DNA of 56,274 bases, counting the filler, from Bipalium vagum (taxonomy: Eukaryota), in NCBI GenBank assembly GCA_037834085.1. It is 3 parts of 3 records of this genome, joined end to end, with 100 filler letters (N's around TTAATTAATTAA, not from the genome) between each part and the next. Parts side by side here need not be neighbours in the genome. Positions count along the whole stretch, not along the records: positions 17,832 to 40,061 come from JBBMKC010225001.1; 2 more parts are not named here. One strand, 5' to 3'. The notes below the pieces were generated by a model. It was given only the letters and a program-made list of their open reading frames with translations. It was not told where the DNA came from and made no database searches. Positions 1 to 56,274 of this stretch are shown one piece after another (the stretch's first letter is position 1; the number at the start of each line of letters is the position of its first letter). Both the position numbers and the translations under genes were made by a program.

Positions 1-3000
1 CATAAATCTTTCTCATATAGTCTACTAATTTCTCGGTACCTGCATGTATGAGTCTTTTATGCATGTCTTTTACCATGCCTACTTTTTTTGATCCAGGAAT
101 CCATATTTTCCCTTCCATTGTCAGTACAACATTATCTGTAAGTCGAAAGTTCTTGTTTTTTCCATCATTTAATATCTTTCAAAATTATTTTGATTTCGTC
201 GTTATTTTCTTGCTATTTACATCCCGCGCCGTTCTCTATTCCATTTATTGTTCTTGTCTCTATTTTTCCTTCTTTTGCCTCTTCGTGTTTACTCAAACAT
301 TGTGTACACGTTTCGCAATTCATACTGGAAAACATATCTGCATTCGAGTGTTTCTCGCCTTTTCTTAATTCCAGCTCCATATCTAAGCTACTAAGGAAAT
401 TCAGCAATGTTTAAAATTGAGGAGTGATTGATTTTTCGGTTTTTCTCATAAATGTTATTGCTTTGTGGTCCGTGCGTACCAGAAAATTCTTGTCATACTA
501 ATAATGTTTGAAATAAGTAGTATATAGCCAGTAGTCCTTTTCTTGTTATGCAAAAGGATTTTTCATGAGCAGATAGTGCATGCGATCCGTATGCAATAAT
601 CCTCTCTTGATTCCTTTCATCTATCTGGGACAGAACTGCTCCTATCGCGTCAAAACTCACGTCTGTATCAATTATAAAAATCCTGGATGTACCAGGTAAA
701 CATAATATTGGGGCTTTTGTCAATGCTTCCTTCATTTCTTCGTAAGCTCTGCTACAATCTTCTGACCACATTAGTTTTGCGCTCGTACCTCCGTACAGTG
801 CCTCTAAGGCTCTGATATCTTCGAATAATAAAGGATGAATCTCCTGTAATATTTACAAATACCCAGGAAGCTCCTGAGGCTCTTCAAACATTTTGGTCTT
901 TCGAATTTTTGGATTGCATCTATTTTTTCTGGATCCGTTCTGATTCCTCTCTTATCTATGATTTCCTCCAGAAATTTCACTTCCGATCGTAACAAGTGAC
1001 ATTTTCCTGGATTTATCTGTAATTCAGGGTTTTGCACTTTCTCCAAGACCGCGCTCAGTATTTCGTAATGTTGCTTCTCATTCTTTGAGAATATCAATAT
1101 ATCGTCCATGTAAACCATAGTTCATTTTAAGTCTCCTAAAACATTTTTCATCAGTTTCTGAAAGGTCCCTGGTGCAGCTGCTATACCAAAAAGCAGTCTC
1201 TTGAAACAGAATTGTCCATTTTTTGTGAAAAATTCTGTTTTCTCATAAGAGTCTAGATGTAGTGGTACTTGATAATAGGCATTTCCGAGATCAATGGTAC
1301 TCATGTATTCAGTTCCGTATAAGTTGTCTAGCATCTCTCTCACATTCGGCATCGGGAATGCTTGCCTCTCCATTATTTGCATTTAATTTGATGAAATGTA
1401 AACATAATCTTACGTCTTTCCTTTCCTTCTTCCACACGCATATAGCGGTGAATTCCATGGTGAGTTGCACTTTCTGATGATGTCGTTGTTGAATAATTTT
1501 TTTATTGCTTCATCAATCTTCTCCTCCAAATGGATAGGCTGTCCCCATGGTTTAACGTTTATTGGTCCCCCTTTGGCTATTATTTTATGCTCTGCCATTT
1601 TTGTTTTACCGATATTCCAATTATCTGTCGTGAATACTCTTATATGTGTTTATGATTCGGTCCAAAATGTTGTTGGGTGTCATAACTAAAATTTTTAGTG
1701 CCCTCTGTAATCGTTCTTCATTGTTTTTTCTCCAAAATTTCGCCTCTATGTTGCATATTTGTTAATTATATCTGTCTTTCACCGCTTTTCTTTCTAGAGA
1801 AAACCCGAACTATCTTTGTAATTCAATCCCACCAATCAATCCTGGCTGAATCTCTTTTACTATTATAAATCTGACTTTCTGTCGTGTGTTCCATATACAT
1901 ACGCCCACTTTTATTACACCCATCGTTTCAAGTGGACTATTGTTAGCACATTTCAGATTTTCTTTGCTATCTCTTAATTTAACGTCATTTAATTCTTCGA
2001 AAACCTTCCAGCTCATCACATTGATACGGGCCCCTGTATCTAATAAACATTCGAATTTGTATCCTTGAATCTGAACTTTTACACTCGGCCTGCCTTTCAT
2101 CTTATCATAGCTGATCTGTTGTCCTCTTTCTTCTAATAGCAGTATCTCGTTTCCTTCTTCTGCACTGCTCGTTCTGTCTGCATCGATATTCAGTTCCTCC
2201 ATTTTTATAAATCTGTACACTTTCTCCATTGCATCATCAGTTTTGTATATTTTTTTGTCCGCTTCCTCTTCTATAATATTTAATAAATTACTTCTATTAT
2301 ACATATAAATATCGCGATGGTTGACTTGATCTAGTTTATTGCTCCGACCAACTCGACTTCGTGTGGAGCGTTCACGTTGGGATGTTCTTCTCTAAATGTG
2401 TCTGATTCTCGATCGTAAAAGTACCATTTATCTCCTCTCCGAATGAAGTCCACATCCTCGTCTTCTAATACTCCATTAACGTACTTTGTGTGTGGCTTTT
2501 GCTTCTTTTCTCCAATGTTGCACTGCCAAGTTTGATAAAATTTTGGATTTCTTTCGATATTTCCTCTTGTGTATGTTGCTCGTCGTCCTACGTAATTCTC
2601 CTTTCCGTTGTAAGACAATTTCCCAAGATTTGTGTAGCATTCTTCCGTGTGATGTCCGTTTCTGTGGCATATCGAGCATTTTGCTTTATTGTAGTCTTTC
2701 CTTAAGTGGTGTTCCAAACCGCAGGTGAAACATTGTCTTCTATTTTCTGGGAATTGTCTACTGATATGTCCAATCTTATTGCATGTCCAGCATACTATTT
2801 CTCTCGGCCCATTTTGAACAGAACTACGTGTTCTCTCCTGTCTTCTTTTTTCTGGTGTTGCGCGTAAAACATCTCGATAACTTCTTACTGTATTTACATT
2901 TTCCACCTTTGTCTTTTCTTCTTGGATGTCTTTTCTTCTTGGATGTCTTCCCATTCTTTGATAATCTTGAGCATATCATTCACCTTTTCAATCTTTTCAC

Positions 3001-3420
3001 TCTTGATTTTCCGCTTCACTTCTTTGTCTTCGCAACTATTCATGATTAGCTCCTTCATTAATTCTTCTTTTTCCCATTTGTGGGCCGTTTGTCTGCTAGT
3101 TCCTCTATTTTATTTTTGTAGACATTGATGTGGTCTCTTTTCCGTCGATAATCAGGGCCTCTTTTATGTCTTTCATCATCGACATTGGTTTATGGAAGGC
3201 CTTCTGAAGTCTGTCATCGAAACCGAGAGAGTTGTCTTCATTTTCGTATACATCTCTGATTCCTTTGTCTAAAAAGGCTACTATGAGGATGCTTCGCATA
3301 TTCTTCTTCACTCCAGCACCATCAAAGTATCTGGTGCATCTCTTGATAAATTTTTCAACACATTCTCCTTTCTTGAAGAATTGCTTCGTGGAGTAGGTTC
3401 AGAGAGTTGTGGTTCGACAT
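1..3420 (-). mobile_element. Degenerate Ty3/gypsy LTR retrotransposon internal region (gag with zinc knuckles, protease, RT, RNase H; integrase expected beyond the window edge)
   Basis: Minus-strand fragments in gypsy order: gag from ATG ~3420 with CCHC-type knuckles (CWTCNKIGH, CFTCGLEHH, CSICHRNGHHTEEC); protease LLDTGA (2304-1810); RT motifs SPWNSP, IDLGNAYYQV, FGIAAAPGTFQ, YMDD; RNase H DTDVSFDAIGAVLSQ and KHSNAD. Multiple stops and frameshifts. No LTR recognised. Confidence 0.95.
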
Positions 3421-3702
3421 GTTAATTGTGACTAAAAAATCATTACACTCCATAATAATTTATTAATTCAAACCGTTTTCTGTTTTGTTCATGTTGCTAT
3501 TAAAACAAATGAAATTATAATACTTTTCACTTATAAAATTTTCGCATTTAATTCAAATATATTGAGCTTTAAAATTTATGCTTGTTTTTATTAAAAATTT
3601 AATTTATACTTTTATTTAATTATTAAAATCTTTTAGCTCAATATACTGCAAATTAAATTAAAAAATTAAATATGTTACTCAGATATTTTTAGCTTCTTAG
3701 AG

Positions 3703-4898
3703 TTAATATTTGGTATATCCCGCAGCTACATCGATTTTTGCGGAAAGCCTTCGCTCCATAGAATCTAAAAGGCTGTACCGGTAATTCTTTTCTCCCATGA
3801 TAGTGGTCCACAAATCATGAAACTTGCTGAACAGAGCGTCAGATGTAGTTGGATTTATGAGTATATGATTAAGTTGGTGTTTCATGCGCCCCCATACATT
3901 TTCGATGGGGTCAGCATCGGGACTGAGAGCTGGCCACGACAAAAGAGGTACGTTATGATCATCGAACCAATTTCTTGTAAATTTGGCAGTATGGATTGGC
4001 GCATTGTTTTGCTGGTAGATTTCTATGTTGTTCATTTAATCGACGAGAAGAAGGAGTTTCTGCTCTAATAGCTCAAAATATTCTTCAAAATTAAGCTGCT
4101 GTTGAATTCTAACCAAATTACTGTAATCATTTCTAGAAAACGATCCTCACACCATGCAGTGACATGAACTACTGTTTGGAAGATGGGTAATAAACCGATC
4201 CTGCAATCTAGTGCTTTTTCTACGCCATACGAACTGTTATCTATTATTCATCTGGAACTTTGATTCTTTACTGAAGATGATTGCTGATTAGTTTGTTTGG
4301 TGATGCTATTGTGCTCACAACAAACGCGCTGCTTTGTGAGCCTTTGAAAGAAAGGGTTTGTGTGCTGGAGAAAAAGAAAGAAAATTCAATATCCTTCAAG
4401 CGGCGATTGATCGTTCCTTATGATACTTTTTGAATTGCAGAAAAGTTTGATGCTACTTGCCGAGTTAATTTGAACGGATGTTGTTCGACATATCTCGCAA
4501 TATGCCTGTCAAACCTACCTGTTGTTTTTCGCGGTCTCTTAAATTTGACACGGTTTCTTTCATGTCGCAGATCATTATTGATGTTTCACTGGCAATATTT
4601 ACTGACAGCAGACAGTGTCAAATCAAGAGTACTGGCTATCTGTTCATATGTCCATTCCACATGTTTGCGTAACGCATAAATCTGTCCTTAGTCAAAAAGC
4701 GTTAAATCGAAACCACGCAAATTTTAACGAATATACTGGAAATCAAACTAAACTAATATTCTAGCTGAATTATAAAGTAAAAAACACTTATATAGTTTAA
4801 CAAAATGAATTACAAAACTTTAAATTAGAATTGACAACTATAAATAATCTGATATAGTGTTGAATATTTTGTACTGGAAAATTTAATGTATCAGACTG
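3703..4898 (-). mobile_element. Tc1-family DNA transposon, degenerate transposase
   Basis: C-terminal ORF 4035-3703 has YQQNNAPIHTAK and WPALSPDADPIENVW and ends GYTKY. N-terminal HTH region with RPRKTT..DRHI near 4480-4720. A TA|CAGTCTGATAC terminus lies near 4898 on the minus strand. The other TIR was not found. Confidence 0.88.
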
Positions 4899-7800
4899 TA
4901 TATACATACAAATCAAGCGTTTAACAGATATCAGTGTTGATAATTGACAGAAAAAAATTGCTAAAAAATAAAAAAATAAAATAAAAAATAATTGCTAAAA
5001 TCTTAAAAAGTACAAAAAATCTTGTTCTTGGGTTCATAGGTCTTTAAAAAATTTATTTGACCATGTTATTTAGTGAAATTAGAGAAAATAAAAAATTCCG
5101 AATTGAGGAAATGAACAAAAACGTTAAATTGATTCTAAGATGCTGAGTCTAACCTTTACTTTAAAGAATTAATTAAAAGTATTGATGATTGTTCAATAAA
5201 TTAAAAATTGTGCTATTGATCAATTAATATAAATAAAAACGTACTAATATAATTTTAAGACTTTTATAGATAAAAAAAGCCTAATAGTTTTACTTAAATA
5301 AAATTCATTACCATAAGACGAAACTTTGTTTTATTAAATTAAACAAGTTCACTCAATAGTTCGTATTGTTAATTTATATACTTAACAATACAAATGCACT
5401 AACTTCTCTAAAGTTAGTAACATCGATTATAAAAAACATTTGATTTCATTTTTTTCTCTTTTTTGTATGAACTCCATAATAATAATAATGCATATATGTT
5501 TTAAAAATGTTGAGTGGATGGTTTTTTAAGATTTATGCAGTATACATACACTTTGACAAAATTATTTGCCCATTACATATATCTGTATATTATATATATT
5601 ATTGTAATTGATTAAATTTTGATGTTAATGAAGGTCGATATTTCAGTCAAATGGAGATGCATTGGAATGTTCGTAATGTCATAATGTATATTTGATTAAA
5701 TAAAGTATTTTTGTGTAAAATATCCTTGTTTTATTAGGACGCATAATGATGACAAAATATAAAGTAATATTCATTCTAATATACAATGGGCAAATAATTT
5801 TGTCAGAGTGTATTTCTTCTAACTGACTTGAGTTTAAACTTGTTACATATATATAAATGTTTTCCACAAATGATAAAAAAATAATTATTAGTGTATACTA
5901 AATATATTATTTACTTATTTTTTGTTTATAATATTTTTCGAATAATAATTTTGCAAAGTCAAAAATAACATCGTGTTTGATGAAAAACACGGATTTATTC
6001 GCTTGACCTTGAATGTAGCATTAATCCATTGTTTGGGTATTTAAGGTGAGTCCAAACCAACAACAGTTGTTCGGTTCAAAGATGCTGCAAAGAAAATATT
6101 TCTTTTGTTTAAAAGGACATGTGGCAACGATAAGCTTAGAGAATCAAGGGCTTGTCAATGCTGAATGATATGAAACAGTTAAATTACTGTATGTGATTTT
6201 CAAAATTAGAGAGATCAATCGAAATAGATAAATTATACTTCATCATGGCAGCCCCATCGATTTATCAGCATCTAAAATACTGGATTGATGATCTTTTTCA
6301 TCTGACTCATCACCTTGTTCCCAACCATCGAAAGAGATTAAGTGGTGGTCATCAATTCATAAAAAATATCTTTTGTTATTGTGCAATCAATTTTGTATGA
6401 TTCACCCTTATGATGATTTTTCGATGATTCTGACCACACCATTTTAACCTCTTCAATTTCTTAATATAGCGTATGTTCTTCAGGAAATAAGTCTCATTCC
6501 TTCTTCTTTGAAATTTCTTTGAACACTTGTATGTGGAATTTTAGTCTCTTCTCCTTCTTAATTTTTGAAATATATTGAATATTGAATACATATAATATAT
6601 CTAACATATTGTATTAGATACTTGTATACAAACGATTGTTGAAAATGTAATTAAAATACGCAGCCTTTCAGTAATTTAAAATAATTTATATAAATAAATT
6701 TGCTAGCTCGCAACTGAAGTTTCTGCTGCTGGATAAAATATAATTATCATTATCATTATTATCATTATTATTAATATTAATATTTAAATTATTATTGAAA
6801 TTATGAAAATTATGAAATTATTATTAATTTTATTGTTACTATAGCAATAATTATTATCATGATCAAATTTGTTTCTATATCAATCTTATAAATTAAGTAT
6901 CTAGTTTAATCATATTTTCCTCTATGAAAATATCCTAACATATTTCTTTTCAAGAAGGATACAAAACATTTCCATGAAAAAGAACTTTCTTGTTGATTAT
7001 TCTATTAATACTTACAGGCAAAGTGAATAAGGCCAAGATATATTAATAAGTTGACAATTGAATCCTCAAATTGTATAAACATGAACGATTTCTGATTTCG
7101 TAAGTGGAAAGAATCACATTACAAAAATATCTTCATTGATCATAGCAGACTTTTTCCTGGAAATGGAGGAGTCCGTTTTTTTCAAAAAATTCTTGCAAAT
7201 AAAATTTAATAAAATAATTTAGAAATATAATGATCCATTTTAAATGTAAGAGAAATTTAAAATAAATAATTCGCAAAAATGAAATATTTGAAAATGAATA
7301 ACTGAGCAAAATTAATTATTGGTTGTGTTGATGAAGAAAAGAAGATGATTTATGTAGTCGACAAATAATAATTATTTTTAATAATTGTAATTAATATAAT
7401 AATGAAAATATTCCATCTTAAGATTATCAGCATCTCGGATAGAAAAGAATAAAGGATTTCCAATGTTGATTTTTTCTGAGCTAATAAAATTGAAAATATT
7501 GGTTTTACTCAGTAACAATCAATTTAACATCGGATTTTTATATATCACATATATTATTTCAAATTTAATGTACTGTTACTAAAATTGAAAATTTTCCAGT
7601 TGAAAAAAAAATATTAGTAATAATAATAATGATAGTAATAAACAAATAAATAAATAATAATAGTAATAAAAAATAATAATATTGATAATAATAATAATTT
7701 TAATTATTATAAAAAATAGCAGGTTACATTTATTTTCTAAAATTATATTAAATATCAACTAATATTTATAAAATAATAAATCACTTTATTGGCAAATAAT

Positions 7801-9054
7801 TTATCATAATTATTTTCCAAAATTCAATGGAGGCTGCTAATGCAAAATTACTTTCATTGACATTTAAAAAGAATATTTCAATATTTTTTGGAAGGGGAAA
7901 TTAAAGCTTTGATTATATCGAGATAGGAAATCTATAACGTGATAAGCCATGCAGCATGTAAAAAATGTAAATATTTTTTATATAATTTATAAATTATAAG
8001 CTATTTTCTGATATTTTTTGACAAGATATAATACATTGAAAAATAAACATGATCTCTCGGTTCTGTTCTGATCTGTTAGACTTTTGCAATTTCGTGGATT
8101 TTTTTATAAAAAATATAAATATTCCTAAATTTTAATGAAAAGACAAAAGTACAATTTTTTAAAACAATTTTCGAGGAAACTAAGAATGCTCTGTTAATAA
8201 AATTAAACAACAGTTTTCATAAATAACTGAAGTGGTAATTACTTAAGGGATGAATATTTTCAAGATATTTTATAAAATTGTCAGCCAATTTTCCCATCGT
8301 AAGGAATTTGTGCTAATTAAATGTATCTGTAACTTTGATGTGAAGACAGTTCTGGATTTGTGACCCAAACTATTTGTGAGTTACTAATTAGATATAAGGC
8401 GTTTCAAAAAACCAAATTATGTTACAGTTGTTTTAATCTTTTACTTTTCATCGACATCTCGTACGTCAGATGAAAATGATTATGTAATACACGAAACAAA
8501 TTTATTTTTAAATCTTATAATAAGTTTAAATCAATTGCTGCAGGTTGTTTCGATATTAATATCATAGCAAAAAAATTAAATATAAATATAAACACAACAT
8601 CAGAAAATATAAACTTTTTTGTTGTTTTCCTAACTGCGAACGAGATTTATGAGTTTTAAGTAATTCAGGCTTATGAAGACCAAATGAACAAAGGACTTTT
8701 AAAATTGTGGACAAGTTGAAACAAATTCTTGATGAAGACTTCAATTTGTTCATTATAGCAAAAGATATTTTCCCTGAAATCAACTATAGTTCAGTTTATC
8801 GAATCATAACTCAAAAGCTGCTGATAAAATGCACCAATACTCGGCGGATTCCTAATTGAAGAGGTTTTGCCTCTCTGGATAATAAATATTCATGGTTATT
8901 GAAGATTGTTTCCAGTATTGAATTATTTTTCTTGACTTCACTTTATCTCAAGCAGAACATATCATTACTACAACGTTTTTTTAAGTAAGACTTTTATAAA
9001 CATCAAAAACAGAAGCTCCTGAATTAATAAATGTCAAACTTTGAGAATTTACCA

Positions 9055-9450
9055 TTTTGACATTTGAATGACCAAATTATACCAATGTCTAATGGCTACA
9101 ATAAACCCGTTGTATTTGGAGGTAGGAAAGCTACTTTTACATTTGACAACTGGATCTGAGTGTGACTCGTTCTGTTATCAATTAATAAAAGAATTTTCCG
9201 TTATAATTTTCTCATATAGTCTTACAATTCGTGATTTATATAATGTAAAAGTCCCCCACCCCTTTTCGAGGAATAATATTCTACATAATCTTGAAAATTA
9301 AAAGAATTAACAGACTGAATAAAAGACGCAAAGGGTATCCTTGAAAGTAAATTTTTGCTCCCTTTAATCGGAGCCTTTGAATAAGATCGGACAGGAACTG
9401 AGCGAAAAATAAAGTCCGGTTTCATCCATATTAAAAATAATATCAACCGT
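9055..9450 (-). mobile_element. pogo/Tigger (CENP-B-like DDE_1) transposase fragment
   Basis: Minus-strand translation gives IFNMDETGLYF and RKILLLIDNRTSH..LSNVKVAFLPPNTTGLL*PLDIGIIWSFK, with frameshifts. Confidence 0.85.
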
Positions 9451-10749
9451 TTTTACATTTTTATTCGATATATTTATTTTTTAAAAATGAACAGAAAATA
9501 AAATAAAATGATTTTAAATTAAATTAAATTAAATAATTAATTAACACGAACTAATTAATAAAGATATCAATTTAGGAAAATATTTATCAAAAAATCAAAT
9601 TAATTTTTTTAATTTAAAATAATTAATTAAATATTCAATTAAAAAATAAAAATGACAAAAAAATTGTACCATGACTGTTTTACGATATTTTGAAGAGGCC
9701 GAGATTATTTTTGTTTTTTCATCTTTTATTCATGAAATTTATTTTAGGAATAAACGTGAAATAAATATAATATAAACAATATATTCATTGCGGCCAAAAA
9801 TATTTGATATGACCCTAAAATATTTCCATTTTTAGAAAGGTATTCAAAAATATCATTGACTTCAGAACGAAAATTAATATGTAAATAAATTCTGAGAAAT
9901 GGAAAAAAATCGATAGATTAAAACAAATCTGGGGGCTGGTAAATTAAATAAAATTATTTTCTCTTTTTTTAGCAAAAAAAATTAAATTAAAAAAAAAATT
10001 AAACAAAATCTAATATATCTTAATTAATCACACCGCACTTTATACAAGTTTTTAAAAATATCCTTGGCTAATTATAATACAGAAGAATTCTAACAAGATT
10101 TCCTGAAGTAAAAAAGAATGCTTTTTAAAATTAAATTGGGATAAAATCTTCTTGTTAAATGTTCACGGTCCATTGATTTAGTTCATAAATGGTTTTAAAA
10201 TTATTAAATGTCTTTTAATGCCCCTTATAGGACTTCCTGTTTTCAGCAGTGGTCTGTTGGGAGCTGTTCCAAACTTTCCAACGTTTCTTGTGTTGCTTGT
10301 TATGGTTGATCGCGATCTGTTGGTTTATTTTATTTTATTATTCTGTTGTCATGGATTTCAGTCTAGAAAGAAGTCCAAAAATTAAAAGTATTTATCAATA
10401 AGAAAATTAAATTTATCTCAATTATCGCTATAAAACTTTATATATTTATTTATATTACATTATATTATTAGTATTTTAGTATTTTATAGACAAAATGTAT
10501 AAATATTGGTTGAAAATTAGTACCCTATCAAACATGTTTTACTGGAGAATTTTAAAAATGAAACTCTATAGAGACAGCGGAATATCAGTTTAATTAAAGA
10601 ATTTAAATAGTTTGCAAGCAAGTCCCTTTGGTTTTTAAGAATGAAATTACACTGCTGTTTATATTAGAGACCCAATTTAATTATAAGCCCCTAATCAACA
10701 AAACTTCAAAATAAATATTATTATTAATATACAGGCGTTAATTGATTAA

Positions 10750-11660
10750 AAACCCTCCATCGGCCATCTATCTATCAGTGAATGAATGCCATCGGAATAA
10801 AATTCATTAGTTTTTATTTAGTCAAAAAATTTTTGTAAGTCATTTCTTATGTCGTCTAAGGTTTTCATGATTGTTTCCCTTAAGGAAGTGAGCAATAATA
10901 ATTTGAAGCCGCGATGTTTGGGCTGTATGGTGCATGTGATCAGACTTCATAACACAGCTCACTTAATTTTTTGTCATTTTTGATAAGGAATTATAAAGAT
11001 TTTACATAATCTTAATAATTCAGTAAAATCAATAATTAAAATTGTTTTAATTAATGATTTTTATAAAAGACCAGATTTTCAAATAAATAAAATTTAGTTA
11101 ATTAATTATTTGTTTATATGAAATTTGAGAAAATGAACACACGGGGTTTAGCATTATCACGCTGAAGAATAATCATTTTTCTACTAAGAAAACTGGATTT
11201 TATTTTTTGAAGAGCGCAACTGTCCACTTTTTGGCAGTAACTTTCGAAGTCAATAGTTTCGCCATTTTTCTAGAGTGCCCAATAGATTCCAGAACTTTTT
11301 TTGGGAACAGGCCTGGTTTTGAGGTCGTAAGTGGAAGTTTTTCAGCCGATAATCATTGCTTGCAATGATCAGGATTAGTGTCTTCAACCGTTTTTTATCG
11401 GATACCAAAATTCTTTTCCAAAATGTATCTCGATCATGTCTTATGATGTTTGCATTTCACATTGTAACCCACTCAGGTTTTATTTGTCCGGTAAAGCACA
11501 TGGTTCCCATCTTTCTACTCTATATGATTTCCCTATTTCTTATCGAATCCACATGACAATCGAAAATTGTGGCCAATTTTCAGTACTTTTTTTCGGGTCT
11601 TATCACTCAATAGCTTTAACTTGTCAATGCCGACAACGGATGAGAGATCTTTAAGAATTC
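10750..11660 (-). mobile_element. Degenerate mariner transposase interrupted by an AT-rich stretch (~10990-11135)
   Basis: Motifs RWEPCAL (WVPHEL-like), KRILVSDKK, KPGLFPKKVL, LQRDNAKPR, HAPYSPNIAASNYY and FYSDGIHSLIDRW across frames. Confidence 0.8.
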
Positions 11661-12177
11661 TGTTGTCATCTTTAAATTTTCTAAACTACTGTTTGCATTA
11701 GCTAACATAAAGTTCTCAATGAGGATAGATTGTCAGAATTTTTCACAAGGCTTCTTTAGCTTGCTTGCTTTATTCACAACTTGGTTTCTATTGACTACCT
11801 TTTGTTTAGATCGCTTCAAAATTCTCCGAACTGAAAATTTTTCTAAAAACAAACCCAAGGAATTCTAAGAGCGATTATAATAAAATTTATAGAAAGCTGG
11901 AAGGTCATTAATCAAAATGGAAAATACATAATTAATTAAACCTGTTTTTGCCAATAATTTCATTTGGACATTTTATGATTTCAAAAAAAACAAATTGACT
12001 TATTTACAAACTCAATGTTACCTTTTTATGAAAATTTTTCAGAAATAATACATATGATTATACATTTAAGTCTGAATTTTATTTAATTCAACCGCCTTAA
12101 TATGACTGCATCTTTAATTACGGATCTCATTAATACAATTCCTTATTTTGTAAATACAAAAATATAACATCATATAA

Positions 12178-12232
12178 TATAAAATAAAATAATATAAAAT
12201 AATATACTATAATATAATATAATATAATATAA
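12178..12232. repeat. Imperfect (AATAT)n microsatellite
   Basis: Direct reading of the sequence. Confidence 0.7.
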
Positions 12233-13003
12233 AATACAAGTTAAGATCCTAACCTTCAAAATACAGGAAATACAATTGCGTAAGTTGGTGTTATGATTGA
12301 CACGAATCGTCATTGATTAGCATTTTTAATTCATCGTCATCTAACTTTTTCAGGTGACCTGAAAGAAATTTGTCATGGATACTTAAATGGCCCTGTAAAC
12401 TATAAAAATATGTAAATAATTTTATATTTTCAAGATTATAATAAAAATTGACAATTTTTCATTTATTAAATTTTGTTTATTATAATATATTATATATTTT
12501 TATTATATTATTTAATATTTTAATGTACTACAATAAATATTTTTAAATAATAATATACTTTTTTATGATAAATATAAAAACACCTACTTACATTGATATT
12601 TTCGTAAAAATATTATTTATTTTATCGATTTATTTATTTAAGTCAGAATTAATAATTTTTCTCAATTTTAGTCGAAAACATTTTCATATTTTTATATAAA
12701 AATATAATCACAATTATTGATTGAGTTTAATGAATTATATTTATAAATGAGGTTTTAAAATTGTTATTAGTTAAATGAAAAAACAAGAACTTATTGGAAG
12801 ATTAATTATATATAATTTATCACGGATAAAAACTCCAGACTGCTTAATGATGATTTCATTATCATTAATTATCTACCAAAAAATCACGAATTTTTGAGAA
12901 ATAATTTGCTAAATATTAGAAAAAATGTTTACAATTTTTTCTGTTTTGTTTTGAAAATTGACTATTAACATAATATAATATTATAATTAATAATAATAGT
13001 ACT

Positions 13004-13005
<2 letters not shown>

Positions 13006-13049
<44 letters not shown>
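13006..13049. repeat. (AAT)n microsatellite
   Basis: About 14 perfect AAT units. Confidence 0.95.
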
Positions 13050-13052
<3 letters not shown>

Positions 13053-13602
13053 CAAACTATTAATGAATCTATTATTTTTTGTTAATAAAAAAGTTATTTT
13101 TTCTTATATTCCTTTATGTTATGTCGGTAAATCAGAAAATTACTTACTTTTTTCATTAACACAAATCATAAGAAATAATATAAGAAAGGTTTATGAAGCA
13201 AAAGAAAGATGAAAAGTATCGAACATATGCAATATTCTGAAAAGGCTGAATTAGGATTTGGTCAACCAAGGAGTTCCCCATCTAAACATCCGTATTGGTC
13301 AATGACAACATTTGTAACGTGTGGCGGAGGATTCGTGAAAGAAAACTGTCATGTTGTGTCCATACCAAAAGAGCAGACCCAGTAATTTGTCTTCCATTTT
13401 TTATACTTAATCTCTATAAATTTAAACAAAATTTATATATAAAAAATTATACATTAACATGAAAAGAAGATATTTAATTTTTAACACCCGTAAAAAAGAC
13501 AGAAAAAGTAACGCCTTTTTAATCTAGTAATTTTTTTCTTAAAACAATTTATTATAATAGGTAAAGAAACCATTAAAAGAACGATTTATTAAAAAATTTA
13601 GG

Positions 13603-13850
13603 TAACATGTTCAAAATGCTTCCCTCCACGTTCAATACAACTCTGAACCCTACCAGTAAAACTGCTCAAAACCTTTTAACACATTTCTGCGTTAATTCAT
13701 CAGAAATAGTTTGTTTAAATTCTGGAATTGCTTTCAGTTTAGTAATTTAGACAAGAATTTTCAAGACTTCCCAAAAATAAAAGTCTGGGGGTGTTATGTC
13801 TGGTGATCTTGGTGGATTCTCAGTACTTCCACGTCGTCTAAAACACCACT
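13603..13850 (-). mobile_element. Tc1/mariner superfamily (rosa/DD41D-like) transposase C-terminal fragment
   Basis: RRRGSTENPPRSPDITPPDFYFWEVLK ... RVQSCIERGGKHFEH resembles the WPPRSPDLTPLDFFLWG ... GGHFEH signature. Confidence 0.8.
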
Positions 13851-16309
13851 CTTAACATTATATTTTCCTTAATTTTGGTTTAATGGTCATTTTAAAAGAT
13901 GTGTTAAAATAAAAGGAAATGAGGAGCATGGTACCCCACCTACCTGAATGGGGATCATAATGGGCATTATGTGATATTTCACTATGAGATGTTAGTTCTA
14001 TAAAGAGACTAATCAGACCATGGGAATTTAAAACAATGATTTTTTAAAGTCGTAACAGCAATCGTACTAAGAAAAATTAATAATTGAGAACTTCTGATAC
14101 AAGATATATACGTAATGGTAACAATATTGTTATTTTTTGAGATTTTCGGGTTTATTATTGGCACTGAAATCATAAAATTAATTAAACATGATAATGATTT
14201 TCTTTAGATGGATCTTTCCCATTAACATAAGAAATGAAACATTCTTATCACTTTATGAATGGAAGATAAGATTTCACTTAATGATGATGGGTAAGTTTTA
14301 ATTCGTTTTTTTCAGCTCCTTAGATTTGTTTTAGGTAGGCTTAAAGTTACTACAAAAAAGAGTTTCTTTTTTTAATATTATTTTCAATTTATGTTACTTT
14401 TATTTAAAGTAGAATGATGAAGGGTAAATAACGGAATAAAGGCCATTTAAAACGGAAAAAAAGATAATTCAATTTTAGGAAGTTGAGCTATAAGAGAACA
14501 TTTTCTGACCGATTAAAGTGCAGTTAACATGGAAATAACAGTTTAGAAAATAAAACGTCAATAAATTTTTTGAAAGAAATAATTCTTATTTGGATTTTAA
14601 TTCGCTAAATTTTTACCAATGAGAAACAAGTTAATTTATTCTTATCGAGCTGAAATCTTTAATTGTAGAGCATAAAATATTCAAGAAGGCGTTTCAGCAT
14701 CTATTGGTTATAAAGATTTCCGAATTTTTGAAAATTTGGAATCGTGGTTGTCCCCGGTCTGGGTGATCTTTATTGTCATAGAGAATGATTGAGATTTTTT
14801 GTTGACCAAATGAAAAGCCTAAATTTTTATGTCTCTGTTGCATTTTGTCAATTACTATCCAAAATCCTGTGATATCTATACCAAATAGTCACGATAAAAG
14901 AAAATACTCAATTCAATGACCAAATCACGGTAAATGAAGGATTTTTTTTATCGTATAGGATTCATTGCTTGTCGTATGTCGCAATTTTGTGCAAAATTAA
15001 CTACTTTTGTCAAAGGCAACTTCATAATACCGAATTTTTAATTTTTAGTTTATGCTATACTTTTCATAGGCTTCTTTCCTTTTCAAAATTTGATTTATAG
15101 TCTGAGCTATTGTAAAATAGTTGACATCAGGTTCTCCGTCTTGGTCTCTTTCGTTGGATTAAGTAAAATTGGATCCATTCAGAGATTTGATGAACTTCAA
15201 ACAAAATTCTTCGGCCTTAAGCTTGTTAGCAATCGCTATGAATTCCTCTGTACTTCCTTTAATTCCTAATGAATTAATATCTCTTATTGTTTGCATTGTA
15301 TTTCCCGAACGATCTTTAAGTGAGAAAGAAACATTATACCAAAAGTAAAATAAATTGTAATAAAGTAGAGAAGAGTGGAGAAAACATGATAACATTCATA
15401 AATAGTTTGTTGTAGCTTCTGATCACAGTGTGACACCCATTGTTCTTATATAAAACATTTGACAAAAATATTTAGAATTATTTATATTTTGAAGTCCCAC
15501 GCAAATTAATAATCATAAATAATATTAAAACAAAATATTATTTATGCACAAAAATGTTGTAATCTTATTTAATACATATTAAATTCATGTTTTCATTCTT
15601 TATAATATAAAATATTTTTCTTAATTTTTAATTTTAATTTTTTATATTTGTTAATTTAATTTATTGTCATAATTACAGGATAACATTTTATTATACATAA
15701 AATCTCTAAATTTGTTTGAATAATATTTATCATTTTATATTTTTATCCCAGTGAATTTATCATAACTGTCTGAGATTTTTGTAAAATCTTTCATTTTAAT
15801 TTGTGCGTACCACTTTTATTAAAGATTAAAATATGTGGGCAAACCCGTTACTTTTTGATTAATATAAAAATGTCATTTATTGAACTTGACTGGACGGAAT
15901 ATTTATTAATAACTTAAATTTAATTATCATTTAATTGGAAAATATTTTCACTGCTTATTTTATTACTTTATATTTTTTTAATAATTTTATACATAATAAA
16001 AAATAAATCTATATTTATTATTGGAAAATAAATTTTATCAGAATTTCTTTTCAGTTTCATCAATAATATTGAAAGCTTAATCAAAATTGTCATTATTTGA
16101 TCACTATTTAAAAAATATTTTTTAATTTGATCAACTTTGACAAATTGTTAATATGTAATTGAGTGATTTTACTGAGAAGCAGATTTGAGGAATTTACATT
16201 TATAATAATAATAATTATTATTAGTGAGTTATTATAAAAGAATGAAATAAAAAATCAAAAAAATTGACTGTTCCAACTGTTTCAGTCTAACAGGAAGCCA
16301 AAAATCTTG

Positions 16310-16746
16310 AATGGTAACTGATTGTAAAATTTCATGGATGCCTGAAATCGCAGTGCCAAATATGTCTTTAATATCACGAATTGTAATAAAATGATCTTCA
16401 GTGATAGTTTCTTGAGTAGACTGACATTTTCAGGCATTACTGTGATACAAAGGACGACCGGGGATGAGCTATCTTTAATGTTCTAACTCCTTTCTCTAAA
16501 TGCTTATTCCATAAGGTGACTGTGGCATATGATGAAGTACTATCCTAACTGATAACTAAAAAATAGGAATCGTCACTCAATTTCTGATAAAAATGTTATT
16601 TTTAATCAGTAAATCTAAAATATTCATAACAAGTCAACTATGCAACATGTAACTGTTGATAATATCTCAAAACTATAAATAGATTATGCGTAATCAAAAT
16701 AATAATGATACATTAATTGTTTTGCTTGTCAACCAACCTTCGTATA
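16310..16746 (-). mobile_element. mariner 5' fragment with TIR
   Basis: Terminus TA|TACGAAGGTTGGTTGACAAG on the minus strand, then decayed SYATVTLW..PGRP..TEDHFITIRDIKDIFG..GIHEIL. Confidence 0.72.
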
Positions 16747-17512
16747 TTTTATAACATGTTTTATTATTTGAAACACCTTACTTTTGTGCAATACATAAAA
16801 ATCGATGGAAACACTAATAAAAGCTCTCACGTTTCTATATTTTGATTGTATATTATAAAATATTGTTTTTTTAAAACGGAAGACAAACTTTTTCTGAGCA
16901 ATTCCTGAATTCCAAGTAGAAAATGCAAAACCTTTATAAACTAACTTGGTCCACTAAGTACTTTCTAAAATTTCCATCCGAAAAATTTTGCCTTTCAATG
17001 CCATAGAAACCGTTTCCATCAATCCCAATTCTCTTCCATCAAATCATTAAGTGGAACAATGACTTCAACGATTTTTAAGTCGAACTGACTTTTTGTAATT
17101 TGATAAGTAATTGAATGAGGAAGAGCAAGGCAGTAAGGGATACGATTCCACAAATAAATTTAAATGAGATGTCAGAGTCCAACAACGAAAAGTAAAGTTT
17201 GACAAAAGATTGATTATTGATAAAATATTTGACAATAAATTATTGAGAGAAAATCAAAATGTTACTGACAATTTTAGATTTTTGTTATTATTACTATTTT
17301 GTTTAAATGTATATCCACTTTTGGTTATAAAATATTACACATTGAATTTATTCAAATATAAATAAAATTAAATGTTTAAAATAAATAATAACAGTAATGT
17401 AATTAATCATTTCCTATTTCCTATTAACTATTATAAATATATTATTATTAAATAATTTATTTATTTATATTCAGTAACCCAACATATATTATAAAAGTGG
17501 AAATGGAAAAAA

Positions 17513-17731
17513 TACAGTGCAACCCGCTTAATATCACGGCGTCCGTTACAGAAAAAGTCATGATATTAACCATCAACTTGCTTTATATCATGATTCATGA
17601 TAATAACCAAAAAAAATGATTTTTTAAATATCGGAAAAAATACAAAAATGAAAAAATGAAAAAACATCAGAAAACGTATAAAATTTATTACTCCGAATTT
17701 TTAAACCAAGAATCAAGAGTTAATTGTTTTG
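17513..17731 (+). mobile_element. pogo/Tigger-like element end, cut by the assembly gap
   Basis: TA|CAGTGCAACCCGCTTAATATCAC followed by an inverted subterminal copy TGATATTAAC, a typical pogo-type terminus. Confidence 0.55.
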
Positions 17732-17831
17732 NNNNNNNNNNNNNNNNNNNNNNNNNNNNNNNNNNNNNNNNNNNNTTAATTAATTAANNNNNNNNNNNNN
17801 NNNNNNNNNNNNNNNNNNNNNNNNNNNNNNN
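17732..17831. other. Assembly gap spacer (N44-TTAATTAATTAA-N44)
   Basis: Exactly 100 nt and identical to the spacer at 40062-40161; the 12-mer carries stops in all six frames. Confidence 0.97.
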
Positions 17832-17898
17832 AAAATATTAATTAGTTTCTGATTGAATTTTTTCTCTAAAAAATCGAAAAAGCGACCGAAGGTCTAGA

Positions 17899-18662
17899 CA
17901 AAATATCAAATCTTTATCTCAAAAATTTTCAACATCATTTATTGTACATGGTAAAAAATCTTATATTATTTTTAAATTTCAAACTCCTTTAGTTCTTAAT
18001 CCTAATTTTAACTATGAATTATCATTAGTTTATTTTTCTACTTGTAATTCAATTTTTAATATTAATGAAAACAATAATAAAATAATTATAAAATTTACAG
18101 ATATTAAACATAAATCAAAAACTAAAAATATAAGTTTAACTCCAGGTGCATATGGAATTGAAGAAATGTCAAAAGTTATTGAAAATGTATTTAACTATGA
18201 TAAAGAACTAGAACCATTAAAAGAGAATGAATATTATATAAAAATAAAACCAAATCCAATTGTCTTATGAAAATATCAAAAGGTTGTTTTGTTCAATTTC
18301 CTAAAGAAATTTTTTAGCTACCATTTTAGGATTTATGGTAAAACTGAAAAAATTATACAAAAGGAATTCATAAATCTAAACCAGTTAATATTTCAAAAAT
18401 AAATAGACTTATGATTGATTGTAATATTAATGAAGGAGCATATTTTAACGGAGAAAGAACTAAAATAATTTTTGATTTTCCTTCAAATACTGTTCGAAAA
18501 AGATATAGAATTATTGAAAGACCAAAATTTCCAATTTATTTTCCTTTGATTACAAAAAAAATTAATGAAATAAAATTTAAAACAATTTATGATAAAGGAA
18601 AATTAATAGATTTTAATGGATAAGAAATTTGTTTTACAATTCACCTCAAACAAGTAAACTAA
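17899..18662 (+). pseudogene. Polinton/adintovirus-like minor capsid protein (penton), disrupted
   Basis: Reads FIVHGKKS..FQTPLVLNPNFNYELSLVYFSTCNSIFNINENNNK..LTPGAYGIEEM, then after frameshifts TILGF, HKSKPVNISKINRLMIDCNINEGAYFNG..YRIIERPKFPIYFP..GKLIDFNG*EICFTIHLKQV. This fits the motif pattern I recall for Polinton/adintovirus minor capsids. Confidence 0.75.
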
Positions 18663-18676
18663 AAAAATAGTAAAAA

Positions 18677-18930
18677 ATGGATAATAATTTTTGTTCAGAT
18701 TTTTTAGATGGTAACACAATTCAAATTAATAATCATAAAAACTTACTCACAATATTTAGAATGTTAATTATTGGTCATTCAGGATCAGGAAAAACAGTAT
18801 TATTATATAAAATGTTATTAACTCCAAATTTTATTGATAATAATAATTTGATTCTTTTTTCTTCAACCAGCATTTAAATATATAAAAAATTGTTTTGAAT
18901 TAGGATTATCAAAAAATAAGATTTGAATAT
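18677..18930 (+). pseudogene. Polinton/adintovirus-like A32/FtsK-HerA packaging ATPase, N-terminal fragment
   Basis: FRMLIIGHSGSGKTVLLYKMLL (hydrophobic strand plus Walker A), FIDNNNLILFSST, a stop, then KNCFELGLSKNKI in a shifted frame. Starts 14 nt after the capsid stop on the same strand. Confidence 0.78.
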
Positions 18931-19969
18931 TAACCATTTATAATAAGGAATTTTATAAAGGTTACTGTAGCGTATTTTCTTTTTGTTATTTGAGATAAAT
19001 TCCTAAATATGATAATAATAAATAAATATATTAATAATAATCTAAGTTTCTGTAAATTGTGCATTAAAATCTGGTTCTAAATCTACACTTACTAATGAAA
19101 GCTTATTCTATTATAGACTCACTTTATATTCTTGTCATCAGGCTTTTTGACAAATCTTATTATTTAAAACTTTACTTTTTAAAAAAATAATTGAATTTAC
19201 TGCAGTGATACATTACTTGTCAATTCTGTTTTTTATTCATTTTCTGCTCTTAAACTTACAATCGATAAGATTAAGTAGAATTTTATATTATAACTTTCAG
19301 GCTTCGTAAGTACGAGAAATTGCTTGCAAAAATAAACAAATAAATCTAAAAAAATTTTAAGCTTGGTGATAATATCGTAAATTATTTTAACATAAAGTAC
19401 GAAAAAGGAAAAGAACTAATGAAATTTACCAACCCTTGCTTTGAGGTATTGTAAACTATTCCTAATAATATTAAATATTTAATTTAAATAATTGACTTAA
19501 TGATTTCATTGAATAACTTAAACCTCATTATTCATAATCTCAAAATCGTTATTACCATCACCTGTTATTAACTTTGTTATATAAGTTAATTGATTTTGTC
19601 GATTTTCTACAATGTCATATATTAATATTTCAGAGATTCATGATACAAAAATATTATTTCGAATAAATCTCATTTTATTATCATCGTTTTTATTACACTT
19701 AAATTTAAAAATTGAGTTACTCTTAAATTTTATAGCACGATAAATTTGAGAAATATTTATAAAATAAGGTAGAGCTTTAAATCCCTGTATAATCCACTTA
19801 ATACACTGTTAAATAAAGAATTCTATAATTTATTGATAATTAAGATTAATTTATAAATATATTGTATAATAAGATCATTTCAATAATCTCGTTAAAAATA
19901 AAAATTAAGACAGAAATTTATTCGACTAAACACCAGTTTTATAAAATCAAGTAAACAAAGTTTGTAAAC

Positions 19970-22900
19970 TCATCCTAATGATGATGACAATAAAGCCACA
20001 CCTCTCTTATAGAAATCGTAACTAGAATCAGTAGTACTGAAGAAAAGAGTAAACAAGACAGTGGAACGAGCAGCATTCAAATATATAGGCAAACACACTT
20101 TATCTTCACTGGAACTTGCTTCAAGAGCCTGTTGCTGCGACTTTTCCATTCTAAAAATTTTAAATGTTTAATTAAATTATTAAATGAATCTTCATAATTA
20201 AAGTTTGCTTTTTCTTTTTTATGGATTATTAATTGATAACAATATTAAATAGAAAATCGAAGACAACATAAAATCAATGAAATAATTCATTTTCATGTAT
20301 TACATCATTTTCAGATATTAGTCAAACGTTTTCTCCGGTAAGAAAATCAAAAAATAATTTAAGAGATATCTCAATGAACCACTGACCTTATCCATTTCAA
20401 TCGACAAACATCAATATCTTTATAAATCGATGTGCTCAACTTGAGTGTTCGAGAATTAACAATTTCACTGCCCATCAATCGCAGTCCTGTGATGAGACAT
20501 GTATTGTTATCAGCAGGGCCTTCTCCAAGTTCAACATCTAAAAACAACTCTTCTAGTGCCCATTTATTCGATTGGGCGACAGATTGTCTAGTAGCGGTAA
20601 TGTATGCTTCTGCCATAAACAATCCGCCAAGCCATACCTAAGAAAAATTAAGAAATCAATGAGAAAACATGATAGATGAAATCGTTTTTACTTTGATACT
20701 TCTCAGAGCACTGACACCACTAGAAGCGGCCGTTTGGCTGATGTGGATGAGTTGTTTGATTCGATCGGCGAAATCTTGAATCCACTGAATGACCGTCAGA
20801 CCCGGTGGAATTGCATATCTTATCCAGGTTTTTGGTATGATTCCCTTAGCCAAATCAGACATCATCGATCTATGGTGATTGGTGGGTTTCTTAATGCCTT
20901 GACAAACCTTTAAAACGAATTATTGATTTTTTTTCCAAAAAAAAATAATTAATTTCCATACTTCAGCAACGTCTTTTAAATCCCTTCTAACCGCGATCAA
21001 TAAACTGCTACCAGAATTGACTTCTCTTTCAAAACATCGATACATTGGATCTTTAATGTTATCAGATGTTCTCTGCAAAGACGTTACGGATAACGGTAAC
21101 ATTTTCAACCATGTCTGTGTACTCTGGTACAATTGACGCATCCATGCTGGACGCCCATCCCCAACTTCAATGGTTCTTTTGGATTTCGACTGACCGACAA
21201 CGATTTCCTCGTCATCCTCCAATGATTGTTGCATTTTCAAAATGTTTCCAATCATCGATTGACCTGAAGAGCACAGTGATAAAATTAATATATTAACCAA
21301 ATAAAAAAGTTTCTTAAATTGATGGAGAAATGTTTCACTACACATTATATTTTAGAATCGTCAAAAGATCAATCTCAATTGAAAATATCACGTCTTATAA
21401 ATTATCTAATTAAAAAACTTAAAGCAAAAAACGACTTTAGAGTTTAGGAAGGATATTTCTTCCTTTTGAATATAAAATAGATGACTCATTCCAAAAATAA
21501 AATAAGTTTATTTTTCAACTTCAAAAATAATTTCCTTTCATTAATTGATCATATTTTTTTTTAGAAATTATTTGTTTCTCGTAAACCATTTTTTATAAAC
21601 AAAGAAATTCATACTTTAAAGTAATATTTAAAATATTATATATTTAACTGAAAAAAATAAATTAACTTCTTTCAAATTTATTTTTGATTTTTCAAATAAT
21701 CAATAAACATATTTTTCTCATTGACTGGTATCAATGCTTATAAATAAATAAAATCGTTGACATCAAATTAAATAGTATATCTAGAATAACAAAAATAATT
21801 TACCACTACACTACATCATATATAAAATAATATTGATTATGTTTGACTTCACAAAAAAATCCTAAACAAAAAAGACCAATACCGAAAAATAAACCGATGG
21901 CTTTTTGGTAAGTCACAAACCTTTTTCCTGTTTTGCATCCTCTGCTGCTGCTTCGTCGGAAGCAACCAAACTTAAAATGTCGCGTTTATACTTTCCCGCT
22001 AACAAATGTAAGAAAAATCGATCGTTAAAGAAATAGTACAAAATATTAAAAAAAATCTTTACATACCCAAATTTGTTAGCAAAACTTTCTCTGCAGAATT
22101 CGGCAATCCGAGCCACGATGGAGTTTGAGAATCCGGTAATTTTTGAACCCATTCTAAAATGTCTGTGTATTTCGTCGATTCTGGAAAAGAGATATTCATT
22201 CCATCATCGGAATCAGCGACCAATGCAAAATCGTGATCGAAACATTTTTCAATAAACAAGAATCCCAAGAATGATTTGAGAAGTCTTTGATCGAATGCAT
22301 TATCGATTTTTCCTCCATAAATACAAGACCCTAGTAAAGTCTGAAGAGCGACCCATGGAATTTTTTCTGGCGGAAGATTGGTCCTGCCCATTGCAGCATT
22401 ATCGACCCAAGTATCGATTGTGTCCAGAGCACATTTGAAATCGCTTTCACCAAACTCATACTTTTTCGAATAACCTAGTGGCACATATCGCAAACGTTCC
22501 TGGACAATGGCATTCAACCAAGCCAAAAGGAAATAAAGGCGCGATCGCTCTAGTGGTTCCTTTGACATTCTCTGATTGGGAATTGAAGATAAAGTTCTAA
22601 GCAAATTGGCCTTAATTCCTGGTGGAGGTTCAAATACAAGAACTCTTCCAGCTCGTAATAGATTGACTGGCAATTTTGGATTGATTTCCATAGTCAAAAA
22701 CAAACGGAAGCTTGGATGTGGCTGCAACGAATGAATCTTCTTTTCCAATGAAACCAGCCATGATGTAGCCAGATGAACATTTTTCAACATCACCCATTTT
22801 CCAGATTTAGCAGCTGCATTAATTGCCTTCTCAGCTTGGCTGAAACCTTCGGCAGATCCAATAGCGATTCCTGTCAGCTGTCTGTTCAATTCGACAGCCA

Positions 22901-25900
22901 GGTCTTCTACCCTGCCGCTTGGATCATATCCTTGCACGGCACACAACAATATTGGTACAGACGCTGTCACTTCCTTTTCTACAATGCCTTCTAAATCCAA
23001 AGTTCCCCTAACAGATTCGGTAAATTTTTCACTAAGAACAGCAGAAATAAATTTCTGGGAACTAGCCAATAATCGATCTGGTCTGATGGCTTGAATTGTC
23101 AAGAGATTGTACATTCCCTTTGCAATTTTCAACAATCGATTGTCATTATAATTGTTGTTATCAGTGTATAATTCAGGAACGTTGCTCTAAAATTAAGATA
23201 AATTAATATATTGATTTTTTAAAATATATATATTTACTTCCGGAGTAACAGACACAATCCAGGTTTTAAATTCAGGCGTCGAAAGTATTTTCTCTTCAAC
23301 CTTGGAGAACACCTTCAATTTTTTCAATCGATAAACAGAATCAATTTGATCTTGGTGCAAATTTAAACCGAGACTTTCCAATTTACCGGAACCGGTCGAA
23401 ACCAAAGCAGCTTCTTGGCTGCGAAGAAAGTGTTGGAACTCATCTTCTAAAAATCCACTCGGAGTACTACCTTTCAAGAAAATTCTAGCCAAAATTGTCG
23501 CAAATGTTATTTGATCTTCATGAAGCATTCCTCTGGCTATTCTGTTGTAAGTTACTTGAAACAAATTTTTTGTGATTATGTTTAATCGTTGTTTACAATC
23601 ATCAACATCTTTCAACTCTGGATTATCAATCAATACAGATGAGAAAATGTCCAGCATCAATTGTAAAGAGTATTGATATAGAAAATGAATTTGATTCATG
23701 GCCTCCAGTGTGAAATAAATGTTGGAACAAGACTGTGCAAGTGGCACATATTGTGTAGACACATTTTCAACTTCTTTCATTACTATATCCGTTTCCTCGA
23801 CCTTTTTCGCTACATCTGCAGCTTCTTTTTTCAAAGTCTCCAGTCTGGCAATAATTTTATCATTTTCCAATAGATTACCTTGAGCCTCGTTCAATGATTG
23901 GAGCAAATCTTTTTCCAAATGTCTCAACTTCAACTGAAATTCACCTTGAATCTTTAACAGATCCGATCGCTTTTTATCGATATCTGGTCGTTCGATTTTC
24001 AAAACAGCATTTAAGCATTGGTTCTGGAGACTACTGCGTGTTACAGTAAAATTAACAAATGTGACTCGAGAACAAATGTCAGGAGCGAACTCAACAGATG
24101 GATCACGAGTTGATAAAAATATCGTGAATGTCGGTGATAAATCGATATCCTGATCACCAAGTGTAATTAGAGTTCTGCCTCCAGTTCGTCGAACTTCTCT
24201 GTTCAAAACAGGATTCAAGATCGGATCATACGATTCAACATCTTGCACAAGGAGTGGAGTTCCGAATCGCAAAGCTGATTCCAATGTTTTTCTGAAACTA
24301 TCATCGAGGAAAGATGTTTTCGTTATTTTCTTTCCTTTATATTCATTTAATAAGAATGTGGTCGCTTGACCACTTGGATCGATAATCAAAGGATATCTAT
24401 TGTATCGACGTAAAATTATTGCATTTTCCACACACAAATCGTCGGCAGGAAGTGAATTTGCTTGCCAGCGCAGCCTATCATCTGGATTTGATAAATATTC
24501 AACTCGTGCCAAATCAGATCGGAACAATATGTCAGCTTCAGATAAATGATGACACCACGTATTAAACAAACTGGTACGCATATGCTGATCAAAATATCCC
24601 CCATATGCCATAAAAGCACTAGACAACAAGCAATCCCCGTTAATGGTTGCCATTTGAGATTTAAATGTTTCCGATCCGCTGTCCCATCTTGTTCTTTCAG
24701 CACTAAGAGATTCTAATAAGGCCACTGATCTACCCACCTATGATAATAATCATTTATTTTTTCTTTATTGATTTATCGAGAGATTTTTATGTACCTTTCC
24801 TTCAACTGACGCTAAATCAGTTTTAATGGTTTGCGCTTGACTAATCAATGCTGCATATTCCTCGGTATATCTGGCAATACTTTTTTCCAGTTGGGCAATA
24901 AGTTCTTCTGTTTCTTGAGACTTCTTTCTATTTTGTTCAGCAGCTTCGCTTAGCTCAGTCAATTCATTCCTCAACGGTTCAACTCTTTTCAAAATATCAG
25001 CATAACTTATCTAACAAAAATACTTTTTATTTTCTATTTTCAATTTTTCTATAAAACGTTAACTTTTAATCTTTTATTGGTTTATTCAAGTTATATCTTA
25101 TTAATTTTTAACTAGTTTGATTCTTTATCGATTTCATAAAAAATAAATTATAACATAAAAACCTTTTAATATATTAATTTTAATACTGAGAATTAAAATA
25201 AAATTGTAATATACATATAATAACACTTTTAAAATTTTAATTTAAATAATATCTCAAAAATAATGTTTTATACTTAACATATACAATATCTTCACATTAA
25301 AAGAACAAAACAAACTTGAGCTATAACCCATTTGACCATGGGACCACAAGCGTTACTGGCTTTGTTGACTTTATCGAAATTGAAATCTGGATTACTTAGA
25401 TATTTCTTTTTCATGGTTTCTCGAATAGAATCGCTACAATTAAGAGTTTTAATCAAAAATTTTCACAAATTGAACTTTATTTAAAAAATAATCATTTTAA
25501 AGACTCACGTAACGTCATCGGTATTGAAATTGAGAATGCTGGGAACAAAATTGTCTTTGATGATAACTTTAAGTATCGATTGCCAATCTGTAGTTTTTTC
25601 TCCCAACAACAAGCAAATAGATTCAACAGCCATTTTAACCATAACGGGCGGATTTTTCATGGCCTTGATTTCTTGAATGTCTTTCTTTCGAATATTTTGA
25701 ACGGCTATTAAATTTTAAATAATCATGAATTATGGGATATTCGTGAATCAATTCCTACCTTGTTTGGCTTCATTAACCGTTGGCTCAACCTGATCCAACT
25801 CTAATCGAACAGTCTTTTGTTTTTCGTTTACAAACTGTTCCTGTTTTGCCAATTCTTCCTTTAAAGTCTGTCCTGTAGCCTTCTTTTGTTCAGCTTCCTG

Positions 25901-28900
25901 TTGATCTTGAACCATCTGTTTCAATTTAGCATTGGCCGCATCGTTCATGTTTTCCAATTCTTGTCGTTTCTTTGTCAATGATTTCTGCATAACTTCCACT
26001 TGACCAACGGTTTCTTCAATTTTCTTCAAACCGTTATTTAAATGCAACTGTTGCTCTTCGAGATCTCCTCTCTTTTCTGCCGATAATTTCATGTAATGTG
26101 CAATTAAATCTAAATAATGTCTAGGTGTAATTGCAGCTGTCCGTCCACCTCGCTTTTGTACACGAATATTGGCCTGGTGCATTGTTTGATGCACAAACAC
26201 TAAAGCGTTCACTACCACATCTCTGTAGATTGGATTCGGAGGCAGCAATCCTTCAGCAACATACGGTAGAGTGTCAGGAACTCTGTAATCCATTCTTTCC
26301 AAATCTAGTCGGTTTGTAAATTCCTTGCCGACCTATTAAAAAATATATCAATTTAAATCTAAGTACATAACAAAGATCATTAAAATATCAATACCTAAAT
26401 ATCAATTTACTATCTAAATTTATATTTAAGTCTAAAATTATTGACTTTTAAATGTTCAAAGTATATTATACCTATAATAATGAGTTTCTGGGCAGCAAAC
26501 AAACATAAAGAAAGCTAACCTGGAAATAGGCCTCAAGAGACCAATCGCCAAACCAGTTAAGTACACATCGATTGAACAACGCAGGTGATGTACTTGCTTT
26601 ATCTTTCAAACCATCGGTAGACGGATTCATTGTGAAAACAACGTGAAGATTTCGACAAATTTGTTGTGTGAACCATTTGTAAAGTTCTTCTTGAGAATCA
26701 ATCATTAAGCCTTCTCTTATCGCTCCCTCTTTACATTGAGTCATCAGTGTCGTTAATTCATCTCCTTCAAATAAACCTGGTACTTCTCCATTGGCTAGAA
26801 GTGTGTTCATTCTTTCTAAGAAACTGGAATCCATCACGTTTGATTCATCCATAATGAAAGTAATTTTCTCGCCTTTACAACCAGATCGTCGTAAAACATT
26901 TCTTAAATCTTCATCAAAGTCTTCCGCCGTATATTTGTTGTGAACCTTAACTTGAAACACACTTAACCCATTGATCCAGGAGACAAATCTTGACAATGTT
27001 GTTTTACCAGCTCCACTAACTCCAATCAACAAAAGATGTCCTTGTGGTTGACGGAACACTCTGTCGATTCTCAAAACATGATCCAAAACTTGATTGAACA
27101 ACACCAATGGTACGTCAAGTTCTTCTTCATAAAACACTTTCAATCTGGCTTTCACATAATCGCGCAATTCTTCTTGGGAGACCGGACTATAGTCTTTGCT
27201 CAACCAATTGCTGTAGAGAATAGGTCGTTTCAGAGCTTCGTTTTTGTTGATATTTGGAAAGTGTTTCATTGCAACTTCATTAATATTTTCATCAGTCCAA
27301 TGACGTTCTTCTTCTTCTACCAAACGATCTTGAAACAATCGCAAGGCTTCATGGGCCCAAATTCGTACCAGACCTTCCACTGACAACGATTCCAATGGTT
27401 TCAGTGCTTCGTGAATACCTCTCACCCATCTTGTCATTTCCCTCGGACTGTAAATATAATGAGGTTGCATATCATGTGTAAATCGTTCTTGGGTCTTCAG
27501 GAAAAATTCTACCATTGCATTGGTTAAAGTGTCAGCATGACCACGTAAAGCTGGCAACATTCTTAACATAGCTCGATTAAATGTTGAATAAATCTGTTTC
27601 AATGATGTTTCTCCAGGATAGTCTACATAAACAACTGGTACATGACGAAGAAATCTGTGCGATAATGGTTTCCTTCCAGGATCTGTTGGCGGATTGCAAG
27701 CCCCAACAAATTGAATACGTTCAAAACTGACCCATTGCATATCAGTTGTTCGATAAAATCCATGATGCTCTACCATTTGTCTTAGGAAACTGATGACCCG
27801 TTGCGTACCGTACTTATCCATGTCTGGCAAATTGATTTCATCACAGAAAAATATTAGCCACTTGTTAAGCTGTTGTGGTGCCAGTACTATGCCATTTGGT
27901 GTTTTGCGATATTCGCAATATTGATCGAAAGTTTTAAGCATCAATTCCGGAGTAGTAGCGCTGCTAAAATTGAGTCCAACAACCTCCATATCCGGAAGAC
28001 TTCGTAAAGCACTAAATAATGTCATGGTTTTTCCTGATCCAGGAGGTCCACACAAAAGCACTGGTCTATGCTCTGCCAGCCATGTATAGAGCAATGATTC
28101 ATGTCGAACAGTATCCATAGTTGGCACTACAACGTCAGTTGCCGTAATTTTGTGCGTCTCAACTTCTATTTGAGGAACTTTTTGTGACCATGGTACCCAC
28201 GCACCTTGAATATTGACTTCGAAATCGATTATATTTTTAGTTCCAGCAACATTTGGTAAATCAATTGTACTAATATCTTTTATATGTCCACTCAATTGTT
28301 CACGAATTTTTAATTTACTGTCTCCACTCATGCTCCAAACTATGGAAGAAACCAATGACTTGACAATATAACTTTCCACTTGCTCACTACTCAGTGGGAA
28401 ATCTGAATGAGTTTGGTTATATTCGATGACATTTCTAATACTTTGTTTTATCATTGAAAATAAACTGGTCAAAGCGCGCAATCTTGTAAAATCCATTATG
28501 TGTTCCAATGTAGTGCTGTACTCTAGACACTTAACAATCAAACCATCTTCTGTGAAAAATGGAGCCAGCATTGAAGTAACCTGATTTTGTAATTGTAATA
28601 CTGGTGAATTTGACAGTTTAGATTTATTTTCCGATTCTGTGGTATTGACATTTTCGGTTACAACATTCGAAAATTCTTCTTCACCTTCCATAACTTGAAC
28701 TTTTTTCAATTCGTTCAAAAAGTTAGTCAGAATCATTCCCGTTGTTAGAACGTCTTCACTAAACCATACCATTCCGCAACGGGAAACCGTGGCCAGGGTA
28801 GCATATTTCAGATCTTGCACTTCAAACATTATTCTTACATTTGGTGGAATTGCCAAACGTTCACCGTTTGGTAATGTCAATAACTTATTATCGTCAAGAA

Positions 28901-31900
28901 CAGAATTTAAATTTTCAACCCATTCCGGATCTACATCACCGTCAAACACTATCCATTGTCGTTTGTTGCTTTCACCACGAACACTGTCGATTATTCTTCT
29001 CAGAATATGTGTAAATAACCCATCTGTCCACTCTCGTGTATTGGGATCCATGTAACCGTAAAGGGAGTCTTTGCTTATCGATTTAGGATCAATAATATGT
29101 GCAACACCTTCAATGCCATCAATATTTTGTAATGCTTCCAATAGAACTCTGCACGCCATAGTCTTTCCACTTCCAGATGGTCCAACCATCATCAAACCAT
29201 GGTGAATCGTGGTGATTTGATAGAGCTGCAAAACTTTTTCTACCCATAAATAACCAGGAGTATTTGGTTCATTACTGTACACTAAAAATCGACTCTCAGA
29301 AACCTTTTGCAATTCTTCTCTCAATCTTTTCATTTCAGCTTGTCTATATTCGACTCCGGGAAACACATCAGTCAACAGTGAATATAATAAAGGTATATCT
29401 TCAGCTATAAGCTTCGGAACCATAGTTTCCATCACGGATTGTATGAGAATTTCCTGTTCAGGCAATTGTTCGGCAATTTCTGTTTCATTTATTTCGTCAC
29501 CTCGAGCAATTATCTGTTCTTTCACTTGTCTAATTCGATCCCGCTTAACATTTCCAGCTGAAACCAGCACACTTTTAAGAGCTCTCAATCCAAAATCATA
29601 ATGGGATTGTTGTGACAATTGTTCATCACAGAGCTTGAAAAATGGAACGACTTTCCCAGCTAATGTTTCTGCTGTTCGGAAACCCTGAGAATAAAGCATC
29701 ACTTGTGCTATAAGTTGTCTGTCTGGTTGTGTCATGGCTAATGATCGGAATAATTTCTTCAAATTATCGGGTAAATTGGAACGACCGGCATAACCAGGAT
29801 TCATAGTTATAAATATAGCCATATCAGGGTTGACATGAACTTGTTTACCGAGTAGCTCGACATTCACCGATTCTTTTTTTGATACCATCAGCTCTCGCAA
29901 TGCTTCTTGTATACCCTGTATTTGTTGAGAGACGGCCGACAACATTCGCTCTTCTAATCGATTGAACTCATCAAAACAACCCCAAGCTCCAACTTGACAC
30001 AGACCAACAAAGATCCTACCCATCGCTTGAAAGTCGAAAGTCTCATCACAATTGAAAACCAAAACAAATCTTCCGAGTTGATTACCCAATGATTTCACAG
30101 ATTCTGTTTTACCAGTTCCTGCAGGTCCAAATGGAGATCCGCCTAACCTTGCTTCCAAAGCCTGAGTCATTGTCAAGTAACACCTGTCAGTTAGTGGAGT
30201 TTGTACTAATCGATCACACACTCCCAAATATTCAAATCCATAATGAAATTTAGCATTAGCCACATTAATACTAAGCTGTTGTAACGGGTCAGCTTGTCTT
30301 GGATCAAAATAAAATCGCATTTGACTGAGCCAATCGAAATTTTTATTGCTTTTTACATTATCATTATGTAATGATCTCAACACATCTCTTTGGTGGACGT
30401 ATTCAATTATAAGATGTTCCAACTTTCTTCGCCTTACAGGAGGCTGTTCATATAAAACTGTGTCAGCCAGCATATTTAGAGTTTTGTGTACAACATTTAT
30501 CGTGGATTCCAAACTTGATCCTCCAACTAGATTTCCTTCAACAGCTTCTGACCATGTTATTTGAGCAGCCAGAACAACAATTTGTGCTTGGTACTTATCC
30601 ACCCAAACCATAAAACGATCTTTATCAATAAGCGCTTCCGTTCGCCAGCTCTGAAAAATTTTAAGTAATCAAATCAATTGATCTGTAAAATGTTTACCGA
30701 TATTTCTTTAACTGCAATATTCAGATATTTGGCAAGAGAAACGCGCATCTCTTTTTCTATAGCTGTTAACCAATCGTTGATTCGAGGATTCTCGATTATT
30801 GATACAGGAGTCACAAATTTCAATTCCTCTCCTTCTTTGGACATCATTCCCAAAATAATCTTTTCATCTTCGCTTAAAATAATTGAGTGCACTCCAGCAA
30901 ACATCTTTTTGAAATGCTTTTGCAACTTTTTTAAATCTTTACTATTTCCGATAATTTCCAACAAGTCTTCGTCTCCCACAAAGTAAAATCTGTAATTCAC
31001 AAAATTATTTTCTATAAATGCAAAATTTATATTCTTTTAAACTTCCTTAAAAATTAATTAAATCATTTAAAATAATATTAAAAATAAATTATGATAATGA
31101 AAAACAAAATTAGTTATTATCTACGGGTTTTCACTGCTTATTAAACTTAATTCAAAGTAACATTTCATTTTAATAATTTCATTATTTTATGATTTAGTCA
31201 TTTAATTTATTATTAGTTTATTTATTATTAGTTATTATTATTTAGTACAAGATTAATTTTTTTTTGGAAGATCTATACAGGAATCAATTAAATTTCTATC
31301 CTTTCAAATAAAATATTTTCGATATTGATCAATTATTTCTAAAGAAAATTTATTATTAAATTTTACACAAATAAATAAACTGTTATCCATTTCAAGATAA
31401 TTTTAAAATATAATAAATGCAATCAAAATTTATATTATTTAATTGTAAATAAGTTAATTAAAAATCAATTTATCTTATTAAATAACCAATTTCTGGAATA
31501 ACGTTGAATCAAAATATTAAATTAAATTAAAGCATCAAAAAAGATCTATTAAAAAGATTACCTTGGGAAGGATGACCTTTGTCTTTCTAAATATTCTCCC
31601 AATGATTTCTGGATTTTTCCTAGTAAATCTGCCAATCGTTCTAATTGCCTCTGGACATTTGCAATATTGAGTACATCAGTAACCAAGGGTGACTTCGAAA
31701 CTTTTTTCATTAATCCCAAAAATTCCGTACTAACACTTTGAAATCTTTGTGATTCAACGGGCAATAACACTTTGATATCTGCAGATCCAGCAAAAATCCC
31801 ATCCAAGTATATCCAGCGTCTTTGAACATCAATCCAAACATCAAAAAGAGCGTTTATTTTATTTAACCGATCTTCCCAAGCTGTGGCCTCCTCTTCGAAT

Positions 31901-34900
31901 TGCTAAAAATCAATCGAATATAATTTAACAAATAAAATTATAATACAGGATCAATATTAACTAATTTACAAAATATTTAAAGTTAATAAATTAAATTTTA
32001 AAGCAGAAAAACTCAATATTTTAATGATATTGAAAGGAATTATAAAATCAATATATGGTGTATCCTACCTTGAAATATGGTGATGCCTTCATACTGGTAA
32101 CATTGTTTATATGTTCTTTGACTTTATTGAATAAATCGTCCCATCCTTTAATGATTTTACTTTTGTTCTGATAATTTGTCAATTCCAGAACGTAATTTTT
32201 CCAGACTTCAGTGATTTGTCTCAAATATTCTTCCAATGCTTTTTCTCCCTGAGCAATAGCCAAGACTTCCCGAATCGATTCCTCATTTTTCACCAAATCA
32301 ATATCCCAAATCTGAGAAAATTGTGATTTGCAGAGATCAACAACAACAAAAATGATAATTTTTCATACTCGGCCTAACTGAAGCTCAGATAACGACCAGT
32401 TAACATTGAGTTTTCTCATCAACATTCTCCAATGTCGTTCTTTAATGGCTTCAGACTTCAGCTCGACAATCGAAGCATTGACTTTGCTGTACATTTTCAA
32501 TAATGTACGAACATGTTCGAAAGATGCGTATTGTTTGAAACTGTTCGGAAGTTCTTTAAGTTGAGCGGATAAATTTTCGATGTCTTGGCGCAATTTTCTC
32601 GGCTGCACAGACAGCCAAGGAGTTTCCTTCATTTCTCTAATCTTTTCCCAGATACTCTTCAATTCAATCCAAACATTTTTCAAATCCTGAAATTGGACAA
32701 TTATTTAAAATTACGCAGAGGAATAAAGAAATGAACTTACATGTAACTCACTTAATGCATTGGTAACTCGTTCCTCACTCAATGGTTTTACACCGGGTTC
32801 AGTCAATTCCAGAACTTCTTTAGCTTTTTGAACATTGTCTCGTTCTTCTTTCAATCGATTAAACTTTCCTTCTAAAATCTGAATAATGTTTACAGCTTCT
32901 TCCGGTGTCAGATCTCCGGCAATTGGTTTATCATTTTCCCAATTACTCAAAACTTCATTGGTTTTAGATTCAACAATCTAAAAATAAGATAAATAATCTC
33001 CCATCATCCTAAAAAATGCCAACTTTATCCTCTTCTGTGATTTTTATTTGCAAACTGGCAACTTGACTTAAAATAGTGTCTTGTTTCCGTCTCATGATTT
33101 CCTTGAAAGCACTCCATTCTCCTTGAATATTTTCACTGTCAAGCCAATCATTTGGAAACTGAAACCGATCTCTACAAAGAATGTTTTGACCTGCTCGACA
33201 TGCCTCAGTTTGTTTTTCCCAAGTATTCATTTTTCTTTTAATGTTTTGAATGTTTATTATCGAATTTACAGATTCATTTGTTCCTCCAGAATCGATCGAT
33301 TGCTGTTCCAATTCATTTCGAGCCTTTTGAACGTCATTATAAAGTGACGTCATCATTTTACCCAGATTTGAACCAAATTTTGTTAATACTTCTTTGTGCC
33401 AATTGTCATATTTCATAGAAACTTTCGACTGAACTTTTCCAAAAGCCACAACCAATGGACCAAATTCTTTTTGCGTCTCAGCAACATCGAAATGCTTTCT
33501 CATACTCTTTATTTCTTCCAATACATTCATCCATACCTAGAATTGATATTTAATCATATAATTGACATGATAACATGTTTATCTAACCATGTTATCGTCC
33601 GCAATCAAGGAAAACAGCTGATCACCTTGAAGATCCCATAAAGATTGATAATTGGTCCATGTTTTCACATATTCATTTGCTTCTTTCAGAATATTATGTA
33701 CCTCTGCGTAAGAATTTTCTAAGCTTTCGCCAGAATTCGGTAGACTTGACAATAATTTCTTGTACGTTTTATTGTCAGACTCGGTTTCCAATCCAACCTA
33801 TTTATTATTGATATTTATTATTATAAGTGTTGGAATTATAAAAATTTAACAACAAATAGAACAGAAAAGAAATAACAAAATGGCAAAATAAAAATTATAC
33901 CTGATCTGAAGATAATGACTAAATTGAAATTTTATCACATTCAATAAGTAAAAATTATGATTAAATTAAAATTATTTAACAAAATCTTGTCTTTAGATAG
34001 AGAACGGTTCACTAATTTCTTTTAATAATAAATGTCATTGTGTGATTTTTAGGTTTCTGCAAAATGATATCGATTTTTAATGATCTCATTAAATCATTTA
34101 TTTTTCCTTTAATTTTAAAATATTCACCAAAATTTAAAATCTATGAATTTTATTTTAAAGTAATTTTTTGAATATTGATCGATTTTATAAACTAAATGAA
34201 CGCAGAACTTGGTAAACTTCTTGAACAAAAGGTTTTTAAAACAAAAAAAACAGGAAACTGCACAAAAAGAATAAATTAATTTGTCAAACATTGTAAAAAG
34301 GGTTTTCATTTCTTATTATGATTAATAAAAGGATATCCTAAGCCGAATTACATTTAAATTTTATTTTTAAAAATAAATCATTTGTGCACCAACCTAATAC
34401 TTATTTAATATCAATAAAAATAAATTTATGTAACCAATATTGACGAACCTATATTGAAATTGATTACATTTTATCTCACAAACATAGAATTTATAAGATG
34501 AACTTTGAATTATTATAATAATAATAGATTAACTGACGTCGATTATTCATATATATTTTAAACTATCGAAAACTCCATTGAAATATTTTTTTATTTTGTC
34601 TAATATTTCTCAATAAACTTGTTATTAATTTCATTTATAAAATTATTCATGAAATAAAATATTCATGATAATTATATATAATTAAAATTATGAAAATTTT
34701 CATTCCTAGATATTATTTTAAAAGAAAATGAATAAATTAAAGACCAGAATATTTAGGAGATAGATACAGGATTATAATCTTCAAACAACACCTGTGAAGA
34801 AAACAAAGAAGTGGCTTAATAAAAGCATTAATTCATATAATATGGTCGTTACCATCAGACTGCAAACATAGATAAGGGAAACTGGATATTATTAAGAATT

Positions 34901-37900
34901 TGTAGAATGGTATATACAATTAAAAAGTTAATAAATGAAAAAAGGTGGATCAAAAATTAATGAAAATAAAAAAATGAATTCAAGATACTAAAAATGCTAT
35001 TTTCAATAGTTCAGAATCCTTATAATAGAAAAATCTGTATAATATGAAGTAATATCAATAACAAAAGAATTATTTATAAATTGAAACGGTAAATCCTACA
35101 ATATTGCAAACTAATGTTGTTTTAGTTGGAAATTAAATCGAGATACCGGGATCTGAACTCGGGACCTTTCACATGCGCATTGAATGTTTTGACCCCACAA
35201 ATTTTCAATTATTCTCATACACAATTAAGTAGTCTTGTTTAAAAAATTATAAAAATAGCTTTTATAAACCTGATATCTTGAATGAACAATTCGTGGCAGA
35301 TTTAATATTATATTTTGCCATGACGACAGCTGATAAACGAGATCCTGTGTTGCCAACTCAATACTGGGATATAAATGCATTTGCTGATTGGTAATTCTCA
35401 ATTCGTGAATCAATTTCTTTATTTGTGGTTTACCGCCAAGTCTATGTTTGACCATTAAAGTAACATCGGGGTCAGTGTCTTGATCGTCTTCTTCGTCCTG
35501 AAATTGTGATTCAAATATTTTTTTGTCAAAAATTAAAATACTTCACGATTTTCTCCTTTTAACGCTTTTGTCCATTCCACTAAACCAGCTTCTAATCTCA
35601 AAATCAGTCTCTGTTCAACCAATCCGTCCAAATTAGCTACCCATTGTGCCAAATTAGAAAACTGATGCAAACTCATATTATCAACAGCTTCTTGTACCCT
35701 ACTTAATATTTCTTCAAATATTTGTTTGTTATAGGAACATGTTTCCAGAGCTTTTACATCCAAGTCGATTTTTTTAATAACAATAACCAGATCATCGACC
35801 TTTTCCTGAAAATTAAAGACCAATTCCGCCAATTTCTGGACGTATTGATCTAATCGGTAAGATTCCCAAGTTATTTCAACACCTTCATGAATGTAATTCT
35901 GAACATCTTTACGTAATTTTGCAGTCAATAAAGATATGTTTTGTGCTTTGTGTTCTTCAATTTTACTGCACGTGCTCTCATATGTTCGAACACTTTCAAT
36001 TAACGATATCGCAAATGGATATAGTTGATTAGCTGAATGAGCTTTGTTAACAATAGACAGAGGCGTTCTGAATCCCAAAGCTCGCATATTTCTCACTTCT
36101 TTGGCCAACGTGATAACATCTGGCAAAAAATTAACTTTCAATTTCAATACGGTTATTTTCTGTGGCTCACGATCACGAACAGTTACAACAGTTCTGGTCG
36201 ATTCCACATTAAAGATGGATCCAGCAACAGTGAGAGATTTCTCTGCAACTTTTTTCGACCATTCCTCAAATAATTCACTTGTGTTCAATTTCAATTTGAA
36301 GCTTTCTCCATCGGCCTTCAATTTTTGACCTTCTATATGTTGAGCCCAATCTTTGCCCAAAACATCTTCCACTCTTTTCATGTATGCATTTAATTGTCGT
36401 AAAATTTGACGGACCCATATTATGGAACCAGATACAGGTGGGAGATCTCTTACTCGACTCATCTTACAGGCAGTGCTTGAAGCATACTGAACCTTGAATT
36501 TGTTATGAAGTGCTTCGATGTCGTCTTTCACGCGTTGGATCAACTGGGTTTGGTATTCACCTATTGCCCCTCGAATATGAGGTCGAACAAACAATGCATT
36601 GAAGCGAGAGAAATAACGGAACATTTCATTTGCATTTTTAGATTGTCCAAGTAAATCTCTCAGGTGAGATGCAATACGAGATTCTACACGATCAATTTTC
36701 TCCTCATACCTGACAGTCAAAAATCAAAATTTCGTTATAGTAAATAAAGTTACCTTTTAATGGCTGCATCCCAGTCATCATTTTCCTCTTTTGCAAAATC
36801 GAGACATTCAGTTGTCCTCACAATTTCGTAGGCGGCATTCACTTCATCTATTGAACTAGTATCTGTCGATTCGGATATTGTTTCGTTTTTATCTTCCACT
36901 GTATCTTTGTTTGCTGTCGAATCGCGATTTGATACCACTTTGGCTACTGGTTTCAACACCCTGACTATAACTTGGCGCAATTGTTCATGCTGATAACGGA
37001 ACCTGAAAAATTTTCAAATGATTACTTGAAAACATCAAACCTGAATTTTTCATGCAAAAAAATTGATATTTACTTCATAAAATTTCAACGTAAACATCAG
37101 GACGTTAAAAAACCATAAGATTAAAAATATTTGGTTTTTCTTATTAAATAAATCAATAAATTATGAAATTCCATATTCTAATTTTTTCATTATTTATCAA
37201 TTTATTTGAAAGATAAATATACCAATAAGACTTATTAAGATATAAAATAAATCATTATATAAATTTATCAAACCATTAAAAATATTATCACTATATTTTT
37301 ATAAATTCCTTGATTAATCAAATGCCTTAATTTTTGTGGAAACAATAATCATAAATAAAATCAGTATAATATAAAAAGATAAGTCTAAAGCGTGTATTCA
37401 TTATATAATAATATTAAGACCTGGTTTCTGATTAATTTGTCTTGCACCAATACAATTTTAAATTTTCATAAATCAATCAAGCTTTGCACACTCAAAATAG
37501 AACAAATATATTCAAAATTTTGCTCTTAAGATTATTGATTTCAAAATGTTAAGTGTCAATAGGAAAAGTTTTGTGTTTACTGCCACGTATTTACAAATTG
37601 AGACTAAGAAATAAAAATAAAATATATCACGAGCTAAGCACGAATCTATGTCTGGTTTGATATTTTATAATTAATCAATAGTTATTTAATATTTCAAATC
37701 ATAATTCAGGTTAAATTAATAGATTATATTAGTTCTCAAAAAATCAAATAAACCTTTTAATACTTTCCAATCTAGTTTGCAGTTTCTTATGAGTGGCGTT
37801 CATTTTCCATGCAAATTTTGAAAATTCTTCACGTTTCTTTTTTGCCATATCTCTCAAAAGATTTTGCATTTTGTCATACTCATCTTCCCACGTGCTGAAA

Positions 37901-39368
37901 ACTTGTTGACAGGCCATTATAATCTTTTCAAACTCATCATAAGGCATGTTCATCAAATGCATATTACTGATAACCTTAAATCAATAATTTAAAAATAAAA
38001 TTCATTCATATTCTCATCTTACTTTCATTAGCTGCGTTGTCAGATCTCGAGACAGGGCTTCCATCAATTTAATTATTCGATTAACAGGATATTTTGTTGC
38101 TCTCACTTTTTTCAAATGAGAAAATATTTGCTGTAGAGCCTCACTTATTTTATCTAACTGACTTGCTGATAACAAATCGTTTATTGGAAAATCTTTCATA
38201 AGTTGATTGTAGTCTTTTACAAGGACCTTCGCCGATGACAAAGCTTGAAAAAATAATTATGTAATAACCTATGCAATTATTAATTCAATTTTTTCTTACC
38301 GGTGTCTGTATCAAAACTGGTAGTAGCATGGAATCGCTTGGCCTGTTTGAGAATATTTAAAGTGAGAGTCACTTCTAACGATTCACGCTTTTCCTGTATC
38401 TTATCTAGACTGTGTTCGAGATTGATCCAAAATGATATTTCTTGAAGAGCCGTACCAGTACTTGGGTCTCTATTCAACTTAGTGACCTGCCAGAAACTAA
38501 AATTAAATCTGAGACAAATGTTAAAACCTTCTGAATTTCTTTAATCCAACGGTTAACACCAGATTGTAACTGGTTGAGAAATTGTGTATCATCAATTTTG
38601 TCTTCAAAATCAGAAACTTTTGCTTCCTTATTCTGTGCAAGTTTTTCTTGAATCACATGAGCTACATATGGATGTGGAACGAGAGTAATTTCTGGAATCT
38701 CAATATTTTGCTGCAAATGCAGCAAACCTATTTCTAATTCAGCCATCTTTTTTTCAACATTTGGAACCATTTTATCACTTGAGGAGCTTATACTGTTATT
38801 TCAAAACAATTATCAATAAAAATTTAAAAGTACCTGCTATCTTTTCCAATTTTTTTAATGTAAGATTTAAAGAACGGTAAGAGACCATAACAAACTAATG
38901 AATGCATAGACTCAAATGGTGGACCATCACAATAGCTGAGCACTTGCACTTGTGAACTTATCGTTTTATCAGCCTCTATAATTTGACCATTTTTAATAAA
39001 GATTGATGTCTGGCATTTGTTTGATTCAAAATGAACATCATTTGATATGTTAAAAAAATATTCAAACTCAGAACCTTCTTCCTCCTCTGCAAACTTAATT
39101 ATATTTTCAAAAATAAAATTTATTCAGTACCTCTTTTAGTCTGTTGAATACATAAAGTTGTAATCTGAGAATCATTAATAAACTTGATCAGATATTCTTC
39201 GTTATGTTGTTCTGTCAGAAATATTTCATAATCTTTTCTTGTTTTACTTTCTTCATCATTTAACATACATGGAAAAGCATACAAAGTTAAGTATTTTATA
39301 AACTTTGTAACACTTATAGTTGTTATTTCTTGATCACCTTGCTGCGTTACAATAACCGTGTCTGCCAT
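19970..39368 (-). CDS. DYNC1H1: Cytoplasmic dynein 1 heavy chain, complete spliced gene
   Basis: P-loops [24 protein letters not shown] and GVSGAGKT; tail motif [13 protein letters not shown]; C-terminus [14 protein letters not shown]. Approximate exons: 39368-39131, 39086-38834, 38792-38528, 38486-38300, 38243-38023, 37974-37754, 37002-36754, 36709-35542, 35498-35270, 33797-33588, 33537-33024, 32977-32741, 32687-32369, 32311-32069, 31902-31562, 30989-30698, 30650-26520, 26332-25759, 25704-25509, 25433-25316, 25010-24795, 24737-23238, 23186-22067, 21263-20962, 20907-20692, 20637-20387, 20150-19970. All junctions are GT-AG. Confidence 0.98.
21913..21998 (-). CDS. Candidate alternative exon of the dynein heavy chain (cassette 21998-21921, or terminal exon to the stop at 21913)
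   Basis: Acceptor TTTTCTTACATTTGTTAG, then 78 nt with 35 G/C in a very AT-rich intron, then donor AG|GTTTGT. Phase 1 to phase 1 and in frame with exon 23; encodes [26 protein letters not shown](GL*). Confidence 0.7.
35139..35197 (-). pseudogene. tRNA-Ala-like 3' fragment or tRNA-derived SINE head in dynein intron 9
   Basis: Minus strand reads GGGGTCAAAACATTCAATGCGCATGTGAAAGGTCCCGAGTTCAGATCCCGGTATCTC, resembling the anticodon-arm to T-arm/B-box part of eukaryotic tRNA-Ala. No intact acceptor stem or D arm. Confidence 0.55.
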
Positions 39369-39870
39369 TAAATAATTTCATAAATATAAATAAATGATCA
39401 GTAATTATAATACATATTAATGTATTTAAACAATTACCTTTTTACCTTCGATTAGCAAAATATTTTCTTTTAATTTTAAAAAGTATAAGAAAATACTAAA
39501 TTATTGAAATTTAATTTACTGTACTTAGAAAAATTTTAATATTTTTAAAAATTTATTAAAATTACTCAATATCGTAATTTATATATTTTATTTTAATGAA
39601 CTTAATAATATATTACTAATGTCAAAGTAATCCTGTTTTTATTATAATATGTAATAATAATATATATTAAAAATGCACTAATTTACCTTTAATATTTAAC
39701 AAATAAAATTTATCATTATAACATAAAATTAATGTTAATTCAAAGTTCAATACTATTAAATTGAAATCTTTATTCTACTTCATAAAATGCATTTGAATTT
39801 TAGAACTTCATAAATATTTATAATAACAATTTCGATAATTAATATTTAGTATCATTTGATGTATCTAGCC

Positions 39871-40061
39871 CAGTGGTTCTCAAACTGTGGGTCGCGACCC
39901 CATTAGGGGTCGCGACGGGTTTCGTTGGGGTCGCGGAACATTTTTTGAAAATGTAAAAAAAATTCAAATTAAACTTTAAAATGGTCAAAAATTAAATTGA
40001 ACAATGTTAATGTTAATTTTAAAATAATCAAAGTAATATTGAAAACCTACTAATAATTAGT
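39871..40061 (+). mobile_element. hAT (Buster/Charlie-type) element end, cut by the assembly gap
   Basis: Begins CAGTGGTTCTCAAACTGTGGGTCGCGACCCC with repeated GGGGTCGCG subterminal motifs. The flanking 8-mer ATCTAGCC fits the nnnTAnnn target pattern. Confidence 0.82.
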
Positions 40062-40161
40062 NNNNNNNNNNNNNNNNNNNNNNNNNNNNNNNNNNNNNNN
40101 NNNNNTTAATTAATTAANNNNNNNNNNNNNNNNNNNNNNNNNNNNNNNNNNNNNNNNNNNN
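40062..40161. other. Assembly gap spacer (N44-TTAATTAATTAA-N44)
   Basis: Identical to the spacer at 17732-17831. Confidence 0.97.
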
Positions 40162-41419
40162 TAAATTAAAATATTTTATATTTTATGTATTTATTATTAT
40201 TATCCTTATCCATCAAGGGCGACCTTACAATTAAAAATAAAAAATTTACTAACATAAAATATAAATTAAAATATACAAAGTACAAATATTAAAATTTATA
40301 TACATAAAAACACCAAAATATCAGATGTTATAAAATCACAAATATCAGCATCTTGATTGTCTTCGGGTTTTGGATGGGCTTGAAGGATTGGATTGTCTGA
40401 CCTTGGAAGATTTGTTGATCGATTGGGTGAGCTGGGAGGATTTGATGGAGTCTCCACATATCTTCAAACACATTTTCATGAATATAAATTGATTCATTAA
40501 ATAAGTTGTATGTATTAAATAATTTTTCATTATGAACTTTAGATTTTGAATGACTAATAAAAGCTGTTTAAGTTATGAAACTTTTATCACAGACTTCACA
40601 ATAATGACAATAATGACTATACTTCATCATTTTTAATATTTTATATAAATATTTTGTAAAATCAAAAAATGTTATTGTTAATGCAGTAAAATCATACTTT
40701 ACAATAATACTAAAAGGAGTATTATAGAAAATCATAAAATAAATATTAGGTGTTAGTTTATTTTATGTTTTCTATACTTTTACTTATTAATAATACTTTT
40801 ATTTATTATTTTTCCTGTGTCTTATCAATTATAATATTTCTTAATTATTTAAATTCCTGTGATAACACTTTTCTTTTATTTTGTACTAAATCTTTGGTTT
40901 ATAATTAGTTCTTCGTTTTTTTTCTAAAATGATTCATAATTTCGAACTTAAGTCATTGACACATGGCAACATAAAACAAAATCAGAAGACTGTAATTAAA
41001 AAGAAAAACTCTAACATAAATACAAGATCAAGTATATGAAAGCATAAACAAAAATCTAACAATGAAAATTCAAAGAGAACGGAAATTAAATCCCATATTT
41101 ACACATAAGTGCCACAACAGAGTCAGTCAATCAAATCAAAATGTATGTTTTTTCGTAGAAGTTCGGGAATGATTTCATAACTCTAAAGCCACACACAACT
41201 TCGTCATCGGACGTTTTATTGGGACATGTTTCATAGAGTTTGCTCCGCAATGACTGACGGAAATAGTAAAATTGAAAATAAATTTCACTAGATAAAGCAC
41301 AATAATAATAATAATAATAATAAAGATCCATATGAATCAATCACACAAGAGTGGCATAAAATAATAACGTTTCATCTGGTATCAAAAAATCACAAGTTCT
41401 GAAAAATGTTGAATTGTCT

Positions 41420-44400
41420 CTAGCTCATTGCATCAACGTCACTATCATCTTGACTGTCTTTGTTCGTCAGCATAGACCTATCAACAGAATACCCATTGCT
41501 GGAAACGCTGCTAAGCTCGAAGTCAATCGACTTTTTCAACGAGTCTTCGATTTGTGAGTGTAGATCGTTGTTTCTGATTGAAGATTGAGGATTGCCCGAC
41601 GTTATGTAAATACTTGTGATCATGGGATCATCGGGATTGAAGCAGATTTCGTCCAATGGGCCAATTGAATCAGTCATTATCGTATGTGGAAGGTCCTTCC
41701 ACAAATTGGACAATGGCTGGTTTCCCAAACGTTCTAAAAATTGTTTCACTTCTCCAAAAGACTGTCGACTATCTTTCTTGTGGCCCATTTTCGTTGAAGT
41801 CGAAATCTCTTCTTTCTGAGTTTCCATTCGCGCAACTTTTTGCTTTAATTCTGCAATTACAGATCCCATTTCCATTTTTTGAATTTTCCACATCATCAAA
41901 TCTTCTTTTCTCTAAAAATTGTTTATTTATCTACGTTATTCTATAATATTTATTTATTTTTATTCTATCTTCACAAGAATCCAAATGAGAAAAAATTAAA
42001 ATAAAATATCAATAAAGACTGAATTCCTAATACATCATCCATAATTATTTTATAAAATTTGAAGCTGAGAATAGGTTAATAATAAAAATTTAATAATAAT
42101 AATCTTTAAAAAATATTATTCTGGAAAAACATAAAAGAATTGATTTTTTCATTTAATTTTTAGATTTAATTTAATTTAATTCATTTAATTTAAAATTCAA
42201 ATTTATTTATATCAATAACACAAATTTTCACGTCACGGATTTTTCAAAAAATTTAAATTATGATGGGGTTTTCAATTCTTTATTTTTTAAAAATTTATTG
42301 ATTCCATTTAATTATTTAATCATTGATTTGATTAAAACTCGGATTATACTCAACATTATAACATTGTAAAAAGAAAATTTTGTTACAGGTTTATGCAGAA
42401 ATATAAATAAAAGTATTCAAAATATATAGAAAATTATTCAGAAATATATAAAAAAATATGTATGTATTTCATAACAAATACAATGAATAATTTTCTTAAT
42501 ATATTTTGAATAGGATTATACATATATATATATATATATTTGTATGAAATTATATACATTTTGAATATTTATATATATATTTCTGCATAAACCTGTAAGT
42601 TTATCCGGAAATCGGTTTGTTTAGTCAAATTAATTTAATCCCCACATTTTTTATTTTATATAATTATTTAAATTGAAATTTTATAATTAAAATTCCTTGT
42701 AGTATGAAAACTCTTTATAATTAATGTTAATTCACGTGTATGATCTCATGTTTTTTTATTTAGATTAACATTGAAAATAAAAAATTATTGAACCACCTTT
42801 CATTATTCATTTTTTTATACAAAGGATATATAAAACTCAATTACAATGTATTCTGTAATTGACAGTCATTGTGTGGTTAATAAATAATATTAATCCTTTT
42901 TAATTATTAATAAGCATAATAGACAACTGTGAAATATTATTTTGCTTTACATTATACGATATTTTAAATAGGAAAATGCTTATATCGAATTTGGAAATAA
43001 TTTTAAGTTCCTATTCTGTATTGGATTTTCAAATATGTTTCATTTGAAAATCAAATTAAAATAACATGTACCATATTTAATTTTTCCATTCAATCTTTAC
43101 AAACACATGATTTTGGAGCACTACTTCTTTTGAAAATTTTAGAAATGTCTATAATTCCTTAAGCAAACATTTCCACTAAAACGTGCTGCTCGCATGAGTC
43201 ATGGTTTTGAGTTCTAAAATAATTTCGTTGAAAACAAATCTTTTGTTTAAAATATAATTATAATCAAACACGTTTTTAAAAATTTTTAAATGAATTGAAA
43301 ATAAGTAAAACAATTCTTGGTACTTTCTTTTCTTTTTTTTACATAACTATTTTTATAAGATATTTAAAAAATATCTTCGATTTTGATATTTATTTCCCGA
43401 TCTTTTTCTTTTCATTTTAATAATGAACGTTAAATTAGTAAATTTTTATCTTCTCATATTTAGTTGATTAAAAATTATTTTTGTAAACCATTTTGATTAC
43501 CTAAAAACAAGAAATATATTAATTAAGTAATTCATCATCTCCGATGAAATGTAATTTTTAATGGAATAAGATATACAAAAAATTAATTAAATTTTCTCCA
43601 AGAAATAATTGATTTTCTGTAAAAATAATTCTGTTCGGAAAATGAAAAAAAATTTAAATTAAATGTCATTTATATTTTCAGCTGGAATTTTCACATAATC
43701 CTACAAACAAGGTTGTCCTCATCGATCTTCTCTTACTATTTCTATTCAGATCAATGACACTGGAAAATGATGAAAAGCGATGGAATTATTTTTAATATTG
43801 ATAGTTCAGCGACAATTTTTAGATGGTATAATAAAGTTTTCAGAAGGCTTTTTTGAACAAAAATCATATTGGAATAGTAAAAAAAATATAATTTACCAAA
43901 TTAACAAATCATTTTTATTAAATTAAACAACAAAAATTTTTGAAAATTTTAATTGAAAAATCAATAATAATTCTTTTGCCAAATTATTTTTTCAATGATT
44001 CATTTTTCTTCATCATCGTCACTAGAATTTACTTTCCATAATCAAAACACCTTTTTGTATTTTTTGTCCACTTTTTAAAAAAATAAATATAACAATTTGC
44101 ATTTTTTAACAAGAGAATCTTGATTCATTTGCGTTTATGACATTTGAACCAACTGAAAAAAAGTATACTTCCAAATCTTACTTTCCAAAGGAGCTTCAAA
44201 AAGGAAAATTAAAATATAAGTTAATAAAATTTCACAGTTGTCTCATAAGAAAAAAATATAAAGTTTTTCGAATTATGAAAATCTTTTTCGACTGAAATAT
44301 AATTCGAAATGAAAAGTCAAATATTTCTTCGAAAATACATGTTGACAAAACTTGGCATGTTTATAGATTATGTATAAATAAATAAAATACGACGGTACAA

Positions 44401-47400
44401 ATTAAAAAACATATTTTTAATATTAAATTTTTAAAATATAAATAATAATTATTACTATTATTTTATTCAAATTTTGGATCAACTTTTTTATTCTTCCTCT
44501 CCGAGTGAAAAATAGTATCTTAAAAACCAAATTGCGTTGCGATATTTTAAAAAATGATATAAGTGATGATTAATATTAATGCTTAATTATGAAGTATTTC
44601 ACCCGTAGGGGAAAATCTTTCTTTGAAAATTTTTTAATAATTATGAACAAATCACTATTTGATGTACTTATGGGAAAAGGTGACGTCTGTTAAAATAGAC
44701 TTAACTCTAAATATCACCATAGAAGAGCACTATCAGGTTGAGTCGAAAGTTACCCATGTTTATAGTTATTTAAATCTCTTGTTTTACCATATCATTTAAT
44801 AATAATATTTATATGAAATATAATGGTATCATTTAAAAGCCCTTGAAAAGGAGAATATAATTATATTTTAAAAGTTAAATTTATAAAATCCCATTCACTT
44901 ATTTTTAAAGTTGGAATGGTTCAAGAAAAAGCAGTAATTCTGATCCTATTACGTCATTATTGGAAAGAAGGTCTATCAGCTGCAGCTGTGATTCGAGAAA
45001 TTTGCGACATGGAAGGCAAGGATGTGCTCAAGGAAAATACGGCTCAGTTGTGGTTTCGACGCTTTAATCAGGGAGACACCAGTCTTGAAGATCAGAAACT
45101 TTTAGGTCGACCATCGGTGGTAAACAAGGAAGAGTTTTGTGCCCTAGTAGAGCAGCAGTCTAGTACAGGCACCGAAGGCTGTCAGAGGAGCTCAAGCATT
45201 CTCAAAGCACCATCGTTCGTCATCTACATAACATGGATTTTGTAAATAAAAATCCACTCCGAGTTCCCCATTAATTGACAGATAATCAGGCCAAGCATGG
45301 AGTTGATCTTTGCCGCGAATTACTCATGATAATGCTCCAGCTCATACATCACGAATAGTGAAGCGGAAAATTCAGGAACTGCAAGGCATCGAAGTCATCC
45401 CCCAACTAGGGATAGCTCGGATCTCGTTCCTTCTGATTATCATATTTTTCGGTCTCTCTCATATTTACGAGTGAGACGCTTTGGTTCAGAGGAAGAGTTC
45501 AAAAATGGAATAGCCGAATTCTTCGACTCAAAAAAACCTGAGTGGTATCGCCAATGCAATTGAACAATTGGCAGAAAGATGGCTTTGAGGTATAGAAACT
45601 GATGGACTATATTTAGAGGATTAATGTGATCTGTGTTAAAAAAAGTTGTAAATAAAGTATTTGCTTAAAAACATGAATAACTTTTGACTCAACCTGAAAT
45701 ATCATGAATTATGGGTATTTAAAATTTTATCGATTCCTTATTTTATGGAATGAAAAAAATAGATGATTTGATTGGGGGAAATAAAAAACCTGGTGCCTTA
45801 TTTTTGATAATCAATTAACAACTTTTAAAAATGACCGGAAATATTGATTTTCAAATAAGAACAATTTATCTAATTTATTATTATTTTATGTATTTATTTT
45901 TTTGATTAATATTTTATATATCTCAAAATTCATTTTATTATTCATTTGTCTTGGATGAGCTATACTACGAAAGGAACTTCCAAAATAATGTTGTACGACG
46001 ATATCATTAAACGATTGCTGAAATAAGTTCAAAGAAAATTGATTAGTTTGGAAGAACCCGTGTCTAATTGAACAAATTGAACATACTTATTTTTTAATTG
46101 GTGAAATTACAAAATTAAAATAAATAGCAATTTTAATACTCAAAAATTAAAAAATATATCAAACTTTCGTCTCGAGGTCGACACACCGTCTCTCGGCTTC
46201 TTTCAACTGACCTCTGAGGTTCTTTTGGATACTTGAACATTCTTCAAGCTTTTCTTTTAAAATGATGACTTCCTCATCCAATCGAGAAATTTGTCTGCTG
46301 TATATTTGTTGTTGGGCCTCTGTCGCCATTACCTAATTTCAAATTCGCAGTATAATTACAGTTTAAATAATAAAGAAAACAAAATACAAACTTTTTGTCT
46401 TGCTAAACTAAGATCGGAAGCATATTCTGCTTCAACCAACTTTCTCGAAAAAACCAGTAAACCCATATTGTCTTTATTCGTCATATCTCTATCTTCATAG
46501 AAAGAAAGTCGGTCTTTTTTGGAATCTCCTTGAACAGTGGCACTGGTGACTTCTGCGTGGCATTGTTCTAAATGGCCCTAGATACATTGAAATGTAACAA
46601 TCAATTATTTGATTCTTATACCATCCACATTTTGTTAAGTTCAGTCAATCGTTTTAAGCTTTCTTTCAGTGATAAACTGGTTTCAGCTTCTCTTAACTTT
46701 ATAGCTACCAAATCTTCCTGGAGTTTAGCAACCTCTTCTGTTGGTGTTTTGGATAATCTACGATTTTCCTAAAAATGAAAAAGTTAAATACAGTGAACGA
46801 CGCTTAAAACACAATATTTTCATTTTTTCTTTAAAGAGCATAGCCAGTTTTAATTTAGATACTCAATTAAAAAAAACATTTGGAATAATCAATATTTAAG
46901 GAACGTACAGTGAAACCTGCAAATCTGGAACTAGTTTAAGCAGGAAAATTTGTATGGACCCGGAATCCAAGTTTTTAAGTCTCTTTAAGATAATTTACAT
47001 ATAAATCATATTTCGAAGCCTGGAAAACCATGATTAAAATGTCATTTCTTTTACTCAGAAATTTAAACACTAATAGTTTTTACTGACACTGAAAACAATA
47101 AATGCAGGTAATTTTCAACTATTTTTTTTTCAAACTTAATAAAAACAAAAATGAAATGAAAAAATTATAAAATTTAATGACAAAATTTAAAAATGAAATG
47201 ACAAAATTTAAAAATGACGTGACAAACCCTGTAATAATAATAATATTTTTTAAAAAACATTATTAATAATATTTATGACACATCTGATCCTTTGAATCTT
47301 ATAAACACCTTAATAATACAAATATTAGTTATATACTGTAATCTAAGGGAGATGTAAATTGTCAAATGATATTGGAAAAATAGAAATTCTATTTATTAAA

Positions 47401-49745
47401 GTTCTTTTTATAAATATAAGAAGAAAATAGTCTAGTAAGAAGGAATAATTTTTATGATCAATAATTAAGCCATTGGGCGAACATTAATATGTTTTATATG
47501 ATGAATATTAAATTTGATGAAACTTTTTTAGGAATGGTTTGATTGATTAATTTTATTGAAAATTTCACATGGAGAAAATAATTATTGTTTTCGCCGTGGC
47601 GGTATTATAATATATCTGATATCAGGCAATAAAGTTGTTTGATTATGGGATTTATTGATATACATATATCCGAAAAACTTATATTTCAGATTCTAAGCAT
47701 TTCTCATATATGTAAATTATAAAATTGAAATATTCACTATTTCATTTTAATAAATTCCAAATATTCTAAAAATTCGATAATGAATTTCCTTCATATTTTA
47801 TTGATAAGACCCTTTGAAGTTTGTTTCCTAATTATTTGATATCTTTTTTCTCTTAGATGTTGAGTAAACTTAATCAATTGATGAACCCCAACAAACATTT
47901 CCCGAAATCGATTTCTGAACTTCAAAGGGACGACTCAAATTTAGTCTACATCATTCTTAGTAACTATAAAACATGTCATTCGATATTCAGAGGAATTGGT
48001 CATAGAAACAACTTTAAACATATATGTAAAAAATTATTATAAATCCGTATTGATTTTTGTAAATTAATGCATGATGAAAAATTCACAAAATTAAATTGTA
48101 AAAAATATTACCAAGAGAATCAACCTTCAAAATTAACCTGTTAAAAAGTATTTTTATTCAGCATATTTCGTTCATAATATCAAATAAAATAAAAATCAAT
48201 TTTTAATATTAAAAATTAATATTTTTTAAGATTTAATTATTGATGTTTTTAATGATTATAATTGAAATAATTAATAAAAATGAATTGTTCAGGAATTTTA
48301 TTTTATTAATTCGATTATTATCATAATCAAAAAGATTAGTAATTAATTTAAATAAAAAAATAATTTTCAGAAGGAAAAATTAATTTAAATAATACACGAA
48401 AGACTAAAAATCAATTTAAACAAATTTTAGAAAATAATTAAGCTCAAAAAAATTATTAATATTTATTTATTATAATAATTATTATTATGAATTAGCAAAT
48501 CAAAATAAAATCATTTAGAGTTACGACCGAAAACTATATTACCTCTTCCAATTCTCTGTATTTGTCCTTGAGCTCCCTGAATGATGCATTGGTTTCGGCT
48601 TCTTTGAGTCTAATATTCACCAATTGAGTTTGTAGCTGATGAACGAGATCGGACGATACATCGATGGACCTCCGTTTCCTAATTATGTCTTTAGTATTTT
48701 CTTCAGATATTCGTCCATTCAACTGCAAAAATGAAATCAAATTAATGTCAAGAGAGACAACGATAAAGCTAATAATTAACTTGTCCAACAGCCAGTTGGA
48801 GCTGAGTTTCAGTTCCGCTAAGATTTTGGCGAAGATTTTCAACTTTATGTCTGGAATCCGCTATTTCAGTTTGTAGCTTATTGATTTCTTCCACTTGTTC
48901 GATCACTGTTTTGTTTTTCATTATCAAGACGGATGTGAGCTGCTCGCATTCCTATTTTGACAGAGTTTGTCTTTTATTGTTGTTTTATTACACTTTGATA
49001 ATTTTATACTTCAATTGTTTTAAGGATAATTAAATTAATTAGGAGAATAATTAAAAGAATATTAAAAAATTAGAATTAGAAAATTTGAAAAGAAATTTTT
49101 GTAAGGCTTTAAATTGAATTGTGACAGATTAGAGAATTTGGAATGAAGTAAACCAATTATGCGTGTCTAACATTAGAAAATAAATAAACTGCTTTAAAAG
49201 TAGTTTTTTAGTACTAATTTAAGTACAAAATAATTTTCTTCAATTAGTAAAATAGAAAACTTGTTATAGTTAATCAATCTACTTTCTTTTACAAAAAGGA
49301 AAACTCAAGTCTTTGTATCACAGAGACTTAAAAATAAGTATGATCGACATTTTATAATACAAAAATTGTATTTTAAACAAAAAAATTAAAGAACAAAGTT
49401 TTTAAATAATATATAAATAGGACTTTTTTCATTCAGGTTTTTTTTAATGTTTTCTATATTTATTTTTAAAATAACAATCGGTAAATTAAAACTATTTTAA
49501 TTAAGAAGCTGATGATAGTAATATTTTTTTTTAACTTTTTAAAGAATATCTATATAACGAATATTATAATCAGTCTTCTATTTTTTATGCATCTTAGGAA
49601 TAATTCAAACAAAATCAAAAACACATTCGCTTTGACTATACAAAAACTAAACATGAATAAGGAAGACAGTATTAGTGAAAAAATCAAGTTTATTTGTCTT
49701 CATAATAAATTATTCACAATAATAATAATAACTATTATTATTACA

Positions 49746-49793
<48 letters not shown>

Positions 49794-52700
49794 TTTATTT
49801 AAAATATATTTAAGGGTTTTTCATAAAATCGTTATAATTTTTTCAAAATATTTTAAGGTAAGTACATTAATATTAAGTGGTCACTTGAAAAAATCTGTTT
49901 TGAACTTAGTCATGGATTTCAGTTTTCAGTGAAAAAATGTTTACTCATTAATAATTTGTTTGGAGTACAGATCAAATATAAAACAATACAAAACAAACAT
50001 TCAATGTTTCAATAATTGTTTTAATGTCAAAAAATTATGAAAATACATTGCAAACCCTTTCGTGGAGTTTTTTTTAACTTAAGTGTGAGTCAGTTATAAT
50101 AAATTCTACTAAAAAATGTGAACAATAAAACAAATTTAATATAAAATTGAAGAAATGTTGAGAATTTACATGAAAAATCAATAGAAAAATGTTTTATATT
50201 AAATGGAAAATTTTTGTATGAAAAAAAGTATTAATTAAAAAAAATATTTTACTTAAAACCGGTTTGATAATATAAAAAATTTAAATATCATATAGAATTT
50301 TAAAAATATTTTTTCATGAAATAACCCATTAAATAATGTCTGTCGGTTTAATTATTATTAATCAACGAGAAATAATTGTTGTCCCACTTTTAATACATTA
50401 ATAAACACTTTTACTTTTATTTTAAAGAACACCTTTAAAACTCTTTCCTCAAATTAATAGGATCCAGCTTTAAAATATCCTTAATTTTTATATATTTTAA
50501 TATACGGGTGTGCTAATAAAACAAGAATATAAACACCATTATTACAATCATTTTAAAATGATAAAAAAGGTTTTTCAAATAATACCAGCATTGAAATACC
50601 AGAAATCAGCTTCAGTTGTGTTAATTAAATAAGGATAGAGATAGATTTAACATTGACTTTTAAAAAATTATATTTAAATAACACTTTACGGAAAATTTTC
50701 TACCAAAAATATTACAAATCAATACAAAAAAATATTCATTGAAATTATTTATTTTTTGAATTTTCGTCATATTGTAAAAAATATACTTTGTTCCAAATTT
50801 AAAAATATTATTTTATATTTACATGAGTATATTTTGAAAATATCTAAAAAATATTTCTTATTTGAAATAACATTAAATAACTTCAAAATAGACTAACTAG
50901 TATTGAAATTATATTTATTAACAATATTTATTTATTTATATTTTTATTTATATTTATTAAAAATAATATTCATTTATTTATCTATTTATTTTAAATGCAA
51001 ATTAGGATAAACGTACTATTTATGTTTTGAAGTTATATAGAAATGGTCATTCTACATATAAGGAATTGTGAAGAGTTAATTTTTAAAAAATGTTCACACT
51101 AGTGATGAAAAGTAAACAATAACAGATAAATCAAACAGAAATTTAATTAATTAAAAAAATGAAGTTTACATTTATGGTTCCTTTATTCGATAATTATATA
51201 TTTTATTTTTGAATATAGAAGATTTTACAAGCCATGTTGTAGTTAAAAAGGAAAAGATCAATATATGAGGCGTGAACAGTTATTTTCCTTCATGAAATTA
51301 ACAAAACTTTCTCAGAGAACTAGATTGACTGATAATCACTTGTCAACTTTTATAAAACTCGGCACTGCACAGAAAATTCAGCCAAACATATCAAAGATTG
51401 TCAAGAAAAAAGTGTCAAGCCTCGGGACAAAACATGAAACATATTTGAATATTTGATAATAAATGTCCACTTTGAATTATTTTCATTATTTGCATTGTAT
51501 TTGTTGCTGTTGTATTCAAATACATGCAGGCCATTTATGTTGCCTTTTAAATAAATAACAAATTTATATCTCATGCCAATTTCCTTTGTATATTTTTTTG
51601 TTAAACTGCATGCACTTTTGTGTTTGCATTCTTGAATTTGACCAAAAAATTGCATGTTTTTAAATTACCAGTAAAAGAAAAATATTCTACAATAATATTT
51701 ATTTAACGACTTTAATTATATTGAGGAAGTGCGACCCTTATGGTGGGACTCTGAGTTTGACATTCCTGTGTAGTCTACCTTAAATAATTTTAAAGTGCTA
51801 TTTATATGTGATCATTCCAAAAATGCTTGTAAAGACTTTTAGATTTTATATTTTGTATTTTTTGTATTTGCTATTTGCAAGAAGCAATACTTTTAATGTT
51901 GAACTTGAAGAAAAGTGTTATCAGCTCATGATTATGACAACTGGCTTTTACTAATAGAATTTGCCGATAATGATCTCAGTAATACGAAATCTGAGATTTT
52001 GATGTTAAAGGTTGAGAAGATGAGAAAACCAATTAGGATCCGGTTTTCCAGAATTTCAAATCTTAGTTAAGAAAATTTGTGATTTTATGAGGAATGAGAG
52101 CTTATTAAAACCTAAGCCCTGATTATATATAAATATTTAATATTAAATGGCACTTCAAGAGAATTGTACGAAGTGAGGGGTGTGACATTCAAGAACGAGG
52201 AGGATCTCAAAAACTGGCTCAACAAATTCTTCGAGACCCGGACTGGCAATTTCTGGAGAAATGGTATCAACAAATTGGTCGACAGGTGGAAGCAGGTCGT
52301 GAATAATAGCGAAAACTATATTACTGATTGATTTATTATTTGTAATATTAATAAAATAATAGTTGGTTTTCACAAAAAAACTTTTCAAAAAAAACGCGGG
52401 AACTTATGTACCAACCTAATAATTAATTATTTATGTTTCAAAGTTTATACCCCACTCGTTTTGATTTTATGAATTTCAGTTTAAAAACAAGTTTTTTCAA
52501 GAAAAATCTTTTTTGTCAATTTTAATATATTTTCTGACTCATTTTTATATTTTTATTTATATTATAATAAAACTAATACCAATACAAATACTCATAGTTG
52601 TTATTAGAAGCAGCTCAAATCAACTACTGACAATCTTTTACATCGTACTAATAAATTGTTTAAGCAGTGTCACAAATTGAAAATTAGACAAACAACTCAT

Positions 52701-52864
52701 AATCCATCAAATATAGCACATTAAAAATCAATTTATTGCGTAACCACATCAAATATTTTATAATCGATTTTTGTTTTAATTACTTAACTTAGATTATACA
52801 CAAACCATACCTTTTCAAGTCTATCTATGCGCTGGAGTAGAAGTCCATTTTCAGTTCGAAGTCT
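41420..52864 (-). CDS. EVI5: EVI5-like Rab GTPase-activating protein, coiled-coil C-terminal part (TBC domain expected upstream, outside the window)
   Basis: In-frame GT-AG exons 52864-52811 (RLRTENGLLLQRIDRLEK), 48951-48781, 48722-48543 (LVNIRLKEAE), 46768-46622 (VAKLQEDLVAIKLREAE), 46577-46392, 46332-46165 and 41911-41420 (KEDLMMWKIQ..IAELKQKVARMETQKEE). These match the EVI5-family RLRTEN and repeated KLREAE motifs. Confidence 0.88.
42386..42595. mobile_element. 210-bp MITE with long imperfect TIRs and TA flanks (Tc1/mariner type)
   Basis: TA|CAGGTTTATGCAGAAATATA...TATATTTCTGCATAAACCTG|TA. The first 20 bp are a perfect inverted repeat and similarity extends about 80 bp. Confidence 0.85.
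44733..45697 (+). mobile_element. Internally deleted mariner element with both TIRs, in an EVI5 intron
   Basis: TIRs TCAGGTTGAGTCGAAAGTTACCCATGTTT / AAACATGAATAACTTTTGACTCAACCTGA. Transposase from 44916 (WFRRFNQGDTSLED..GRPS, VPH*LT) jumps from CRELL to HDNAPAHTS, then SDLVPSDYHIFRSL, and ends DGLYLED*. Confidence 0.93.
46906..46970 (+). mobile_element. pogo/Tigger-like terminal fragment
   Basis: TA|CAGTGAAACCTG terminus followed by a GGACCCGG subterminal motif; no partner TIR found. Confidence 0.4.
49745..49800. repeat. Compound (TAT)n(TTAT)n microsatellite
   Basis: Direct reading; it explains the poly-Tyr ORF 49512-49802. Confidence 0.9.
51260..51768 (+). mobile_element. hAT transposon 3' end (GTF2IRD2/Buster-like dimerisation domain plus TIR)
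   Basis: EQLFSFMKLTK..RTRLTDNHL....L.T...IQPNI..IV matches the hAT C-terminal domain. It ends GAGTTTGACATTCCTG, close to the reverse complement of the CAGGGGTGTCAAACTC-type TIR. Confidence 0.82.
52172..52421 (+). mobile_element. mariner 3' fragment with right TIR
   Basis: Uninterrupted RGVTFKNEEDLKNWLNKFFETRTGNFWRNGINKLVDRWKQVVNNSENYITD*, then TIR AAACGCGGGAACTTATGTACCAACCTAA|TA. Confidence 0.9.
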
Positions 52865-54249
52865 CTGGAACAATAAATATTCGATCAACGAAATCAATGG
52901 CCAAACGATTTTATTAGCAAGAATAGAAATAACATAAAATATAAGATAACTGTTTTAATTAGTTGATTTTAATTTGCAAGTCTGCATAATTTTAAAATTG
53001 TACATAAATAATTAAATAATGTGAGTAACTTTGATTAAATTTCTTTCAAAAATAAGTTTCAATCGTTTTAATTATGAAAAAACTTTATCTTGGAAAAATA
53101 TTCATTAAAATTTGTATGTTAATACTTCATATTTTAATGCTTTTCAAAAAGGAATGTCATCTTATTTTGTAGAGGATCGAAGAATTGATATTGTCTTGTA
53201 AAAATGTTGTATTTGTACATTTTTATGTCTGAAGAGATTTAAAATAAATTGTCCTTGAGTTTGATTTTGTAAAATAAAAAAATCTGCTGAAACTTAATAA
53301 AAATCGTCATTTTTTATGAGACAACATAATATTTTGTTTTACTGTAAACATTAAGATTTAAATATGGAAAATCAGCCACGGCGTAGAAATGGTAAATTTT
53401 TTTATTTTAAAAGATGAATAACTTGACGATGGATTTTCAAGAAAAATAATCTTTATCAAATATATATTTTCCCCTCTGGTCCCTATGTTAATCAACAAAA
53501 TTGTGGATTTTTAGACCCGAAAACCTTAAAATAATGAACGAGTTTCAAATTCAGTCAGAGTAGTTCAGTGTTGTGGATTTTGCATATAAATAAAATTATA
53601 CTTTGCTAACAAAATAAAATTTTCACTTTATTTATAATCTATCACACTCATAATAATAAAATTAGAAACAACTAAATTAATAAAAAATTTATGTGAAACT
53701 TTAAAAATAAATTATCAGCATGCCTTAGAGATGGCTTTTTCTAAAGTGAAAAAAGACAAGACTAAAAAGTGTTAGACAAGATGTCATTTACTGAAATAAT
53801 GTATTTAATATTTTATCGCTTAAAAATATGATTTTATTTATGACTTATAATTAGTAAAAAACTTATATAATTCAGAAACAGTTTTAAAATTAATTATGAG
53901 ACTAAATTTTGTGAAAATCAATATATTTTATACATATATAAATATATATTGATGTGATATAAGACAATAAGTTTCTTAATTTTTTCTTTATTAAAAAAAA
54001 CTTTTCGGGGCAGTCTTTGACATCATTTTGAACCTCTAGAAAAGGTAAATCTTTTTGAGTTGTTGATTTTTTTTATTTGTAATTTTATATTTTACCATGT
54101 AAAATGAGAAATGTAAAATTCACAAAATCGATCTTATTATTTCATTATTGAAAAAAATAATTTATAACAGCTGCACCTCTCGAAAAAGGTTAATCAAAAT
54201 TCAAATATTTAGTGAAAAATAGTACAGAACAAGCAAGAACGTTCAGTCC

Positions 54250-54620
54250 GACCATCATTAATAAATAAAAAGATAATGAGTACCAAGGTGGAGCAACATT
54301 CCTATTTTAACACCAATAAACTGTCGAACCAACTAGGTCCTTCAGAATATATATTCCAGTTCGATATTTTTCGCAAAGTCTTCACTAATCTATGATACAT
54401 TCGGTTTTAGAAACAAAATGTTGCAGGAAACGAAAAGTGAGTTTTCTTCTCTAGCTAAACCAGCTATACAGTGGCTGTGACCTGATCAACCGAATAAATA
54501 TGTTGTTCGTATTCGATCCTTCAAGGGTCCTGTCCACTGTGAATTCAATCCAGACGACCAAGACATGATGAACACACGGTAGCTCGCCTTGGTGAATCGT
54601 GGAAGAGTATTTCTATAATA
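54250..54620 (-). mobile_element. Possible highly decayed non-LTR retrotransposon RT fragment
   Basis: GC-richer island whose minus strand loosely gives GV..G..L.P..(I)FLFIND, like the LINE RT GVPQG..LSP.LF...IND motif. Confidence 0.3.
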
Positions 54621-54977
54621 AGTCAATGCTCTAGTTCATATTTCTCGAAAGGTACAACATTTTGTACTAAAGTCCTTCTACACCCTTACATTGTCTTTCC
54701 ATTTGATTTCCACTAGTTTCTTTCTTTATCATATTTCCTTTAAAATTATGTTTCCCTTCTTATAAAGAGAAAAAGAGTTCTTTGTCTCAAAATCATTGTA
54801 GGGTACCATTGTGCTATCGAATTAGTGACTCATAGATGGCTCATAAAAATTAAAAATGATGAATTGCACTTTGAAGAATGGATGTAATTTTGTTTGAGAT
54901 TTCTCTGTTATTGAATTTTTTGAAAAAAAATGCTGATAACACAATAATTATAATAATATTAGTAAAAATTATAATAA

Positions 54978-54978
54978 T

Positions 54979-55008
<30 letters not shown>
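54978..55008. repeat. (AAT)n microsatellite
   Basis: Direct reading; it explains the poly-Ile ORF 54878-55096. Confidence 0.9.
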
Positions 55009-55009
<1 letters not shown>

Positions 55010-56274
55010 CAATCAAAAAGAACAATTAGGTTTTCATTGAATTTAATAATCGGAATTCAATTACTCGCTTTATCATTTATCAAGCTGAGAAAATAGAGAA
55101 AAATATCTAAATCGTTGTCATTTAGCTACAGTAATGAAAAAGAAAGAAATATGTAAATTAACTGAGATTTTTAAAAACTTTATAAATATTAATTATAAAA
55201 TAAATTTACATATGATAATAATTTATTCAAATCATGTTCCAGCTTTTCGTAATGTGTTGTAGAGCTGCAGCTAATTTCCATTCAATTCACACGAGACTTG
55301 CGTTGTTCAATAATTTTATCAATAATTAGAGGTGATAAGAATGGATTCCCCAAATCGAAAAATAATCGGACTTGAAGGGAAGGAAGTTCATAATTAAATT
55401 AGAAAATTATGTTTAATAATTATGGATATTAAAATTATAAACATTAATGTCTCTAGCACGACCATATGATCATTATTGATTATTTCGTTCAATAAAATCA
55501 TAATACTCCTCGACTTAATTATGTCATATATTTGCAGAGCTTGTAGCGCTATATCGATTCAAGACTCAACAATCACAGCTCATTAAGGTTCTCAACCAAC
55601 TCGTTTTTGATTTATACCATTCACTGCATAGCATCTCGGACAAGATAGTAAGCGGTAAATAAAATATTTACTATATTTTCTTCCAGGAACAGAGAGTAAA
55701 TCGTTAATTTATATTGTTTAATGGAACAACATATCCTGTCAAACGAATGTGATTAAATAAGGTTTCAATTCAACAACTAACTGAATCAGACATGAGTCAG
55801 ATTTTTCCTCGGAGAAATTTTTTCTATTATGGATCATAGTACCCTCGTTATACCTGTCATATTTCAAATTATGATCCGCTTTCGTGCTAACTTGAGTAAT
55901 AGATATTTTGCAGGTCATAAAAGGATAAAAATAGAAAGACATAAAATATATGCAGCAAAAACGAGCTATATTAATACCAATTTTAATTTCTGAAAAAAAT
56001 TCTTCAGGAATAATTATTGACTCATTCAATTTTCACAATCTTTTGTCAGAAAATTTCTGTTTCTCAGCTTTTGACACCTCCATTGAATTAAGTGGACCAG
56101 AAGGTAAAGTTGTTGTTTTGTTTAAATACTTCATTAAATTTTTCATTTGATTGATAATTTTAAAATCAATCGAAATACATTTTAAAGTTAAAGTAACTTA
56201 ACGGGTGATGCATAAAAAAGTGCACGACTTTTATCTTTCTAAAATTTGTATTTATGCATTATACTTTAATAGAC

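What the first reader, a model, noticed from the sequence alone, without database searches (positions are those of the whole stretch)
21913..21998. Hidden dynein exon that could switch the motor between an animal-type and a cap-less (yeast-like) form
Seen in sequence: 68 nt after the exon 23 donor (…[11 protein letters not shown]|GTATGT, 22066) is a good acceptor (TTTGTTAG, 22000-21999) and a 78-nt island of 45% GC. It reads in frame as [26 protein letters not shown], followed by G|GT TTG TGA, which is both a donor and an in-frame GL-stop. The peptide aligns without gaps to the start of the normal next exon ([20 protein letters not shown]; DIL/NIL, S, acidic run), suggesting a duplicated helix exon. 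An AATAAA lies about 230 nt after the stop (21682-21677), which is weak evidence in such AT-rich DNA. Established: budding-yeast Dyn1 ends just after this post-AAA6 helix and lacks the C-terminal cap, and removing the cap from mammalian dynein motor constructs changes force and processivity. Inference: use as a terminal exon would replace the last four exons (~950 nt, ~316 aa) and give a naturally cap-less dynein-1 from the same gene. Alternatives are a frame-preserving 26-aa cassette (GTTTGT is a real donor at 25315 in this gene) or splicing to an internal AG before VGDGRPAW as a mutually exclusive swap. I do not know of a described equivalent but cannot search for one.
Basis: partly seen in the sequence, partly recalled or inferred. 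Interest (0 to 1): 0.82.

Follow-up and report, generated by a model that had tools for sequence, protein, structure and literature searches.

The report
Conserved hidden dynein mini-exon
A 78-base in-frame mini-exon hidden in an intron of the cytoplasmic dynein motor gene is kept, in the same intron, reading phase and codon register, in at least three distantly related species, so it is probably a real extra coding piece placed just before the hinge that holds the motor's regulatory cap, and not a switch that removes the cap.

Summary
On the minus strand, 68 nt after the donor of the AAA6 exon (22067|22066), lies a 78-nt stop-free island (21998-21921). It has an AG acceptor, a GTTTGT donor and 45% GC in a 21% GC intron, and it is single copy. 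The orthologous intron of three other species (L003, L008, L007) holds an island with the same phase (1-1) and a length divisible by three (81, 75, 66 nt). An automatic search picks exactly these islands as the best pair for window/L003/L008 (0-7 of 1000 shuffles reach the score). Identity by codon position is 0.47/0.62/0.31, a coding pattern. L007 is supported by position and phase only. The stop after the donor is not conserved (read-through of 2, 41, 8 and 46 codons). Two of the relatives have no poly(A) hexamer in the rest of the intron. The cap-less terminal-exon reading is therefore not supported. The peptide resembles the H1 helix plus acidic hinge that begins the next exon, in the same register (p about 0.001-0.01). 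No RNA data could be reached, so inclusion, skipping and regulation remain inferred. Tick, insect-like and fungus-like genes share the intron position but have no cassette.

The parts
22067..23186 (-). It encodes AAA6 and ends with the first base of a split Gly codon (phase 1).
   Evidence: It aligns to human DYNC1H1 3983-4336 at E about 1e-148. The acceptor at 23188-23187 and the in-frame start were read and match the relative L002.
21999..22066 (-). 68-nt mini-intron between the AAA6 exon and the cassette. It has a GTATGT donor, a pyrimidine-rich tract and a TTGTTAG acceptor.
   Evidence: The pyrimidine fraction at positions -25 to -3 is 0.70. An intron of 54 nt is used elsewhere in this gene (20961-20908), and a TTGTTAG acceptor is used at about 25010.
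21921..21998 (-). Candidate cassette exon of 78 nt, phase 1-1, 26 codons, stop-free. It encodes an amphipathic helix-like half followed by an acidic Ala/Glu/Asp/Lys half.
   Evidence: Counterparts lie at L003:1340-1420, L008:871-945 and L007:3195-3260.
21913..21920 (-). Donor GTTTGT. If the donor is not used, the frame reads Gly-Leu-stop (TGA at 21915-21913).
   Evidence: The stop is not conserved in the relatives.
21861..21912 (-). Pyrimidine/U-rich stretch just downstream of the weak donor. It is a candidate splicing-enhancer region (inference).
   Evidence: The pyrimidine fraction of the 60 nt after the donor is 0.60 in the window and 0.70-0.72 in L003, L007 and L008. A weak tblastx match between L003 and L008 lies directly downstream of their cassettes.
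21264..21920 (-). Downstream intron of 657 nt, very AT-rich. It contains AATAAA at 21682-21677.
   Evidence: The hexamer is expected by chance in DNA of about 20% GC.
20962..21263 (-). Next constitutive exon (H1 helix, acidic hinge and the start of the C-terminal cap), entered in phase 1.
   Evidence: It aligns to human 4339-4437. Its boundaries were read.

Best explanation
The island is a real, lineage-restricted coding exon of the cytoplasmic dynein-1 heavy chain gene. It is a frame-preserving cassette of 22-27 codons. It lies in the phase-1 intron that separates AAA6 from the H1 helix, the hinge and the C-terminal cap. When included, it adds an H1-like amphipathic helix and an acidic linker in front of the normal H1 and hinge. 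The cap is kept, but its tether to the ring is lengthened or altered. The cassette most likely arose by duplication of the 5' part of the next exon. Its weak donors and the pyrimidine-rich sequence after them suggest regulated, alternative inclusion. Shown here: the anatomy, the conservation and the coding-type substitution pattern. Inferred: that it is spliced in, that inclusion is alternative, and any effect on the motor.
For: (1) The anatomy is exact.
(2) The same intron holds a phase 1-1, stop-free AG..GT island of 81, 75 and 66 nt in L003, L008 and L007. Each begins with an Ala codon completed by the upstream G.
(3) In a search made without choosing by eye, the best-scoring pair of phase-compatible candidates between orthologous introns is the cassette pair for window-L003, window-L008 and L003-L008. 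The scores are 39-43 against a null of 23-29, and 0-7 of 1000 block shuffles reach them.
(4) Leave-one-out profiles rank the left-out cassette first among about 4750 six-frame pieces for the window, L003 and L008.
(5) Identity by codon position is 0.47/0.62/0.31, with G-rich first and A-rich second positions.
(6) GC is 0.45 against 0.21 in the surrounding intron.
(7) The island is single copy, with no Rfam or tRNA match.
(8) The cassette-bearing species group together (support 91/90) apart from the tick, insect-like, vertebrate-like and fungus-like rows. Those rows have the intron but no cassette, or have no intron.
(9) The peptide resembles H1 plus hinge in the same register.
(10) The donors lack the consensus at +3 to +5 in three of the four species and are followed by pyrimidine-rich sequence.
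Against: There is no transcript evidence. The only run found holds DNA-like contigs, and laying it was uninformative. Peptide identity among the cassettes is low (about 8 of 26), and tblastx does not detect it. L007's candidate is not significant by sequence. The H1 profile does not retrieve the cassettes. No spliced protein among the 174 dynein hits contains the cassette, but none of those comes from this clade's RNA. Whether inclusion is alternative or constitutive cannot be told. Docking of the cassette peptide onto AAA5-AAA6 gave no verdict.
Confidence: 0.6

Rival explanations
1. One reading: the island is an alternative terminal exon. The donor is skipped, translation stops after Gly-Leu, the transcript is polyadenylated inside the intron, and a naturally cap-less, yeast-like dynein-1 results.
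For: In the window a TGA follows two codons after the donor, and an AATAAA lies about 240 nt further on. Truncation after H1 gives a stronger and more processive rat motor (PMC4339881). The cassette is H1-like in register.
Against: The stop is not conserved: read-through is 41, 8 and 46 codons in L003, L007 and L008. L003 and L007 have no poly(A) hexamer in the rest of the intron. What is conserved is a length divisible by three and a GT donor, which matter only if the exon is spliced onward. AATAAA is expected by chance in DNA of about 20% GC.
Confidence: 0.06
2. The exon is constitutive in this clade. Every dynein-1 heavy chain of these animals then carries the extra helix-linker module, and there is no isoform switch.
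For: The upstream mini-intron of 68 nt looks like the ordinary short introns of this gene. Frame and phase are kept in all four species.
Against: The donors are weaker than those of the neighbouring constitutive exons. The peptide and its length evolve much faster than the adjacent H1. Skipping it gives a perfectly colinear alignment to every other dynein-1.
Confidence: 0.15
3. The island is not a used exon. It would be a decaying relic of a partial exon duplication, or a purine-rich intronic splicing element or decoy, whose open frame is fortuitous.
For: The peptide similarity is weak, and the sequence is purine-rich (0.53-0.70) like an enhancer element. There is no RNA evidence. L007 is not significant.
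Against: Four of four islands keep phase 1-1, a length divisible by three, an open frame and AG/GT borders, across species whose neighbouring exon is only 46-62% identical. Third codon positions are at the random level while second positions are 62% identical. Block shuffles that keep local composition rarely reach the observed scores.
Confidence: 0.15
4. The cassette is spliced to the internal AG just before the conserved Gly-Asp-Gly-Arg-Pro motif of the next exon. It would then replace H1 and the hinge in a mutually exclusive-like swap.
For: In the window an AG followed by TT lies in the right phase before that motif.
Against: L003 has no AG at that place. The cassette (78 nt) and the next exon (302 nt) are not of like length, as true mutually exclusive exons are (PMC3228551).
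Confidence: 0.03

Closest known systems
H1 helix, hinge and CT-cap of cytoplasmic dynein-1 (Nicholas et al. 2015, PMC4339881)
   Same: The cassette sits exactly at the AAA6/H1 boundary (human G4336). Its layout, an amphipathic helix followed by an acidic linker, mirrors H1 plus hinge in the same register.
   Different: It is an extra, fast-evolving copy placed before the normal H1 and found only in one animal lineage. No effect on the cap has been shown.
Naturally cap-less Saccharomyces Dyn1 and the rat MD-deltaCT construct
   Same: Both end right after H1. The window's read-through stop would give a similar end.
   Different: The stop is not conserved in the relatives, so a cap-less product is not the conserved function.
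Mutually exclusive exon pair in Schistosoma mansoni cytoplasmic dynein heavy chain (Pillmann et al. 2011, PMC3228551)
   Same: Both are alternative coding exons that arose by exon duplication within a dynein-1 heavy chain gene.
   Different: [quoted passage not shown] Here a short partial copy lies before a much longer exon and can only be added, not exchanged.
Conserved frame-preserving cassette exons with weak 5' splice sites and U-rich downstream enhancers (TIA-1/TIAR type; own knowledge)
   Same: Short length, a length divisible by three, a weak donor, a pyrimidine-rich stretch just downstream, and faster evolution than the flanking exons.
   Different: No binding factor and no regulated inclusion have been shown here.

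Membership tests
Cytoplasmic dynein 1 heavy chain gene | The flanking exons are orthologous to DYNC1H1 AAA6 and the C-terminal domain | tested here: met
   E about 1e-148 to human 3983-4336 and 2e-24 to 4339-4437. There is a single dynein-1 locus in the genome; the other hits are about 30% identical.
Frame-preserving cassette exon | AG acceptor and GT donor, a length divisible by three, and no stop in the frame set by the upstream exon | tested here: met
   78 nt in the window; 81, 75 and 66 nt in L003, L008 and L007.
Frame-preserving cassette exon | Conservation in the orthologous intron of other species beyond what chance would give | tested here: met
   Best-pair test: 0-7 of 1000 shuffles for three species pairs. 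Leave-one-out rank 1 for three species. Codon-position identity 0.47/0.62/0.31. L007 is supported by position and phase only.
Frame-preserving cassette exon | Transcripts both with and without the exon | not testable with these tools
   No RNA run was found. The reads tool left out the conserved contigs.
Alternative terminal exon / intronic polyadenylation isoform | A conserved in-frame stop and a poly(A) signal after the exon | tested here: not met
   Read-through is 2, 41, 8 and 46 codons. There is no AATAAA or ATTAAA in the rest of the intron of L003 and L007.
Mutually exclusive exons from tandem exon duplication | Like length, same phases and clear homology between the two exons | tested here: not met
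   78 nt against 302 nt. The entry phase is the same. Similarity is detectable only by a register test and not by a profile.
Dispersed repeat or transposon-derived exon | Many copies in the genome | tested here: not met
   One copy at E up to 10. A control repeat returns 40 or more copies.
Known non-coding RNA in an intron (snoRNA, miRNA, tRNA) | A match to an Rfam model or a tRNA fold | tested here: not met
   There is only a chance-level miRNA match outside the island, at E 3.5, and no tRNA.

The most novel reading that the evidence does not exclude
Regulated inclusion of a second H1-like helix and acidic linker lets one animal lineage tune, by splicing, how tightly the C-terminal cap is held on the dynein ring. 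The motor's force and run length would then be set by isoform choice. The H1-like cassette could compete for the H1 groove and pay out the real H1 and hinge as extra tether.
Probability: 0.15. Interest if true: 0.8.

Novelty: new variant of a known kind. Interest (0 to 1): 0.55.

Why it matters
The C-terminal cap is the one large structural difference between weak mammalian-type and strong yeast-type dynein motors. Removing it changes force and processivity (PMC4339881). No natural isoform that alters this region is described in the papers I could search. A conserved extra exon exactly at the AAA6/H1/hinge junction would be a natural handle on cap tethering. It can be tested directly with RT-PCR and with single-molecule assays of the two isoforms. 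It also shows that gene models built by homology would skip a conserved coding exon in this lineage.

Tried and rejected
RNA evidence:
- The look-up of sequencing runs returned one DNA-like run only.
- Read laying placed only 20-30 nt low-complexity scraps, because conserved contigs are filtered out. This is not evidence either way.

Closest relative:
- The contig of the nearest relative (L002, 91% identical) ends 18 nt into the intron.

Sequence searches:
- tblastx between the orthologous introns does not detect the cassettes.
- A profile of the H1-hinge start of the next exon does not retrieve the cassettes.
- No Rfam or tRNA match.

Naming the organism:
- A word search with a COX1 piece gave no named hits.
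- Searching papers for the run accession numbers gave nothing.
- The only lead is that COX1 on L010 uses AAA at four conserved Asn sites and TGA for Trp. That is the flatworm/echinoderm mitochondrial code.

Docking:
- Complex prediction of the cassette peptide with the AAA5 and AAA6 exons gave no answer. It is reported here only.

Steps not run:
It was redone from references, after one time-out.
- The big representative search was not used. Leave-one-out scores of 8-17 bits for a 26-residue profile cannot reach significance against 1.8 billion proteins.
Exons were handled one by one.

Full report
WHAT IS THERE. The piece (17832-40061) carries a cytoplasmic dynein-1 heavy chain gene on the minus strand. 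A start-Met ORF lies at 39368 and the stop is near 19970. The exon at 23186-22067 aligns to human DYNC1H1 3983-4336, which is AAA6. It ends with the first base of a Gly codon, followed by GTATGT. The next homologous exon, 21263-20962, aligns to human 4339-4437. According to Nicholas et al. 2015 (PMC4339881), this stretch is the short H1 helix emerging from AAA6, a disordered hinge of about 20 aa, and the start of the 32 kDa C-terminal cap. Yeast dynein and the rat truncation (ending at 4348) stop after H1.

THE OBSERVATION. All stated elements are present at the stated places:
- the acceptor AG at 22000-21999 behind a pyrimidine-rich tract;
- 78 open bases at 21998-21921 in the frame imposed by the upstream phase-1 junction;
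- the donor GTTTGT at 21920, and TGA at 21915-21913;
- AATAAA at 21682-21677.
GTTTGT donors and TTGTTAG acceptors are used elsewhere in this gene, and so are introns as short as 54 nt. The island has 45% GC against 21% for the rest of the intron. The other stretches of the piece that reach 36% GC in 78-nt windows coincide with exon-sized ORF blocks, apart from one dispersed repeat; not every block was checked as an exon. The island is single copy. The same tool finds 40 or more copies of a control GC island upstream of the gene. There is no Rfam or tRNA match.

RELATED SEQUENCES. Word searches with the two flanking exons, each given alone by reference, found genomic contigs of relatives. I fetched them with the look-up of encoding contigs.
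- L003. The same phase-1 intron holds an 81-nt island at L003:1340-1420, with a strong acceptor and a GT donor, open in phase 1-1.
- L007. A 66-nt island lies at L007:3195-3260.
- L008. A 75-nt island lies at L008:871-945.
All four islands begin with an Ala codon completed by the upstream G. All have hydrophobic residues at positions 4, 8, 9 and 11 and end in an Ala/Glu/Asp/Lys-rich tail. The nearest relative (L002, 91% identical in the AAA6 exon) is uninformative, because its contig stops 18 nt into the intron. A tick (L004), an insect-like contig (L009) and two fungus-like contigs (L013, L014) have an intron at the same place and phase. These introns are only 64-120 nt long and hold no cassette. 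L005 and L006 have no intron there.
In a tree of the AAA6 region the cassette-bearing rows group together with support 91/90.
One mitochondrial COX1 copy of the assembly uses AAA at four conserved Asn sites and TGA for Trp, which points to a flatworm or echinoderm code. The assembly holds several divergent COX1 types, so this is a lead only. It holds one dynein-1 locus.

IS THE CONSERVATION MORE THAN CHANCE?
- Best-pair test. To avoid choosing by eye, I listed every AG..GT, phase 1-1, stop-free candidate of 45-120 nt in each intron and took the best-scoring pair between introns. For window-L003, window-L008 and L003-L008 the winners are exactly the cassettes. The scores are 39, 43 and 42 against null means of 23-29. 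Only 0-7 of 1000 block shuffles that keep local composition reach them.
- Leave-one-out profiles. These rank the left-out cassette first among about 4750 six-frame pieces of all loci for the window (E 1.1), L003 (E 0.0019) and L008 (E 0.056).
- Codon positions. Nucleotide identity among these three is 0.47, 0.62 and 0.31 at positions 1, 2 and 3, with G-rich first and A-rich second positions. This is a coding pattern.
- L007. Its island is not significant by sequence. It rests on position, phase, splice sites and residue pattern only.
- tblastx does not see any of this, so the peptide is only loosely constrained.

WHICH MODEL?
- What is conserved. The features kept are those that matter only if the exon is spliced onward: a GT donor and a length divisible by three.
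- The stop. It is not conserved. If the donor is ignored, the frames run for 2, 41, 8 and 46 codons.
- Poly(A) signals. L003 and L007 have no poly(A) hexamer in the rest of the intron.
- The swap. The internal AG that would allow a swap with H1 and the hinge is absent in L003.
The conserved function, if there is one, is therefore a frame-preserving insertion that keeps the cap. The cap-less reading remains possible as a species-specific by-product, but nothing here supports it.
- Splice signals. The donors depart from the consensus at +3 to +5 in three of the four species. They are followed by 60-72% pyrimidine. From general knowledge, this is typical of regulated cassette exons, so I infer alternative rather than constitutive use. 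No RNA data could be reached to test this.

ORIGIN AND LIKELY ACTION. In the natural register, counting from the phase-1 junction, the cassette columns match the H1-plus-hinge columns of the next exon better than column-permuted versions do. This holds for this clade and for 32 outgroup dyneins (p 0.0007-0.013). Register 0 is the best of the nine registers tried. A profile of H1 does not retrieve the cassettes, so the paralogy is suggestive and not proven. The simplest history is a partial duplication of the 5' end of the next exon together with its acceptor. Inclusion would place a second helix and acidic linker between AAA6 and H1. I infer that this lengthens or re-routes the tether of the cap. 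The extra helix could even occupy the H1 groove. A docking job on separate exon-encoded chains gave no verdict.

NOVELTY. The literature I could search describes a mutually exclusive exon pair in the middle of the Schistosoma mansoni dynein gene (PMC3228551) and the effects of removing the cap (PMC4339881). It describes no alternative exon at the AAA6/H1 junction. I class the finding as a new variant of a known kind of feature, a conserved cassette exon, at a mechanistically interesting site.

VERDICT.
- Real coding exon: about 0.75.
- Cassette that keeps the cap and is probably alternative: 0.6.
- Constitutive in this clade: 0.15.
- Non-functional relic or splicing element: 0.15.
- Cap-less terminal exon: 0.06.
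- Swap through the internal acceptor: 0.03.

Noticed in passing
window 39860-39945 (minus strand), just upstream of the dynein start ORF at 39368: A GC-rich (60%) island with an internal palindrome. It is a dispersed repeat with at least 40 scored copies in the genome, many at contig ends. It may be a MITE- or SINE-like element.
   Followed up: partly
G000 contigs C253947 (L010), C246471 (L011), C253320 (L012) and about 20 further places: The assembly holds at least three divergent intact-looking COX1 genes (68-78% aa identity) and many fragments with mixed stops. L010 uses AAA at conserved Asn sites and TGA for Trp (flatworm/echinoderm code). The sample may be mixed, or rich in nuclear mitochondrial copies.
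   Followed up: partly
L008:1169-3823 (minus strand), inside the intron downstream of the cassette: Three called ORFs of 616, 211 and 33 aa without Pfam hits sit on the opposite strand inside the dynein intron. Short tandem repeats lie at about L008:261-611. This may be an inserted mobile element.
   Followed up: no
window 22067/22066; L004:8637; L009:4369; L013:about 7089; L014:about 1047: The phase-1 intron after the Gly that ends AAA6 sits at the same place in this animal, a tick, an insect-like contig and two fungus-like contigs. It is therefore an old intron position.
   Followed up: partly
window about 21160 (minus strand), inside exon 24: An AG followed by TT, in phase 1, lies just before the conserved Gly-Asp-Gly-Arg-Pro motif. 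It could serve as an internal acceptor in this species only.
   Followed up: partly
L003:about 1295-1300: A TGCATG hexamer (an Rbfox-type motif) lies about 40 nt upstream of the L003 cassette acceptor. It is not seen in the window's 68-nt mini-intron.
   Followed up: no
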